Assembly (NCBI GenBank): GCA_030674455.1
Contig: JAUSGQ010000007.1
Location: 19,947-83,946, forward strand
DNA from: a bacterium
Lineage (GTDB): Bacteria > Patescibacteriota > Minisyncoccia > Phycocordibacterales > UBA2100
Length of the DNA: 64,000 nt
Direction of reading: 5' to 3'
The translations under genes and the position numbers were made by a program. This document shows, in pieces, positions 1-64,000 of the stretch. Below the pieces are notes generated by a model. That model had not been told where the DNA came from and searched no databases. It saw nothing but the letters and a program-made list of their open reading frames with translations. Numbering within the stretch: the stretch's first letter is position 1; each line of letters starts with the position of its first letter.

Positions 1-331
1 GCCTACCTGCCACACGGGGACAGTATCGTGTTTCGGTTACGAACTTAAGAAAAACGCGATAAAAGAATTATTTGCTGTAATAAAAGACCGAAAGGCCTCG
101 CTTCCGGAAGGCTCGTACACCACGAGCTTGTTTAAGTCTGGCGTTGACAAGATTTCTCTAAAGGTCAGCGAGGAGGCTATGGAGGTCATACACGCCGCGC
201 AAAAACAAACGAAAGAGCGCTTAACGGAAGAAACGGTGGATTTGCTTTACCACTTGTTCGTGTTACTCGTCGAGAAAGGGCTTACCCTTGAGGAAATCGA
301 AGTTGAAATGCAAAACCGCGCCAAAAAGTAG
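1..331 (+). CDS. hisIE: bifunctional phosphoribosyl-AMP cyclohydrolase / phosphoribosyl-ATP pyrophosphatase HisIE, 3' portion (5' end outside window)
   Basis: Frame 2 is open from base 2. It translates to ...ACHTGxxSCF (the HisI C-terminal Cys motif) followed by ELKKNAIKELFAVIKDRK...EEAMEVIHAAQ, which is HisE-like. Confidence 0.65.
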   Translation, partial: PTCHTGTVSCFGYELKKNAIKELFAVIKDRKASLPEGSYTTSLFKSGVDKISLKVSEEAMEVIHAAQKQTKERLTEETVDLLYHLFVLLVEKGLTLEEIEVEMQNRAKK

Positions 332-414
332 AGATGTTGAAGCGATGTCGTTGTTTGTATTTGCATTGAGTCCATACTGAATACCAAATACTGAATACAA
401 GATACTCAGCATCT

Positions 415-741
415 ATGTCTATGGCGTATTTGAAAATCATTGTTTACGTTCCACTTGCCAACGCTGACGCCGTGCGTAAGGCGATAGGATATGCTGGCGG
501 CGGTAAAATCGGTAATTATTCCTTCTGCAGTTTTAGCAGCAGGGGAGTCGGCAGATTTTTACCGGAGACGGGGGCGCATCCTGCGACAGGAGAGATCGGG
601 AAACTTGAACAAGTGGAAGAGGAGCGCATTGAATTCGTTTGTGAGCCGGAATTAAGGGCAAAAGTGGTTGAGGCAATAAAGCGAGCCCACCCATACGAAG
701 AACCCGCGATTGACATCTGGCCTGTAGAAATCGAGCCTTAG
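415..741 (+). CDS. PII-like domain protein resembling the central insert domain of NIF3/YqfO family (GNYSxCSFxSxGxGxF...HPYEEPAxDI motif); called geneX below
   Basis: 108-aa ORF. The motifs GNYSFCSFSSRGVGRF and HPYEEPAIDIWP match the NIF3 middle domain as I recall it. Confidence 0.5.
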   Translation: MSMAYLKIIVYVPLANADAVRKAIGYAGGGKIGNYSFCSFSSRGVGRFLPETGAHPATGEIGKLEQVEEERIEFVCEPELRAKVVEAIKRAHPYEEPAIDIWPVEIEP

Positions 742-752
742 CCACTTTAATA

Positions 753-784
753 ACATTCCAACATTCTGCAGAATGTTGGAATGT
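753..784. repeat. perfect 32-bp palindrome ACATTCCAACATTCTG|CAGAATGTTGGAATGT, followed by a TTCTAGAAATGCT tail (copy 1 of 2)
   Basis: Self-complementary on inspection. A second near-identical copy lies at 1394..1425. Confidence 0.9.
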
Positions 785-855
785 TCTAGAAATGCTTCGG
801 CGGCTGTTGAACCATTAGCACAATGAGAGACTGGATGTCCCAACGCCATAAACAA

Positions 856-884
856 AGAGCAGGCGGGGCGACCTGCTCTTTTTG
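856..884. terminator. bidirectional rho-independent terminator (AGAGCAGG-loop-CCTGCTCT plus T-run, A-run upstream)
   Basis: GC stem with a T5 run, located between convergent genes 415..741(+) and 898..1380(-). Confidence 0.6.
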
Positions 885-897
885 GGTGTATGGGGGG

Positions 898-1380
898 TCA
901 GTCCACGACCTGAACCGCCTCCTTCATCCTTTCGTCAGTAAAGACCCCAACGCCGGTTGACTCTGATGTCTCGCGCAGACTACCGAACTCGGTCACCTCG
1001 AAGAAACCGAACGTGATCTTTCCGGTCGCTCCGTCCCAGTGGTGAGCGATTGTGTCGAAAACGGCGTACAGACCGTCACCGATGGAGGGACACTTTTCTT
1101 CTCCATCAACCAGCGCTACGACGCGATGGGGCGCATGATACTTTATGGCTCCCGTAGCTTCGCATTCCGCCAAAGAAACCACAAGACTCTTCGCCGGGAC
1201 TATTTGTACGCCCTTTTCCACGATGGTAATCCCAGCAGCTTTTAACGCACGCCGTAATTCGGCGCTGATAATTTCGGGCATAATTGCCTCCATTGATTTA
1301 GGGACGGTTTGCCAAGTGCATTCGTCTCCGCGTGGATAATGCATATATATATATCCTGTCAAGGAAAATCCGGCATACAA
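898..1380 (-). CDS. hypothetical protein (called geneY below). True start may be the internal Met, giving about 130 aa. It is flanked by the 32-bp palindrome pair.
   Basis: 160-aa ORF with no family I can name. It sits between the two palindromes and between the geneX 3' end and its diverged duplicate. Confidence 0.4.
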   Translation of the reverse strand: MYAGFSLTGYIYMHYPRGDECTWQTVPKSMEAIMPEIISAELRRALKAAGITIVEKGVQIVPAKSLVVSLAECEATGAIKYHAPHRVVALVDGEEKCPSIGDGLYAVFDTIAHHWDGATGKITFGFFEVTEFGSLRETSESTGVGVFTDERMKEAVQVVD

Positions 1381-1393
1381 ATTAACCCCCGTG

Positions 1394-1425
1394 ACATTCC
1401 AATATTCTTGAGAATGTTGGAATGT
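1394..1425. repeat. copy 2 of the 32-bp palindrome (2 mismatches), plus CGAGAAATGCTA tail
   Basis: ACATTCCAATATTCTTGAGAATGTTGGAATGT. It is in direct orientation with copy 1 (753..784). Confidence 0.9.
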
Positions 1426-1545
1426 CGAGAAATGCTACTGACACAACTGTCCGTAACTATTGACTCATTCTCACGAATTAGACAATAAGGAATTCTATTG
1501 ATGATTTATAACGATCTATTTTGAGCTGGTTTTTTATCGAATACC

Positions 1546-1623
1546 AACTACTTGCTTATTCGCGCGAATAAGCAAGTAGTTACGCAACTAATCTTCCTCC
1601 CTCCATACTCCATACGCGATACG
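1546..1623. repeat. intergenic element, copy 1. It has a perfect 36-bp palindrome AACTACTTGCTTATTCGC|GCGAATAAGCAAGTAGTT (TTCGCGCGAA core) and a conserved ATACTCCATACGCGATACG tail.
   Basis: A second copy lies at 2615..2706, with one mismatch in the palindrome and an identical tail. Confidence 0.85.
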
Positions 1624-1624
1624 A

Positions 1625-1681
1625 CAAGTTCATCCGTATGAAGAACCGGCGATCGATATTTGGCCGATAGAGATTCTTTAA
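1625..1681 (+). pseudogene. diverged duplicate of the 3' terminus of 415..741 (encodes ...HPYEEPAIDIWPIEIL*)
   Basis: The translation matches the C-terminus of geneX in 14 of 15 residues, while DNA identity is only about 70-75%. There is no start codon and no upstream coding context. Confidence 0.7.
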
Positions 1682-1843
1682 CAAAGAATATTTTGTCCAA
1701 TAGAATTCACACGAAGTTCAAGACCTCTTTGTTACTTTTAATTTTGATTCACCGAACGCAACAATTTGCGTGAGCGTTCTGATCTTATTTCTTTTGTTCT
1801 TTAAGGTCCATCCCCATACCCATCATCTAAAGGAGAGAAGGCC

Positions 1844-2368
1844 ATGATGCCTAGAAAGGGAATTCCGCTTCGGAAACGCGGAGGTAGCTTGTTTTTACGT
1901 AGCTACCTGCTTATAAATTCGTCCCTCTGCAGTATCAGCGGAGCGAATGAGCAGCTTGCGAAACTCTCCGAATCGTTGATTGTGATGACGACGAGTGCTG
2001 CGAATTCAGGAGCGCAGATTAAGGATTTTGAATTCCTAAATCCGATTGAAGTCGTTGTTGTTGCGAGCGCTAACGCCGATGCAGTCTTACTAACTGCAGC
2101 TCAAAGATTGGGCTGTTTTACAGTTTGTATCGGAACTCCTGACGATGAAGTCTCGGCGGATTTCATCACTCCTGATGTATTGGAGGCGTTGGACATGTTG
2201 ATGAACCCAACACAACTTAACGAACGTCTGCGCAACGGGCGCGGTAATAAGGGTTCCTTCTGGCAAACTACGATGTATTGGTGGGACTCGGTTCGCTCGT
2301 CTCGGTGGAAGTGCAAGCAAGCTGCCACTTCGCTCATCGCTAACCTCAATAAGGAAATTGTCGCCTGA
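1844..2368 (+). CDS. hypothetical protein
   Basis: 174-aa ORF with no recognisable family. The start is uncertain. Confidence 0.3.
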   Translation: MMPRKGIPLRKRGGSLFLRSYLLINSSLCSISGANEQLAKLSESLIVMTTSAANSGAQIKDFEFLNPIEVVVVASANADAVLLTAAQRLGCFTVCIGTPDDEVSADFITPDVLEALDMLMNPTQLNERLRNGRGNKGSFWQTTMYWWDSVRSSRWKCKQAATSLIANLNKEIVA

Positions 2369-2614
2369 GTCCGGATTTTGCGCGTTTGGCACGGAGGCAA
2401 TGGATATCCCTCTCGCTGTTCGCAGCGCGGGGGATTTCTACACATATTCATCCGAATAATCGGGAAATTTGTGTCAACCACAGTTACAGTATCGTTCACG
2501 CGCAAGAACATTCTAGTGAATTACTGATAAACACTCAACTCCCTAGCACGTTTCGTCCACCAACTGAGTCAAGATTTCCGCTAGTGAGTTACGTGAAAGT
2601 CAGTAGACCATGCA

Positions 2615-2706
2615 AACTACTTGCTTATTCGCGCGAATGAGCAAGTAGTTGAGTATAAATAGTTGAGTATCGAATCTTTCTATATGAATACTCCATACGC
2701 GATACG
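2615..2706. repeat. intergenic element, copy 2 (palindrome AACTACTTGCTTATTCGCGCGAATGAGCAAGTAGTT plus ATACTCCATACGCGATACG tail)
   Basis: Matches 1546..1623. Confidence 0.85.
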
Positions 2707-2776
2707 CCATACTAGATACATATGCATTGCATATCTGATGGGGTATACTGAATCATTAGTAATGCCTTAAAACCTC

Positions 2777-4213
2777 TTGCTTCAACATATGCTTGACCTT
2801 GGAGAAAAGTGCGGCGTTTTTGGAGTTTACGGGGAAGGATTGGACGTCGCGCGTATAACTTTCTTCGGTCTATTTGCACTTCAACATAGGGGTCAGGAAA
2901 GCTCCGGTATCGCATCTTCTGATGGCAAACGCATTGAATCGCACAAGGGCATGGGGCTCGTCTCGCAGGTCTTTTCCGAAGACGACATAAAAAAACTAAC
3001 CGGCCATATCGCTATCGGGCATAACCGGTATTCAACTGCCGGTGGGTCTCATGCGGATCACGCGCAGCCGACTATCGTGGGCGATTGGAGCATAGCTCTC
3101 GCTCACAACGGCAATATTCCCAGCACAGCCGCTTTGGAGGAATTCCTTCGGGCTCGGAATATTGAAACTGACAAACTTTCTGATTCTAGAATGATAGCGC
3201 AGGCAATCGCCGTGCTTGAGGGTGAAGGAGCGACACTGGAAGACGCGATTAAGAAAGCGTACCCGCTTATGACAGGTGCGTTTTCAATTCTTATAATGTC
3301 GAAAGATAAGCTGATCGCGATTCGCGATGAGTGTGGAATTCGCCCGCTTTCAATCGCAAAGCTCAACGGCGGCTTTGTATTTTCCTCCGAGACATGCGCA
3401 TTTCAAACAGTTGGTGCGGAATTTATTCGCGATGTAAATCCGGGTGAGATGGTAGTAGTAGACGCGAGCGGTTTGCGCGGTGAACAGCTTGTTCCTGCAA
3501 ATCCGAAGTTGGACATATTTGAATTCGTTTACTTTGCTCGACCGGATAGTCATTTACTGGGGAAATCGGTCTATGATGTGAGAAGGAATTTCGGCGTACA
3601 ACTTGCCAAGGAATATCCGCTTCGCGCGGATGTGGTTATCCCCGTTCCGGAAACAGCGATTCCGGTGGCAATCGGCTACGCAAACGAGTCCGGCATTCCG
3701 CTTGAAATGGGGCTGACAAAAAATCGTTACATTCACCGCACATTTATTGAGCCCGAACAGCACATCCGCGACCAGGGGGTGCGAGCGAAGCTCACCCCCA
3801 TTGCTGAAGTTATTAAGGGCAAACGTGTTGCGGTTATCGACGATTCAATAGTGCGCGGCACTACCTCCAGAAAAATCGTCGAGATGCTTTTCGGTGCAGG
3901 CGCTTCTGAAGTGCATTTTCTCGTCTCTTCTCCGCCGATAATGTTCCCTGATTTTTACGGTATTGATACTCCAAAACAGAAGAATCTTTTGGCATCCGAT
4001 AAGTCAATTCTTGAAATGAAGTCGTACCTTGGCGCAACATCGCTTAATTTTCTCTCATACATTGGAATGATAAAAGCAACCGGAATTTCGGAAGACCAGT
4101 TTTCAACGTCGTGTTTTACCGGAGAGTATCCAATAGACATCAAAGAGCGCATGAAGGAAATTGTAGCTAAGAAAGTCTGCTATACGCCGTTTGCGGATAA
4201 ACTGTCGGATTGA
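2777..4213 (+). CDS. purF: amidophosphoribosyltransferase (glutamine PRPP amidotransferase)
   Basis: N-terminal CGVFGV nucleophile motif and a PRTase domain; 478 aa. Confidence 0.9.
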   Translation: MLQHMLDLGEKCGVFGVYGEGLDVARITFFGLFALQHRGQESSGIASSDGKRIESHKGMGLVSQVFSEDDIKKLTGHIAIGHNRYSTAGGSHADHAQPTIVGDWSIALAHNGNIPSTAALEEFLRARNIETDKLSDSRMIAQAIAVLEGEGATLEDAIKKAYPLMTGAFSILIMSKDKLIAIRDECGIRPLSIAKLNGGFVFSSETCAFQTVGAEFIRDVNPGEMVVVDASGLRGEQLVPANPKLDIFEFVYFARPDSHLLGKSVYDVRRNFGVQLAKEYPLRADVVIPVPETAIPVAIGYANESGIPLEMGLTKNRYIHRTFIEPEQHIRDQGVRAKLTPIAEVIKGKRVAVIDDSIVRGTTSRKIVEMLFGAGASEVHFLVSSPPIMFPDFYGIDTPKQKNLLASDKSILEMKSYLGATSLNFLSYIGMIKATGISEDQFSTSCFTGEYPIDIKERMKEIVAKKVCYTPFADKLSD

Positions 4214-4268
4214 TATAGGCAACTCTGGGAAAGGACATCGCACTCTGCAGACCGCGGTCATTGAGACA

Positions 4269-4799
4269 TTAGTCCGCCATGCCATCTATATCGTCTGGCA
4301 GCAGTAGAACGCTCAAAGAACTCTCTCGCGCCAAACCAAGCGATGGGCGATCCGCGAAACCCACATACTCTACCTTCTTTCCCTTATTTAGGACGTATTT
4401 GATTGCCGGAATTAAATCTGTGTCAGAACTCACTATAACGGCGGTATCATACTCGTCCTCAACTGCCCCTATAACGAGGTCAATGGCGATTTTAACATCC
4501 ACTCCCTTTTCTCTGATTTTGTGGTCATAAACAATTCTTCCCCGCTCGATGAGGAATCCTTGAAGCTCTAGTGCGCTAAGAAATTTCTGCTGGCCTTCAA
4601 CCATCTTTTGACTTTGTTCAGTCTGATCATGGTTGCGAACTACTCCGATATAGTATCGTTTTGTCGACAAAGAACGTCCGCGAAGCAGACGGTCAATGAG
4701 TTTCGCGTAATTAAATCTCTTGCCCGGGAAAATGCCGCACTCTTTTAGTCGTTGGTACAGATTCCCGCCATCTATAAAGATAGCTACTTTCTCCGCCAT
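4269..4799 (-). CDS. NYN/LabA-like (PIN-like) domain protein
   Basis: The motifs IFIDGGNL...VDVKIAIDLV...VSSDTDLIPAI are present. The track ORF extends to 4874, but Met at 4799 (MAEKVAIFIDGGN) is the likely start. Confidence 0.7.
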   Translation of the reverse strand: MAEKVAIFIDGGNLYQRLKECGIFPGKRFNYAKLIDRLLRGRSLSTKRYYIGVVRNHDQTEQSQKMVEGQQKFLSALELQGFLIERGRIVYDHKIREKGVDVKIAIDLVIGAVEDEYDTAVIVSSDTDLIPAIKYVLNKGKKVEYVGFADRPSLGLARESSLSVLLLPDDIDGMAD

Positions 4800-5123
4800 C
4801 TGCCCAGTATACAACCAAAACTGCCCTTGCATTTCTGCAGGGGCAGTGAGGTTAGAAACCCCATTGTACACCACTGCACAGTTAATTTCCAGTGAAGGTG
4901 CATAACCCTAAAATAACCTTGAAAAGCTGCCTGTAAGTGCAGGCTCGGAATTCTATTCAGAGCGGAGAATTTCAAGTGATAGTGATTATTATTCTGATGA
5001 GGAGTATTACTATCATGGAGATGAGCCGGATATCTATTCTCCCTAGACACCTAAAATGACATTAGAAGTCTTTATTCTGTGAATTCATCGGTGGACAACA
5101 CGCGGTTCAGCCTGTAGTCTTGT

Positions 5124-6365
5124 TTGATGCAATATAAACCAAGCGATAGGATTCTTAAAAATTATGCGAATGTTCTGGTAAATTTTGCGCTCGGAGGAGG
5201 GAAGGGAATAAAGAAAGGAGAGGTTGTGCGCGTTTCAGCTTCCGAATCGGCGAAGCCGCTTTTTATGGCGGTTTGCAATGCGATTGTGGATGCCGGCGGA
5301 CATGTGATGTCACACTACGGTCCCGACGATGAACAGGGCGACAAGCGCCGCAACGTTTCCGTTTCGCGTTATTTTTACGAGCATGCTACCGACGAGCAGA
5401 TCAAACACTTTCCCGCAAAGTATCTTAAGGGCATCATCGATGAAATGGATCACTCGGTTTTCCTTCTTGCCGAGAAAGACCCGCACGCGCTCAAGGGCAT
5501 AGACGGAAAGAAGATTATGGCGCGCGGGCAAGCTCTCAAGCCGTTTATGGATTGGCGGCACGAGAAAGAATGGAAGGGAAAGTTTACATGGACCATTGCG
5601 CTCTACGGCACGCCAGCTATGGCCAGAGAAGCGGGCCTCTCTGAAAAAGAATACTGGCAACAAATTATCAAAGCCTGCTTTTTGGATGAAAAGGACCCTA
5701 TCGGGAAATGGAAAGCGGTATATCGCGATATAGAAAAATATCGCACTCGCCTCAACAAGTTGTCCCCTCGAATCGACAAACTTCACGCGGTCGGTGAGGA
5801 CATGGATATGTGGTACACGCTGGGAGAGAAGCGTGCGTGGCATGCAGGCTCGGGCCGCAATATACCGTCTTTCGAGATATTTACCTCGCCGGATTGGCGC
5901 GGGACCAACGGCTGGATTCGCGTCAATCAACCGCTTTATCGTTACAGCAATAAAATTACCGGCATCCAGCTGTGGTTTAAGGACGGCCTTGTCGTAAAAA
6001 GCAAAGCAAAAACTAACGAGAAACTGCTAAAGGAAATGATTGCGACGAAAGGTGCCGACAAAATCGGTGAGTATTCATTGACAGACAAACGCCACTCGCG
6101 CATTACCAAATTCATGGCGGAAACATTGTTTGATGAAAACATGGGCGGACCTTTTGGTAACTCACACATTGCGCTCGGCATGAGTTATCGCGACACGTAT
6201 GCAGGTGATGTATCGAAACTTACAGACGCGGAGGCAAAACGCTTGGGCTTCAACGACTCGTCCGTACATACTGATGTTGTTTCAACAACTGACAGAACAG
6301 TAACGGCACACCTCAAAGACGGCTCAACAAAAGTAATCTACAAAGACGGAAAGTTTGTGTTGTGA
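5124..6365 (+). CDS. ampS: aminopeptidase, M29 family (AmpS/PepS-like)
   Basis: At 413 aa the length and overall similarity to the thermophilic metalloprotease M29 family fit, as I recall that family. Confidence 0.65.
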   Translation: MMQYKPSDRILKNYANVLVNFALGGGKGIKKGEVVRVSASESAKPLFMAVCNAIVDAGGHVMSHYGPDDEQGDKRRNVSVSRYFYEHATDEQIKHFPAKYLKGIIDEMDHSVFLLAEKDPHALKGIDGKKIMARGQALKPFMDWRHEKEWKGKFTWTIALYGTPAMAREAGLSEKEYWQQIIKACFLDEKDPIGKWKAVYRDIEKYRTRLNKLSPRIDKLHAVGEDMDMWYTLGEKRAWHAGSGRNIPSFEIFTSPDWRGTNGWIRVNQPLYRYSNKITGIQLWFKDGLVVKSKAKTNEKLLKEMIATKGADKIGEYSLTDKRHSRITKFMAETLFDENMGGPFGNSHIALGMSYRDTYAGDVSKLTDAEAKRLGFNDSSVHTDVVSTTDRTVTAHLKDGSTKVIYKDGKFVL

Positions 6366-6385
6366 TCCTATAGATTTGCAGATTA

Positions 6386-6546
6386 TGACAAAGTGGAATC
6401 AATATTCAAACAGACAAAAGCTCATAGTGATTGTTTTGCTGACGATAATTATTGGAATCGCAGTGTATATTGCTAGAAGCGATTTCCTTACTGGACCGTG
6501 TGCTGGTAAGGTGCCGATATTTGGTTGGCCACAGGGAGGTTGCTGA
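6386..6546 (+). CDS. small hypothetical membrane protein
   Basis: A short ORF with one hydrophobic helix. Support is weak. Confidence 0.2.
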
Positions 6547-6570
6547 CCGGAATCTTGTCATACCGAATAC

Positions 6571-7338
6571 ATGAAAAACTCACAGCAAGGTTTTGCGCCA
6601 TTGTTACTTCTCGCGATTATCGCACTTTTAGCAATCGGCGGCGGGGCGTATGTGTATTTGCAAAAGAAGCAAGTAAATCTGCCCGAAGTGATTAAGACGC
6701 CTGCGCAGGCAAATCCAATTCCACAAACCCTGCCCCCTCAAAACCCTGTCTCTGATGCTAACAATGTAACTGCTAATTGGGAAACGTACACAAGCACTAA
6801 AGATGGCTACTCATTTCGGTATCCTGAAGAATGGAATATAGGCGATGGAGGAATTTTTTCGAAACAAGGAGTTCCAAGTAGTAGAAATGGATTTTTTGGC
6901 GCTTTTTATGCATCTGATTTATATGTACTGATTCACTCGCCGGAAAGCGCGAATTCCACAAGGAGAGCATCACCGCAAGAGGTAATGTCTGATGACTATC
7001 CATCAAATAGAGGTGTTAAAAAAGAAGAATGGCTTCATATTAATAATATTCCGGTTTTGTATTATGATACAACAAGTGACACCATTCCCGACGGTCCGAA
7101 CGGCGATATTAGATTTGTTATATTTACTGCCGAAAAGCAATACGTTTTTGTACTTAGTCCTGGCAATAAGGTGTCCCCGACATCTTTTGTGCCGGAAGAC
7201 ACCAATACAATGAAAAAGATAATTTCGACTTTTTCATTGCTTAATTCTTTTGATAAATTTGTAGATATGACGTCGATTCCGTTGAGTACTTTCCAATTAA
7301 AAACAACACCGTACCAACCATACCAACAAACACAGTAG
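6571..7338 (+). CDS. secreted/membrane-anchored hypothetical protein (N-terminal signal anchor)
   Basis: N-terminal hydrophobic segment LLLLAIIALLAIGGGAYVYL followed by a Pro/Gln-rich linker. Confidence 0.55.
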   Translation: MKNSQQGFAPLLLLAIIALLAIGGGAYVYLQKKQVNLPEVIKTPAQANPIPQTLPPQNPVSDANNVTANWETYTSTKDGYSFRYPEEWNIGDGGIFSKQGVPSSRNGFFGAFYASDLYVLIHSPESANSTRRASPQEVMSDDYPSNRGVKKEEWLHINNIPVLYYDTTSDTIPDGPNGDIRFVIFTAEKQYVFVLSPGNKVSPTSFVPEDTNTMKKIISTFSLLNSFDKFVDMTSIPLSTFQLKTTPYQPYQQTQ

Positions 7339-7430
7339 GTTTGTAATAAGTACGTATTTAAGACATCTAAGCCCCCAAATAATGAGGCGTTGCAATAAGT
7401 TATAATGTTGGCATGTTATACTAATTTCCC

Positions 7431-7982
7431 ATGAAATTTGAATACGCGACTGGATGGTTAAAATTCATCCTTGGATGGGTGGTTGTATTCTTATTTCGAT
7501 TGATTCCATTTCGTCCGCCTAATTTCGAGCCGATGCTCGCTACTATCATGCCGGTCTCAAAACGGTTCGGCATGCTCGGCAGTTTTCTTTTTGGTTTTTT
7601 GGGAATCGTTTTGTTTGACGCAGTCACATCCGGGTGGGGAAGTTGGACTGTGGTAACGGCAATCGCTTACGGGGTGCTCGGTATAGGTTCACAACTTTAT
7701 TTTAGAAATAGGGAAGCCACTGTTAGAAATTTCTTGAGCTTCGGCATCGTTGGAACTATTTTTTACGACGCAGTGACCGGCCTCACCATCGGCCCGATTT
7801 TCCAAGGCCAGTCGTTTATGGTCGCGCTTACGGGCCAAATACCATTCACGCTAATGCACCTCCTCGGCACAGTGGTCTTCGCGACATTTTTAAGCCCCGC
7901 ACTCTATAGGTGGGTAGTTAGGTCGGAAACCCTTGAATTGAGTGTTATTTTGCCGAAATTTGCCAAAATCGGCATTAAGTAG
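7431..7982 (+). CDS. polytopic membrane protein, possibly an ECF-transporter S component or vitamin-uptake protein
   Basis: About 5 predicted TM helices; 183 aa. Confidence 0.4.
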   Translation: MKFEYATGWLKFILGWVVVFLFRLIPFRPPNFEPMLATIMPVSKRFGMLGSFLFGFLGIVLFDAVTSGWGSWTVVTAIAYGVLGIGSQLYFRNREATVRNFLSFGIVGTIFYDAVTGLTIGPIFQGQSFMVALTGQIPFTLMHLLGTVVFATFLSPALYRWVVRSETLELSVILPKFAKIGIK

Positions 7983-8216
7983 TGTAGGACTTACGCAACA
8001 TCTGAATCGTCTTTGCGAGGCTTTGCCGAAGCAATCTAGGGTTAGAGCTGTAGATTCTGGATTGCTTCGCTCCGCTCGCAAAGACGGGAAGCTCGGTTTT
8101 ACGCTGTCTTTTGGGGTTCTTGCGTAGGTCCTATAGTATAAAAGTATTCCGTATACGGTATTCAGTATTCCGACTTCCATACTGTATACAGAATACAAAA
8201 TACTGTATACTGATAA

Positions 8217-9128
8217 TTGATGAATCATGTAACCAGAACACAACAGTTTGACAGAAGATATATAAAACGTTTATTCACTCTCGCGGACAAATTAAAAAAT
8301 GAAAGAGACGAGTCGCTGAAGGGAAAAATAATGGCTGCGCTTTTCTTTGAACCGTCAACGAGAACGCGCCTTTCTTTTTCTTCGGCAATGCTCCGCTTGG
8401 GCGGTTCGGTCATAACCATGGAAAGCGGGCAGGCGTCGTCACAATCAAAGGGCGAGACGCTTGAAGATTCAACCCGTGTTATTAGCAATTACGCTGATGT
8501 GATTGTGATGCGCCATCATGAAACCGGAGCGGCCGACAGAGCTGCCGCGGTTTCCAACGTGCCGATAATAAACGCGGGAGACGGAAATATGGGACAGCAC
8601 CCAACGCAGGCGCTTTTAGATTTATACACAATTCAGCGCGAACTAAAGCGCGAAGATGGGATACATGTGGCCATCATAGGGAATTTGCGATATTACCGTT
8701 CCGCACGGTCGCTCGCATATATTATAGGGAAATACAAGGATATGAAAATTACGTTTGTTTCTTCGCCGGAGCTTCAAATGGCCGATGACGTGAAGAAATA
8801 TCTCACGAGACATAAAGTAGCATGGGATGAAACTGAAGATATGACAGAGGTCGTCAAAAAGGCTGATGTCGTATATCAGACGCGCATTGCGAAGGAATGG
8901 ATAAAAGATGACGCATTGTATGAGAAGCAGAGAGGCCGCTATATCATTACGCGCAAAGTCGCTAATTCAATGAAAAAGGGCGCCATAATCATTCATCCGT
9001 TGCCGCGTATCGGAGAGATAACAGATGATGTCGACACTTCGCCGCATGCCGTGTATTTCCGGCAGGTCCGCTACGGCCTTCTTGTGCGCATGGCGCTTCT
9101 CAAAACTATTCTCTCTGGTCAGAAGTAG
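8217..9128 (+). CDS. pyrB: aspartate carbamoyltransferase catalytic subunit
   Basis: STRTR, HPTQ and HPLP motifs. Confidence 0.9.
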   Translation: MMNHVTRTQQFDRRYIKRLFTLADKLKNERDESLKGKIMAALFFEPSTRTRLSFSSAMLRLGGSVITMESGQASSQSKGETLEDSTRVISNYADVIVMRHHETGAADRAAAVSNVPIINAGDGNMGQHPTQALLDLYTIQRELKREDGIHVAIIGNLRYYRSARSLAYIIGKYKDMKITFVSSPELQMADDVKKYLTRHKVAWDETEDMTEVVKKADVVYQTRIAKEWIKDDALYEKQRGRYIITRKVANSMKKGAIIIHPLPRIGEITDDVDTSPHAVYFRQVRYGLLVRMALLKTILSGQK

Positions 9129-9672
9129 TCTTTTGCCCCAAGATTCTCGCGACTTTGATTCCTAGGAGAACAAATATTCCTCCGAGCACGTATCCTGCAA
9201 GAACGTCGCTCGGATAATGGACGCCTAGGTACAGGCGGCTATATCCTATCGCAATTATTAATACTGCGACTACGCCAATCGTAGGTTTCTTCCACGCGGG
9301 CGGTATTGAATCCCAGATAATCCAGAGAAGAAACGTGTAGAGCGCGAATGAAAAGGTTGCGTGCCCGCTTGGAAAGGAGTACCCGTTATCAGAGAGCATG
9401 TTGAGGTAGCCTGGCGGCCGAGGTCTGGCGATTAATTCTTTAAGTGCGTAAACGGCAATGTAGCTTCCCGATATACAAGCAGACAGGCCTGCCGCAAGCG
9501 CCCATCGCTTCTTATATGCGAGGATAATTAACGCGATGATCGTTAGTGCGGGAATTACTGTCTTATAGTCGCCGAGTTCGGTGAACCAGATATAAAATTG
9601 CGCGAGCGATGGGCTGCGTACTGTATAGAGTGCCTGCTCGAACTGAAGGTCAAATGTCGAAATGATGTTCAT
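9106..9672 (-). CDS. PAP2-family phosphatase (undecaprenyl-diphosphatase-like)
   Basis: PSGH and SRxxxxxHxxSDV motifs in a membrane protein. Confidence 0.8.
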   Translation of the reverse strand: MNIISTFDLQFEQALYTVRSPSLAQFYIWFTELGDYKTVIPALTIIALIILAYKKRWALAAGLSACISGSYIAVYALKELIARPRPPGYLNMLSDNGYSFPSGHATFSFALYTFLLWIIWDSIPPAWKKPTIGVVAVLIIAIGYSRLYLGVHYPSDVLAGYVLGGIFVLLGIKVARILGQKTTSDQRE

Positions 9673-10037
9673 GCTGTAAAGAAATTTATAACACGAGGAG
9701 TAAAGATAATGAGACCGATGAGGAGCGCTGTTAAAGCCGCAACAGATACGGCTGCGGCTGAAAGGTCCTTGATTTTTCCAATGTGAGGGTCGTGAGTGGG
9801 TTGGAATTTATCGCAGAGTTCTTCAAGCGCAGTATTAAAAAGTTCGGCGACGATCACAAAACTAATCATTGTGAGTATGATTAGAAATTCAATTATCGAA
9901 ACGCTGAAAATATAGGAAAAAAGAATCGTGAGAGACATCCATGCAATATGGAATCTGAAATTTGACTCTTCGCGCCAGACGATCAGAAGCCCATTGGCCG
10001 GATACTTAAATCGTTTAAAGTATTCTTTTAATGACAT
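9669..10037 (-). CDS. dgkA: diacylglycerol/undecaprenol kinase family protein
   Basis: EELFNTALE motif, 3 TM helices, 122 aa. Confidence 0.75.
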   Translation of the reverse strand: MSLKEYFKRFKYPANGLLIVWREESNFRFHIAWMSLTILFSYIFSVSIIEFLIILTMISFVIVAELFNTALEELCDKFQPTHDPHIGKIKDLSAAAVSVAALTALLIGLIIFTPRVINFFTA

Positions 10038-10046
10038 ACGAACTTA

Positions 10047-10838
10047 TCAGATACCAGCAAATGTAACCGCTACAAAAATGAACGCTATGCCCAATGCCGT
10101 CATTACAGTTGTCCACAGAGTCGGATGCTGGTGATGGCTCTCGGGCAAGAGGTCGCTTGCCCCGATATACAAAAAGAACCCGCAAAAAAGAGCAAGCGCG
10201 ATCCCAAGAATGTGCTCCGGCAATGTAAAGAAGATGCTTAAAAAGATTCCCATTACGGGTGCAAGAGCGTCGGTCGCGAGCCATTTGAAGGCGCTTTGTT
10301 TGCTACCGCCGTTTTTTAGAATAATGCTGACCGTGTTTATGCCGTCGGAAAAACCATGCGCCAAGACAGCAACAGCAACGATGGCGCCGACAGCAGCCGA
10401 AACCTGAAATGCCAATCCGACAGCAATTCCGTCGAGGAAACTATGTATTGAAAGGCTTCCGGCGCCGATAATCCCTCTTCCACAATGTCCGTCAGAGCCT
10501 GTGGCAGCGGCTTGACCATGCCCTGGTTCATCAGTGTGCGCATGAAGTGTTATGCATCGGTCTAAAAAAAGATACGCGACAAAGCCGAGAGCGACGACGC
10601 TTGTAATTATCGAGATGCCAAAATTCTCCCCCGCAAGAGCGAGTGATTCAGGGAGCAAATCAAAAAAAGCCACCCCGATTACAGAGCCAGCGCTGAATCC
10701 AAGAACAAGGTGTAGACGGTCGGTATATTTCAAAGCGAGCAGTCCACCCAAAAAAGTGGTTGCAAAAGCGATAAGCGCCACGAGAGTGAGCATTAAAGAA
10801 TTATACCAGTAAAACCTCATTAGAAGCGTCGCGGGCAT
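10047..10838 (-). CDS. zupT: ZIP-family metal (zinc) transporter
   Basis: HSFLDGIAVG and HGFSDG motifs. Confidence 0.8.
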   Translation of the reverse strand: MPATLLMRFYWYNSLMLTLVALIAFATTFLGGLLALKYTDRLHLVLGFSAGSVIGVAFFDLLPESLALAGENFGISIITSVVALGFVAYLFLDRCITLHAHTDEPGHGQAAATGSDGHCGRGIIGAGSLSIHSFLDGIAVGLAFQVSAAVGAIVAVAVLAHGFSDGINTVSIILKNGGSKQSAFKWLATDALAPVMGIFLSIFFTLPEHILGIALALFCGFFLYIGASDLLPESHHQHPTLWTTVMTALGIAFIFVAVTFAGI

Positions 10839-10956
10839 ATTCGCGCTCGCTAAAACAATGATTGATTAGTTAAATACGAGCTAAATCTTGCAGAACCTGT
10901 TTCTAACGGGGCAGGCCGTAATGGTTGATAATGCTTCGTAAAAATTATAGACTCCA

Positions 10957-12474
10957 TTGGCTATGGAAAAGACTAAGAATATCTTGCTGAAACGGCCATG
11001 GGTTACCGGTGTGGTCGTTATCGTTGCCGCTCTTGGCTTATGGTATTTCACGCGCTCAAATCAACCAGAGACAATCGACTATGTCGTAGTGGAACGCGGC
11101 ACTGTCGCACAGCTGGTTTCTGTGACAGGCATTGTAAAGGCCGCGAGCGAAGTAGACCTATCGTTTGAAAAAGGCGGCAAAATTACAGGAGTCTTTCACG
11201 GCGTTGGAGAAAGGGTAGGCGCCGGTTCAGCGCTCGTATCTATAGGCAGCGGGGAACTCTCGGCGCAAATAGCGCAGGCAGAGGCAGATGTAAAAGCCCA
11301 ACAGGCGAAACTTGCAGAGCTGGAGCGGGGGGCACGGCCGGAAGACATCGCTGTTTCAGAAGTTGATGTCGAGAATGCAAAAAATGATGTAGTAAATAGC
11401 ATACAGAGTGCGTATCTGAATGCAGACGACGCAATGCGCAACAAGGTTGACCAGCTGTTCTCAAATCCGCGTTCAGATTCTCCCACGTTTAATTTCAATC
11501 TTAGCGATTCGAAACTTAAAAACAAGCTCGAAACGGAACGAGTTCTGATAGAAACTCTATTAAGGAGCTGGAATACCGAGATTTCTAATTCCATTGTAGA
11601 GGTTGACGTCGAACCGTACATCACATTGACAAAAAATAATTTGGCGACGGTACAGAGCTTTCTTGACGAAGTCGCGTTCGCGGTCAACTCCCTGCAATCA
11701 AGCACGTTACTAACTCAAACGACGCTCGACGCCTATAGAGCTGCCATACTTGCCGGCAGAACCAACGTCTCAAATGCGATTGACAGTATAGTTTCTGAGC
11801 AAGAAACTTTACGTACTGCCGTATCAAAATTGGCACTAAAGAAAGCGGGCACAAGTAAAGAGGAAATTGACGCACAAGCGGCTAGAGTGGCCTCGGTGGA
11901 AGCAAGCGTTTTGAATCTCAAAGCTCAGCTCGCAAAGACCGTGATTTATTCGCCTATCTCCGGCATAGTAACGAAACAAGATGCAAAACTTGGAGAGATA
12001 GCTACTGCGGGAACTGTTCTCACATCTATAATTTCAGACGCTAAATATCAAATCGAAGCCAATGTAGCGGAAGCGGATATAGCAAAAATAAAAATCGGCG
12101 ATGACGCGCGCGTAACCCTTGATGCGTACGGCAGCGATGTTGTGTTTGGCGCCCGCGTAACAAAAATAGACCCGGCCGAAACTATCATTGACGGAGTGCC
12201 GACGTATAAAACGACTCTGCAATTTGTGCAGAATGATGCGCGAATTCGCTCCGGCATGACGGCAAATACGGATATCGCGGGACAAAAGCGTGAGACTGTA
12301 CTTTTTATTCCGGGCCGCGCCGTTCTAGGAAAGGGGACCGATAAGACAGTAGCCCTAGTAGGGGGTGCGACGACGACCGAAGTTAAAATCGAAACGGGTT
12401 TGCGCGGTTCGAACGGGGACGTGGAAGTGATATCCGGGCTTAACGAAGGCGACAGAATAAAGGCCAGCCAATAA
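10957..12474 (+). CDS. HlyD/MacA-like periplasmic adaptor (efflux membrane-fusion protein)
   Basis: N-terminal TM anchor, a coiled-coil region and a C-terminal beta-barrel domain. It is followed by ABC ATPase and FtsX permease genes. Confidence 0.75.
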   Translation: MAMEKTKNILLKRPWVTGVVVIVAALGLWYFTRSNQPETIDYVVVERGTVAQLVSVTGIVKAASEVDLSFEKGGKITGVFHGVGERVGAGSALVSIGSGELSAQIAQAEADVKAQQAKLAELERGARPEDIAVSEVDVENAKNDVVNSIQSAYLNADDAMRNKVDQLFSNPRSDSPTFNFNLSDSKLKNKLETERVLIETLLRSWNTEISNSIVEVDVEPYITLTKNNLATVQSFLDEVAFAVNSLQSSTLLTQTTLDAYRAAILAGRTNVSNAIDSIVSEQETLRTAVSKLALKKAGTSKEEIDAQAARVASVEASVLNLKAQLAKTVIYSPISGIVTKQDAKLGEIATAGTVLTSIISDAKYQIEANVAEADIAKIKIGDDARVTLDAYGSDVVFGARVTKIDPAETIIDGVPTYKTTLQFVQNDARIRSGMTANTDIAGQKRETVLFIPGRAVLGKGTDKTVALVGGATTTEVKIETGLRGSNGDVEVISGLNEGDRIKASQ

Positions 12475-12498
12475 CATCTGCAAACTAAGATTTGTGAT

Positions 12499-13230
12499 TT
12501 GGAACTTGCGAAGCATATGCCTCTCATTGAAGTGAAGAATCTCGAGAAAACGTATCACGATGAGGAGGTCGCGACTCAAGTGTTGTTTGGTCTGGACATC
12601 AAGATAAATAAGGGCGAATTTGTGGCCATCATGGGACCATCGGGTTCAGGAAAATCCACGCTTCTTCAGATCCTTGGATTTCTTGACCCGCCCACGGGAG
12701 GCGAGTACTTATTTGATAATAAGAACTCAACGGATTATTCCGAATATGAGGTCGCAAAAGTGAGAAACGAGCGGCTCGGATTTATTTTTCAGTCTTTTAA
12801 CCTGCTTCCGAGAACGACGGTGCTCGATAATGTGAAGCTTCCGCTTGTGTACTCTTCAACGAAGGAGGAGCTTTGGGATGGCATCGCGCGCAAAGCGGTG
12901 GATTCGGTGGGGCTTTCGCATCGCCTCGACTTTGAGCCTTCACAGTTGTCAGGCGGGGAAAAACAGAGAGTCGCTATTGCCCGCGCGCTTGTAAATAATC
13001 CGGATGTCATTTTTGCAGATGAACCAACCGGGAATCTTGATTCAAAATCGGGCGAGATTGTGATGGGCATCATCGGGATGCTTCACGCGAAATTTGGCCA
13101 CACGATAGTCCTCATCACGCACGAAACATATACTGCCGAATACGCCGAGAGAATTATTAAATTGCGCGACGGCAGGATTGAAAGCGACATGAAAGTCGCC
13201 AACCGCCGCGCAGGCGGTTTTATCAAGTAA
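12499..13230 (+). CDS. ABC transporter ATP-binding protein (MacB/LolD-like)
   Basis: Walker A GPSGSGKST, signature LSGGEKQR and Walker B IFADEPTGNLD. The start may be Met at 12517. Confidence 0.9.
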   Translation: MELAKHMPLIEVKNLEKTYHDEEVATQVLFGLDIKINKGEFVAIMGPSGSGKSTLLQILGFLDPPTGGEYLFDNKNSTDYSEYEVAKVRNERLGFIFQSFNLLPRTTVLDNVKLPLVYSSTKEELWDGIARKAVDSVGLSHRLDFEPSQLSGGEKQRVAIARALVNNPDVIFADEPTGNLDSKSGEIVMGIIGMLHAKFGHTIVLITHETYTAEYAERIIKLRDGRIESDMKVANRRAGGFIK

Positions 13231-13238
13231 CAAATCGT

Positions 13239-14477
13239 ATGCCGATTAACCACGCCATTCAAACGGCCTTTCGGGGGCTTAAAGCGAACAAAACACGCTC
13301 TGCACTCACCATACTAGGGATAGTAATCGGGGTCACGGCCATCATCATGGTGGTTTCGCTCGGGCAGGGCGCAAAGAACCTGATTTTAGGCCAAATTCAG
13401 GGTATTGGGGCGAAAACTATCGGCATTGTCCCGGGCCGTCAACCCAAAGGTCCGACTGATATTTTGGCAACGCTCACCGCGTCGCTAAAGGCGCGGGACA
13501 TCGTTGCATTGTCTCGAAAAGATAATGTACCGCATGCGCAGGACATCATGCCAGTAGTTTTTGGAAGCGAGACCGCGTCATACGGAGGTGAAACCTACAG
13601 GCCGACGATATTCGGGGGCAATGAACTGATGGCCGACATTTACGATTCGTATCCCGATCGCGGCAGAAGCATAACGGCAGACGACGTGCGCAGCTCCGCG
13701 GACGTGGTTGTCTTAGGTCAAACGGTAGTTGAAAAGCTTTCTCCCGACCATGACCTTTTGAACGAACGCATAAAAATCAAAGGTAGGAATTTCTTGGTAA
13801 TCGGAATACTTCCGAAAAAGGGCGGGGCCTCATTCATTAACTTTGATGAAATGGCGCTCATGCCGTACACAACCGCTCAAAATTATATTTTTGGCATCAA
13901 GCACTTTAATCGCGTGGTAGTAAGGGCTGACGATGAGTTGAATGTTGATGTGACTGTTAATGACATAAAGTCTACGCTTAGAGAACTGCACGGTATTACC
14001 GACCCGGAGAAAGACGATTTTGGCATTGAGACGCAGGCCGATGCACTGAAAACAGTCGGTACGATCCTCACCACCATGACGGTATTTCTGGCTATGGTTG
14101 CGGCAATATCGCTCGTAGTGGGAGGCATAGGAATTATGAACATAATGCTTGTTTCCGTGACGGACAGAACGCGGGAAATCGGGCTGCGAAAAGCGCTCGG
14201 CGCGACCAATAGAGACATTCTTATGCAATTCCTGCTTGAGGCAATCATCTTGACCGGCATTGGGGGAATCGTAGGCATTTTATTGGGTACCGGACTTTCA
14301 TTTGCAATTTCTTTAGTGATTACAAATGTGTTCGGTCTGATTTGGTCGTTTACATTCCCTCTAGGCGCTGCGATAGTCGGGATTCTAATTTCAACCATTG
14401 TTGGTCTTGTGTTCGGTCTTTACCCCGCTAGAAAGGCCTCACTGATGAGTCCTATTGAGGCTCTTCGGCACGAGTAG
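13239..14477 (+). CDS. ABC transporter permease, FtsX/MacB family
   Basis: MacB-type periplasmic domain and a C-terminal FtsX 4-TM domain. Confidence 0.85.
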   Translation: MPINHAIQTAFRGLKANKTRSALTILGIVIGVTAIIMVVSLGQGAKNLILGQIQGIGAKTIGIVPGRQPKGPTDILATLTASLKARDIVALSRKDNVPHAQDIMPVVFGSETASYGGETYRPTIFGGNELMADIYDSYPDRGRSITADDVRSSADVVVLGQTVVEKLSPDHDLLNERIKIKGRNFLVIGILPKKGGASFINFDEMALMPYTTAQNYIFGIKHFNRVVVRADDELNVDVTVNDIKSTLRELHGITDPEKDDFGIETQADALKTVGTILTTMTVFLAMVAAISLVVGGIGIMNIMLVSVTDRTREIGLRKALGATNRDILMQFLLEAIILTGIGGIVGILLGTGLSFAISLVITNVFGLIWSFTFPLGAAIVGILISTIVGLVFGLYPARKASLMSPIEALRHE

Positions 14478-14532
14478 CCTTTATTCACTTGCAGCGAATT
14501 CAAAGAGCGCGCTGGCTTTCATACGGGGCAGG

Positions 14533-14587
14533 CCCCGCTAGAAAGGCCTCACTGATGAGTCCTATTGAAGCCCTTAGACACGAATAA
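14533..14587 (+). pseudogene. duplicate of the permease 3' terminus (encodes PARKASLMSPIEALRHE*), part of a ~110-bp tandem duplication
   Basis: The first 37 nt are identical to 14423..14459. The last 6 codons differ only synonymously, so the peptide is identical. Confidence 0.75.
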
Positions 14588-14686
14588 ACTTAATTATCTT
14601 GCTGTGTAAGTTATTGATCACGCTGGCCTCCTTACGGGGCATGCGACCGCCAAAGAAACTTTCTCAATTTTGCCAAGACAGAATGT

Positions 14687-14718
14687 CAACGATATCTCAC
14701 GGTCGTGAGATATCGTTG
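14687..14718. promoter_or_regulatory. perfect 15-bp inverted repeat CAACGATATCTCACG-GT-CGTGAGATATCGTTG (operator-like)
   Basis: The palindrome is visible on inspection. There is no T-run, so it is not a typical terminator. Confidence 0.4.
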
Positions 14719-15019
14719 AATGCTTGTGAGCTCCAAAATATGAAACTTAGCGCGCTTACGCAGTCCTAGAAATCGCAAATATGATACAATCGCCATCTAT
14801 GAATATTGACGAGTTGCAAGAAAAAAGCGACAAGATGTTCCATGACCATGGCGATATTCTTATAAAAGTCTTTTCCGTTCTCGTTGCGTTTATTCTCCTG
14901 GCTCTTTGGTTTGCATCTACTGTCCGTCCGCAGGATTTTGCGCCAACCGATATTCAGCAACAAAATAGCTAGAATCTGTTGCGCTGACTCGCCTCATTCA
15001 TACATGGTATTATCAACGT

Positions 15020-16483
15020 ATGGCCGAAAGCGATATTCGAGATGAGCGCTTAAAAAAGCTTGAAAAGTTGAGAGAGGCAGGCATGGAGGCATATCCGGCC
15101 GATTCCCATCGAGACATCAGCATCGGTGATGCCATCGCTACATTTGACGAATTGGAAGCCAGCGGCAAGAAGCTCCACATTGGCGGGCGCATAATGTCGC
15201 TGCGCGGACAGGGCGGAATTGTATTTGCCGACCTTTTTGACGGAACCGGCCGGTTGCAAATAGTTCTTCAGAAGGCGGATATGGATGAATCTCTGTACGC
15301 GCTTTTCACAGAATGCGTCGATACCGGAGATTTTATTGAAGTATTTGGTATAGCATTTAAAACGAAGCGAGGCGAGCCTTCTATCAAAGTCGAAAAGTGG
15401 AGAATGCTTGCAAAAGCGTTGCTTCCGATACCCGACGAGTGGTTTGGGCTAAAGGATGAAGAAAAGCGTCTTCGCGAGCGCGCCGTCGACATTTTGCAAA
15501 ATGAGGAGTTGCGGCAAATGATTATTCGCAAGTCGCGATTTTGGTCTGCGTGCAGGACATTTTTTGAGAAAAAAGGCTTCATGGAAGTTGAAACTCCCGT
15601 ACTCGAAACTTCGCCGGGCGGAGCCGAGGCGAGGCCGTTCATAACGCATCACAATGCGCTCGATATAGACGTGTACCTGCGAATCTCCGCGGGCGAATTG
15701 TGGCAAAAAAGATTGCTTGTCGCAGGATTCCCCAAAATCTTTGAAATAGGGCGTATTTTCCGAAATGAGGGACAGTCCCGAGAGCATTTGCAAGATTACA
15801 CGCAGGTGGAATTTTATGAGGCGTATTCCGATTACAAAAACGGGATGATACAGGTGCAGGAACTTTACAGGCATTTGGCTCACGAGGTATATAAGAAGTA
15901 CACATTCACCATAAACGGATACGAGGTGGATTTTGCCGAAGAATGGAAGACGATTGATTTCTCGGAATCCATTAAAGAACACTTTGGCATTGACCCAATC
16001 AACTGCACGGAAAAGCAAGCGATAGACGCGGCGCGCGAGGCGGGTGTGCTATCGCCAAAAGTTGAGCCGAACAAGGAGCGCTCAATCGACAGTTTGTGGA
16101 AACACATTCGCAAAACGATTGCCGGGCCGGCATTTCTCGTCGGAGTGCCGATTTTTCTTGAACCGCTCGCAAAGCGTTCCTCAAAAAATCCGGAAGTTGT
16201 CGAACGATTCCAGGTCATTCTCGCAGGTTCCGAGGTCGGAAAGGGCTTCAGCGAATTAAATGACCCGATTGACCAGCGAAAGCGCTTTGAAGATCAGCAA
16301 AAACTTCGCGACAAAGGCGATGAAGAAGCCCAGCGGCTTGATTTGGACTACGTGCGCACGATGGAATACGGCATGCCGCCGGCATTCGGATTCGGTGTTT
16401 CGGAGCGCCTCTTTGCTTTCCTAGAGGACAAACCGATACACGAGGTGCAGATATTTCCACTTCTTAGGCCGAAGGCGGACTAA
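15020..16483 (+). CDS. lysS: lysyl-tRNA synthetase, class II
   Basis: N-terminal OB fold and class II motifs; 487 aa. Confidence 0.9.
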   Translation: MAESDIRDERLKKLEKLREAGMEAYPADSHRDISIGDAIATFDELEASGKKLHIGGRIMSLRGQGGIVFADLFDGTGRLQIVLQKADMDESLYALFTECVDTGDFIEVFGIAFKTKRGEPSIKVEKWRMLAKALLPIPDEWFGLKDEEKRLRERAVDILQNEELRQMIIRKSRFWSACRTFFEKKGFMEVETPVLETSPGGAEARPFITHHNALDIDVYLRISAGELWQKRLLVAGFPKIFEIGRIFRNEGQSREHLQDYTQVEFYEAYSDYKNGMIQVQELYRHLAHEVYKKYTFTINGYEVDFAEEWKTIDFSESIKEHFGIDPINCTEKQAIDAAREAGVLSPKVEPNKERSIDSLWKHIRKTIAGPAFLVGVPIFLEPLAKRSSKNPEVVERFQVILAGSEVGKGFSELNDPIDQRKRFEDQQKLRDKGDEEAQRLDLDYVRTMEYGMPPAFGFGVSERLFAFLEDKPIHEVQIFPLLRPKAD

Positions 16484-16492
16484 AGCGCGGCT

Positions 16493-16903
16493 ATGAGAGA
16501 GAGTGAATTTGAGGCTCTTGTGCGCGAGGGATTCGAACGGCTACCGAAAGGGGTACGCGAAAAAATAAGGAATGTGGCTCTACTTGTTGAGGACGAGCCG
16601 TCCGCCGAAGTGCGCAAGCGCGAGGGATTACGCAAATACGAAACGCTTCTCGGATATTATCAGGGAATACCGCTTTCCTATCGCGGCGATAATTACGGCG
16701 TTGGCCCTACTTTGCCGGATACCATCACGCTCTATAAACTGCCCATTGAAGACGAAGCGCATGAACTATTAAGGGCCAGCGAATCGCACGATTTTAAGGA
16801 AGCAGTAACCAAGGTCGTCAGAGATACTATTTGGCACGAGTTCGCACATCACTTTGGGATGAATGAGGGTGAGGTGAGCGAGCGCGAAGAAAAACGCCTC
16901 TAA
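16493..16903 (+). CDS. zincin-like metallopeptidase (DUF1025-like, HEFAHH motif)
   Basis: A C-terminal HExxH motif in a protein of about 136 aa. Confidence 0.6.
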   Translation: MRESEFEALVREGFERLPKGVREKIRNVALLVEDEPSAEVRKREGLRKYETLLGYYQGIPLSYRGDNYGVGPTLPDTITLYKLPIEDEAHELLRASESHDFKEAVTKVVRDTIWHEFAHHFGMNEGEVSEREEKRL

Positions 16904-16921
16904 ATGCTATAATCAGTTGGT

Positions 16922-17158
16922 ATGGAAAATCAAGAGGAATTTAAGGTAAGAGGCGAAGAGCTGATAAAAAAGGTCAAAGAGCTAATTAAGGCCGGAAATG
17001 CGCGCCGCATCATAATAAAGAACGAAGCAGGTGAGACCTTTGTTGAGATTCCGCTCACTGTCGGAGCAGTCGGAGCGCTCATAGCGCCGATGCTCGCCGC
17101 AGTCGGCGCAATAGCGGCACTCGTTACAAAATGCACTATTGTCGTGGTGAAAAAATAG
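16922..17158 (+). CDS. DUF4342-like small protein
   Basis: The pattern FKVxGxELxxKVKELIxxGNxRRIIIKNExG...CTIVV is the DUF4342 signature as I recall it. Confidence 0.6.
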   Translation: MENQEEFKVRGEELIKKVKELIKAGNARRIIIKNEAGETFVEIPLTVGAVGALIAPMLAAVGAIAALVTKCTIVVVKK

Positions 17159-17174
17159 AAATCTTTCGACCTGC

Positions 17175-17456
17175 ATGAAAGATAAAATTCAAAATTTGGA
17201 GGCGGAGTTGCTAGAAATAAAAAGCAGAAACGCGCGCGTAGAGGCCGACAAAGCGTGGGAGACAAGCCGATTCAGGATTTTCTCACTGCTCTTAATTACA
17301 TACGGAATCTCCGCATTTATTCTATACGAGATTGGAAATCAAAATCCATTCCGCAATGCTTTTATACCGACGATTGGATATTTTCTCTCTATACAGTCTT
17401 TGCCATTCCTGAAAAGCAGGTGGATACGGTCATATCTTGAGAAACGCTCCGTCTAA
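17175..17456 (+). CDS. hypothetical membrane protein
   Basis: 93 aa with 2 TM helices. Confidence 0.4.
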   Translation: MKDKIQNLEAELLEIKSRNARVEADKAWETSRFRIFSLLLITYGISAFILYEIGNQNPFRNAFIPTIGYFLSIQSLPFLKSRWIRSYLEKRSV

Positions 17457-17461
17457 GCGAT

Positions 17462-18406
17462 ATGCGGCGTCTATGGGGAAACATAGCAATTTTGATGGTA
17501 ATTGCCGGCTTGGCGTATGCGTATCGAGGACCGATTCAAGAGCAATTTGGCGGCTTAGTAGCAAACCTAGAGGCGACGTTTACGCCGTGTCAGAAACCTA
17601 TCGCATACTCACTTGGAACCTTTGATACTCGCTTTGGTATCTCTAAAGAAAGTTTCTTAAGAGCCGTTGCGGACGCAGAGGCAATATGGGAGAAGCCGAT
17701 AGGAAAGAATTTGTTTCAATATTCTTCCGATGGCCGGCTCGCAGTACACCTTATCTATGACTACCGGCAAGAAGCGACAGATAAGCTTAAGAGGCTCGGA
17801 ATAACTGTCGATGCAAGCAGGGCTTCATACGATTCGCTGAAAGTTAAATACTATGAGGTGAAGTCAGCACTGATGCAATCGCAAAAGCAGTACGAAACGG
17901 CTCTTGCTCTATATAAACAACATCTCGATTCTTATAATCAGGAAGTTGAGTCCTGGAATGCGAAGGGCGGAGCGCCTCGGTCGGAATTCGTACGCTTGAG
18001 TAGCGAAAAGCAAAGTCTCGATGCCGAGTTGTCCGCTTTGAAGTCGCTTCAAGATACAGTTAACGGCTATGTCGATGAGGTAAATTCTATAGCTGTTGTA
18101 TTAAATGGAATGGCAAATGCTCTTAATGTTGACGTCGGTAAATACAACACGATTGGCGCTTCGCGAGGCGAGGAATTCACCGAAGGCGATTATCAAAGCA
18201 AAGGAGGCGAGCAAAAAATAGATATATATGAATTCAGCACGCAGAACAAATTGGTGCGGGTATTAGCTCACGAACTGGGGCACGCTCTCGGTCTTGAGCA
18301 CGTGGAGGGTTCGACATCCATAATGTATGAGCTAAATCAAAGCACCAACGAAAAGCTTTCGTCACAGGACCTCGCAGCATTGAAATCAAAATGTGGCATT
18401 AAGTAG
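17462..18406 (+). CDS. matrixin-like zinc metalloprotease (HELGHALGLEH) with coiled-coil insert, membrane-anchored
   Basis: An HExxHxxGxxH zinc-binding motif and an N-terminal TM segment. Confidence 0.65.
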   Translation: MRRLWGNIAILMVIAGLAYAYRGPIQEQFGGLVANLEATFTPCQKPIAYSLGTFDTRFGISKESFLRAVADAEAIWEKPIGKNLFQYSSDGRLAVHLIYDYRQEATDKLKRLGITVDASRASYDSLKVKYYEVKSALMQSQKQYETALALYKQHLDSYNQEVESWNAKGGAPRSEFVRLSSEKQSLDAELSALKSLQDTVNGYVDEVNSIAVVLNGMANALNVDVGKYNTIGASRGEEFTEGDYQSKGGEQKIDIYEFSTQNKLVRVLAHELGHALGLEHVEGSTSIMYELNQSTNEKLSSQDLAALKSKCGIK

Positions 18407-18481
18407 TTGTTATGCAATAATTGAATCCGGCCAAATTATTAATATAATGCCTAGAACCTAATCCCTAACACCTACTTCTAT

Positions 18482-18754
18482 ATGGACTTGACCAAATTAC
18501 CGAAGCAGTTTTGCGAGAATATCGCCGTGGCTTTGTCGAAAGAATATTTTGTCATGAGCATGCTCACAGGCGAAACGGGAGTCACCTATGCGCTTACTCC
18601 GCAGCATATGAAGCGCTTATCACAATATATTGCCTATCAAATCGCAGAATACGAGAAGCAATTCGGCACTATTACGGCAGAGTGGACGCCAAATATTCAA
18701 AGTCCACTACAAACTAAAGACATTATGGATGGAGGTAAAGACAGCAACAAGTAG
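18482..18754 (+). CDS. hypothetical protein
   Basis: 90-aa ORF. Confidence 0.35.
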   Translation: MDLTKLPKQFCENIAVALSKEYFVMSMLTGETGVTYALTPQHMKRLSQYIAYQIAEYEKQFGTITAEWTPNIQSPLQTKDIMDGGKDSNK

Positions 18755-18821
18755 TTTCGACTAGCTCTAAAAATATGGTATAAATTTGACACTCGTCTTC
18801 TCCTTACGAGTGTCGACGAGT

Positions 18822-18872
18822 GGGGGCGGGATGGAATCCTATCATTGCTGTCCGATAGGCCCGCCCCTTTTA
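18822..18872 (+). terminator. GC-rich hairpin GGGGCGGG...CCCGCCCC plus TTTT. It lies 18 nt upstream of the tyrS start and is preceded by a second hairpin at 18788..18814.
   Basis: The stem and T-run are visible on inspection. It may terminate the upstream gene or act as a tyrS leader attenuator. Confidence 0.5.
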
Positions 18873-18889
18873 CATGCTATATTTTCTAC

Positions 18890-20149
18890 ATGTCTAATAT
18901 CGCACTTTCGCAGGTTTTGCGCGCTCGCGGGTACGTATACCAGCATTCGAGTGAGAAGCTGGAAGAAATTACAGATGGCGCTAAGCGCACGCTTTACTTA
19001 GGCATTGACCCCTCGGCCGACTCCTTACATGTAGGGCAACTACAGGCGTTTCTAATTCTTCGACGATTTCTAGAGGACGGCCACAAGTTAATCTTGTTGA
19101 TAGGCGGAGCCACGGGCATGATAGGCGACCCGAGCGGGAAGTCTGCCGAGCGTGTTCTTCAGGATGAAAAGACTGTCGCACGCAATGCAGAAATTATTTC
19201 GGCGCAAGTCAAAACGCTTCTCGGTTCCGGCGATTTTACCATTCTTGATAACTCCCAGTGGTTGTCTGAATTGAAGCTTATTGATTTTCTGCGCGATGCG
19301 GGCAAGCATTTCTCCGTAAATGCAATGCTTCAGAGAGATTTTATCAAGGAGCGGATAACAAATGTTGAAGAGGGAATATCATACACAGAATTTTCCTATG
19401 CGCTTTTACAAGCGTATGACTATTGGCACTTACACAAGAGTTACCAATGCGACCTGCAAGTTGGCGGCTCCGACCAGTGGGGAAACATTGTTTCTGGTAT
19501 AGATTTCATACGGCGTAAAGAGGGAAAAATCGTCTTCGGGCTAACATGGCCGCTGCTTGTCGATAAATCGGGTAAAAAGTTCGGCAAAAGCGAACAGGGA
19601 ACAATTTGGCTGGATCCGGCGAAAACGTCTCCATTCCAATTCTATCAATTTTGGATAAATATACCCGATGACGCTGTTCAGGAATATTTATTGAAGATGA
19701 CCACCGTTTCAGATTCGGAAATTCGCATGTTAATGACCGAACATAAGAAGAACCCGGGGAGCCGGAAAGCACAAAAGAGATTGGCACACGAGGCAACGAA
19801 ACTGGCTCATGGAGCGGACATCGCGAAAATCGTCGAGGATGTTTCCTCTGTTCTCTTTGGGAAGAAAGAAGCGAAAGAATTAAGCGCGGCCGAGCGCGAG
19901 ATGCTTCAAAAAGAAGCTCCATCATGCGAGGTGCGCCTCGGAGAAACGCTATTAGACATTTTAATTAAGACTAAGCTTGCCACTTCGCGCAGTCAGGCTC
20001 GCCAATTTATAGAAGATAACGCAGTCGCAGTAAACGGTGGCACTGTCTCCTTAATCGACAGGGTAATAATGCATGAGGATTTCCAAGACGCGCCGATTGC
20101 AACCTTAACGCGCGGCAAGCGCAACGCGGTAGTATTAACTCTAGGTTGA
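18890..20149 (+). CDS. tyrS: tyrosyl-tRNA synthetase with C-terminal S4 domain
   Basis: The HIGH-like GDPSAD region, KFGKS (KMSKS) motif and S4 domain are present. The likely ATG start is 18890. Confidence 0.9.
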   Translation: MSNIALSQVLRARGYVYQHSSEKLEEITDGAKRTLYLGIDPSADSLHVGQLQAFLILRRFLEDGHKLILLIGGATGMIGDPSGKSAERVLQDEKTVARNAEIISAQVKTLLGSGDFTILDNSQWLSELKLIDFLRDAGKHFSVNAMLQRDFIKERITNVEEGISYTEFSYALLQAYDYWHLHKSYQCDLQVGGSDQWGNIVSGIDFIRRKEGKIVFGLTWPLLVDKSGKKFGKSEQGTIWLDPAKTSPFQFYQFWINIPDDAVQEYLLKMTTVSDSEIRMLMTEHKKNPGSRKAQKRLAHEATKLAHGADIAKIVEDVSSVLFGKKEAKELSAAEREMLQKEAPSCEVRLGETLLDILIKTKLATSRSQARQFIEDNAVAVNGGTVSLIDRVIMHEDFQDAPIATLTRGKRNAVVLTLG

Positions 20150-20302
20150 ATCTGTCGAGAAAGTACACTTTGCGGCTCAATCCTGATAGAGTGGGCGGAT
20201 GGCCAAGTTTAAAATTAAATCGGACTACAAACCGGCAGGCGACCCCGATACCATAAGTTCTGCGAACTTAGCTACGGGGCGGGACATGCCATATTTTGAT
20301 GT

Positions 20303-22378
20303 ATGAGTAAATCTGGCGTATTCAAGCTACGTAGTGATTATCGACCAGCTGGAGATCAACCTACGGCTATAAAGTCACTCGTCGACGGCTTGAAAGAAGG
20401 GAAACGACACCAGACACTACTTGGCGTCACCGGTTCCGGCAAGACCTTTACGATGGCAAATGTGATTGAAAAAACGCAGAAACCTACGCTCGTCATTGCG
20501 CACAACAAGACGCTTGCCGCTCAACTCACTGCGGAATATCGCGAGTTCTTTCCCGAAAATGCAGTGCATTACTTTGTTTCTTATTACGATTACTATCAGC
20601 CGGAAGCATATATGCCGATAAGCGATACATATATCGAAAAAGAATCGCAAGTAAATGAGGACATAGAAAGGCTGCGGCACGCGGCGACGCAGGCGCTGCT
20701 TACAAGAAAAGATGTCATTGTCGTCGCGTCGGTCTCCTGCATTTATGGCCTAGGTAGCCCGTTTGAGTACGAGAAAGTAAACATGAAGCTCACGAAAGGA
20801 GAGCCGCTCACTCGCGCCGCTCTTATGAGACGACTAATCGGTATGTATTTCGAAAGAGTTGCCGGCGACCTTTCGCCCGGCACTTTTCGCGCGCTTGGCT
20901 CGTACGTGGAGATCATGCCGGCAAACGAGAGAATTATTAAAAGAATCGACCTCTCACAAGGTAAAGTCTCTAAAATAGAAGAAATCGACGCGACAACGCG
21001 TGAATCATTAGGGACGCACGACGCAATATTTGTTTTCCCGGCGAAGCATTATGTGACACCAAAGGATGTGCAAGAACTTGCACTTACTGATATTGAGCTC
21101 GAGCTTAAGGAACAGTTAAAAAAGTTTGATGCGGCTGGCAAAATATTGGAGGCGGAGCGATTGAAGCGAAGGACTCGTCAGGACATCTCAATGATACGCG
21201 AGTTCGGATTCTGCAACGGTATTGAAAATTATTCGCGGCACTTCGACAGACGGCAAGCGGGAGAGCCGCCGCATACTCTGCTTTCGTATTTTACGAAGAA
21301 TGTTGGAAGTTCAACGGATTTTCTCACAATTATAGATGAATCGCACGTTACCGTTCCGCAGATAGGCGGCATGTACGCAGGAGACCGCGCGCGCAAGGAT
21401 ATGCTGGTGCAACACGGATTCCGGCTTCCGAGCGCGATTGATAACAGACCGCTCAATTTTGATGAATTCCAAGAGCGTGTCGGACAAACAATTTATACGA
21501 GCGCGACACCCGGAACGTATGAATTAGAACATAGCGGCAAACCTATCGAACAGGTCATCCGCCCTACAGGACTCGTTGACCCAGAAATTATCGTGAAGCC
21601 CATCGTGGGCGGTGGACCGAGGACGGTCCTCAAGGGAGCCCGAGGACCGTCCTCGGTCCCCGAGAAGTATCCGGGGCAGGTAAAGGATTTCATCGCCGAG
21701 GCAGAAATCGTTACCAAGCGGGGCGGACGCTCGATGGTCACCGTCCTTACGAAAAAAATGGCAGAAGATCTGACAACCTTTTTGCTCGAAAAGAAGATTA
21801 GAGCGCAGTATGTACATTCCGACGTGAAAACAATCGAAAGAATAGAAATTCTTACGAATTTCCGCAAGGGCACGTTTGATGTATTGGTCGGCGTCAACTT
21901 ATTGCGAGAAGGATTGGATTTGCCCGAAGTCGAGCTCGTAGGAATTATGGACGCCGATAAAGAGGGCTTTCTGCGTTCCGAAACTTCACTCATCCAAACA
22001 ATCGGCCGAGCTGCGAGAAACGTGCTGGGTCGTGTGATTTTGTACGCGGATTCTCCTACGGGTTCTATGGAGAGGGCAATTCGCGTGACAAATGAGAGGC
22101 GCGCCCGCCAAATTGAATACAATAAGAAGCATGGTATTACGCCAAAAACGATAAAGACTAGGATAAAAGATATCGTGGGAGATATCGTAAGCGCAAGAAG
22201 GCGTGCGGTATTTGACCTTGCAAAGCTCGATTCTGCGGCATATGCGGGAAGCAAGGCAAGCTTAATCACAGCCAAGCGACGAGAAATGCGAGAGGCAGCG
22301 AGTATACTTGATTTTGAAACAGCCGCGCTTTTGCGGGATGAAATTCAAGAACTTGAAAAGGGTAAACGAAAGCGATAA
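20303..22378 (+). CDS. uvrB: excinuclease ABC subunit B
   Basis: Helicase motifs GVTGSGKT, the beta-hairpin region YYDYYQPEAY and a C-terminal UVR domain. Confidence 0.95.
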   Translation: MSKSGVFKLRSDYRPAGDQPTAIKSLVDGLKEGKRHQTLLGVTGSGKTFTMANVIEKTQKPTLVIAHNKTLAAQLTAEYREFFPENAVHYFVSYYDYYQPEAYMPISDTYIEKESQVNEDIERLRHAATQALLTRKDVIVVASVSCIYGLGSPFEYEKVNMKLTKGEPLTRAALMRRLIGMYFERVAGDLSPGTFRALGSYVEIMPANERIIKRIDLSQGKVSKIEEIDATTRESLGTHDAIFVFPAKHYVTPKDVQELALTDIELELKEQLKKFDAAGKILEAERLKRRTRQDISMIREFGFCNGIENYSRHFDRRQAGEPPHTLLSYFTKNVGSSTDFLTIIDESHVTVPQIGGMYAGDRARKDMLVQHGFRLPSAIDNRPLNFDEFQERVGQTIYTSATPGTYELEHSGKPIEQVIRPTGLVDPEIIVKPIVGGGPRTVLKGARGPSSVPEKYPGQVKDFIAEAEIVTKRGGRSMVTVLTKKMAEDLTTFLLEKKIRAQYVHSDVKTIERIEILTNFRKGTFDVLVGVNLLREGLDLPEVELVGIMDADKEGFLRSETSLIQTIGRAARNVLGRVILYADSPTGSMERAIRVTNERRARQIEYNKKHGITPKTIKTRIKDIVGDIVSARRRAVFDLAKLDSAAYAGSKASLITAKRREMREAASILDFETAALLRDEIQELEKGKRKR
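21614..21662. repeat. in-frame palindromic insert in uvrB (CCGAGGACGGTCCTC-AAGGGAGC-CGAGGACCGTCCTCGG), encoding GGGPRTVLKGARGPSSVPE
   Basis: The inverted repeat is visible. Relative to E. coli UvrB as I recall it, this region carries an extra segment of about 20 aa. Confidence 0.7.
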
Positions 22379-22488
22379 TTCTCAATTTACAATTTTGCAA
22401 TTTGCAATGAATTTACAATGATTAATTTACAACATTTATAAATTGAACCTTGATTGAAAATCGATAATTAAAAATTTAAAATTCAAGC

Positions 22489-23415
22489 ATGACCTTAGAC
22501 ATACGACATAATGTCCCCCTCGCTCCTCTGACCACTTTTAATATCGGCGGTCCGGCCAGATATTTCACCTACGTTCGCACAGAAAATGATATGCGGGAGG
22601 CGGTACTCTGGGCAAAGCAGAAATCAATCGACTTTGTTATTCTTTCCGGCGGCAGCAATGTGCTTATACCGGATGAAGGATTAAACAAACTCGTTATCCA
22701 TGTCATTAAGGGCGATTTTAGTATTCGGGAACAGTCGCTCACAGCCGATGCGGGATGTAATCTTTTGAAACTCATTCGAGCCGCCAGCGAAAACAATTTG
22801 GGAGGGTGGGAGAAACTGGCCGGCATTCCTGGGACGATTGGAGGTGCCATTCGCGGCAACGCAGGCGCGTTCGGGACTGAGATCAAAGACTTGCCCGTGA
22901 AAGTTCGTGCGCTGAATTATAAAACTTCGGAAATTAAGGAATTCCAAAATGCGGATTGCGGTTTTGCTTACCGCCGCAGCTTCTTTAAAGACAATCCGGA
23001 GTGGATTATTACGAATTTAGCAGTCAGACTGCTAAAAGTTGCCGAAGTTGAAAGTATAAGATTGATAGAGTACACCATAGCCGAACGAGAACAACGCCAT
23101 TTGCAGAATATACAAGCCGCAGGTTCGTATTTTATGAATCCGATTGTTCCGCCTGTGATTCAAGAACTCTTTGAGAACGATAAGGGTTTAAAATCAAAAG
23201 AGAATAGAGTCCCCGCGGGGTGGCTTATAGAAAGGGCAGGTATGAAAGGAGTAAAAGTCGGTGATGCCATTTCGAGTATTCAGCACCCAAATTATTTGGT
23301 TAACGATGGCAATGCGACCGCCAAAGATGTCAAACAGCTGGCACAAAGTATTAAGGACGCCGTTCACGCAAAGTTCGGTGTCAATCTCTGTGAAGAGGCA
23401 GTGATATTGTCTTGA
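22489..23415 (+). CDS. murB: UDP-N-acetylenolpyruvoylglucosamine reductase
   Basis: FAD-binding domain with the GGSN motif and a MurB C-terminal domain. Confidence 0.85.
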   Translation: MTLDIRHNVPLAPLTTFNIGGPARYFTYVRTENDMREAVLWAKQKSIDFVILSGGSNVLIPDEGLNKLVIHVIKGDFSIREQSLTADAGCNLLKLIRAASENNLGGWEKLAGIPGTIGGAIRGNAGAFGTEIKDLPVKVRALNYKTSEIKEFQNADCGFAYRRSFFKDNPEWIITNLAVRLLKVAEVESIRLIEYTIAEREQRHLQNIQAAGSYFMNPIVPPVIQELFENDKGLKSKENRVPAGWLIERAGMKGVKVGDAISSIQHPNYLVNDGNATAKDVKQLAQSIKDAVHAKFGVNLCEEAVILS

Positions 23416-23461
23416 TGAATGTCACTGCAACCTGTAACCTGTATCCTATAACCTACCCGAT

Positions 23462-24034
23462 ATGGAAAACTTTGCTGAAAGGACTCATGAGGCCATGCAA
23501 GATGTCGTTATGGTGCCGGGCGCTCCGGGGCCAGCCGTTCACTACTACATGATTCGAGGCGGTTCTAAGCAAAGAAACATTACAATTTGGCAAACGGGAA
23601 CGGTTGGCGGCGAATATATAAAAACGTACGGACACTACCATGTCGGTGATTTAGATGAGACTTATAAAATTCTGGAAGGAGAGGGAATCGCTCTTCTTCA
23701 AAAACTAGTAGTGGAAAATGGCGTTCCCGTTATTGACAGAGTCGATGAATTCAAAGCAATTAAGGTGAAGGCGGGCGATTCCATATACATGCCCCCGGGG
23801 TATGGGCATTTGGTAGTGAATACGGGAAGGACATGGCTCGTAACATCAGACGACAGCCCCGTCGATGGTTTTAACGATTCGGCATCTATGCCAGGACACG
23901 CTGATTACGAACCGGTAAAAAAGATGCGTGGATTTGCATATTACGTTGTCGAAAAAAGCGGCGCGCCCGCCCTCGTGCGCAATCCATTATATAAAGAAAT
24001 ACGTTCAGAAATATTAAATGGATTGTCTCAATAG
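23462..24034 (+). CDS. cupin-type glucose-6-phosphate isomerase (archaeal cPGI-like)
   Basis: At 190 aa with TYGHYH, ILEGEG and YMPPGYGHLVVNTG motifs, it resembles Pyrococcus-type cupin PGI in motifs and length as I recall them. Confidence 0.6.
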   Translation: MENFAERTHEAMQDVVMVPGAPGPAVHYYMIRGGSKQRNITIWQTGTVGGEYIKTYGHYHVGDLDETYKILEGEGIALLQKLVVENGVPVIDRVDEFKAIKVKAGDSIYMPPGYGHLVVNTGRTWLVTSDDSPVDGFNDSASMPGHADYEPVKKMRGFAYYVVEKSGAPALVRNPLYKEIRSEILNGLSQ

Positions 24035-24075
24035 TCATGATATATTTTAGTTTGGCATAAATTTGGGAGGACGCG

Positions 24076-24489
24076 ATGAATAAAAAACAGCTGCGGCTGT
24101 TTGTATTACCAGGGTCGTTATTAGCGCTGACGTTAGCGCTAATGATGTGGAACGGTAACACTTTTGATCTTTTTACTACCAATATTTGGTATGACAAGAT
24201 CATGCATTTGCTGGGAGGCGCCGGAGCGTGCATTCTAACGCTCTGGATTGCATCTATGCTAACGGATGATACGCGATGGAAAATTCTTCGCTTCGGTCTT
24301 CCGTTCGTAGGTGTAATTGGGGCCATTTGTTTCGGTCTAGGTTGGGAAGGATTAGAAGATTACTTCCCGATAATAACCGACTATGTCATCCAAAGCTCGG
24401 GGGATACCCTAGCGGATTTGTTTTTTGACATAGTCGGGGGCTATATCTCCTCCAGATACTATGAAGAAATCTGGAGGTGGCAATTATGA
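24076..24489 (+). CDS. hypothetical membrane protein
   Basis: 137 aa with 3-4 TM helices. Confidence 0.4.
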   Translation: MNKKQLRLFVLPGSLLALTLALMMWNGNTFDLFTTNIWYDKIMHLLGGAGACILTLWIASMLTDDTRWKILRFGLPFVGVIGAICFGLGWEGLEDYFPIITDYVIQSSGDTLADLFFDIVGGYISSRYYEEIWRWQL

Positions 24490-24490
24490 A

Positions 24491-24536
24491 GGCGACGAGG
24501 AATCGGCGATGACGCTACCTCGTCGCCGATTCTTTT
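24491..24536 (+). terminator. rho-independent terminator GGCGACGAGG...CCTCGTCGCC plus T-run
   Basis: Perfect 10-bp stem with a T-run immediately after it. Confidence 0.7.
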
Positions 24537-24590
24537 ATGTTATATTGCTCAGTACCAACCCTAGCGCAAAGCGAGGGTCGGTTTGTGTTT

Positions 24591-27287
24591 ATGTCAAAAA
24601 AAAACGAACATTCAGGGGAAGCCGAGAAAATCGTAGTTAAAGGCGCACGCACGCATAACTTGAAGAACATCACGGTAGAAATACCGCGGAATAAAATGGT
24701 GGTTTTTACAGGCCTTTCCGGCTCTGGGAAATCATCTCTCGCTTTTGACACCATATTTGCCGAGGGCCAGCGCAAATACGTGGAGTCTCTTTCTGCCTAT
24801 GCCCGTCAGTTCTTGCGGCAAATGCAAAAACCGGATGTCGATGAGATATCCGGCCTATCTCCTGCCATTTCAATAGACCAAAAATCGCGCTCGAATAATC
24901 CACGTTCCACAGTCGCTACAATTACCGAAATCTATGATTATCTGCGTGTTCTCTATGCGAGAGTAGGCAAACCTCACTGCACTATCTGCGGCAGGGAAGT
25001 TAAGAAACATACGAATGAGGAGATACTTGAGTCAGTTCTCAAAATAGTGGACAAGGCTCGAAAGTACCAAGGAGAGACCTTAAAATACCCAAGGTCTCAC
25101 CTTAAGGTTCAAGATAAGAAGCTCACAAAAAATGTATCGAGCGCAAAGGTCACAATAACGTCACCGGTGGTTGTCGGTAGAAAAGGGGAGTACTACCAGC
25201 TTCTTTATGACTTGCTCAATAAGGGATTCGAGAAAGTAATAATTGATGGCGAAGAGAAGAAGCTGCGTGAAAGAATCATTCTCGAGAAGAATCATAAACA
25301 CGATATAGATGTCGTGGTCGATGAAATATTTGTCAGTGAATTTGCCGACGATGCGAAAGCTGCGCGCGAACGGGCATCGGAAGCTATCGAAAGAGCTCTG
25401 CATGAATCCAATGGGCTGGTAAAGATAATAGGCGCGAGCGGAGAATCACACATTGTCTCGGCAAAGTTTATGTGCCCGTACGACGGATTCTCATTTCCTG
25501 AAATCGAGCCGCGGCTCTTTTCGTTCAATTCTCCGCATGGCGCTTGCCCCGCATGCAATGGCCTAGGTTCTAAGTATTTCTTTGGCGACGAGCCGTGCGA
25601 TGTGTGTAATGGTGCCCGGTTGCGTCCGGAGGCATTAAATGTGTTTCTTGGGACAAATAGTCGAGGAGACACCTCGCAAGCGAGGAGCCACCTCGACTCA
25701 CCCCATGGTCTGCATATTGTCGATTTAAGCTCGTCATCTATAGACGACGCAAAGAAATTCTTTGACTCGCTTAAACTTACCAAAAAGGAAGAGGAAATAT
25801 CCAAGGTCGTAATCAAAGAAATTATGAGCCGGCTGCGCTTTATGCAAGATGTCGGCATTGAATACTTAACACTCGACCGAAAAGCCAACACTCTATCGGG
25901 CGGTGAAGCACAGCGCATTCGTCTGGCATCACAGCTTGGAAGCGGGCTCGTTGGCGCGCTCTATGTGCTTGATGAGCCGACAATCGGGCTTCACCAGCGC
26001 GACAACGACAAACTTATTGAGACTCTCAAACACCTGCGCGATATCGGCAATACAGTAATCGTGGTAGAACACGATGAGGACACCATTTTCGCATCCGATT
26101 ACATCGTGGATCTAGGCCCTGGCGCTGGCATTCATGGAGGTAATGTCGTGGTGTCGGGGTGGCTCGATGAGCTATTGACCGCCAAATCCAATAAGTCCGG
26201 CTCGCGTACTCTTGCGTATCTACGTGGAGAGTCATCAATTGAAACGCCGGAGAAATGGCGAACTGCTGACAGAGGAAAGATAAAAATTCGCGGGGCTTCA
26301 AAATTTAACATTAAAAATATAAACGTTGATATACCGCTCGGCAAACTTGTGGCAATCACGGGGGTGTCTGGTTCCGGCAAGTCGACGTTTCTCTATGAGA
26401 TGCTTCATCGCAATTTGCTGGCGCGCTTTGATAAGCGGTACCGTACGGCAAAAATCTACAACTGCAAGGAATTCAGCGGAACGGAATATCTTTCACGCTC
26501 CATATTGATTGATCAATCGCCCATAGGAAGAACCCCGCGCTCAAATCCTGCAACGTACACAGGTGCTTTCACGCACATTCGCGACCTATTCGCGATGAGC
26601 GAGGATGCTCGAGCGCGCGGATGGGGTCCGGGACGATTTAGCTTCAATGTAAAAGGCGGGCGATGTGAGGTATGCCAGGGCAACGGCCTTGTCGCTGTCG
26701 AAATGCACTTTTTGCCGACGGTCTATGTCACATGCGACATGTGCAACGGAAAACGTTTTATGAAGGAGACACTTGATGTTAAATATAAAAAGAAAAGCAT
26801 TTATGACGTGTTATCCATGACCGTCGAAGAGGCCTCGGCCTTCTTTGAGGATGTTCCTGCAATATCTGACAGGTTAAAAACTTTGTCTGATGTTGGCCTG
26901 GACTATCTAGAACTCGGCCAGAGCGCGACAACTCTATCCGGCGGTGAAGCGCAGCGAGTGAAAATTGCGTCAGAACTATATCGGCCGTTGGATGCAAAAA
27001 CGATGTACCTGTTGGATGAACCCACTGTGGGACTCCACTACGACGACGTGCAAAAACTTATCGATATATTGCAAAAGCTGGTTCAGCGGGGAAATAGCGT
27101 CGTTGTTATCGAACACAATCTTGATGTCTTGAAATGCGCAGATTGGATTATGGATATGGGACCGGAAGGAGGCGCCGGAGGCGGCGAAATCGTAGCCCGA
27201 GGAACGCCGCTCGAAGTTTCTAAAACCGACGGCTCATACACCGGATATTATCTGAAGCGAGTTTTGAAGAGAAAGGTAAAAGATTGA
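24591..27287 (+). CDS. uvrA: excinuclease ABC subunit A
   Basis: Two ABC modules with zinc-finger Cys clusters. The start is set at Met 24591 to avoid overlapping the terminator. Confidence 0.95.
25660..25697. repeat. in-frame imperfect palindrome or direct repeat in uvrA (GTCGAGGAGACACCTCGC-AA-GCGAGGAGCCACCTCGAC), encoding [14 protein letters not shown]
   Basis: It uses the same CGAGGA/TCCTCG word as the uvrB insert. Relative to E. coli UvrA as I recall it, this region is about 18 aa longer. Confidence 0.55.
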
Positions 27288-27303
27288 GATGTCATCTCAA
27301 TCT
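27281..27303. terminator. hairpin AGATTGAGATG-T-CATCTCAATCT overlapping the uvrA stop codon (family of 3)
   Basis: 11-bp arms. Related copies lie at 36390..36420 and 41847..41867. Confidence 0.5.
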
Positions 27304-27538
27304 TTTCATCCTAAAGGGGTTTTAAAGCTATCCGGAGCTTAAGCTTGACTCAAATTCTGCAGGGTGTACAAAGCCATTATCATCGGCTGTTTTGTGGTCG
27401 ATGATCCGTTCCTCTGAGGGAAAGTGAGGGATTGTAGGTGGCATAAAAAGCCACACGCGGGATGTATTCAAAGCATCCCCAATGTGACCGGACTCTGACA
27501 CAACACGATTCGTGTGTTGCAGTGGCCGGTCTTTTTCT

Positions 27539-30500
27539 TTATGTATATGCATCGACCGAGATAGATTTGAGTTCAGACGCCTTAATTCCTGCAAAAGCCA
27601 TGATGAATGCCTCGGCAAGCTGGCGATTGGTTATGAGCGGTATATTCAAGTCCACCGCTTTTCGGCGGATTATGTAGCCGTCTATCGCATCGCGGCCAAA
27701 TGCTTGAGCGGGAATATTTATTATCAAATCTACTTTACCTTTCTCTATAAGCGTTCCTACATTGGGCTCCTTGCCTCCGATTTTATAAACCTTTTCACAT
27801 GCAATTCCATTTTCTCTCATAAAATCGGCAGTATGCTCGGTGGCAAATAACTTGAAATTCATTTTGGCCAATTCTTGCAGAGCGGATAGTAATTTAATTT
27901 TATTTTCCTCTTTTCCCAAGGAAATCAGTATATTTCCCGACGCTTTGGTCGGGATCCCGACCTCGCTTCGCGAGCGTCGGGACTTATACGGCAATCTCCG
28001 ACGCTTTGGTCGGGGCAGGCGGAATCCTGAAGCAAGCATTGATTTAATCAGAGCTTCTGAAAATGTATCACCAAAACAAGCGACTTCGCCGGTAGAAGCC
28101 ATTTCCACGTTGGAAACGGGGTCGGCACCCTTTATGCGCGCATAGGAGAATTGCGGCGACTTTACTGCAATGTAATCAAGTTCAAGGGTGCGATAATCGC
28201 CGGAAACGTCTTTACCGAGCATCGCGCGCGTAGCAATATCAATAAAGTTATATCCCGTAGCTTTTGACACGAAAGGAAAGCTTCGAGATGAACGAACATT
28301 GCACTCAATGACTTGCAAATGGTTATCTTTTGCGATGAATTGAATATTGAACGGGCCGGTAATTTTCAGTTCTTTGACGACGTCCTTCGTGATGTGTTTA
28401 GCTCGTCGAATTGTCTCCATATATGTGCGCTGGGGAGGCAAAACCACCGTAGCGTCGCCAGAGTGCGTGCCGGCATTTTCGACGTGCTCCGTAATCGCGT
28501 AAATTATGAGCTTCCCGCGCGAAGCAACTCCGTCAATTTCAATTTCCCGCGCATTCTCGATAAATTTGGAAATCACGACCGGATGTTCCGTAGAGATATC
28601 AACCGCGCGTTTGAGAAAGCGCAAAAGAGATGTCTCGTCGTGCGCAACGCTCATCGCAGAGCCGGAGAGAACATATGACGGCCGGACAAGCACGGGATAT
28701 CCGATTCGCGCCGCAGCTATCGCTGCTTCTTTATGAGTAGTAAGTTCTACCCACTCGGGCTGATCAATTTCGAGCCTATCAAGAAGTTTAGAGAATGTGT
28801 GCCTGTCTTCGGCGCGGTCTATATCTTCTGGTTTTGTTCCCATGATTCTTACTCCTCGCTTATGCAGTGGGAGCGCGAGATTATTCGGAATTTGGCCGCC
28901 AGTAGAAATTACGACTCCTCGCGCTTTCTCAAATTGATAAATATCTAGAACACGCTCAAGCGAAAGTTCTTCAAAATACAGTCGGCTCGACATGTCGTAG
29001 TCGGTTGAAACGGTCTCCGGATTTGAATTTATCATTATCGTTTCGTATTCATTTTTTGAAAGAGTTTTTAACGCTTGTACGCAAGACCAATCAAATTCTA
29101 CCGACGAACCGATGCAATACGGTCCGCTTCCAAGGACGATCATACTTTTCTTGGTGCGACCTATATCATTCTCGGTCCCGTTATACGTCACATACAGATA
29201 ATTTGTTTTGGCGGGAAATTCTCCAGCCAAAGTGTCGATTTGCTTTATAACTGGCAGGATTTTGTGGCGCATTCGCTCCTGTCGGATCTTATCCTCAGTA
29301 CTTTTAATCAATGTGGCAATTTGAATATCAGAAAAACCAAGCTTCTTAGCCTCGAGCATGTCTTCTCTAAGAAGGTCTGACCTTCCAGGAAGGTCAGACC
29401 TTCTGAGATTTCTCGAGCAACGCATGATGTTCTTCATTTTTTCTAGAAACCACGGATCAATGCCGCCGGAAAGACGGCTGATCTTTGAGACGGACGTACC
29501 TCTGCGAAGTGCCTCTGCAATGGCAAAAATGCGGCGGGTAGTCGGGTGCTTGATTTCATCCAGATAATTTGCCACGCGAAAGTTACCATTTTTATGCGCT
29601 ACAAAACCATCCGCGCCAATGGAAAGCATACGAATAGCTTTCTGCAGTACCTCCTCAAAACTTCTGCCGATTGCCATCACTTCTCCCACACTTTTCATCT
29701 CCGTACCAATTTGCGTGATGGCATTCTCAAATTTCGTCAAATCCCAGCGCGGCATTTTAAGCACGATGTAATCAAGCGCCGGCTCGAAACAGGCCGTCGT
29801 GGATTTGGTTACCGAGTTTTTTAGTTGCGGCAGAGTAAAGCCCATTGCGAGTTTCGCCGCAATGAACGCGAGCGGATATCCTGTGGCCTTTGAGGCAAGC
29901 GCAGATGAGCGGGAAAGGCGCGCATTAACTTCTATGACGCGATAATCTCCGGTTTTCGGATGAAGCGCGTACTGTATATTGCATTCTCCCACGACGCCGA
30001 GATGCCTGATGGTCTTTATCGCGATTTCGCGCAAGCGATGATACTCCTCGTTCGTAAGAGTTTGTGACGGCGCCACGACCATACTTTCGCCCGTATGAAT
30101 GCCCATCGGGTCTATGTTTTCCATATTGCAAACGGAAATGCAGTTGTCGGTTCTGTCGCGCACAATTTCATACTCAACTTCTTTCCAACCGCACAAATCT
30201 TCTTCGATCAATACCTGCGGACTCGAGCCAAAGATTTCTGACAGTTTAGCGACAAGTTCTTTTTCCGTACGAACCACTCCGGAGCCAAGGCCGCCCAAGG
30301 CGAATCCCGCGCGCAACATGACCGGATAACCGATTTTTGTCGCCGCCTTTTTGGCATCAGATATATTTCTTGCTGCGAAACTTCGCGCTGTCTTAACATC
30401 AATTTTTTGCAGCCGCTTTATGAACATGTCTCTATCTTCTGTTTCGCGTATGACAGATACCGGTGTTCCCAAAACCTGCACTTTGTATTTAGAGAGAATC

Positions 30501-30838
30501 CCTTTCTCCTCCAGTTCAAGGCCGAGATTAAGCGCGGTTTGGCCGCCGAACCCTAGGAGAATCGCATCGGGTTTTTCTTTCTTGATAACCTGTACGGCAA
30601 ACGGCAAGGTAAGTGGCAAGAGGTAGACGACGTCTGCTACGTTTTCACTCTTTGCATCAGTTCCTTGAGCTGGCGAGTCCGTTTGAACTGTTGCGATATT
30701 CGGATTTATGAGTATGACGCGAATGCCTTCTTCTTTAAGAGCCTTAATCGCTTGTGTGCCGGAGTAATCAAATTCTCCGGCCTGACCGATTTTAAGACCG
30801 CCTGAACCGAGCAACAATACTTTTTTTATGGTCGTCAT
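27539..30838 (-). CDS. carB: carbamoyl-phosphate synthase large subunit
   Basis: 1099 aa with two ATP-grasp halves and an MGS-like C-terminal domain. Confidence 0.95.
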   Translation of the reverse strand: MTTIKKVLLLGSGGLKIGQAGEFDYSGTQAIKALKEEGIRVILINPNIATVQTDSPAQGTDAKSENVADVVYLLPLTLPFAVQVIKKEKPDAILLGFGGQTALNLGLELEEKGILSKYKVQVLGTPVSVIRETEDRDMFIKRLQKIDVKTARSFAARNISDAKKAATKIGYPVMLRAGFALGGLGSGVVRTEKELVAKLSEIFGSSPQVLIEEDLCGWKEVEYEIVRDRTDNCISVCNMENIDPMGIHTGESMVVAPSQTLTNEEYHRLREIAIKTIRHLGVVGECNIQYALHPKTGDYRVIEVNARLSRSSALASKATGYPLAFIAAKLAMGFTLPQLKNSVTKSTTACFEPALDYIVLKMPRWDLTKFENAITQIGTEMKSVGEVMAIGRSFEEVLQKAIRMLSIGADGFVAHKNGNFRVANYLDEIKHPTTRRIFAIAEALRRGTSVSKISRLSGGIDPWFLEKMKNIMRCSRNLRRSDLPGRSDLLREDMLEAKKLGFSDIQIATLIKSTEDKIRQERMRHKILPVIKQIDTLAGEFPAKTNYLYVTYNGTENDIGRTKKSMIVLGSGPYCIGSSVEFDWSCVQALKTLSKNEYETIMINSNPETVSTDYDMSSRLYFEELSLERVLDIYQFEKARGVVISTGGQIPNNLALPLHKRGVRIMGTKPEDIDRAEDRHTFSKLLDRLEIDQPEWVELTTHKEAAIAAARIGYPVLVRPSYVLSGSAMSVAHDETSLLRFLKRAVDISTEHPVVISKFIENAREIEIDGVASRGKLIIYAITEHVENAGTHSGDATVVLPPQRTYMETIRRAKHITKDVVKELKITGPFNIQFIAKDNHLQVIECNVRSSRSFPFVSKATGYNFIDIATRAMLGKDVSGDYRTLELDYIAVKSPQFSYARIKGADPVSNVEMASTGEVACFGDTFSEALIKSMLASGFRLPRPKRRRLPYKSRRSRSEVGIPTKASGNILISLGKEENKIKLLSALQELAKMNFKLFATEHTADFMRENGIACEKVYKIGGKEPNVGTLIEKGKVDLIINIPAQAFGRDAIDGYIIRRKAVDLNIPLITNRQLAEAFIMAFAGIKASELKSISVDAYT
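27935..28015. repeat. structured insert in the carB C-terminal region (direct repeats TCCCGACGCTTTGGTCGGG x2 with CTCGCTTCGCGAG between), encoding RPKRRRLPYKSRRSRSEVGIPTKAS on the minus strand
   Basis: Nested hairpins are visible. An arginine-rich segment of about 25 aa is absent from E. coli CarB at this position, as I recall it. Confidence 0.6.
29370..29404. repeat. perfect 17-1-17 palindrome AGAAGGTCTGACCTTCC-A-GGAAGGTCAGACCTTCT in frame in carB, encoding RRSDLPGRSDL
   Basis: The palindrome reads RSDLPGRSDL on both strands. It appears to be an 11-12-aa insertion relative to other CarB sequences. Confidence 0.75.
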
Positions 30839-30843
30839 ATGAG

Positions 30844-30943
30844 TGCCAATCTACAAATGGACTCCAATCTACAAATAACTACGAATAAGCAATGCTCACA
30901 TTTGTAGCTATTCGTAGTATTCGGATGATTCGTAGATTGGGAC
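30844..30943. repeat. ~100-bp composite palindromic repeat (CCAATCTACAAAT ... ATTCGTAGATTGG), family copy R1 of 6, REP/BIME-like
   Basis: It shares words with the copies at 42502, 47001, 48156, 49350 and 61654, and it fills the carA-carB spacer. Confidence 0.85.
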
Positions 30944-30955
30944 ATAATAAATATT

Positions 30956-32014
30956 CTAGATGCTGATAGAACGTATAAACTCATCAAATATCCATGCGGT
31001 GTCCGTTGGCCCCGGTGCTGCCTCGGGGTGGAACTGCACAGCTCGCCAGGCTTTTGATTTGTGCTTGATGCCCTCCACGCTTCCGTCATTCGCGTTGGTG
31101 AACCATACAGCCCAATCATGCGGAAGCGATTTTGCGTCAACAGCATACCCGTGATTTTGCGATGTTATGTAACAACGGCCTGTCTCCTGATCTACGCATG
31201 GTTGATTTTGTGAGCGATGACCGTATTTGAGCTTGTATGTACTTCCGCCCGCGGCGAGCGCCAAGAGTTGAGTTCCGAGGCAGATGCCTAATATCGGCTT
31301 TGGCATAAGCATTGCACGCTTGAGATTTTCAATTGTATTGCCGCACATGTTTGGGTCGCCGGGCCCGTTGGAAATCACAAGCGCATCATGCGGCTCATTC
31401 GCAAAATCATAGTCCCATGGAACGCGTACGATCGTAATTTCAGGGCGCACGAGTGAGCGCAAAATATTTTCCTTCATCCCGCAGTCAACTATAACGATGG
31501 TAGTGGCCCCATTGCCGTACGTTTCCGGCTTTTTTATACTGACCCGCGCAACGAGATTCTCCTTATTCGGGTCAACAAAAGCCGATGCAGTGAGGCGTCG
31601 CCTCACTGCATTCACAGGCCTGGCGTCTATTATGCCGAGCATCACACCGTGTTCGCGCAATTTTTTTGCAAGCGCACGCGTATCTACGCCCGTAATTGCC
31701 GGAACACCGGAGCGCTTAAGCCACTCCGATAATGACTCGCACGCCAACTGGTGCGAATAATTCTCGGAATAGTCCGCCACGATTAGGCCAGCGGCCTGGA
31801 TTTTATCGGATTCAAAATATTTACGTTCTGGCACGCCATAATTTCCCACCAGAGGATAGCTCAAGACAATGATTTGTCCTGCATATGAGGGGTCCGATAA
31901 GCTCTCTACATATCCGACCATCCCCGTGTTAAAAACCACCTCGCCGGATGCCGATACGGGTGCGCCAAAGCTTTTACCCTCAAATACTGTCCCGTCTTTA
32001 AGAGTTAATTTCAT
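30956..32014 (-). CDS. carA: carbamoyl-phosphate synthase small subunit (glutamine amidotransferase)
   Basis: GATase class I motifs, including ICLGHQ-like GICLGTQ. Confidence 0.9.
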   Translation of the reverse strand: MKLTLKDGTVFEGKSFGAPVSASGEVVFNTGMVGYVESLSDPSYAGQIIVLSYPLVGNYGVPERKYFESDKIQAAGLIVADYSENYSHQLACESLSEWLKRSGVPAITGVDTRALAKKLREHGVMLGIIDARPVNAVRRRLTASAFVDPNKENLVARVSIKKPETYGNGATTIVIVDCGMKENILRSLVRPEITIVRVPWDYDFANEPHDALVISNGPGDPNMCGNTIENLKRAMLMPKPILGICLGTQLLALAAGGSTYKLKYGHRSQNQPCVDQETGRCYITSQNHGYAVDAKSLPHDWAVWFTNANDGSVEGIKHKSKAWRAVQFHPEAAPGPTDTAWIFDEFIRSISI

Positions 32015-32238
32015 AATGTATGAGACCCTACTTCGCTTCCTCCTACGTCAAGACTACGGAGGACAAGAAAGCTACGAAGGGTTGCTCTCTCATGAAAATG
32101 CCCGCTTACTGCGGGCAGAAATGGAGAGCAAAAAAATACACCCGGGCGGGTGTTTCTCTTATTAATTCCTTGCGAGTTCATTAAAGTTGAATTATATGCC
32201 CATATTTGCCGGTGTCAAATTTTAACCTGGCTGTGGAT

Positions 32239-33561
32239 ATGTCGCGTGAGTATACTGGAAACATGGTGCGCGATGACTTAATCAAATTTAAATTGCCCGA
32301 CAGTCCGGGTATATACTATTATCGAAATTCGAGGGGCAAAATTCTATACATTGGTAAAGCTACATCTCTGCGCGACCGCGTACGGAGCTATTTTTTGTCA
32401 GGTCTATCGGAATCTCGAAGCACGGCAATCGCAGCAATGATAGATGAGACGCACTCCGTCACATGGCAAACGACCGAGTCGGTTCTTGAAGCTCTGATAC
32501 TCGAAGCGAATGAGATAAAAAAACATCAGCCGAAATACAATGCACGAGAAAAGGACGACAAGAGCTTTAATTTTCTCGTAATCACAAAGGAAGATTTCCC
32601 GCGCGTTTTAGTAATTCGCGGCCGCGAACTATTTTCTCCACTTATCGCTAATCGCTATTCGCTAACCGCTATCTTCGGCCCATATCCGCAGGGACGTTCA
32701 CTGCAAGAAGCTCTGAAAATCGTTCGGAAAATATTTCCTTTCCGCGATAAATGCATTCCATGTGACACTGCGGAAAAATCCTTACTTTCTAATTCGCGCG
32801 AATTAGAAAGTAAAGAAACTCATGTACATCTTAAACATAAATGCAGGCCGTGCTTCAATCATCAGATAGGATTATGTCCCGGTGTATGCAGTGGGGAAAT
32901 ATCAAAAAACGATTATGCTCGAACTATACGACACATTAAGACTCTATTTTCAGGGAAAATAAAGAGGTTGAAGAGGGATCTGGAACGAGAAATGAGAGCC
33001 GAATCGAAAGCCGAGCGATTTGAAAAGGCCGCCATATTGCGTCGACAAATTGGTTCGTTAAACCACATACGCGACGTATCGCTAATAAATAACGATAACA
33101 TGGCCGATTTACCCAGGAAACCTACGAGGATAGAGGCGTATGACGTGGCACATACGTCGGGATCGGAGACAGTAGCCGTAATGACTGTTGTGAATAATGG
33201 CGAGCCCGAAAAGAGTTCCTACAGAAAATTCAAGATTCAAACTGCTGCAAACGACGACATTGGAGCACTCAAAGAGGTTCTCTCACGCCGCCTGGCGCAC
33301 TCGGAGTGGCCCTTGCCGAGCGTGTTTGTTGTGGACGGAGGAACTGCGCAATTGCGTGCGGCCGCAAATATTCTAAAAGACGCTGGTATAATGATTCCCG
33401 TGGTATCTGTGGTAAAAAACGAATTTCATAAACCCGAACGGCTCATGGGAGATACGAATGCAATTAAGACCTTGGGAAAAGAAATTCTTCTTGCCAATCA
33501 AGAAGCGCATCGTTTTGCGATTACGTATCATAGAAAACGACGAGGTCGACTAACGATATGA
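32239..33561 (+). CDS. uvrC: excinuclease ABC subunit C, short form lacking C-terminal HhH
   Basis: GIY-YIG motif (PGIYYY...ILYIGKA), a UVR domain and an RNase H-like endonuclease domain. The track start at 32206 is also possible. Confidence 0.85.
   Translation: MSREYTGNMVRDDLIKFKLPDSPGIYYYRNSRGKILYIGKATSLRDRVRSYFLSGLSESRSTAIAAMIDETHSVTWQTTESVLEALILEANEIKKHQPKYNAREKDDKSFNFLVITKEDFPRVLVIRGRELFSPLIANRYSLTAIFGPYPQGRSLQEALKIVRKIFPFRDKCIPCDTAEKSLLSNSRELESKETHVHLKHKCRPCFNHQIGLCPGVCSGEISKNDYARTIRHIKTLFSGKIKRLKRDLEREMRAESKAERFEKAAILRRQIGSLNHIRDVSLINNDNMADLPRKPTRIEAYDVAHTSGSETVAVMTVVNNGEPEKSSYRKFKIQTAANDDIGALKEVLSRRLAHSEWPLPSVFVVDGGTAQLRAAANILKDAGIMIPVVSVVKNEFHKPERLMGDTNAIKTLGKEILLANQEAHRFAITYHRKRRGRLTI
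32782..32813. repeat. perfect 32-bp palindrome TTACTTTCTAATTCGC|GCGAATTAGAAAGTAA in frame in uvrC (encodes LSNSRELESK)
   Basis: TTCGCGCGAA core, as in the intergenic copies and the yggS copy. Confidence 0.8.
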
Positions 33562-33574
33562 TTATGAGTGTTGT

Positions 33575-34069
33575 ATGAGTAAAGAAAACGGAGAAGGCGG
33601 GAATGTCGTCAATTTGAAACGGCGATTGGAACAACTAAAGGCGACGCGTAGCCTAAGACCTACAGCAGACGCTCAACAGCAGGAAACCATCCCACCGCTA
33701 ACGGACAAAGAAGTGTTACAAAAAGCTAGAGAGATTGTGGAAAGATTCCCGGGCATTGCCTCGTTGGCTAAAGACTTAGATAGTCAAGAGATCGCCCTTG
33801 GCCGGATACCGAGTGAAAGAAATGTTGAACTGGCACGTGCTGGTTATGAGGAAGAATTGGGACGAGCCCGAGAGAGAGCCGAGGTGAATGTCCGAAACAA
33901 ACCTGAATCCCCATTACAGAATAGACTTCAGGAGGATGTCAGAATCATGTTCGCTGGATATGAATGGACGCAACCGGTGTTTTTCAATACCAAATATGCC
34001 GCCTATGCCCGCGCCTATCTCGAAAAATTTGATCCAAAATTCAAACTGCCTGATTTTACCGACATATGA
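33575..34069 (+). CDS. hypothetical protein
   Basis: 164 aa. Its stop overlaps the start of the next ORF (ATGA). Confidence 0.4.
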   Translation: MSKENGEGGNVVNLKRRLEQLKATRSLRPTADAQQQETIPPLTDKEVLQKAREIVERFPGIASLAKDLDSQEIALGRIPSERNVELARAGYEEELGRARERAEVNVRNKPESPLQNRLQEDVRIMFAGYEWTQPVFFNTKYAAYARAYLEKFDPKFKLPDFTDI

Positions 34070-34461
34070 TGAATAAATGGAAGCAAGGAAAAGTCGTTAG
34101 CTTAAAAGTTGCGCAGTTGAAAATTCAGCGCAGGGAGACATCCGAACTTTCGGCCAAAGAAAGAATGCACCTCTCGCTATTCGCAAAAGAGACTATTCCT
34201 AAACTTAACGAAAAAGTCTTGATGGAAGACTTTATGAGAAGATTTCATAAGGCAGATCTATCCAAGGTCAGACACAACATCGAAGAGATAAGAAGAGATA
34301 TACGGCGGGAGATCGGCGGTTTTACGGAGATTGTTAAACAGAGCTACAAACTTAAAGACCTAGAAGAGTTACTGCTTAAATACAAAACTGGAGAAAGTTC
34401 TGCACCCTTAACGTTTATTTACGCAGCCGCGCAGGAATATATTAAACGAGTTTACCTTTAG
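34066..34461 (+). CDS. hypothetical protein
   Basis: 131 aa. It is translationally coupled to the upstream ORF. Confidence 0.4.
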   Translation: MMNKWKQGKVVSLKVAQLKIQRRETSELSAKERMHLSLFAKETIPKLNEKVLMEDFMRRFHKADLSKVRHNIEEIRRDIRREIGGFTEIVKQSYKLKDLEELLLKYKTGESSAPLTFIYAAAQEYIKRVYL

Positions 34462-34488
34462 GATGAATTGAGGTGTTATAATTTCGAA

Positions 34489-35460
34489 ATGTCGCGGACT
34501 ATAGTCGGCGTTTTGCGCGGGGGGACATCAAACGAATATGCTCTTTCGCTCAAAACGGGTGCGGCTCTTCTTTCTGCACTACCGGAAGAGAAGTATGACA
34601 CTCGCGATATTCTCGTGGACAAGAGCGGCGTGTGGCATTCGCGAGGAATTCCAATGGATGCTCCGCGTGCGCTGGCGCAAATCGATGTCGTTCTGAACGG
34701 ATTGCACGGCGGCGCCGGCGAAGATGGCACGGTGCAGCGCCTATTAGATAGGGCAGGAGTCGCATATGCAGGTTCGCGCGCGCGAGGCGCAGCTGTTTCG
34801 CTCAACAAATCCCTTTCGCACGAAATTTTGCAGAAAGCGGGAATACAGATGCCGCGCGCCGTTTCATTTACCCTTAACAATCAAATTGATACCGGCGAGA
34901 TGGCTCAAGCGGTTTTCTCTCAATTCGGCCCTCCATATATTGTAAAGCCCGTGAATGATGGCGCTTCTCATGGCATTCGTTTTGCCGTCAATCTGCTCGA
35001 GCTGCCGGATGCTATCGGCGACATTTTGGATGAATACGGAGCTGCCCTGATTGAAGAGTTTGTCTTAGGGGATGAAGTCAGTGTGGGTGTAATTGATAAT
35101 TATCGCGGACAAGAATTGTACGTTTTGCCGCCGGCACATGTGCATTACCCCGATGAGAGCAAATTTCTCACTCACCATGTACATGAGAACGCGACTGCGA
35201 AATACGAATGCCCGAGCAATTTCACGCACGAGGAAAAACAAGCTATTGAAGAAATGGCGCGGACCGCTCACCGCGCACTCGAACTTTCGCATTTTTCACG
35301 CGCCGACATTATCTTGACGCGCCGAGGCCCGTACCTCTTGGAGGTTAACGCATTGCCCGGATTGTATTCCGGAGCATCCCTTCCGGTAATGCTTGAAGCC
35401 GTCGGAGCATCAACAGGGGAGTTTGTAGAGCATGCAATCGGTCTCGCGAAGCAATATTAG
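34489..35460 (+). CDS. ddl: D-alanine--D-alanine ligase
   Basis: ATP-grasp fold with Ddl N-terminal motifs (GGxSxE). The likely start is Met 34489. Confidence 0.85.
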   Translation: MSRTIVGVLRGGTSNEYALSLKTGAALLSALPEEKYDTRDILVDKSGVWHSRGIPMDAPRALAQIDVVLNGLHGGAGEDGTVQRLLDRAGVAYAGSRARGAAVSLNKSLSHEILQKAGIQMPRAVSFTLNNQIDTGEMAQAVFSQFGPPYIVKPVNDGASHGIRFAVNLLELPDAIGDILDEYGAALIEEFVLGDEVSVGVIDNYRGQELYVLPPAHVHYPDESKFLTHHVHENATAKYECPSNFTHEEKQAIEEMARTAHRALELSHFSRADIILTRRGPYLLEVNALPGLYSGASLPVMLEAVGASTGEFVEHAIGLAKQY

Positions 35461-35507
35461 ATTATTTGCTAGTCTGGCAGAAAACCTGTAACCTACACCC
35501 TGTTCAT

Positions 35508-35580
35508 GGGCCGGTAGTTCAGTGGTAGAACGTCTCATTTGCAATGAGAAGGTCGGGGGTTCGATTCCTCTCCGGTCCAC
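35508..35580 (+). tRNA. tRNA-Ala (anticodon UGC)
   Basis: Acceptor stem GGGCCGG/CCGGTCC with the G3:U70 Ala identity pair, anticodon loop CTCATTTGCAATGAG (TGC) and T-loop GGTTCGATTCC. Confidence 0.9.
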
Positions 35581-35650
35581 CCCGTTAGAGATTAGTAACG
35601 TCTTTATTACTGATTCGTCGAATAACTCTTTTATATATCTAAAGGTATAA

Positions 35651-36376
35651 ATGATCTCTAACGGGGTCCACAAAATGATTAGTGCAAATCTTAGGAATAT
35701 AGAAGGCGAAATGAGTAGCGCGGGTAGGAAAGTTACCTTGGTTGCTGTAACAAAAAGCGTGGGGATAGACGAAACAAACGAAATCATTAAAGCGGGAGTG
35801 CGCGCAATCGGAGAAAATAGAGTCGAGGATTTTGAAAAGAAAATCACGCAATTGCTTCCGGTAGAAAAGCATTTCATCGGGCAAATTCAATCGCGAAAGA
35901 TTAAACGAATTGTAGAACTATTTGATGTTATTCAATCTGTCGATTCAATCGAGCACTTAGAGAAAATCGAGAGGGAGGCAGTCTCTCAAAACAAAAAAAT
36001 AAAAATTCTTCTACAGTTCAATATTTCACGGGAGGCGCAAAGAGGCGGCTTCGAACCAAGTGATGTCGTACAAATTATTAAAGCTATTGGAAGGTATTCA
36101 CTATCGGTTAATTCGCGCGAATTAACCGATAAGAGCAATAGCATTTTGTCGATTCAACATGTGGAAATCATCGGAGTGATGGGAATGGCTAGCGATACTA
36201 CAGATACTGAAGTGGTGAGAGAGCAGTTTCGCTTGCTAAAAGATATTAGAGACCAATTGCAGTCGAAATATCCTAAAATCAAAGAACTGTCGATGGGCAT
36301 GTCTAGTGACTGCCAAATCGCCCTGGAGGAAGGCGCCACAATACTGCGAATCGGCAGGGCACTATTCAGCAATTAG
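35651..36376 (+). CDS. yggS: YggS-family pyridoxal phosphate homeostasis protein
   Basis: VTKSV, GENRVQ-like GENRVE, HFIGQIQSRK and SMGMSSD motifs. Confidence 0.85.
   Translation: MISNGVHKMISANLRNIEGEMSSAGRKVTLVAVTKSVGIDETNEIIKAGVRAIGENRVEDFEKKITQLLPVEKHFIGQIQSRKIKRIVELFDVIQSVDSIEHLEKIEREAVSQNKKIKILLQFNISREAQRGGFEPSDVVQIIKAIGRYSLSVNSRELTDKSNSILSIQHVEIIGVMGMASDTTDTEVVREQFRLLKDIRDQLQSKYPKIKELSMGMSSDCQIALEEGATILRIGRALFSN
36105..36128. repeat. perfect 24-bp palindrome CGGTTAATTCGC|GCGAATTAACCG in frame in yggS (encodes SVNSRELTDK)
   Basis: Same TTCGCGCGAA core and the same reading frame (NSREL) as the uvrC copy. Confidence 0.8.
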
Positions 36377-36389
36377 CGCGTTTCTTTGA

Positions 36390-36420
36390 CAATCCAATGA
36401 GATGTCATCTCATTGGATTG
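36390..36420. terminator. hairpin CAATCCAATGAGATG-T-CATCTCATTGGATTG, 14 nt after the yggS stop
   Basis: 15-bp arms. It belongs to the same GAGATGNCATCTC family as 27281 and 41847. Confidence 0.5.
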
Positions 36421-36551
36421 CATAATTGACGGGGTGATGTACTATGCTGGCGTAATGTAAGTTTTCCATAGCTTGAGTAGGTTGCATTAGACCAAGGGAA
36501 GCGAGGAAAGGTTGGTTTACATTTTTATACAGAAAACAAAAAAATAGCATC

Positions 36552-36893
36552 ATGGCAAAGAAACTTTACGTCGGCGGGCTGCCTTACAGCACGACCGATG
36601 CAGAACTCAAGGACGCTTTCTCGCAGTCTGGTTCCGTCGTGTCGGCCGTCGTCATCATTGATAAGATGAGCGGGCGCTCGAAGGGATTCGGATTCGTAGA
36701 AATGTCATCCGATGAGGAAGCGCAGAAAGCGATAGACGCTTTCAACGGGAAGGACTTCGGCGGACGAACCCTCACAGTAAACGAGGCTCGCCCGATGGAG
36801 GAGAGACCGCGACGCGATTTCCGAGGTGGCGGCAATGGCGGCAGTGACCGCGGCGGCTACGGAGGAGGCGACAGAGGCGGACGAAGCTGGTAA
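36552..36893 (+). CDS. RRM-domain RNA-binding protein with Gly/Arg-rich tail
   Basis: RNP-1 motif KGFGFVEM and RNP-2 motif LYVGGL. Confidence 0.9.
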   Translation: MAKKLYVGGLPYSTTDAELKDAFSQSGSVVSAVVIIDKMSGRSKGFGFVEMSSDEEAQKAIDAFNGKDFGGRTLTVNEARPMEERPRRDFRGGGNGGSDRGGYGGGDRGGRSW

Positions 36894-36911
36894 TTTTTCA
36901 GCTTTTCAAAC

Positions 36912-36948
36912 AAAAAGCTCTGTGGTAAAACGCAGAGCTTTTTGTTTT
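36912..36948 (+). terminator. rho-independent terminator (AAAGCTCTG...CAGAGCTTT plus TTTGTTTT)
   Basis: Stem plus T-run directly after the RRM gene. Confidence 0.7.
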
Positions 36949-37155
36949 ATCTGTCGAGGATAGCGAGAGAAGTGAAAGAGTACTCTCTTTCACTTCTGAG
37001 CGGCGCAGACAGCAAAGGTGATAACCCCGCGGCTTGCCGCGGAAACCTTTCATACGCATCTGACCTATAACCTTTTACCTGACACCTGTAACCTGTTGCG
37101 TGATATCCACAAGCTAGTAAAGGAAATTACACTCTGATGAGTCATACTGTACTCA

Positions 37156-37536
37156 ATGCTTAGATACCGCTCTCTTCTCGGGTGGGGAATTACGATATAC
37201 GCCATTATGTATGTGGTGTGGGCCGGCTTCACCATATACGGATTTATAGTGGGCACTGCGCCTCATGTCGCGGCTCTGCTCATCCTGCTCGTGATTGCCG
37301 CGATTGCCGGAAGTTCTCTGCGCCTCGCCTCATGGAAAGACATCTTTCCATACTCGCTCACGTGGGCTGTATCAATGGCAATATTGAATTCTGTCATGTC
37401 TATGCCATATGTCGGATGGAATGTATTTGCGGAACCATACGTCTGGGCTAGTTATGCGCTCGTCGTGCTTGTCCCGCTATTTTGCGCCGAGCAAGTTTCT
37501 ATAACGGATGAGATGTCGTCGCGGTGGCACACGTAG
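37156..37536 (+). CDS. hypothetical membrane protein
   Basis: 126 aa with 3-4 TM helices. Confidence 0.4.
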   Translation: MLRYRSLLGWGITIYAIMYVVWAGFTIYGFIVGTAPHVAALLILLVIAAIAGSSLRLASWKDIFPYSLTWAVSMAILNSVMSMPYVGWNVFAEPYVWASYALVVLVPLFCAEQVSITDEMSSRWHT

Positions 37537-38798
37537 GCGCTATGGCAGTTACTCAAGATGCAGTAATTCTATCCGATGCGGGACATAGGTTCGGGTTTCT
37601 CCACATTCACAGATTTGTATTTCGAATAGGGTTGAGCATCGCGAATACATTCGCTTGGATTTTCGTGCTTCAGTATTTTATAAATATAACGAGCAGCCTC
37701 TCGCGGGCATTTATTGCCGTATTTGTAATGTATGCAATCGGGCAGGTGGTGACTATTATTTTGACGCCCATTTCCGCGGCACACTTGCGCCGCGGCACGA
37801 GGCATTCGCTATTTTTCGGCGCACTCGTCGCCGGCGGCGCATATATAACGCTCGGTGCAACTCTTGGTGGAATATTCAACGGCGCGTCGATGGGGTTGGC
37901 ATCGACACCTGTAGACGGGCCGACTGGATGGGGAATAGCGGTATTTGCGATACTCCTCGGCGCATACAGAGCCATTTATTGGGTTCCATACCAACTCCGC
38001 TCATCCACAGAGGAGCACGGTCGCTCCCGCCTGCCGCTTGTATACGAGGCTTTAATCGCTCTCATGCCAGCGTTTGCGGGAATCACGATGGCGGTTGAGC
38101 CATTTGCTCCTCTGCGCCTACTCTTCGGTAGTGCTGTCTTGCTTGCTGTTTCTCTTTTGCCGATTCTGCCGCTCAAAGATTATTACGAAAGATTTTCGTG
38201 GAATTACGGAGAGACCTTCGCACAATTATTAAAGCCCCGCAATCGCCGCTTGCTATCATCTTCGTTTAGCGGGGGATTGCAGGGAACAGTACTATTCCTG
38301 ATATGGCCGATTTATGTTTTCTTTCTCGTTGGCACAAATTACAAAGTCCTTGGAGCAATATTGAGTGTTACATTTTTTGCGGTGCTTCTTCTGCGCTACG
38401 CCTATCGCAAGCTGGCTCACAAGGTGAAATTCAGCCAATCAGTCGTAGTTCACATCGTATTTTCCATGTCGGGTTGGGTGATGCGGATTTTTGTCGGCTC
38501 GCCACTCGGTGTAGTTCTTGCTGATTCTTATTCCCATATCGGCGCTCCTCGAACTTCTCACAGCATAGACACGCACACCATGGAACAAACTGCCGACAAC
38601 GGCTCGTTTATCGATGAATACACCGCTCTCAAAGAAATTGGGCTGGCCATTGGCAGAATCGGCGCGTGCGCAATAGCGGGATTACTTTTCGTGCTTACAA
38701 CGCCTCCAATAGCGCTCACCGGCATGCTGCTTATAGCGGGAATTTCCGCGGCGGTTTCTGTATATATGGAACGAACCGCCGAGCGAAATTCATTTTAA
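37524..38798 (+). CDS. polytopic membrane protein (transporter-like, about 10-12 TM)
   Basis: 424 aa and hydrophobic throughout. No family can be named with confidence. Confidence 0.45.
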   Translation: MAHVGAMAVTQDAVILSDAGHRFGFLHIHRFVFRIGLSIANTFAWIFVLQYFINITSSLSRAFIAVFVMYAIGQVVTIILTPISAAHLRRGTRHSLFFGALVAGGAYITLGATLGGIFNGASMGLASTPVDGPTGWGIAVFAILLGAYRAIYWVPYQLRSSTEEHGRSRLPLVYEALIALMPAFAGITMAVEPFAPLRLLFGSAVLLAVSLLPILPLKDYYERFSWNYGETFAQLLKPRNRRLLSSSFSGGLQGTVLFLIWPIYVFFLVGTNYKVLGAILSVTFFAVLLLRYAYRKLAHKVKFSQSVVVHIVFSMSGWVMRIFVGSPLGVVLADSYSHIGAPRTSHSIDTHTMEQTADNGSFIDEYTALKEIGLAIGRIGACAIAGLLFVLTTPPIALTGMLLIAGISAAVSVYMERTAERNSF

Positions 38799-39023
38799 AA
38801 TAATCAATTTAGGTATATCCTTGGTTCGGGAATGTGTGATAGTTGGCCTGTTTGCGATTGACCTTGGTCCGGCCCAATCCAGACTGAAGAGAAACTACAT
38901 AACCAATTGTTGACTCTCCCGGGTGAACATGGACTCATTCACTCATTACTCGCGGCCAGGCTCTCCTCCTGGTCGCTTTTTTTTGCAAAAAAAAAGACGC
39001 GTCCGGACGCCGTTCAGCCTAAT

Positions 39024-39353
39024 CTAATTGTTCTCATCTGGCTGGCTTTTACTTATAAAAGAAACCTTGGGCAGTATTATCGGACGCCGTGCATCCTCCT
39101 CAGGTTTCTTAGCTACCGAAGATTCTGGCTGTATATTTTCTTGCGAATGTTCTGTGTTTTTAGCCAGAATTTGCTTCATTCGAGATTCAGGAATCGCATC
39201 AAGGGCCTCTCGCAAGGTAATATTCTTTCTACCTGCAAATCTTGGCTTAGCGAATGGCTTTGGTTCTTCTTTCATGCATGGAATGAACTCGAAGTCTATC
39301 CTATAGTTTTGTGAGATTCTCGCTTTCTGTAATTTTCCCACCATAGTGCACAT
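39024..39353 (-). CDS. hypothetical protein (weak call; overlaps the next ORF by about 58 nt)
   Basis: ORF only. Confidence 0.2.
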   Translation of the reverse strand: MCTMVGKLQKARISQNYRIDFEFIPCMKEEPKPFAKPRFAGRKNITLREALDAIPESRMKQILAKNTEHSQENIQPESSVAKKPEEDARRPIILPKVSFISKSQPDENN

Positions 39354-39745
39354 TCAAGAAACTCTTCCGGATCCTTATTTGCGTCAACATTTTCGTTATC
39401 CCAGTCAGTCAACTTTTGAATGGCAGCAATCGCCTTTTGGTCGACGGCATCACCCACATTTGGCTCGATTGGGGGAGTATTTGTGACTACACGTATCTTC
39501 TCCATTCTTAGTCGTACTTCATCATTTGATCCATACTTGCTTATGATCGCTTTTGCGTTTCGATCCGCCTGCTGTTCTAACCTCCGTTTGTCCATCTCTC
39601 GTGTCCTCAGATTCGTCATAAATCCCTCTACATCTCGTTTGTGCGCAACAACATTTCTAACTTCTCGAGTATGCACTATTCTATTTCTGGGGAATTGGAC
39701 CACTTTGCCCGGCTTATCTTTGTTGTCGCTGCCGCTTTCAATCAT
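39296..39745 (-). CDS. hypothetical protein
   Basis: 149-aa ORF. Confidence 0.3.
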   Translation of the reverse strand: MIESGSDNKDKPGKVVQFPRNRIVHTREVRNVVAHKRDVEGFMTNLRTREMDKRRLEQQADRNAKAIISKYGSNDEVRLRMEKIRVVTNTPPIEPNVGDAVDQKAIAAIQKLTDWDNENVDANKDPEEFLECALWWENYRKRESHKTIG

Positions 39746-39785
39746 GTTAGTACTATATCACTTTCCACGCTCGCGAGTATGTTTA

Positions 39786-40265
39786 CTACAATAATGATTC
39801 AATCACCTCTTTTACAACAGTCCCATCCGTCTGTCCTTTCAACTCTTTCATAACCGCGCCGACGAGCTTACCCCTAAACGCGGCGTTTTGCGTCGCGTCG
39901 GGCGAACCGCCTTCGGCGGTTTTAGCCATTTTCTCTTTGACTTGTTTTGCAACCACCTCAATTTGCTCGCGCGACATCTGAGCCGGCATATATTCCTCGA
40001 GTATTTTCATTTCCGCTTCTTCTTTCTGCGCTAAGTCTTCGCGGTTGCCCGCTTTGAATTGCTGAATAGAGTCTTTGCGCTGTTTAACCGCACGCTTGAT
40101 TACATTAAGTGCGTCCGCATCCGCAATCTGCTCTTGCGGCTTAATGCCTTTTGAGACCAGTTCGTTCGTGAAAGCTGATAGCAACCCGCGCAAAGTGTTC
40201 ATTTTTAGCGAGTCCTTTGCCCTCATCGCATCGGTCAATTCCTCGCGTATTTTTGCACTCAACAT
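39786..40265 (-). CDS. yqeY: GatB/YqeY-domain protein
   Basis: Typical YqeY length (159 aa), with LKMNTLRGLLSAFTNE and EEYMPAQMSREQIE segments. Confidence 0.75.
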   Translation of the reverse strand: MLSAKIREELTDAMRAKDSLKMNTLRGLLSAFTNELVSKGIKPQEQIADADALNVIKRAVKQRKDSIQQFKAGNREDLAQKEEAEMKILEEYMPAQMSREQIEVVAKQVKEKMAKTAEGGSPDATQNAAFRGKLVGAVMKELKGQTDGTVVKEVIESLL

Positions 40266-40310
40266 ATACGCGAATTATAACAAAATCAGACCGTGGTACA
40301 ATGCTGAAAT

Positions 40311-41444
40311 ATGGAATGGTCTATTTTTGTAACCCCAGGAGCGCTTGTTCTGTTTTTCGTACTTCTTTACGTAAAGCGTCGCGCAATTGCAGACTATTTT
40401 ATTGTTGTATCTCAAAAAGCGGTTGATGAAAGTCTCAAGGTAGCGGAACAAAGAACTAGAGAGGTCATGAAAGATGAAAGGGAAAGAATTACTGAATTAG
40501 TAGAGGCGCGCATGAAGCTTAACGATCAATCACTAGAAGCAAAAAAAGATTTAATACTTGAAAGCGTTAAGAATATGCGCGAGGAAATTAATCGTAGTCA
40601 GGACAGGCTTGTTAAGACTGACGAGAAGAGAGTCACGGAATTTGAGAATCTACGAACTCTGATGTCAGAGCAGAAGGCCGTCACTCAGTCGCTGCAGTTG
40701 ACAACTGATAACCTAAGGCGAGTGCTTTCGAATAACCAGATGCGCGGTTCATTCGGGCAGGAAGTGGCTGAGGATCTTTTAAAAATGGCAGGCTTTGTTA
40801 AGGGTCAAAATTACTCCTCACAGGAACAACAAGGTTCTGGCAATAAGCCGGATTTCACGATTTTACTTCCCGATGGAACCAAGGTGAATATTGACGTAAA
40901 ATTCCCGTTCCAAGCTCTTCAGCGACTCCAAGAAACAGAAGATAAAGAACAACAAAAACAATATCTTGCGGAATTTAAGGGAGCCATAAAAACCAAGATG
41001 AAAGAAGTTACGACGCGTGATTATATAAATCCTGAGGAAAATACGGTTGACTTTGTAATAATGTTCATCCCAAATGAAATGATTTTTAGTTTCATTTATG
41101 AGAAATTTGACGATGTTTGGAGAGATGGGATGAAAAGCAAAGTTGTCATGTGCGGCCCTTTTGGATTTGTTGCCATTTTACGAATGATTCAGCAGTCGTA
41201 TGAGAATTTTAAGTATCAGAAAGATTTACATAACATAATTGCGCAAATTAAGATATTTGAGACTGAATATATAAAATTTAGTGAATCACTTGATACTCTG
41301 GGCGATAAAATTTTATTGGTTGATAAACAATACCAAGTAGTTTCTGGTGTGCGTGACCGGCAACTAACGAAAGTGATCGATAAAATTCGCTCAGGTGGAA
41401 CTGTTTTAAACGAACCAGTATTAAAGATTAGCTCTAAGGACTAG
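40311..41444 (+). CDS. rmuC: DNA recombination protein RmuC
   Basis: N-terminal TM anchor, a coiled coil and a C-terminal RmuC nuclease-like region (GSFGQ...DFTILLPDGTKVNIDVKFP). Confidence 0.8.
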   Translation: MEWSIFVTPGALVLFFVLLYVKRRAIADYFIVVSQKAVDESLKVAEQRTREVMKDERERITELVEARMKLNDQSLEAKKDLILESVKNMREEINRSQDRLVKTDEKRVTEFENLRTLMSEQKAVTQSLQLTTDNLRRVLSNNQMRGSFGQEVAEDLLKMAGFVKGQNYSSQEQQGSGNKPDFTILLPDGTKVNIDVKFPFQALQRLQETEDKEQQKQYLAEFKGAIKTKMKEVTTRDYINPEENTVDFVIMFIPNEMIFSFIYEKFDDVWRDGMKSKVVMCGPFGFVAILRMIQQSYENFKYQKDLHNIIAQIKIFETEYIKFSESLDTLGDKILLVDKQYQVVSGVRDRQLTKVIDKIRSGGTVLNEPVLKISSKD

Positions 41445-41515
41445 AGAAGCACAGCTTGAGGACTAGACTAGACCTTGCTGTGATGTTCAGCGTGGGTTAT
41501 AGTGTTCGCTTCATG

Positions 41516-41824
41516 GCAAAGATAGCTATCATAGAGACAGGAGGGAAGCAGTACCTGGTCACCCAGGATTCTGTTTTGAATGTTGAAAAGCTTCCCGCAA
41601 CTGACGGTAAAATCACTTTTGATAAGGTGTTGCTTGTGGATGACGGAAAAGAAACCACGGTTGGCGCACCATATATCGCCGGCGCAGTAGTCTCCGCGGA
41701 GCATGTTGCAGAAGGAAGAAACCCGACAGTTACCGTAATCAAATACCGCCAAAAGAGCCGATATTTCAAAAAGAGGGGACACAGACAGCCATTCACGAAA
41801 GTAAGAATCACCGCCCTGCCGTAG
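41516..41824 (+). CDS. rplU: 50S ribosomal protein L21
   Basis: MAKIAIIETGGKQY start. It is followed by terminator CCGCCCT...AGGGCGG-TTTT overlapping the stop. Confidence 0.9.
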   Translation, partial: AKIAIIETGGKQYLVTQDSVLNVEKLPATDGKITFDKVLLVDDGKETTVGAPYIAGAVVSAEHVAEGRNPTVTVIKYRQKSRYFKKRGHRQPFTKVRITALP

Positions 41825-41846
41825 GGCGGTTTTCTTATCCCAATCG

Positions 41847-41867
41847 ATTGAGATGACATCTCAATCC
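41847..41867. terminator. hairpin GATTGAGATG-A-CATCTCAATC after rplU (family of 3)
   Basis: 10-bp arms. A second hairpin ATGAGGTT-TAA-CCTCAT follows. Confidence 0.5.
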
Positions 41868-41890
41868 GATGAGGTTTAACCTCATAGATT

Positions 41891-42496
41891 CTAACGTCTG
41901 GAATCGAGAGCGCTTTTTATTGTGTCGGGGTCGGCGTATTCAATTTCGCTACCGGTGGAAAGGCCTCTGCCGAGCGATGTAACTCTCAATGAATGGCCCT
42001 TTGCAAGGGATTCCAATTCCTCTTTAAGCCGGATGGATGTGGCATCACCTTCGGGATTGGCAGGAAATGCCAAAATTATTTCTTTTAATCCGCCTTTGGC
42101 CAATTTTGGAACATACGCAATTAGCTCGCGCAGTCGCAAACCACTAAGTACTTCCGATGCGAGCGACACCGTTCCACCGAATACGAAATATTTTCCACGA
42201 TACGTTCCACTTCGCTCAATGGCCAAAAGGTCAGTATCGTTCGCTACAACGGCAAGCAGAGTGCTGTCGCGCTCCAGGTTTTCGCATATCGAGCATATCG
42301 CACGCTTACCCGAGTGATATCGCATGCACTCCAAACACTGGTGAACGGCGGCGCTTAGACTTTCAATAGCCGCCGCGAGTTCAGCGCGCGTCCTTTGCGA
42401 ACTACGCAGAAGAAACTGAACAAACCTGCCGGCTTGCCGCGGGCCGATGCCGGGGAATTTCTCGAATATTGATGACAGTTTTTCAATGGAATCCAT
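41891..42496 (-). CDS. recR: recombination protein RecR
   Basis: HhH motif (KFPGIGPRQA), C4 zinc finger, Toprim domain and a C-terminal Walker B-like segment. Confidence 0.9.
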   Translation of the reverse strand: MDSIEKLSSIFEKFPGIGPRQAGRFVQFLLRSSQRTRAELAAAIESLSAAVHQCLECMRYHSGKRAICSICENLERDSTLLAVVANDTDLLAIERSGTYRGKYFVFGGTVSLASEVLSGLRLRELIAYVPKLAKGGLKEIILAFPANPEGDATSIRLKEELESLAKGHSLRVTSLGRGLSTGSEIEYADPDTIKSALDSRR

Positions 42497-42501
42497 ATTG
42501 T

Positions 42502-42597
42502 CCCAATCTACGAATCATCCGAATACTACAAATGACTGCAAATACTCGCATTTCTTATTCGTAGACATTTGTAGATTGGAATCCATTTGTAGATTGG
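42502..42597. repeat. composite GTAG-palindromic repeat, copy R2, filling the recR-dnaB spacer
   Basis: It has the words CCAATCTACGAAT and ATTTGTAGATTGG, the latter twice. Confidence 0.85.
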
Positions 42598-42601
42598 CAC
42601 T

Positions 42602-43990
42602 TCAAAACGGTGAATCTTCTTCACCGACTTTTGCCTCGGTCGCAAAATCTCCAAAATCGCTCTTTTCTATCGGAAGAAAAGTGGTTTTGGCCTCATCAAA
42701 CCGCAGGTCGATTTTACCCACGGGGCCGTTGCGGTGCTTCTCTATCATGATTTCTGCAATGCCCGGCCTGTCTGAATTCTCGTTCATTTTGTCGTCGCGG
42801 TGTATGAACATGACGACATCCGCGTCTTGCTCCAGAGCGCCCGAGTCGCGAAGGTCGGAGAGGCGCGGTTTTCCTCGCCGACTCTCCACCGCACGCGAAA
42901 GCTGGGAAAGCGCAAGAACCGGCACGTCTAGCTCGCGCGCCATTGCTTTAAGTGAGCGGGATATTTCCGTTATCTGCTGGACCATTGAATCTCCTCCGCG
43001 CGCGTGAAGGGGAGTTATAAGCTGAAGATAATCAATTACGACGAGACCAAGACCTTTTTCCATCTTTAGCCGGCGGGCGACAGAACGCATCGAGAGAACC
43101 GTACTGCTTGGCCTGTCATCAATGTATATAGGCGCTTCGGATAGAACACTGAGTCCCGCCTGCAGCCGCTCGTATTCCGCGTCTTTTGAAATCTTGCCGG
43201 TGCGCAAGCGCCACGCATCAACTCCCGCCTGAGCCGCGAGCATTCTGTCTACGAGCTGTTGGGAACTCATTTCCAAAGAGAAGATGCCGACAGCCGTTCC
43301 ATGCTTAGTCGCTGTCTGGCGAGCTATGTCCAAAGCAAGCGCAGTCTTTCCCATTGAAGGTCTCGCCGCGAGAATGATGAGGTCTGATTTTTGGAAGCCA
43401 GCGAGAATATTATCTAGCTGGGGAAAACCGGTGGGAACGCCTCGTATCGTGCCGCCGTGTTTCTGAAGATGCTCCAACCGTTCCCACGCTTCCGACAACT
43501 CGTCTTTGAGCGCCGAAAAAGATTGCAGCATCGGCGAATTAGCAACTCTAAAAACTGCGGCCTGCGCCTCATCTAAGATTTCTTCTATTTCGCGGTCTTC
43601 CTGAAAGCCAAGCTCTCCAATCGTTGAGGCGGCATTTATGAGTGAGCGAAGAATAAATTTCGTCTGTACAACGTGCGCGTAATGCTGGGCGCTCCCGGGG
43701 CTCGCCGCGGCTCCCGTTAATTCCGAAAGGTACGCCGCACCGCCTATGTCCGCGAGTTGCTTTCGTTCTTTGAGCTTGCCGGAAACTGTAACTACATCAA
43801 TGGGTTCGCCTTTAGAGTAAAGAGCCATCATTGATTCATAGATGACGCGATGCTTACCGGCATAAAACGAGTCCGCGATTACAATGTCCGCGACCTCGTA
43901 CATCGCGTTCTGGTTCATCATGAGCGCCCCGAGGAGTGCGCGCTCTGTTTCAACATCTTGCGGCGGAACTCTCGGAGTATTCACTGACAT
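42602..43990 (-). CDS. dnaB: replicative DNA helicase
   Basis: DnaB N-terminal domain, Walker A GARPSMGKT and RecA-like motifs. Confidence 0.9.
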   Translation of the reverse strand: MSVNTPRVPPQDVETERALLGALMMNQNAMYEVADIVIADSFYAGKHRVIYESMMALYSKGEPIDVVTVSGKLKERKQLADIGGAAYLSELTGAAASPGSAQHYAHVVQTKFILRSLINAASTIGELGFQEDREIEEILDEAQAAVFRVANSPMLQSFSALKDELSEAWERLEHLQKHGGTIRGVPTGFPQLDNILAGFQKSDLIILAARPSMGKTALALDIARQTATKHGTAVGIFSLEMSSQQLVDRMLAAQAGVDAWRLRTGKISKDAEYERLQAGLSVLSEAPIYIDDRPSSTVLSMRSVARRLKMEKGLGLVVIDYLQLITPLHARGGDSMVQQITEISRSLKAMARELDVPVLALSQLSRAVESRRGKPRLSDLRDSGALEQDADVVMFIHRDDKMNENSDRPGIAEIMIEKHRNGPVGKIDLRFDEAKTTFLPIEKSDFGDFATEAKVGEEDSPF

Positions 43991-44109
43991 TTCGCGATTC
44001 TATCACGGCACGCATTTATAAATACTATGGAATCAACTTCAATTCTGTGTTCTACATGGGGAAAACTATCTAGGTGGTAAACTTTACTCGTACCCCCAGT
44101 TTTAGAGAG

Positions 44110-44197
44110 AAAGCCATGCATTTTTGACGGTGCGGGTTTATCTTCCCTTCTACAGGTGCCTATCATGACCGATAGGCCGTCAAAAATGCATGGCTTT
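44110..44197. other. long structured element with 21-bp inverted repeat AAAGCCATGCATTTTTGACGG / CCGTCAAAAATGCATGGCTTT and an inner hairpin CCTATC..GATAGG, inside a 457-nt noncoding region
   Basis: The inverted repeat is visible on inspection. This is the largest intergenic region in the window. Confidence 0.5.
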
Positions 44198-44456
44198 TGA
44201 AAGTTCGTGTTGCCATAAGGTTGACGTTATGGTATTGTTCTGTTATTGTCACGGTGTAAGCGAGTCACAGCAAAACATAATCCCTAAAATAGTCAAATAA
44301 ATCAACCCAAAAGCAACTTTATGCCCGGTAGGACAATTTCGAATCGCATTGTATGAACAATCAACATCACAGTAAGCAAATATTGACGGGTCGGTTTTTA
44401 CATATGTACACAGGTACAACTACTGCAGAAATTATTCGAAATTGTACTAACCGGGT

Positions 44457-45476
44457 ATGATCACATTTTCGCCGCGAGCAGTATCAAAGGATCTATTGTC
44501 TGAACTTCAGGACCGTTCTCGGCACGTTCTTATAGAGCGATTCGGCCTCGGCCCCAAGGGCATCTCAAGGACACTCGATTCGATCGGCCAAGAATACGGC
44601 ATCACGCGCGAACGCATTCGCCAGATAGAAAACCACGCTGTCGCGCAGGTACGAGAATCATCGAAATACGCCGAGCACACTGCGCACCTTAACGATCTAA
44701 AAACCGCGATTCACAACCTGGGCGCGGTTCTTTCGAACCAAACCATACTTTCGAACATTGCGGATGAAAAAGACCGCAATCATGTTGTATTCCTGCTTAC
44801 CGTCGGCCATCATTTCACAGACCGCCGCGAGAACAACGACTTTTATGCGCGATGGCACACCGACGAACAGCTGGCGGACCAAGTGGAGCGGGCGCTTACG
44901 AGCTTGGCCAGCTCGATCGAACCAGACAAGCTGACGCCGGAAGAAGAGTTTTTACAGATTTTTGCAAAGGCACTCAAACAGGAAGGAATTAAGAATCGCC
45001 CGAATGAAGTGCTGTCGAGATGGCTCGTCATATCAAAGCGCATAGGCCGCAATCCGCTTGGCGAATGGGGTAGGGCGGATTCTCCGCACGTGAGAATAAA
45101 GAACACGCGCGATTTTGCATACCTCACTTTGCGCCGCCACGGCTCGCCGATGCACTTCACAGAAGTTGCGAAGAACATCAGAGACCTTTTTGGCCGCGAA
45201 GCTCATCCCGCAACGACGCACAACGAGCTAATCAAAGACAACCGCTTCGTTTTGGTAGGCCGCGGATTGTATGCACTCAAAGAGTGGGGCTACCAGCCGG
45301 GCGTCGTTCGCGATGTCATCAAAGCCATTCTCGAACGCGAGGGAGCGCTCACGCGAGAAGAGATAGTTGAACGAGTACGGCGCGAACGCTATGTCAAAGA
45401 CGCGACTATTGCCGCCAATCTTCAGCACGGCATTTTCATTCGACTTTCGGATGGACGCCACTCTCTCGCGAAATAA
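44457..45476 (+). CDS. sigma-70 region-4-like HTH domain protein (N-terminal), function unknown
   Basis: The segment LGPKGISRTLDSIGQEYGITRERIRQIENHAVAQVR resembles a sigma-70 region 4 HTH. Confidence 0.45.
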   Translation: MITFSPRAVSKDLLSELQDRSRHVLIERFGLGPKGISRTLDSIGQEYGITRERIRQIENHAVAQVRESSKYAEHTAHLNDLKTAIHNLGAVLSNQTILSNIADEKDRNHVVFLLTVGHHFTDRRENNDFYARWHTDEQLADQVERALTSLASSIEPDKLTPEEEFLQIFAKALKQEGIKNRPNEVLSRWLVISKRIGRNPLGEWGRADSPHVRIKNTRDFAYLTLRRHGSPMHFTEVAKNIRDLFGREAHPATTHNELIKDNRFVLVGRGLYALKEWGYQPGVVRDVIKAILEREGALTREEIVERVRRERYVKDATIAANLQHGIFIRLSDGRHSLAK

Positions 45477-45537
45477 GATTTTGGGGTCCGACCGATATAA
45501 CGCTAGCAAATGCGGTCGCATTTGCTAGCGTTATAGA

Positions 45538-46998
45538 TTGCATATCACTGCTGGGCAATGTTCTGGAAATGGTATAATTGTATATATGGCAGACACGCCC
45601 GTGCATGGTCCTCCTTCGGACGTAAAGAAGTTTTTTAACGCGATCAAATCCTTTGACTGGGATGAGTGGAACGATTATTTCTATTTTTGGGGAATTTCGC
45701 GATTTCTATATCACACAATAATTTTCTTCGGCTTATTGGGCATTCTGTCGCTACAAGTCCCAAATCTATTTCTTTTTGCAACAGGGTGGCTAATTGGAAC
45801 CGCACCCATTTGGCTTCCGATAGCCATGCTAATCGGATTCTACGAGATATGGTTCTGGTATGTCCGCTCGAATTTTATTTTTCATAAAAAACCGGTGCTG
45901 TTGGAGATGAGGATACCGCGCGAAATCACCAAATCTCCCCGAGCGATGGAAACAGCGCTCACGAATTTATGGGTGCCTCAAGGAGTCACGACGCTATACC
46001 AGCGAATGTTTAAAGGAATGGTTCTACCATGGTATTCGCTGGAAATGGCCTCCTTGGGGGGTGAAATTCACTTCTATATTTGGGTCTGGCAGGACTGGCG
46101 AAAGATAGTCGAGGCAACTCTCTATGCGGAATATCCTGAAATCGAACTGCATGAGGCGGAAGATTATGCACAAAAGTTTGTTTATAACCCAGAGACGCAG
46201 ACGTGCTACGGATGCGGGTGGCGGTTAGAACCGTATAATCCAAAAGTCAGATATATAGACGCGTACGTGATGAAAACATATATCGACTTGGAGCTCGATA
46301 AAGACCCAAAAGAGGAATTTAAAATTGACCCGCTTGCAGAAGTTCTGGAGGTTATGGGTTCCATGAACAAAGACCAGCAGATGTGGATACAGTTTCTGAT
46401 AACTCCGGAATTTAAATGGGGCAAACTTAGTCCAAAAGAAAGCGATTGGTCGGCTAGGGTTAAATGGGAAGTGGAGAAAATCCGCGCGACATCGCTCACG
46501 TTCTCTAAAGAGGCAGAGGCATTGCTCACAGAACGCCAGAGAATGCTCGCCCGCCCGAGGCCGACGTGGGTTCAGGAACATCAACTGGAGACCATGCAGA
46601 GAAATCTCGGCAAACATCCCTTTGCAGTGGTCCCGCGCGGGATTTTTATATCGCCGCACAAAGATTTCGGCGTGCGATTTTGGGACATGCGATGGATATG
46701 GCGGCCATTTGCAAATCCGCAGTACATGACACAAATGCGTAATCGCTGGTATCACACGGTAATGGATTATCCGTGGCAGGACTTTCACGATATGCGCTGG
46801 GAAATGCTTACCAAACGCTTTATTGATGCCTACAGGCGCAGGTCGGGCTTTTACAGCCCATGGGATTTTCCTCCGAATGTTATGACAACTGAATTACTCG
46901 CGACGTTCTATCATCCGCCAAGCAGTTCAATCAAAGTGCCGGGCCTAGTCCGCATTGAATCAAAGAAGTCTGCGCCACCGCCGAATCTTCCACAATAA
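45538..46998 (+). CDS. large Trp-rich membrane-anchored hypothetical protein
   Basis: 486 aa with N-terminal TM helices. It has no recognisable family, and the start is uncertain (Met 45586 is possible). Confidence 0.4.
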   Translation: MHITAGQCSGNGIIVYMADTPVHGPPSDVKKFFNAIKSFDWDEWNDYFYFWGISRFLYHTIIFFGLLGILSLQVPNLFLFATGWLIGTAPIWLPIAMLIGFYEIWFWYVRSNFIFHKKPVLLEMRIPREITKSPRAMETALTNLWVPQGVTTLYQRMFKGMVLPWYSLEMASLGGEIHFYIWVWQDWRKIVEATLYAEYPEIELHEAEDYAQKFVYNPETQTCYGCGWRLEPYNPKVRYIDAYVMKTYIDLELDKDPKEEFKIDPLAEVLEVMGSMNKDQQMWIQFLITPEFKWGKLSPKESDWSARVKWEVEKIRATSLTFSKEAEALLTERQRMLARPRPTWVQEHQLETMQRNLGKHPFAVVPRGIFISPHKDFGVRFWDMRWIWRPFANPQYMTQMRNRWYHTVMDYPWQDFHDMRWEMLTKRFIDAYRRRSGFYSPWDFPPNVMTTELLATFYHPPSSSIKVPGLVRIESKKSAPPPNLPQ

Positions 46999-47000
46999 GT

Positions 47001-47114
47001 CCCAATCTGCAAATATATTCCAATCAACGAATGAATCCCAATCTACAAATGGCTACGAATGGACAATGCTTACATTTGTAGTTATTCGTAGTATTCGTAT
47101 CATTTGTAGATTGG
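47001..47114. repeat. composite GTAG-palindromic repeat, copy R3 (ends 7 nt before the mltG start)
   Basis: Same family. Confidence 0.85.
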
Positions 47115-47120
47115 AACTCT

Positions 47121-48152
47121 ATGGCTTCCTTTGAAAAATTCCTTGAACGCGCATTCGACGCATATGACCGCGTTTTGAATGATTTGTCGAATCGATGGCG
47201 GGAACACGCGAATCGCAGAACGATAATTACGCTCCTATCCGTCGGCACATTGGCGATAGTGTTATACCTGAACGTCATACGACCGCCGGACAACTTTCCG
47301 CTCGATACGCTCGTGACTATAGAAGATGGCGCGACGGTAAGCGATGCCGCCTCGGTGCTTGAGTCAAATCACGTTGTGCGTTCCGGAACGGCCTTGCGAT
47401 ATCTCATTATCCTGCTTGGTGACCAGAAAAATGTGCATGCAGGAGATTATCTTTTTAAAGAACCGCGCGATTTATTCAGCGTAGCGCGCGCTATTGTAAT
47501 CGGGGCATATGGACTGGAACCTCTGCGCATTCGCATTCCCGAGGGCGCGACGACAAAAGAAATGGCGCGCATTTTAGAAGCGCGGCTTCTGCGCTTCAAC
47601 GGCGATACATTTATCGCTGAAGCACAACCGCTGGAGGGATTCCTTTTTCCCGATACCTATTATTTTCTTCCGAACGCAAGCGAAGAACTTGTGATTCGAA
47701 CAATGCGTCAGACATTTGACACGCGGACATCGGAAATTGACGCACAAATCAAATCATTCGGAAAACCACTGAATGACGTCATTATAATGGCATCTCTTTT
47801 AGAGCGTGAGGCGCGCACATCAAAAGACAGAAGAATGATTGCCGGAGTTTTGTGGAATCGGTTGAACAAAGGCATGTTGCTCCAGGTTGACGCCGCTTTT
47901 CGCTACACCATCGGAAAGGGAACATACCAGCTGACGACAGAAGACCTCGCGAGCGATTCCCCCTACAACACGTATCGGAACCCAGGGTTGCCGCCGACAC
48001 CCATCGGTAGCCCAAGTCTTGATTCCATCCTGGCGGCCGTTACTCCCCTCAAGCATAACTATTTATATTACCTTGCCGATAGAAGCGGAGTTACTCACTA
48101 CAGCAAGACATACGCCGAACATTTGCGATATAAGCGAAAATATATAGACTAA
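47121..48152 (+). CDS. mltG: endolytic murein transglycosylase MltG (YceG family)
   Basis: N-terminal TM anchor and LEGFLFPDTY, ASLLEREA and NTYRNPGLPPTPI motifs. Confidence 0.9.
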   Translation: MASFEKFLERAFDAYDRVLNDLSNRWREHANRRTIITLLSVGTLAIVLYLNVIRPPDNFPLDTLVTIEDGATVSDAASVLESNHVVRSGTALRYLIILLGDQKNVHAGDYLFKEPRDLFSVARAIVIGAYGLEPLRIRIPEGATTKEMARILEARLLRFNGDTFIAEAQPLEGFLFPDTYYFLPNASEELVIRTMRQTFDTRTSEIDAQIKSFGKPLNDVIIMASLLEREARTSKDRRMIAGVLWNRLNKGMLLQVDAAFRYTIGKGTYQLTTEDLASDSPYNTYRNPGLPPTPIGSPSLDSILAAVTPLKHNYLYYLADRSGVTHYSKTYAEHLRYKRKYID

Positions 48153-48155
48153 AGT

Positions 48156-48266
48156 GCCAATCTGCGAATGATACGAATACTACGAATGGCTACAAATGTG
48201 AGTGTTGATTATTCGTAGTTATTTGTAGATTGGAATATATTCGTAGATTGGTACTTGTTAGATTGG
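48156..48266. repeat. composite GTAG-palindromic repeat, copy R4
   Basis: Same family. Confidence 0.85.
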
Positions 48267-48273
48267 AACATGT

Positions 48274-49392
48274 ATGTCAAAAACAGTTTTCGTTGGTTTG
48301 TCGGGTGGCGTCGATTCCGCCGTTTCGGCTGCGCTGCTTAAAGAGCAAGGCTATAACGTCGCTGGCGTATTCATAAAAATCTGGCAACCTGAATTTATAG
48401 AATGCACGTGGGCGAAAGACCGTCTGGACGCGATGCGCGTTTGCGTTTCGCTCGGAATCCCGTTCCAGGAAATAGACCTTTCATCTGATTACAAACGCAC
48501 GGTTGTGGACGACATGATCTCCGCATATTCGCGCGGCATCACTCCAAATCCGGATGTCCTGTGCAATAGACACATAAAATTCGGCAGTTTTATGAACTAT
48601 GCGCGCAAAGAGGGTGCGGATTATATTGCGACGGGACATTACGCCCGTGTCGCCTTAGGCGACCGCAGATTTACGCAGAAAGAACCCAAAAACGTATACA
48701 AATTATTAAGAGGGTCAGATAACAATAAAGACCAGTCATACTTCTTGTACTTATTGAAACAGGATGACCTTGTGCATACGCTATTCCCCGTGGGAAATCT
48801 TTTAAAGTCAGAGGTAAGGAAGCTTGCAGCTAAGTTTTCTCTTCCTGTTGCAGAAAAATCCGATAGCCAAGGATTGTGCTTTGTCGGCGATGTGACGATG
48901 AAGGATTTTCTCTCGAGATATATGAAACTCGACGAAGGAAAAGTCATAGATACAAATGGCACATGCATAGGCAGTCACGAAGGAGCTGCGCTTTATACGA
49001 TAGGACAACGACACGGATTCACAACCGAGCGCCTTGCGGGTGACAGAACCCCGTACTATGTCGTCTCTGTTAATATTCCCGCGAATACAATAACTGTTTC
49101 CACAAGGCGCGACGACGCAACGCAAAAAGATATACGCATCGACTCAATGCATTGGATATCGGGCGCTCCGGAAATGCCGTTGCGCGCACAAACACAGGCG
49201 AGATATAGAGAAAAACCGAGCGAAGCAACAATTTCTGTAGAGGGTGGAGGTGTGAGCGTTGCTTTTGATGAGCCGCAAATTGCCGCGGCCGGGCAATCGA
49301 TCGTTGTGTATAACGACGACACATGTTTAGGCGGAGGCACCATAGAGTACCAATCTACGAATGAATTCCAATCTACAAATAACTACGAATAA
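48274..49392 (+). CDS. mnmA: tRNA-specific 2-thiouridylase MnmA. The last ~14 codons (YQSTNEFQSTNNYE) are encoded by repeat copy R5.
   Basis: PP-loop SGGVDS and MnmA domains. The ORF reads into the repeat before reaching a stop. Confidence 0.9.
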   Translation: MSKTVFVGLSGGVDSAVSAALLKEQGYNVAGVFIKIWQPEFIECTWAKDRLDAMRVCVSLGIPFQEIDLSSDYKRTVVDDMISAYSRGITPNPDVLCNRHIKFGSFMNYARKEGADYIATGHYARVALGDRRFTQKEPKNVYKLLRGSDNNKDQSYFLYLLKQDDLVHTLFPVGNLLKSEVRKLAAKFSLPVAEKSDSQGLCFVGDVTMKDFLSRYMKLDEGKVIDTNGTCIGSHEGAALYTIGQRHGFTTERLAGDRTPYYVVSVNIPANTITVSTRRDDATQKDIRIDSMHWISGAPEMPLRAQTQARYREKPSEATISVEGGGVSVAFDEPQIAAAGQSIVVYNDDTCLGGGTIEYQSTNEFQSTNNYE

Positions 49393-49444
49393 TCATTTCT
49401 CCACATTTGTAGCCATTCGTAGTATTCGTGCATTCGTAGATTGG
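49350..49444. repeat. composite GTAG-palindromic repeat, copy R5
   Basis: Same family. Confidence 0.85.
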
Positions 49445-49459
49445 GACTATACTATTTAA

Positions 49460-50341
49460 ATGCAAACATATGCACGTGGTGCGTCATCAGTAGCTCACGG
49501 TTATGGTGCGCAAAATATTGGGAGTGTATTGATTACAAAAGCAGACGGCGAGCAAGAAATGTTCGTCCCTACCAAGCTGGATAACTCTCTAGCACGCGTA
49601 GGCGTTGGGCCAGACATGCGCAAGCGTGTCATTGACCATGTCATACGCGAACTGAAACCCGGCATGACTACTGAAGAAATTTATCGGCACGCTTTCGATA
49701 TCCTGCGTAGGGAAGAAAGCGCGCCCATGGCGGCGCGCTATTCGATAAAGCGGGCGGTTTTCGCCCTTGGTCCTTCGGGATTTCCTTTTGAGCAATTCCT
49801 GGCGGAGATACTGCGCGCGCACGGATGGACATGCCGCACTGGAGCAGCACTCAATGGTCACTGTGCTCCACACGAAGTAGATGTGTTAGCAGAAAAGAGC
49901 GGAAGAAAAATCGGAATCGAAGCAAAGTTCCACAATGATGCCGGGGGAAAGACCGATATTAAAGACGCACTTTATGTGCATGCCCGCTATGAGGATTTGA
50001 AGAAAACGACGGAGGAATCTTCCCACGTTGATGAGGGGTGGCTCGTCACTAATACTACTTTTACACACAACGCAATCCGCTATGCGCAATGCTCCGGCCT
50101 GACGCTCCTCGGATGGGATTATCCGAACGGCCGCGGACTCCTGCCTATGATAGAAGAAGCAAAAGTCCATCCTTTGACCTGCCTCACGACTCTTACAGAG
50201 GGTGAAAAACGGCAATTGCTCGACAACAAAATTGTTCTGTGCAAGAGCGTGCAATCGCGGCACCTGCTGGATGAATACGGCATCCGGCCAGGACGAATAC
50301 CTCAAGTAATGGAGGAAGCCCAGCGCCTATGCGGGATATGA
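49460..50341 (+). CDS. ATP-cone domain + Mrr-like restriction-endonuclease (PD-(D/E)XK) domain protein
   Basis: N-terminal ATP-cone-like segment (VPTKLDNSLARVGV...) and a C-terminal Mrr_cat-like segment (FEQFLAEILRAHGW...VDVLAEK...IEAKF...LVTNTTFT). The real start may be an internal Met. Confidence 0.5.
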   Translation: MQTYARGASSVAHGYGAQNIGSVLITKADGEQEMFVPTKLDNSLARVGVGPDMRKRVIDHVIRELKPGMTTEEIYRHAFDILRREESAPMAARYSIKRAVFALGPSGFPFEQFLAEILRAHGWTCRTGAALNGHCAPHEVDVLAEKSGRKIGIEAKFHNDAGGKTDIKDALYVHARYEDLKKTTEESSHVDEGWLVTNTTFTHNAIRYAQCSGLTLLGWDYPNGRGLLPMIEEAKVHPLTCLTTLTEGEKRQLLDNKIVLCKSVQSRHLLDEYGIRPGRIPQVMEEAQRLCGI

Positions 50342-50449
50342 GTACAGTATACAGTATTCCGTATTCCGTATTCTGTATTCTGTATTTTTTATACAGTATA
50401 CTAGATACTGAATACAGTATACACGTTTAAGGGTGCTATACTTTGAATT

Positions 50450-50953
50450 ATGGAATCAGTAGCGCAATTCACAGACACTACGATAGTGATGTTTGCAAAA
50501 CTGGTTCTTGCTGTTGTGTTGGGGGGAATCATCGGCACGGAGCGCGCCGTCATGGCGCGGCAGGCGGCCGGCACTCGCACGTTCGGCCTTGTCGCCCTCG
50601 GAGCATGTCTCTTTGTCCTCACCGCGAATTACGTTGATTTGGCTCATCTCGGTATCGTTAATTTCGACCCGATGCGGGTAGCCGCGGCAATCATTACGGG
50701 CGTTGGTTTCTTGGGAGGCGGACTCATTATTTTCAGAGGCGAGACTCAACACGGCATCACTACAGCGGCCGGTTTGTGGATCTCTTCCGCCGTCGGAATT
50801 GCCGTCGCTTTTGGACTATACGCGATAGCGATATTCTCCACCGTTCTCGTTCTTTTGATTTTTACAGGTATGTGGTACATGGAAAACCGCTTCAAGCACT
50901 GGTTCGAAGACCACAAACCGGAAATAGAAAGAAAAGCTGATAACGGTTTGTAG
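50450..50953 (+). CDS. mgtC: MgtC/SapB family membrane protein
   Basis: LGGIIGTER motif and 4-5 TM helices; 167 aa. Confidence 0.8.
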   Translation: MESVAQFTDTTIVMFAKLVLAVVLGGIIGTERAVMARQAAGTRTFGLVALGACLFVLTANYVDLAHLGIVNFDPMRVAAAIITGVGFLGGGLIIFRGETQHGITTAAGLWISSAVGIAVAFGLYAIAIFSTVLVLLIFTGMWYMENRFKHWFEDHKPEIERKADNGL

Positions 50954-51040
50954 AAAATACTCGAGGTGACTCCTTGCATTGGGCGAGGTGTCTCCTCGGG
51001 TATTTTCCCAGCTATGCCAGTCCTCTGCTATACTGCCTCA

Positions 51041-51844
51041 ATGTCCACCTACTACAAACCCGATAGAAACCCCGGTTGGAATTACGGCGGAGAGCGATTC
51101 CGTCTTTCGCGTTCTAAAATTGCGCTTTTCCTCGACTGCCCGCGATGCTTCTATGTCGACAACAAGCTCGGCACCGCCCGTCCACCCGGATATCCGTTTA
51201 ATCTTAACAGCGCGGTGGATGCGCTTTTAAAGAAAGAATTCGACACACATAGAAACGGGAAGACAACGCATCCCCTCATGAAAGCTTACGGATTAGATGC
51301 CGTACCGTTCGCCGACGAGCGCATGGATGAATGGCGCGATTCACTGCGGCGAGGCATACAGTTTAAGCACAAAACAGGTCTTTTGGTCACAGGAGGTGTC
51401 GACGATGTGTGGGTAAGGCCCAACGGAGAACTAATAATTGTAGATTACAAAGCCACGAGTAAGGATGCAAAAATAACCGAGCTTGACCAGGAATGGCAGG
51501 ATGGTTACAGACGACAGATGGAAATTTACCAATGGCTGTTCCGGCAGAACGGTTTCAAAGTTTCTGATACAGGGTACTTTGTTTACGCAAACGCAGGCAG
51601 AGACAAAGAAGCATTCGACGGCGTGCTCAATTTTGAAGTTACTCTCGTTCCATACAAAGGCGACGACTCGTGGGTTGAGGGTAAGCTCGTAGAACTGAAA
51701 AAATGTCTTGATAGCGACGAACTTCCCGAGGCATCCGCGGAGTGCGATTATTGCAGGTACCGCGAAGCTGTCGGAAAAAAGATGCTGGCATTCACAAAGA
51801 AGCCGCAAAAGAAAACAGCGGGTGACGGGACTCTAGGAATATGA
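51041..51844 (+). CDS. Cas4-like PD-(D/E)XK nuclease with Cys cluster (standalone, no CRISPR nearby)
   Basis: N-terminal CPRC, the IVDYKA motif and a C-terminal ECDYC motif. The track start at 50966 is also possible. Confidence 0.5.
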   Translation: MSTYYKPDRNPGWNYGGERFRLSRSKIALFLDCPRCFYVDNKLGTARPPGYPFNLNSAVDALLKKEFDTHRNGKTTHPLMKAYGLDAVPFADERMDEWRDSLRRGIQFKHKTGLLVTGGVDDVWVRPNGELIIVDYKATSKDAKITELDQEWQDGYRRQMEIYQWLFRQNGFKVSDTGYFVYANAGRDKEAFDGVLNFEVTLVPYKGDDSWVEGKLVELKKCLDSDELPEASAECDYCRYREAVGKKMLAFTKKPQKKTAGDGTLGI

Positions 51845-51977
51845 AAACACAAATCCTAAATCCTAAGCTCTAAACAAATCTTTAGCACCAAAACCCGAAA
51901 CGAAACATTTTTGAATTTGAAAATTGTGATTTTGATTTTGTTTAGGATTTAGATATTAGAGTTTAGGATTTCTTCCA

Positions 51978-52712
51978 ATGATTATGACCGAGAAGCAGGA
52001 ACAGGAATCGGACGTTAAGATGGAAGAATCATGGAAAAACGCGTTAAAGGATGAATTCGGGCAGGACTACTTCAAGCAACTGCGGGAATTCGTCAAAGGC
52101 GAGTACAAGCATGCCATCGTGTACCCGCCGCCAAAGAATATCTTTCGCGCGTTTGAGCTTTGCCCCTTTGATAAAGTCGAGGTTGTGCTACTCGGACAAG
52201 ACCCATATCACGGCCCGAAACAGGCAAATGGACTCTGTTTCGCAGTGAGCGAAGGGCTTGCTCTACCGCCCTCTCTTCAGAATATCTTTAAGGAATTGGC
52301 CGCAGATATGGGATTGTCCCACGATGCCTTGCTTGCCCGTCGAAGCCTTGGCGAAGTCGGGGCGAAGAAGGGTGGAACTCTTGAGGATTGGGCCAAGCAA
52401 GGTGTTCTACTACTCAATGCAACATTGACCGTGGCAGCGCGCGCGCCCGGTTCGCATCAAGGAAAGGGGTGGGAAGAATTTACCGATGCGGTTATACGCA
52501 AACTTTCTAACGAGCGCGAGAATCTAGTCTTTATTCTTTGGGGCAACTACGCAAAAGCCAAAGGCGCGCACATCGACCGCACCAAGCACCTCGTCATTGA
52601 ATCCGCGCACCCTTCGCCTTTTTCCGCCGACCGCTTCTTCGGCTCTAAACCTTTCAGCAAAACGAACGAATATCTGAAAGCCCACGACAAAAAGCCGATT
52701 GATTGGTTGTAA
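51978..52712 (+). CDS. ung: uracil-DNA glycosylase, family 1
   Basis: GQDPYHGP, LLLNATLTV and HPSPFSA motifs, with C-terminal KKPIDWL. Confidence 0.9.
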   Translation: MIMTEKQEQESDVKMEESWKNALKDEFGQDYFKQLREFVKGEYKHAIVYPPPKNIFRAFELCPFDKVEVVLLGQDPYHGPKQANGLCFAVSEGLALPPSLQNIFKELAADMGLSHDALLARRSLGEVGAKKGGTLEDWAKQGVLLLNATLTVAARAPGSHQGKGWEEFTDAVIRKLSNERENLVFILWGNYAKAKGAHIDRTKHLVIESAHPSPFSADRFFGSKPFSKTNEYLKAHDKKPIDWL

Positions 52713-52713
52713 T

Positions 52714-52742
52714 CTTCTACCAAGGTCTTACCTTGGTAGAAG
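52714..52742. repeat. 27-bp GTAG-type palindrome CTTCTACCAAGGT-CTT-ACCTTGGTAGAAG (REP-like, left flank of RAYT). It begins 2 nt after the ung stop, and its right arm encodes the RAYT C-terminal LLPR.
   Basis: The palindrome is visible. Inverted-centre copies lie at 53439..53465 and 53235..53258. Confidence 0.85.
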
Positions 52743-53420
52743 TTCGTTATCATCTTGCCGAGCATATATTTTTGCCTCCTCGATAAGTTGGTCAATCGTT
52801 TGCGAAGCATCGAGTATTTCCAACACCGGCTCTTTGTTTATGATAGAGGACTCCGGACGCGTTCCTGAGTAGTCGAGAAAACTGGAGTACTGATACTCCG
52901 ATAAAAATTTCCGCAAATTCTTTTCGTTCTGTATCGAACATTGTTTCCATTTCGGCTCTATTAGCTCTGCAGGGTTTGCATGAATATAACTAACTACTCT
53001 ATTTAGATTCTGATCCGACTCTATTCGTTTCGCCTTAAAGGTGCCTTGAAACAATGCTCCGTTACGTTCGTATTTGATATTGAAGTACATCGTGTAGCCC
53101 GTTCCGAGCTGTCGCATAAAGGATGTGATGCCTCCATAATTATGTTCACGTAAAAACAGGTGATGATGGTTTGGCATCAGGCAGTACGCGCCAATGTCCA
53201 CGAGTTTTTCTTTTCTCTCAACTGCCGCCACGAGTTCTACCAAGGTCTTACCTTGGTTGATGTTGCTGATATGTATTGGTTCGCGACTGTTACATGCATA
53301 TAGAAGCATCACAAATCGCTCGTAGTCTTCTGGATTTGTGAAAACGACCCGCTTATCAACGCCGCGATTGTAGCAGTGATACCATTCGTTCGGTGCGAAG
53401 GAAATTGTTCGCTGTCCCAT
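52728..53420 (-). mobile_element. IS200-like HUH tyrosine transposase (REP-associated tyrosine transposase, RAYT-like)
   Basis: WYHCYNRG (YHVxxRG-like), HUH motif CLMPNHHHLFL and catalytic-Tyr region YIHANPAE. The track ORF starts at TTG 53510, but the likely start is Met 53420. Confidence 0.75.
53235..53258. repeat. internal copy of the RAYT-flank palindrome (TTCTACCAAGGTCTTACCTTGGTTGA) in frame inside the RAYT gene (encodes INQGKTLVEL)
   Basis: Same word, with arms degenerate by 2 nt. Confidence 0.7.
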
Positions 53421-53438
53421 ATCGATAATAATAACATG

Positions 53439-53465
53439 TTCTACCAAGGTAAGACCTTGGTAGAG
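53439..53465. repeat. right-flank palindrome TTCTACCAAGGT-AAG-ACCTTGGTAGAG (centre inverted relative to the left copy)
   Basis: The REP pair is in inverted orientation around the RAYT gene. Confidence 0.85.
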
Positions 53466-53484
53466 ACTTCCAGTGGATAAGAGT

Positions 53485-53574
53485 TTCTTCGGCTCAAAAC
53501 CCTTAGGCAAGACGAATGAATACCTTGTGGATCTTCCAAAGGTCTCTCCTCGAGAATTCAGTATTTTGAGGTGA
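53485..53574 (+). pseudogene. diverged duplicate of the ung 3' terminus (encodes FFGSKPLGKTNEYL... then diverges)
   Basis: About 80% nucleotide identity to ung 52634..52680 (FFGSKPFSKTNEYL). There is no upstream coding context. Confidence 0.7.
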
Positions 53575-53730
53575 GGCCTTGGGGATTTTTAAGGTTTAAC
53601 CTTGGTTGCATAACGAGTTTTCTCTCCCTTTACTGACTACGTACTACTAACTACTGACTGCCAAGCCAATTGACTCTCTCTCTCTGATTTGAGATAGTGT
53701 CGCCAGTCGACCTAATGCATTAGGTCTTAT

Positions 53731-53997
53731 ATGGAGGCAAAAATGGCTGATGAGAAAACGCATCCGACATACGCGCAACTCGTTGCGAAAGTCGAGCGGT
53801 TGGAAAGGAATGAGAAACGGTTAGTAGAGTGGTCCAAAACACTTGGACCCATCTTCAAACAGCTTGAGGACGCACTGAATGACCTCGCCACGAACCACGG
53901 CAGGTCGCAGTCTCGCGCTCAAATACTGATGGAACCGTTCATCTCACTCGAAACCAAGCCGGATGGAAGCCCCATGCGGCCGATAGAAGGAGGGTGA
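53731..53997 (+). CDS. hypothetical protein
   Basis: 88-aa ORF preceded by a TACTACTAACTAC repeat block. Confidence 0.35.
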   Translation: MEAKMADEKTHPTYAQLVAKVERLERNEKRLVEWSKTLGPIFKQLEDALNDLATNHGRSQSRAQILMEPFISLETKPDGSPMRPIEGG

Positions 53998-54012
53998 GAC
54001 TTGCTTTATCGT

Positions 54013-54048
54013 GGCGCCTTCCGAGCAATCGGAAGGCGCTGGACTTAT
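54013..54048. terminator. hairpin GCGCCTTCCGA-GCAA-TCGGAAGGCGC between convergent genes
   Basis: 11-bp stem with a weak T-run. Confidence 0.5.
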
Positions 54049-55329
54049 TTAGGCTCGCAAAAGAGAGAGGAACTTTTCTCTATCCAAATGCGGACCAATA
54101 ATTGCGAGGTTCAATCCTTCTGTCCGCAACAGGTCTTTAGCTACTCTGAAAACATCTGACGCTTTCACTTTGTCTATGCCCCTTGTGATGTCCTCCATCG
54201 TGCGGATTTTGCCGAGACTAATAAGAGATGTCGCGGCCTGCGCGGCCACGGCGTCGCTCGTTTCGAGCGCCATGGCAAGCGTTCCCTTGATGTGTGCTTT
54301 TGCCTTCTTAAGTTCTTCGTCCGATACCTTCACGTTCTTTATCTTGCGGAATTCCGCGAGAATAGTAGTGATGGCCTTTTCCAGCTTTCCATGCTCAACG
54401 CCGGCCTGAACCGCAAGGTAGCCGGTGTCTGGATATTTCTCAACCGATGCATGTACTGAATAGGCGAGGCCTCTCTTTTCGCGCACTTCCAAAAACAAAC
54501 GGCTCGACATGCCGCCGCCTAGTATAGTCGCTAGAACTTCCAAAACGTATTCATCCTTGTGCGCATAAGGATATGAAGGAACGCCGAGCATCAATTGAGT
54601 CTGGTCGGTTTTCTTTTCCTTAATTGCAACGCGAGGACTCACTTGCATTGACGCGAAAGGAACAAACCGCGGAGCGGGACTCTTCGCCACTTTCCCGAAT
54701 GAACGGTTTATAGCATCCAAAACTTTCTGTTCCGATATCGCGCCTGCAACGCACACCACAGTATTTTCCGGAGTGTAGTGATGCTTCAAATAATTTGCAA
54801 AATCCTTCCGCATGAACGTGCGGATGTTATCTTTCGGTCCCAAGATTGTTCGCCCCAACGGGTGGTCGCCGCCAAAAATGAGTTCATCAAACACGTTATC
54901 AATAATACGCATCGGCATGTCCTCATACATATCAATTTCTTGAATGATCGCACCGCGCTCCTTCGTAATTTCCTTGCCGGGCAATGTCGAGTTGAGGAAA
55001 ATGTCGCTGATTACATCAAGAGCCGTGTCCAAATACTTACTGCTCACTTTCGCGTAATATGCCGTCCTGTCCTTCGCGGTGAACGCGTTATAAACGCTTC
55101 CTATCGCATCCAATTCTTCGCTGATGAGCCGCGCGCTCGGGCGATTCTTCGTCCCTTTAAAAAACATGTGCTCAAGAAAGTGCGCCAGGCCGTTCTCTTC
55201 TTTTGTTTCGTAGCGCGAACCAGTACCCGCCATAACGACAACAGTCGCCGTTTTGGCATCGAGCATTGGCACGAGTACGACACGGAGTCCGTTATGCAGA
55301 GTGTGGATGTTGTACTTCATTCCGAGCAA
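54049..55329 (-). CDS. M16-family (insulinase-like) zinc peptidase
   Basis: HFLEHMFFKGT (HxxEH) motif; 426 aa. Confidence 0.85.
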   Translation of the reverse strand: MLGMKYNIHTLHNGLRVVLVPMLDAKTATVVVMAGTGSRYETKEENGLAHFLEHMFFKGTKNRPSARLISEELDAIGSVYNAFTAKDRTAYYAKVSSKYLDTALDVISDIFLNSTLPGKEITKERGAIIQEIDMYEDMPMRIIDNVFDELIFGGDHPLGRTILGPKDNIRTFMRKDFANYLKHHYTPENTVVCVAGAISEQKVLDAINRSFGKVAKSPAPRFVPFASMQVSPRVAIKEKKTDQTQLMLGVPSYPYAHKDEYVLEVLATILGGGMSSRLFLEVREKRGLAYSVHASVEKYPDTGYLAVQAGVEHGKLEKAITTILAEFRKIKNVKVSDEELKKAKAHIKGTLAMALETSDAVAAQAATSLISLGKIRTMEDITRGIDKVKASDVFRVAKDLLRTEGLNLAIIGPHLDREKFLSLLRA

Positions 55330-55557
55330 TACTATCGCCTTATCGCACCCAAAGCAATTTTGAATAATAAACTTCTTTTAATCATGACTAATAATCATGA
55401 CAAATAGAGCGAATATCGGCAGATAAAACACTCTGTACATACTTCATGCGACCGCATGATGTATGTACACATGGATTTCTACCAATATCAGAACCTGTAA
55501 CCCGAATCTCTGAGGGCACTTACATGACGAACGGATGGTGGGGTATAATCTTCACAC

Positions 55558-57534
55558 ATGGATATACACGAAATTCGGGCGAAATATCTGGAATTCTTCG
55601 AGAGGCGCGGGCATGCGCTTATTCCTTCGGCGCCTATAATTCCGGAAAATGACCCTACGACTCTCTTTACAGGAAGCGGAATGCAGCCCTTGATTCCGTA
55701 TCTTCTCGGCAAAAAGCACCCCGTGGGAGATCGGCTCGTGAATTCACAAACATGCTTTCGAGCGATGGATATCGACGAGGTAGGCGATAATCGCCACACA
55801 ACGTTTTTTGAGATGCTTGGAAATTGGTCCCTCGGAGATTACTTCAAGAGTGAACAGTTGCCGTGGCTTTTCGAATTTCTCACCGAAGAAATCGGGCTCG
55901 ACCCCAAGCGGCTTTATGTAACCGCTTTCATCGGAGACGAAAAAAACGGAATTCCTCGCGACACTGAATCAGTCGCGATTTGGAAATGGCTATTTGAAAA
56001 AAATGGGATTGATGCCAAAGAGGTCGCACTCGGCTCCGAGGCGGATGGATACAGAATCGGTATGCAAGTCGGCCCTAATCCTGCGGACGGGCAAGGACGC
56101 ATTTTTTATTACGACGCAAGCAAGAATTGGTGGAGCCGCGCCGGCACGCCGGAGGAAATGCCGGAGGGAGAGCCGGGAGGCCCCGATTCGGAAGTATTTT
56201 ACGATTTTCAGACTCCGCACGACAAGAAATTTGGCAACGAGTGCCATCCGAATTGCGAATGCGGACGTTTCCTGGAAATCGGCAACTCCGTTTTTATGCA
56301 ATACATAAAACAAGGCAATTCCTTCTCTCTATTGCCAAAACAAAACGTAGACTTCGGCGGCGGTCTCGAACGTATTGCGGCCGCTAAAAATAGTAATCCT
56401 GACGTATTCACCACAGATGTCTTTGAGAAACTAATTGAGCTTCTGGAATTTTATTCCGATGGAAAGTCGTATGACGACAGCCGATACACAGGAAGCTTCC
56501 GCATAATTGCAGACCACATGCGCGCGGCAACATTTATGATTGCCGACGGAGTTAAACCATCCAATACCGACCGCGGTTACATTTTGCGGCGGCTTATCCG
56601 CCGCGCCGCGCAACACGCGATATCGCTCGGCTGCGCTCAGGGGCAAGAGAAGGAGAACGAGCTGGTTCGATGCGCGACTCTGGTTATTGAAAAATATAAA
56701 GGGTGGTACACGAAGTTGGGTGGCGAGGAAATGTACGAAACCATCTCGCGAGAAATATGGCAGGAAGAAAAACAGTTTGCTCATGCCCTCGAGCAGGGGA
56801 CTCGCGAGTTTGAAAAGATGACTACAGGCACTATTTCCGGCGAGCAAGCGTTCATGCTTTTCACAACCTATGGCTTCCCACTCGAGATGACGCTCGAAAT
56901 GGCGCAGGAAAAAGGAAAATCTGTCGATGTAATGGCCTTTAAAGCGCTCATGGAAAAGCACAAAGACACTTCGCGCGCAGGTTCGGGGCAGAAATTCAAA
57001 GGAGGTCTTGCCGATACTTCAGTCGCAACAACCCGCCTGCATACAGCGCACCACCTTTTGTTGAAAGCTCTCCAAATAGTTCTGGGGCCGCAGGTGAAGC
57101 AGAGGGGAAGCAACATCACGAGCGAGCGCCTGCGAATAGATTTCTCTCACGGCGAGAAAATGAAGCCGGAGCAAATTGCGGAAGTTGTAAGAATCGTGAA
57201 TGAGAAAATCAAAGAGGCGTTACCTGTCATAAACTCGACGCTTCCAAAGAGAGAAGCGGAAAAACTCGGAGCACAGCAAGAGTTCGGCGCGAAATATCCC
57301 GACATGGTTTCCGTATATTCCGTGGGGCCAGAAGGAGCGACAAAAGATAACCCGCAATTTGAAAAAACATTTTCAATAGAATTCTGCGGCGGCCCTCACG
57401 TCGAGAATACCGGCGACCTAGCCGGTATTCGAGATCCTGACGGCAGTCGCCGGAAGGATGTATTCAAAATCCTGAAGGAAGAAGCGGTGGCATCAGGAAT
57501 AAGACGCATCAAGGCGGTATTGGTAAGGGATTGA
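55558..57534 (+). CDS. alaS: alanyl-tRNA synthetase, short form (catalytic + editing domains, no C-Ala domain)
   Basis: Class II AlaRS N-terminal motifs and the editing HxxxH (TAHHLL) motif. At 658 aa it is shorter than the ~870 aa of typical bacteria. Confidence 0.9.
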   Translation: MDIHEIRAKYLEFFERRGHALIPSAPIIPENDPTTLFTGSGMQPLIPYLLGKKHPVGDRLVNSQTCFRAMDIDEVGDNRHTTFFEMLGNWSLGDYFKSEQLPWLFEFLTEEIGLDPKRLYVTAFIGDEKNGIPRDTESVAIWKWLFEKNGIDAKEVALGSEADGYRIGMQVGPNPADGQGRIFYYDASKNWWSRAGTPEEMPEGEPGGPDSEVFYDFQTPHDKKFGNECHPNCECGRFLEIGNSVFMQYIKQGNSFSLLPKQNVDFGGGLERIAAAKNSNPDVFTTDVFEKLIELLEFYSDGKSYDDSRYTGSFRIIADHMRAATFMIADGVKPSNTDRGYILRRLIRRAAQHAISLGCAQGQEKENELVRCATLVIEKYKGWYTKLGGEEMYETISREIWQEEKQFAHALEQGTREFEKMTTGTISGEQAFMLFTTYGFPLEMTLEMAQEKGKSVDVMAFKALMEKHKDTSRAGSGQKFKGGLADTSVATTRLHTAHHLLLKALQIVLGPQVKQRGSNITSERLRIDFSHGEKMKPEQIAEVVRIVNEKIKEALPVINSTLPKREAEKLGAQQEFGAKYPDMVSVYSVGPEGATKDNPQFEKTFSIEFCGGPHVENTGDLAGIRDPDGSRRKDVFKILKEEAVASGIRRIKAVLVRD

Positions 57535-57615
57535 CATAGGACTTAATACGTGCTATCGTTTAGATACTCGGTGTTTGAGACCGGGCTCGTTTTTCAATTC
57601 TTCAAGGGGAAGCAA

Positions 57616-58395
57616 ATGAACAAACGCGATTCGATCTTTGCAACATTTGTCCTGCTCATCGCACTATTCGGATGTGCAGAACAGGAAAACATAAACCTCG
57701 TAGACGGCGTTGCACCAGTTTCCACAGCGTTTGTCGATATTGAGCCGACGCTTCGTGAAATGGCAGCAATGGCCCCGGCCGAGCGCGCTTCATACCTCGC
57801 CCGGGTCCGGCCGCGCCTTGCACTTGACGTGGTTCAGTACCTGCGTAATCAAAGGAAGATCACACGGGATCAGAAAGTGAACAATGTGACTTTCTTTTTC
57901 GGTTCGCTGAAAGAAGTGAGCGCAGAAAGTCATGGCGGTGGCAGACACCAAGGCTACTTCAATGACCAGCTCGTGGCCAGGGTCGAGGTGGCAGGAGCTG
58001 CGCCCATTGAGGTTATCGTTAAATGCCTCAACGGCCTTTTCATGACAATCAATCGCCTGAATTCACTGCAGACGGTCGGTAACTACCCGATTCTCGAACG
58101 CTTCAAAATCGGGCGTCACGAAGGGCTGGTGCACCATGTTAGTTACCAGCTCGCAATGGACATTGCCCAACGTTTTAACTTGCCATTGTATCGCGGTCGC
58201 GGCAAGGGGGAGATGCGCATCACCCCTGACCAAGCTCGTGTACTTGAAAGCGAGACAGACCGTGTTCGGGTCAGGGTTCATGTGGTCGAGGGCGATCGGT
58301 TCGACCTCGTCAACATGACGTTTACACCGTCACCGCTCCGAGGAGTGACCAGAGGTGCTGTTCTCGACTTGAAGACCGGCACGTTCAAGCGGTAG
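57616..58395 (+). CDS. putative lipoprotein (lipobox LFGC)
   Basis: Signal peptide with a lipobox Cys. The track ORF starts at 57550. Confidence 0.45.
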   Translation: MNKRDSIFATFVLLIALFGCAEQENINLVDGVAPVSTAFVDIEPTLREMAAMAPAERASYLARVRPRLALDVVQYLRNQRKITRDQKVNNVTFFFGSLKEVSAESHGGGRHQGYFNDQLVARVEVAGAAPIEVIVKCLNGLFMTINRLNSLQTVGNYPILERFKIGRHEGLVHHVSYQLAMDIAQRFNLPLYRGRGKGEMRITPDQARVLESETDRVRVRVHVVEGDRFDLVNMTFTPSPLRGVTRGAVLDLKTGTFKR

Positions 58396-58443
58396 CCGGG
58401 TCGAGGAAGTAAAATACCCGTAGTTGCAGTTGCATCACGGAAG

Positions 58444-58493
58444 AAGGCGGCCAATGGTACGAACCGTACTGAATTGTGGTCGCCTTTTTTCTT
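58444..58493 (+). terminator. rho-independent terminator (GGCGGCCA...TGGTCGCC plus T6)
   Basis: Stem with a nested hairpin and a T-run. Confidence 0.65.
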
Positions 58494-58562
58494 ACATAAT
58501 TTTTACACTACTTACTACTAACTACCGACTACTAACTATTTTCTGCGTTATAATGTTAGCTA

Positions 58563-59726
58563 ATGTCCTTGTCATTTGCACATAAGCGCGAAAGGGTCAT
58601 CGCAGTCGCCGATATTGCGAGCGACAGCGCGGGCGCTTGCATTGCGCTCGTGCGCGACGACGCGCCTGCTTCAATTATTTGCGCGGAACGTTCATCGCTC
58701 ACATACGACGAGAAATCACCGGAGCAAGCAATAACCAGCATCCTTTCTCTTCTTGAAGACGCGAGCGCAAAGGTGATGCGCATATATTCAAAGTTACCGA
58801 ATGCAGATAAGCGGCCGATTTCTTCCGTACACGCGATAATTCATACGCCTCTCGTAACTTCGCAAACTGAGCGAGCTGATACTTCATTCAAAACAGAAGA
58901 ACTCATAACGCACAATGTTATCGGGAATCTGGCGAGAACGGCTCTCACAGGCCAGAAAGACTTGGACAAGGCGCGATTATTTGAAGCCGGCGTTGCAAGC
59001 ATAGAGCTGAACGGTTACCGGACGGGGCGTCCGGTCGGCAGGCGCGCCCACAATGTTTCCGTCGCGGCACTCATCTCGCAATGCGAGCCGGAACTTCGCG
59101 CCAAAATCGTCGACACATTGCGAAAGGGATTCGGCGTGCAAAATCCGGTGCTTCACAGCGACACGCGCGCGATTCTACTCGGCACGCATGCCAACTCAAT
59201 TCGCACGAACATCCACTTTACGATTGACGTCTCCGGCTACTCAACGAATTGCGTGGTCATTCACAAGGATGCCGCCGCAGAGCATCTTGTCGTCCCCGAA
59301 GGAGTGCGGACAATTTTGAAACGCATCGCCGGGAAGGGACTGGCAGAAGAGAAACTTTCTCTGATGAAGATGGTGTCGCGCGATTCGTGCACCACAACAG
59401 CCTGCGAGGAACTCAATGCCACACTCGCGCGCGTCGAACCGGAGCTTGTGAAGATTTTTGGCGAAGCCTTCAGTAAACTCATTTCCGAGCGCCGCATGCC
59501 CAACGACCTCGTGCTTATAGTCGCTCCGGATTTCGCGCCATGGATGAGCAATTTCTTTTCCCGTATTGATTTCGGGCAATTTACGGTCACCGCGAGACAA
59601 TTTTCAGTCCACGCCCTCACACCCGAGGCCATGCGCGATTCCGTCTCGGGCAATTTAGGGCCAAAGGTTGACGCCTGGCTCTCGCTAGGCACCGCACTTG
59701 CCAGCGCAGATGAGAAATCCACATAA
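58563..59726 (+). CDS. hypothetical protein, possibly an actin-like (ASKHA) ATPase
   Basis: N-terminal IAVADIASDSAG and later IDVSGYSTNCVV resemble the phosphate-1 and phosphate-2 motifs. The similarity is weak. Confidence 0.3.
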   Translation: MSLSFAHKRERVIAVADIASDSAGACIALVRDDAPASIICAERSSLTYDEKSPEQAITSILSLLEDASAKVMRIYSKLPNADKRPISSVHAIIHTPLVTSQTERADTSFKTEELITHNVIGNLARTALTGQKDLDKARLFEAGVASIELNGYRTGRPVGRRAHNVSVAALISQCEPELRAKIVDTLRKGFGVQNPVLHSDTRAILLGTHANSIRTNIHFTIDVSGYSTNCVVIHKDAAAEHLVVPEGVRTILKRIAGKGLAEEKLSLMKMVSRDSCTTTACEELNATLARVEPELVKIFGEAFSKLISERRMPNDLVLIVAPDFAPWMSNFFSRIDFGQFTVTARQFSVHALTPEAMRDSVSGNLGPKVDAWLSLGTALASADEKST

Positions 59727-59866
59727 AAGAGTATCTTGTATACTGTATGCTGTATTCAGTATGATAGAATCATCGTTATACACTTTAGTTGCGAGAGGGA
59801 GTTGTGTATTTATGAGTTATACTAAATACTAATACGGAATACTGTATACCGTATACTAATTTTGAT

Positions 59867-61249
59867 ATGGCTAAAGACTATTTCCAGGACATTCTGCAAC
59901 CGGATGATGGTAAACCAGCAAGTTCCTTTGTTACTGGCAAGAATCTGCGCGACGCAGGTCAGGAATCACAAGGTGCAGGCGAGCGCTCAATAAGAAACAT
60001 CACGGTCACACGCGCTTCGCGCCCTCGTGGAATGTCCAGCGATGTGAGAGATTCTGTCTCCGAGCCGCAGCCGCCATACGAAAGGTCTAGTTTGGGAGGC
60101 CAGCGGCGCGTTTGGATTTGGGTAGTTGCGGCGATTTCGGTCGTCGTTCTGGGTGTACTTGCGATTTTTGCATTCCGCAGCACGGCGATAACGGTAACGC
60201 AGAGGTCACGTCCGATAATCTTCGACCAGTCCGTGCATTTCGTTGCTAACGCGACCGCAGATGACCCTACTGCACTTACATACACAGTCGTCACCAACGA
60301 ACTTGAAGACACTGCCGTAGTTCCGTCAAACGGAACAGAGCGCGTGGAAGAAAAGGCAAGCGGAACGATACAAGTTTTCAATTCATATTCCGCAGCTCCC
60401 GTACGTCTTATAAAAAACACGAGATTCTCGACACCTGACGGTTTGATTTTCAGAGTTCCCGCAACTGTCGTGATTCCGGGAAAGAAGGGGACTACGCCCG
60501 GCTCCGTGGAGGTTACCGTTTCTGCCGATCAGGCGGGCGAGAAGTACAAAGTCGGTCCGATTGATAAATTTACTCTGCCCGGCCTAAAGACAAGTCCGGA
60601 AATGTACAAAGGAGTATACGGGCGTTCCACTGCGGCATTTACCGGAGGCTTCATCGGCGACAGGCCAGCCATGGAGGCAGGCGCGCTTGATGCTGCAAAA
60701 GCCGAGGTTCGTGGCCGCTTGGAAACTAAGGCGCGCGACGGCGCACGCGCACTCGGGAATGATACATCGACAGTCTTTCCGGATCTGATACGCATCACCT
60801 ACGAATCACTGCCGCCGACGGCAGAAGCTGGCGGAGGTTCTCGCATCCACGAAAAAGCCAGAGTTGAAATCCCTGTACTGCCTGCGCAAGCATTCGCGAA
60901 AACTGTCGTGGAGGGAGTCGGCGAGAATACGGAGGGCACAAGCTTTACGATTCAAGGCTTGGATAATCTGACCGCAAGAGGCGGTGCGACAATTTCTAAT
61001 GTAGCACTTGGCAAAGACGCGATTGATTTCACGCTCTCGGGCAATGCGGTACTCGTTTGGAATGTCGATTCTGCAGCACTCGCGGCGGCTCTCGCCGGAC
61101 GAGATGAAAGTGCATTTCAGGGCATAATAACTGGCTTTCCTAGCATTCAGGAAGCTCGCGCCAGAATCGAACCTTTTTGGAAGAGCACATTCCCTGCATC
61201 GGCTTCCGACATCAAAGTTGAGTTCGCGCCGCTTCAATCGTCGCAATAG
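59867..61249 (+). CDS. membrane-anchored hypothetical protein (single TM near residue 90, large extracytoplasmic domain)
   Basis: 460-aa ORF with one hydrophobic segment. Confidence 0.4.
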   Translation: MAKDYFQDILQPDDGKPASSFVTGKNLRDAGQESQGAGERSIRNITVTRASRPRGMSSDVRDSVSEPQPPYERSSLGGQRRVWIWVVAAISVVVLGVLAIFAFRSTAITVTQRSRPIIFDQSVHFVANATADDPTALTYTVVTNELEDTAVVPSNGTERVEEKASGTIQVFNSYSAAPVRLIKNTRFSTPDGLIFRVPATVVIPGKKGTTPGSVEVTVSADQAGEKYKVGPIDKFTLPGLKTSPEMYKGVYGRSTAAFTGGFIGDRPAMEAGALDAAKAEVRGRLETKARDGARALGNDTSTVFPDLIRITYESLPPTAEAGGGSRIHEKARVEIPVLPAQAFAKTVVEGVGENTEGTSFTIQGLDNLTARGGATISNVALGKDAIDFTLSGNAVLVWNVDSAALAAALAGRDESAFQGIITGFPSIQEARARIEPFWKSTFPASASDIKVEFAPLQSSQ

Positions 61250-61446
61250 TTTCTTCTCTCGATGCTTTTCCCGTCTTTCACTCCTCATAATGCGGCTTCG
61301 GGGTTGACTCGCCGGCAATTAACTGATATTGTCCCCTGCGCAGATATGTCCGTACACACGAATTACCGCAATCAATTTGTTGCAGTGATTTCGAGAGTAC
61401 TTCTGTCGGCCGGAATGTCATCGCGCTTTTCTTTCGTGTGATGAAT

Positions 61447-61653
61447 ATGGCCGAACAAGAATCTGTGGAAGGAGTTGTTGAGGAAGCTCTTCCGAATACG
61501 CTTTTTCGAGTGAGAATGCCGTCGGGAGAATTAGTAATCGCGTATCTGGCCGGCAAGATGCGCCTGCACAGGATAAAAGTCCTTGTGGGAGATAAGGTTT
61601 CCGTGCATCTCGACCCATACGGAGGTCGCGCGCGAATTATAAGGAGGGTTTAG
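61447..61653 (+). CDS. infA: translation initiation factor IF-1
   Basis: S1-like domain (GVVEEALPNTLFRVRM...). Confidence 0.9.
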   Translation: MAEQESVEGVVEEALPNTLFRVRMPSGELVIAYLAGKMRLHRIKVLVGDKVSVHLDPYGGRARIIRRV

Positions 61654-61749
61654 TTCCAATCTGCAAATGAATTCCAATCTACAAATAACTACAAATGAGA
61701 AAGCGGATATTCGTAGCCATTTGTAGTATTCGTATCATTCGTATATTGG
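61654..61749. repeat. composite GTAG-palindromic repeat, copy R6, between infA and rpmJ
   Basis: Same family. It starts immediately after the infA stop. Confidence 0.85.
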
Positions 61750-61758
61750 TACATATTT

Positions 61759-61872
61759 ATGAAGGTAAAAGCATCAGTTAAAAAGATATGCATGCATTGC
61801 AAACATGTAAAGCGCCACGGGCGTCTTTTGGTTATCTGCTCCAACCCGCGGCATAAACAGAGGCAGGGATAA
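61759..61872 (+). CDS. rpmJ: 50S ribosomal protein L36
   Basis: [37 protein letters not shown]. It is not in the ORF track because it is under 60 aa. Confidence 0.9.
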
Positions 61873-62032
61873 GCACGAAATCCGAAACTCGAAATCCGAA
61901 AAAACACAAAATATGAAAAATATAAAAAAGATTCCAGAAATACAGCGAGGTGGCTTGAGTTTTGGATTTAGAATTTATAATTTTGCCTATTTTTCGGATT
62001 TCGTGCTTCGTGCTTCGAATTTCTAAATTATT

Positions 62033-62416
62033 ATGTTGCGTATCTCAGGAGTAACCGTGCCGGAAAATAAGCGCCTCGAAATAGCGCTCACATCTATATA
62101 TGGTGTCGGCCGTTCTCGTGCGCTTTCCGTTCTTTCGCAACTCGGCATAGACGCTGGCAAGCGCGCATCTCAACTATCTGCTACTGACGAAAACAAGCTG
62201 CGCGTGTCTATCGAAAAGTTTGCCGTGGAGGGCGAGCTCAAGCGCCAGATAAGCAGCCACATCAGGCGCCTCAAAGACATTAAATCGTATCGAGGGTCCC
62301 GGCACGCAAAGCATCTGCCGGCGCGCGGCCAGAGAACAAAAACCAATTCTCGCACCACCCGCGGCAATGTTCGCAAGACAATGACATCCGGCAAGCGCAA
62401 ACTCGAAAAGACATAG
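62033..62416 (+). CDS. rpsM: 30S ribosomal protein S13
   Basis: RISGVTVPENKRLEIALTSIYGVG. Confidence 0.95.
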   Translation: MLRISGVTVPENKRLEIALTSIYGVGRSRALSVLSQLGIDAGKRASQLSATDENKLRVSIEKFAVEGELKRQISSHIRRLKDIKSYRGSRHAKHLPARGQRTKTNSRTTRGNVRKTMTSGKRKLEKT

Positions 62417-62561
62417 TCTTTTCTAGAAAGTAGCAAGTATCAAGTATCATGTATCAAACAATATCCAAGCATCAAATCAATAAATCAAAAACTTTCACTT
62501 ATCACTTAATTACTGATACTTATTTGATACTTGCTAATTGAGACTTGATACTTAATGTAAT

Positions 62562-62996
62562 ATGGGAAAAAAACGTATAATCAGAAAATCAGGAGGCAGC
62601 GTGGATGCGGGTCTAAAATCGCGCTCGCTTGCTCGGGTAGCCAAGAAGAACCTCGTATCGGGCATTCTCAATATTCACGCGACATACAACAACACCAAGA
62701 TACTTCTTGCCGACAAGGATGGAAACACTGTTGCGTGGTCATCCTCCGGCGCTCTTGGATTCTCCGGCGCAAAGAAAGGCACTCCTTTTGCAGCCGCCAA
62801 GGTGGGTGAAATAGTCGGCGACAAAGCGAATATAATCGGCATTAAAGAAGTTGATGTGGTTATCCGCGGCGTCGGCGCTGGGCGCGAATCCGCACTGCGC
62901 GCATTCGCGGGAAAGGGAATTGACGTATTACGCATTTCAGACGATACACCGATTCCTCACAACGGCCCGCGCCCGCCGAAGCCGAGGAGAATTTAA
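62562..62996 (+). CDS. rpsK: 30S ribosomal protein S11
   Basis: IHATYNNT...SSSGALGFSGAKKGTPFAA. Confidence 0.95.
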   Translation: MGKKRIIRKSGGSVDAGLKSRSLARVAKKNLVSGILNIHATYNNTKILLADKDGNTVAWSSSGALGFSGAKKGTPFAAAKVGEIVGDKANIIGIKEVDVVIRGVGAGRESALRAFAGKGIDVLRISDDTPIPHNGPRPPKPRRI

Positions 62997-63175
62997 TAGA
63001 AAAATAATGAGTTTACGAATATATTTTTCATTACCCAGCACCTTTAACATCAAATTATTTATTGAATATGAGTCACAAAACAGATACTATCCTGCAGTTC
63101 AGCGACCGATATCACGTGAAAGGTGCTGGGTGTAAGATTTACTAAACTCGTTATCACTCGTTAAGAAAATCTAAC

Positions 63176-63793
63176 ATGCTTCAAATTAAATCAAAATACA
63201 AAATTGCCAAACGCCTCGGTGCCGGAATTTTCGAGCAGACGCAAACTCAAAAGTTCGCACTTTCAGAGGCGCGCTCAAAAGCGACCAAAACTCCTCGCGG
63301 AAGACGCGGCGGTTCCGATTACGGACGACAGCTTTTGGAAAAACAACGCCTTCGATTTACATACGGACTTTCAGAGCGCCAGCTATCCAACTATGCGGAA
63401 GAAGCGTTTTCACAGCCGAATCCGCCGGCTGCTCTTCACAAAGCTCTTGAAATGCGCGCCGATAATGCCGCCTATCGCGCAGGAATAGCTACAACCAGGA
63501 GAGCCGCGCGTCAAATCGTTTCCCACGGCCACATAACGGTCAACGGAAAACGAATAACGATACCTTCGTACAAGGTTCACAAGGGAGATGTCATCGCGGT
63601 ACGCGAGGGAAGCCGCACGAGTTCGCTCTTTACCAGATTAACTGACCCGGAGGAGGCATCTAAAGGAACAAAGTCTGCATGGATAGTGCTTGATGCGCCG
63701 CTTATGAAGGCGGAGGTGGTGGAAGAGCCGACCTACACGCCAGCGGAGAGCGGAATTGACTATTCGACAGTGTTTGAGTTTTATAGCAGATAG
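63176..63793 (+). CDS. rpsD: 30S ribosomal protein S4
   Basis: S4 N-terminal and S4 RNA-binding domains. Confidence 0.9.
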   Translation: MLQIKSKYKIAKRLGAGIFEQTQTQKFALSEARSKATKTPRGRRGGSDYGRQLLEKQRLRFTYGLSERQLSNYAEEAFSQPNPPAALHKALEMRADNAAYRAGIATTRRAARQIVSHGHITVNGKRITIPSYKVHKGDVIAVREGSRTSSLFTRLTDPEEASKGTKSAWIVLDAPLMKAEVVEEPTYTPAESGIDYSTVFEFYSR

Positions 63794-63889
63794 TGTTATA
63801 ATTGCACCCGTTTTTTGTCACATCGGCTCTATTTATTAATTTTAGTATTATTTATTTAGCGTTTATTAATTAGATTTTTCGTATTTGAT

Positions 63890-64000
63890 ATGTCTGACTA
63901 CCACATAGCCCTGCCTTCCAAGCCTCGTGTTGTTTCCGAATCCGAAAGGAGCGGTACATACGAGATAGACGGATTGTACCCGGGTTATGGATACACTCTC
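63890..64000 (+). CDS. rpoA: DNA-directed RNA polymerase alpha subunit, 5' portion (continues beyond window)
   Basis: MSDYHIALPSKPRVVSESERSGTYEIDGLYPGYGYTL, in the expected position after rpsD. Confidence 0.75.
   Translation, partial: MSDYHIALPSKPRVVSESERSGTYEIDGLYPGYGYTL

Follow-up and report, generated by a model that had tools for sequence, protein, structure and literature searches.

RAYT/REP systems are, to our knowledge, the best-studied example of a transposase that has been domesticated and is accompanied by a population of short DNA replicators, and we know of their characterisation almost only from Proteobacteria, Cyanobacteria and Bacteroidetes. Short palindromes also occur in other settings: the Rickettsia palindromic elements are about 100-150 nt long and are not known to be tied to a RAYT. 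In IS200 a hairpin upstream of the gene has been described as blocking read-through, and the upstream hairpin of the family described here could do the same. Within the TnpA_Y1 enzymes, REPs that flank tnpA_REP and also lie in frame inside it, in a peripheral variable region, have been described for subclass 2.4 or Bertels group 4 (Quentin et al. 2018, PMC6006769). The REPs of this subclass are long or of a 'double foot' GT[AG]G form and its hosts are mainly Cyanobacteria and Bacteroidetes (PMC6006769). Subclass 2.1 (Bertels group 1) is characterised by the motifs NH[YF]H, FQ and Y[IV]HLNP, a length of about 238 aa, a C-terminal SS motif and an HTH-like distal part, and was reported without REP-like sequences nearby (PMC6006769). 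It is the same group as the TIRYT/TIRtron group, which has TIRs at a fixed distance from the gene, some of them self-complementary, with the consensus GGGGWSAS, and dual REP inserts in uvrA genes have been reported in the same study (Di Nocera et al. 2013, PMC3733652). A search of the literature available to us returned no relevant report of RAYT or REP in Patescibacteria/CPR.

The RAYT-like gene and its three hairpins

The window, by which we mean the whole stretch analysed, comprises 64,000 nt of contig JAUSGQ010000007.1 (GCA_030674455.1; forward-strand positions 19,947-83,946) from a Patescibacteria bacterium with a tiny genome, and holds one copy of a RAYT-like gene (Table 1). The encoded protein has the HUH motif H85-H86-H87 preceded by N84, the Y motif Y145-I-H-A-N-P of the class-2 Y---NP type, and a C-terminal tail domain with YxYSS in which no HTH Pfam domain was detected. 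The earlier note had called the gene a RAYT-like Y1 HUH transposase on account of HHH and YIHANP, and profile, motif class and fold all agree with it. The protein matched Pfam Y1_Tnp (PF01797) with an E value of 3.9e-8 and 33.9 bits against a cut-off of 23, and the top PDB fold match of its AlphaFold model (pLDDT 87) was E. coli TnpA_REP bound to a REP hairpin (4er8_A, E 3e-6, TM 0.66). A fold search was needed to obtain a PDB match because the single protein sequence gave none and a profile search gave marginal matches only, with solved TnpA structures at E 0.04-0.11. The NCBIfam equivalog NF047646 (REP_Tyr_transpos) scored 44.1 bits, well under its cut-off of 80, and the protein is a distant relative of the curated RAYT set. 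A database search found 2260 homologues, and H85, H87 and Y145 were invariant in 25 homologues. Strong purifying selection was apparent between the window gene and its relatives (pN 0.09-0.20 against pS 0.70-0.86). An extension of the ORF to 260 aa from a TTG start was rejected, as it is antisense to the remnant of the ung tail and is without homologue support.

Three copies of CTACCAAGGT-NNN-ACCTTGGTAG were located within 750 nt, one upstream of the gene (U), one internal (G) and one downstream (D). A search with CCAAGGTNNNACCTTGG allowing up to 2 mismatches gave 5 matches where 0.11 were expected, a number reached in none of 100 shuffles. The DNA folding energies of D, G and U were -13.3, -7.7 and -10.5 kcal/mol, with z-scores of -7.5, -3.8 and -4.8. 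The placement given in the earlier note, with a CTT copy to the left of the gene and an AAG copy to the right, was reproduced, and U and D were complementary at 26 of 26 nt. Also as described there, the left copy overlaps the RAYT stop and adjoins that of ung: the TAA spans the loop of D, which encodes the C-terminal L-P-R-stop, and the extended stem of D starts one base past the ung stop codon. The third copy, said to lie in frame inside the gene, is hairpin G at codons 54-62, corresponding to the residues (I)NQGKTLVE. A fourth, degenerate copy proposed in the earlier note is weak, and its z-score of -1.7 is by itself not distinguishable from chance.

Table 1. Coordinates of the features discussed, counted from the first letter of the window
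Feature	Position	Strand	Remarks
RAYT-like Y1 HUH gene	52728-53420	minus	230 aa, ATG start
RAYT stop codon	52728-52730		TAA
Y motif	52971-52988
HUH motif	53160-53168
Downstream hairpin D	52714-52742		perfect 13-bp stem; plus-strand loop CTT
Internal hairpin G	53236-53260		in frame within the ORF; one arm mismatch (GTTG)
Upstream hairpin U	53440-53464		11-bp stem, TCTACCAAGGT-AAG-ACCTTGGTAGA on the plus strand; gene-strand loop CTT
Candidate decayed hairpin remnant	53586-53608		5/20 mismatches, 5-bp stem
Candidate extended -10-like element, TGTTATTAT	53428-53436	minus	between U and the ATG; read from the sequence
ung stop codon	52710-52712
Pseudo-copy of the ung 3' tail (FFGSKPLGKTNEYL...)	53485-53525	plus	83% identical to 52635-52675
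Degenerate hairpin doublet in uvrA	25064-25108	plus	in frame; opposite loops GAG/CTC; z -4.1
Diverged hairpin doublet in carB	29367-29407	minus	AGAAGGTCnGACCTTCT twice, in frame (RRSDLPGRSDLL); z -7.6

Hairpin U ends 20 nt before the RAYT ATG. In 21 of 57 homologous loci the 30 nt before the ATG contained the pattern TGnTAnnnT, compared with 2% of random 30-nt windows, and the -10-like element of the window may be a promoter element of the RAYT gene, in which case U would cover the -35 region. Hairpins U and D both scored as terminator-like, with D flagged for ung.

Homologous loci and concerted evolution

Matched, locus-specific hairpins were present at both flank positions in 51 of the 57 homologous loci, nearly all of them from Patescibacteria; in these 51 the 150 nt before the gene and the region around its stop codon had an exact word of 12 nt or longer in common. 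The shared words were usually 17-29 nt long, while unrelated comparisons gave 8-10 nt. The positions of the hairpins relative to the gene were stereotyped across these loci and the homologues too end in LPR-stop or SR-stop, encoded by their own hairpin. The sequence of the hairpin differed from locus to locus and the conserved part was the apex, AGGN-loop-NCCT. Flank hairpins were doublets in many relatives (for example L009, L015, L023, L025, L053, L064 and L070), as distinct from the singlets U, G and D of the window. The REP-pair-like flanking of the RAYT noted earlier is thus one instance of a REPtron-like layout that recurs in the 51 loci with a different hairpin in each, and the cassette of about 750 nt, consisting of a hairpin, a promoter-like -10, the ORF and a hairpin over the stop, is the unit that is conserved in this family, which numbers more than 2000 proteins.

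Two attributes given to the palindromes in the earlier note hold for the window in part. The flanking pair is inverted there, although this is not a rule of the family: where the flanks shared a word of 15 nt or more, orientation was direct in 21 loci, inverted in 18 and ambiguous in 7, and in the closest relative, L002, all three copies were direct. GTAG is present in the window hairpin, where it stands at the 3' foot of a stem that is symmetric throughout and is paired with a 5' CTAC (CTAC...GTAG), rather than the canonical 5' GT[AG]G guide at the foot of a REP. GTAG was clade-specific and most hairpins of the family were without it, such as TCCAAGGT, TACAAGGT, GTCAAGGA and GCGAAGGA.

The loops of the three window copies are CTT/AAG/AAG, while those of L002 (84% identity) are CGG in all three, bringing a K-to-R change in the protein, and those of L119 (75% identity) are GAG/GAG/GAG plus CTC. 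Between L063 and L065 the internal loop was flipped (tga/tca). The 20-nt arms were identical in the window, L002, L119 and L003 despite saturated synonymous sites. Copies U, G and D, identical to each other within a locus yet diverging between genomes, have undergone concerted evolution. Recent common descent was rejected as the source of their identity, being contradicted by loops that are alike within loci and differ between relatives.

An internal copy was found at a fixed codon register (Q-G-x-T-L) in about one third of the loci. In 18-20 loci at least 12 nt of a flank recurred in the interior of the gene, and nearly all of these matches fell at nt 153-210 in one register, CAA-GGT-nnn-ACC-TTG. 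Copies in this register that matched their own flanks occurred in L002, L006, L011, L017, L022, L025, L026, L028 and L043. Peptides at the internal site included QGKTLVE, QGRTLVD, QGSTLEE, QGLPLD and REGGSFA, and the protein motif G-x-T-L, which is the translated hairpin apex, was conserved family-wide. In the model, hairpin G runs from the last part of loop 44-59 into the first residues of helix 60-66, and this loop, upstream of the HUH motif, is the least confident surface loop. The internal copy is dispensable because two thirds of the loci are without an intact one, and it was decayed in close relatives with perfect flanks (L003, L121 and L124). A recent or private REP insertion was rejected as its origin, since homologues have a segment of equal length and keep the register.

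The gene order M16 peptidase, small ORF, RAYT, UDG, PDDEXK and MgtC was common to the window, L002, L003 and L120. Other contexts were atpC-RAYT (L119), gap-RAYT (L121) and yebC-RAYT-ruvC (L124), and two divergent paralogues (L056 and L072) were present in one GTDB genome. The pseudo-copy of the ung tail forms the outer edge of a block of about 850 nt made up of the ung tail, D, the RAYT gene and U. The ung-tail repeat was also present, and intact, in L002 and was absent from the other loci. A target-site duplication was accordingly rejected as a general insertion signature, and the other top scores in the scan for such duplications were hairpin extensions.

Dispersed copies and composite repeats

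No further intact copy of the hairpin was found in the 64-kb window, where only the decayed doublets in uvrA and carB were seen, each with opposite loops within it. A REPIN consists of two inverted REPs with a short spacer that together fold into a larger hairpin, and these doublets, like those at the flanks of relatives, may be of that form. The carB doublet is located at the site where relatives hold an intact CTACCAAGGT...GGTAG copy (LPRS[HD]LGR). The exact palindrome occurred in 33 metagenome loci, of which only 4 were RAYT-adjacent and 29 were lone copies. Lone copies in related genomes were in frame in carB and in a purL-like gene, or were just after stop codons or intergenic. A scan of the relatives covering 3 kb to either side of the homologues, 200 kb of flanks in all, yielded only 4 near-exact copies at over 300 nt from the gene, none of them further off than about 1 kb. 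In the 64 kb visible here the palindrome is no high-copy REP, and its copy number is low at best. Given how few copies there are, a REP population accompanying the RAYT is no more than a possibility in this genome.

The composite repeats of about 100 nt elsewhere in the window, for which the earlier note had put forward the RAYT as mobiliser, belong to an unrelated palindrome family without the CAAGGT/ACCTTG core. No copy adjoins the RAYT gene, and in 717 kb around the relatives' loci the words of these repeats were absent but for one site upstream of carB. They were rejected as REPs of the RAYT on these grounds, and since they share no core with the hairpins and are essentially absent around the relatives' loci, nothing marks the RAYT as their mobiliser. 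An Rfam scan of the window returned one tRNA only and no match to the CTGATGAG-containing repeat at 14.4 kb.

Interpretation and comparison with known systems

We consider it probable that the locus is a REPtron-like unit of Patescibacteria (CPR), in which a RAYT-type class-2 TnpA_Y1 gene, for a predicted single-strand DNA nuclease/ligase, is accompanied by its cognate REP-like hairpin. Like TnpA_REP, the protein is predicted to bind its hairpin in single-stranded form. A cleave-and-rejoin activity and/or short-patch gene conversion between palindromes would then copy and homogenise the hairpins, preferentially near the RAYT's own gene. The copy within the ORF would be tolerated and repeatedly re-converted rather than being an essential site, and the flanking copies may also serve as a terminator or insulator beside ung and over the RAYT -35 region. 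Ordinary recombination could also homogenise the hairpins, in which case the enzyme would not be required.

An autonomous IS200/IS605-type element that currently transposes by peel-and-paste, with the hairpins as its left and right subterminal ends, would account for a compact cassette of about 0.7 kb bounded by hairpins, and the catalytic fold is the same as that of IS200, IS608 and ISDra2. Relatives at 55-75% identity occupy unrelated intergenic sites (atpC/RNHCP, gap/x and yebC/ruvC), the end hairpins are direct in about half of the loci like IS200/IS605 ends, and the block of about 850 nt with its duplicated ung tail resembles an insertion scar. We nevertheless regard this reading as unlikely. 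The window has a single copy where that family has many near-identical ones, and relatives as distant as 68% identity, at which dS is saturated, keep the position, which argues against recent movement. The tyrosine motif is Y---NP (class 2) and not the Y---Q of IS200, the ends are identical palindromes and not distinct LE/RE structures, tnpB, frequent in the family, is not among the neighbouring ORFs, and the nearest fold is TnpA_REP and not the TnpA of IS608 or ISDra2.

It is harder still to credit that the hairpin in the ORF is a selected self-recognition site for control or switching of the gene by its own product. The enzyme might, for instance, bind or cut the coding strand or the mRNA of its gene, or a segment might be excised or inverted between U and G or between G and D. 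An intact internal copy in only about a third of the loci, its decay beside perfect flanks in the three close relatives mentioned above, and the lack of deletion or inversion variants between hairpin copies in the loci examined all speak against such a site, and its location in the surface loop that is modelled with least confidence fits mere tolerance. What the idea does accommodate is the fixed position and frame across very divergent loci, an internal copy that follows the flank sequence even with amino-acid changes, and a family-wide G-x-T-L that is the translated apex. Very improbable is a role as ordinary transcription signals, a terminator between convergent ung and RAYT with an upstream operator or insulator, the similarity within the ORF being incidental. 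This would agree with the terminator-like scores of both flank hairpins, with D exactly between two convergent stop codons and with U just upstream of the -10-like element, while leaving unexplained the identity within and difference between loci (51 of 57), the same palindrome in frame in carB, purL and uvrA, and the tie to one Y1 HUH gene family.

The REPtron-like reading can be carried one step further, to a system logic in which RAYT-type enzymes across the CPR carry their own recognition hairpin as codons (Q-G-x-T-L) and enzyme-mediated exchange keeps the three copies matched. We hold this to be speculative and about as doubtful as the transposing element considered above. If true, it would be a self-referential module in which the target sequence forms part of the gene for the enzyme, so that enzyme specificity and target co-evolve, and the internal copy might possibly also act as a self-limiting switch through cleavage or excision.

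The E. coli TnpA_REP (RAYT, YafM) REPtron resembles the locus in its Y1 HUH fold and class-2 Y---NP motif, with 4ER8 as the top structure, and in having cognate palindromes on both sides of the gene. REPtron genes are mostly inherited vertically as one copy per genome; the gene described here is single-copy in the window and may be inherited vertically over some distance, with the shared gene order of L002, L003 and L120 on the one hand and the other contexts and the two paralogues on the other. The window protein differs in being only about 14% identical and in having an extra C-terminal domain of about 80 aa with YxYSS. The hairpins of the family are short and symmetric, with 10-13-bp stems and 3-nt loops, without a bulge and without a 5' GTAG guide; in addition, no abundant REP population was seen in the 64-kb window or in the relatives' flanks and flank orientation was not consistently inverted.

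The REP-type copies of subclass 2.4 likewise flank the gene and sit inside it without a break in frame. The internal copy of the window, unlike theirs, occupies residues 54-62 and so precedes the HuH motif (85-87), keeps a fixed register with no change in length and co-varies with the flanks; the stems are short and the motifs are NH[FYH]H, F-Q and YIHANP. The phenomenon of REPs within the gene is shared with subclass 2.4, but these sequence features place the protein outside that subclass. The motifs NH[YF]H, FQ and Y[IV]HxNP, the length and the C-terminal SS motif fit subclass 2.1/TIRYT, a tentative assignment by motifs and not by phylogeny. In place of GGGGWSAS TIRs, short hairpins with the AGGN/NCCT apex are usual here, and there is no HTH Pfam match. 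The in-frame hairpins in uvrA, carB and the purL-like gene recall the REP inserts known from repair genes such as uvrA, and the Rickettsia palindromic elements, with the difference from the latter that the inserts here are 23-45 nt long and lengthen the host protein little or not at all.

A very large family of Patescibacteria, with more than 2000 proteins in the database search, thus shares the architecture, reduced to a minimum and to few copies, and the subclass whose motifs it matches was reported without REPs. Three copies in 750 nt, one of them coding, with synonymous sites saturated, give an unusually clean read-out of concerted evolution. The locus makes it testable how RAYTs or recombination copy REPs, and whether the enzyme reads the conserved AGGN/NCCT apex or the variable loop and foot. 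Compared with the systems above, it is not a new kind of system but one of a familiar sort, in which REP elements accompany their enzyme, in a group of bacteria for which we know of no earlier description of this type.

The RAYT gene and its hairpins

The ORF between ung and an M16 peptidase gene had been proposed by the earlier note to encode a RAYT-type Y1 HUH transposase, and this identity was confirmed. The protein matched Pfam Y1_Tnp (PF01797; E 3.9e-8, score over the gathering cut-off), gave a weak match to the NCBIfam RAYT equivalog (44 bits, cut-off 80), and carries H85-H86-H87 as the HUH motif and Y145-IHANP as the tyrosine motif, i.e. the class-2 'Y---NP' signature. An AlphaFold model from 25 homologues was confident (pLDDT 87, pTM 0.87), and the top solved structure in a fold search was E. 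coli TnpA_REP with bound REP hairpin (4er8_A; E 3e-6, TM 0.66), ranked over the TnpA proteins of ISDra2 and IS608. Relatives in the database numbered 2260 at E<=1e-3, and those with a source name were nearly all Patescibacteria or unclassified MAGs. A 260-aa version with a TTG start was rejected because it runs antisense through the ung-tail remnant and lacks homologue support, the homologues all beginning near 'M..R..FAP.EWYHCYNRG'.

Three copies of CTACCAAGGT-NNN-ACCTTGGTAG lie inside 750 nt at the RAYT gene, upstream (U), internal (G) and downstream (D). Their coordinates and a chance test (five motif matches versus 0.11 expected, a count reached by no shuffle) bear out two flanking copies and one in frame in the ORF, and the reading of the locus as a RAYT with cognate palindromes was largely correct. 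U and D were complementary at 26/26 positions and each of the three hairpins was computed to fold stably as ssDNA. The proposed fourth copy is present as no more than a weak remnant.

Features of the RAYT locus and of related or neighbouring repeats in the window
Feature	Position	Strand	Remarks
RAYT ORF	52728-53420	-	ATG start, 230 aa
ung	51978-52712	+	Pfam UDG match; convergent with RAYT ORF
Hairpin U	53440-53464		ends 20 nt upstream of RAYT ATG
Hairpin G	53236-53260		within RAYT ORF, in frame, one mismatch
Hairpin D	52714-52742		13-bp stem; RAYT stop codon in loop; starts one base past ung stop
Weak hairpin remnant	53586-53608
-10-like element, TGTTATTAT	53428-53436		between hairpin U and RAYT ATG
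True ung 3' end and recurrence	52635-52675, 53485-53525		83% identity; recurrence immediately outside hairpin U
Last ~75 nt of ung and duplicate	52635-52712, 53485-53570		duplicated across RAYT cassette; decayed in window
Decayed hairpin doublet	25064-25108		in frame in uvrA; opposite loops
Decayed hairpin doublet	29367-29407		in frame in carB; opposite loops
Composite ~100-nt repeats	30842-30943, 42499-42600, 46998-47117, 48153-48254, 49346-49447, 61652-61752		intergenic
Second palindrome family, AACTACTTGCTTATTCG-CG-CGAATAAGCAAGTAGTT	1541-1581, 2610-2650, 32775-32815		14-16-bp perfect stems
Direct repeat, 70 nt	14423-14492, 14533-14602		86% identity, 110-nt spacing

Flank and in-frame hairpins across homologous loci

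Fifty-seven distinct homologous loci with sufficient flanking DNA, designated by L numbers, were compared. In 51 of the 57, the stop region repeats exactly a stretch of at least 12 nt (usually 17-29 nt) from the 150 nt preceding the ATG, against a baseline of 8-10 nt between unrelated sequences; this shared word is the hairpin. The upstream hairpin ends 12-33 nt ahead of the ATG in most loci while the second copy lies across or directly past the stop codon. Hairpin sequence varies between loci, with a recurrent apex AGG(T/G/A)-loop-(A/C/T)CCT and a loop of 3 nt in most. A putative promoter, an extended -10-like TGnTAnnnT that follows the upstream hairpin and precedes the ATG, occurred in 21/57 loci versus 2% of random windows. 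The flank element in many relatives (L009, L015, L023, L025, L036, L040, L053, L056, L064, L070, L085) is an inverted hairpin doublet forming a 17-22-bp REPIN-like super-hairpin, and L064 has an additional inverted doublet in frame close to the RAYT gene 3' end (LRSDLQIWRSDLT).

Hairpin G as an insertion private to the window gene was rejected, the segment 'PIHxSN..QG.TL' being equal in length in homologues with identities as low as 48%. Among the 57 loci, 18-20 repeat at least 12 nt of their flank hairpin within the gene; nearly every such match falls at nt 153-210 and keeps a single codon register, CAA-GGT-nnn-ACC-TTG (Q-G-x-T-L). The encoded peptide tracks the local hairpin sequence (QGKTLVE in the window, QGRTLVD in L002, QGSTLEE in L006, QGLPLD in L022 and REGGSFA in L043). 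In the model this segment covers the last part of the loop with the lowest confidence (residues 44-59) and the opening turn of a short helix (60-66), preceding strand β2 and the HUH motif. The internal copy is decayed in the close relatives L003, L121 and L124 despite perfect flank hairpins, and is therefore dispensable.

Loops read on the RAYT gene strand were CTT (U), AAG (G) and AAG (D) in the window, CGG in all three copies of L002 (84% identity to the window), GAG in all three of L119 (75%), which has a second downstream copy with CTC, and CTC (U) and GAG (D) in L003 (68%). The L002 loop change brings a K-to-R substitution in the protein, and L063 and L065 have near-identical genes with the internal loop flipped. 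Synonymous sites are saturated between RAYT gene pairs of the window and relatives (pS 0.70-0.86) whereas pN was 0.09-0.20, indicating strong purifying selection; the 20-nt hairpin arms are nevertheless identical in the window, L002, L119 and L003. Loops matched within loci and differing between them, together with these identical arms, argue that the copies are homogenised within each locus after lineage splits and that the arms are constrained at the DNA level. Such exchange would be either enzyme-mediated or ordinary gene conversion. Flank pairs were almost equally direct (21) and inverted (18), which, like the loop flips, arises because palindromic arms allow exchange in either register.

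Mobility, copy number and neighbouring repeats

The RAYT gene is single-copy in the window and keeps the window order (M16 peptidase, small ORF, RAYT, UDG, PDDEXK, MgtC) in L002, L003-5 and L120, while homologues at 75%, 60% and 55% identity lie between atpC and an RNHCP gene, beside gap, and between yebC and ruvC, respectively. The cassette therefore moved over long time scales and not recently. The Kaiserbacteria relative L124 has the entire cassette (4001-4705) between yebC and ruvC, which are usually adjacent genes.

The last part of ung recurs beyond the RAYT gene, and L002 has a matching duplicate upstream of its RAYT that is intact and still reads FGSKPFSKTNEYLVTHNKKPIDWL-stop. Flank repeats of this type were absent from all other loci examined, and L003, L120 and L094/98 have, at the equivalent position, a UDG that is shorter (196-199 aa) and ends in a different tail; the duplication thus dates to the ancestor of the window and L002. 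It may have accompanied either UDG replacement or local re-insertion of a ~850-nt block (ung tail, D, RAYT and U). The different UDG tail in L003, L120 and L094 suggests an in-situ swap of UDG types beside the hairpin.

The palindrome is low in abundance, with no further intact copy found in the 64-kb window, our whole view of this genome. Only four near-exact extra copies occurred in 200 kb of relatives' flanks, each within ~1 kb of the RAYT gene. The exact pattern was found at 33 metagenome loci, only four adjoining a RAYT, and distant copies were in frame in carB (LPRS[HD]LGR) or a purL-like gene (LYQGLTLVE), a few bases past stop codons, or upstream of fmt. By its sequence matches, the palindrome is dispersed across the clade, though not abundant. 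At the site orthologous to the window's carB doublet, the related metagenome contigs L087, L093, L101 and L118 carry one intact copy each. Judged against E. coli CarB, the uvrA and carB doublets presumably add little or no length.

The composite repeats, which the RAYT had been suggested to mobilise, are palindromic, built of CCAATCTAC[AG]AAT / ATT[CT]GTAGATTGG and CTAC[AG]AAT words, occupy the spaces separating ORFs and have long, imperfectly paired hairpin folds (z -5.4 to -6.3). Mobilisation by this RAYT found no support: no core common to these repeats and the RAYT hairpin was found, the gene has no copy of them on either flank, and the 717 kb surrounding relatives' RAYT loci contained essentially none of their words. 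The second palindrome family also has a CTAC...GTAG foot, with two copies 1.07 kb apart. The 70-nt direct repeat contains a hammerhead-like word, CTGATGAG, and matched no Rfam family, even at E<=1.

Comparison with known RAYT/REP systems

Earlier publications describe REPtrons, in which REPs lie on both sides of their RAYT, as well as single-copy vertical inheritance of RAYTs, in-frame REPs in uvrA and other host genes, and REP inserts that keep the frame within tnpA_REP genes (PMC6006769, PMC5581495, PMC3733652). No earlier description of RAYT/REP systems in Patescibacteria turned up in the literature searched. The motifs of the RAYT (NH[FYH]H, F-Q, YIHANP, ~230 aa, C-terminal SS motif) agree with subclass 2.1 (Bertels group 1), which was reported without REPs whereas this family has hairpins, and not with subclass 2.4, for which internal REPs were described. 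Unlike published in-gene REPs, the internal copy lies upstream of the HUH motif at a single fixed register and leaves the length unaltered. Compared with known REPs, the hairpin has a short stem that is symmetric and lacks the GTAG guide at the 5' end, and copy number is very low relative to known systems. On sequence grounds, the locus would best be called a REPtron-like unit, minimal and low in copy number, that belongs to a large CPR family and carries a co-evolving hairpin in frame; it offers a clean natural test of how REP copies stay identical and what the enzyme recognises.
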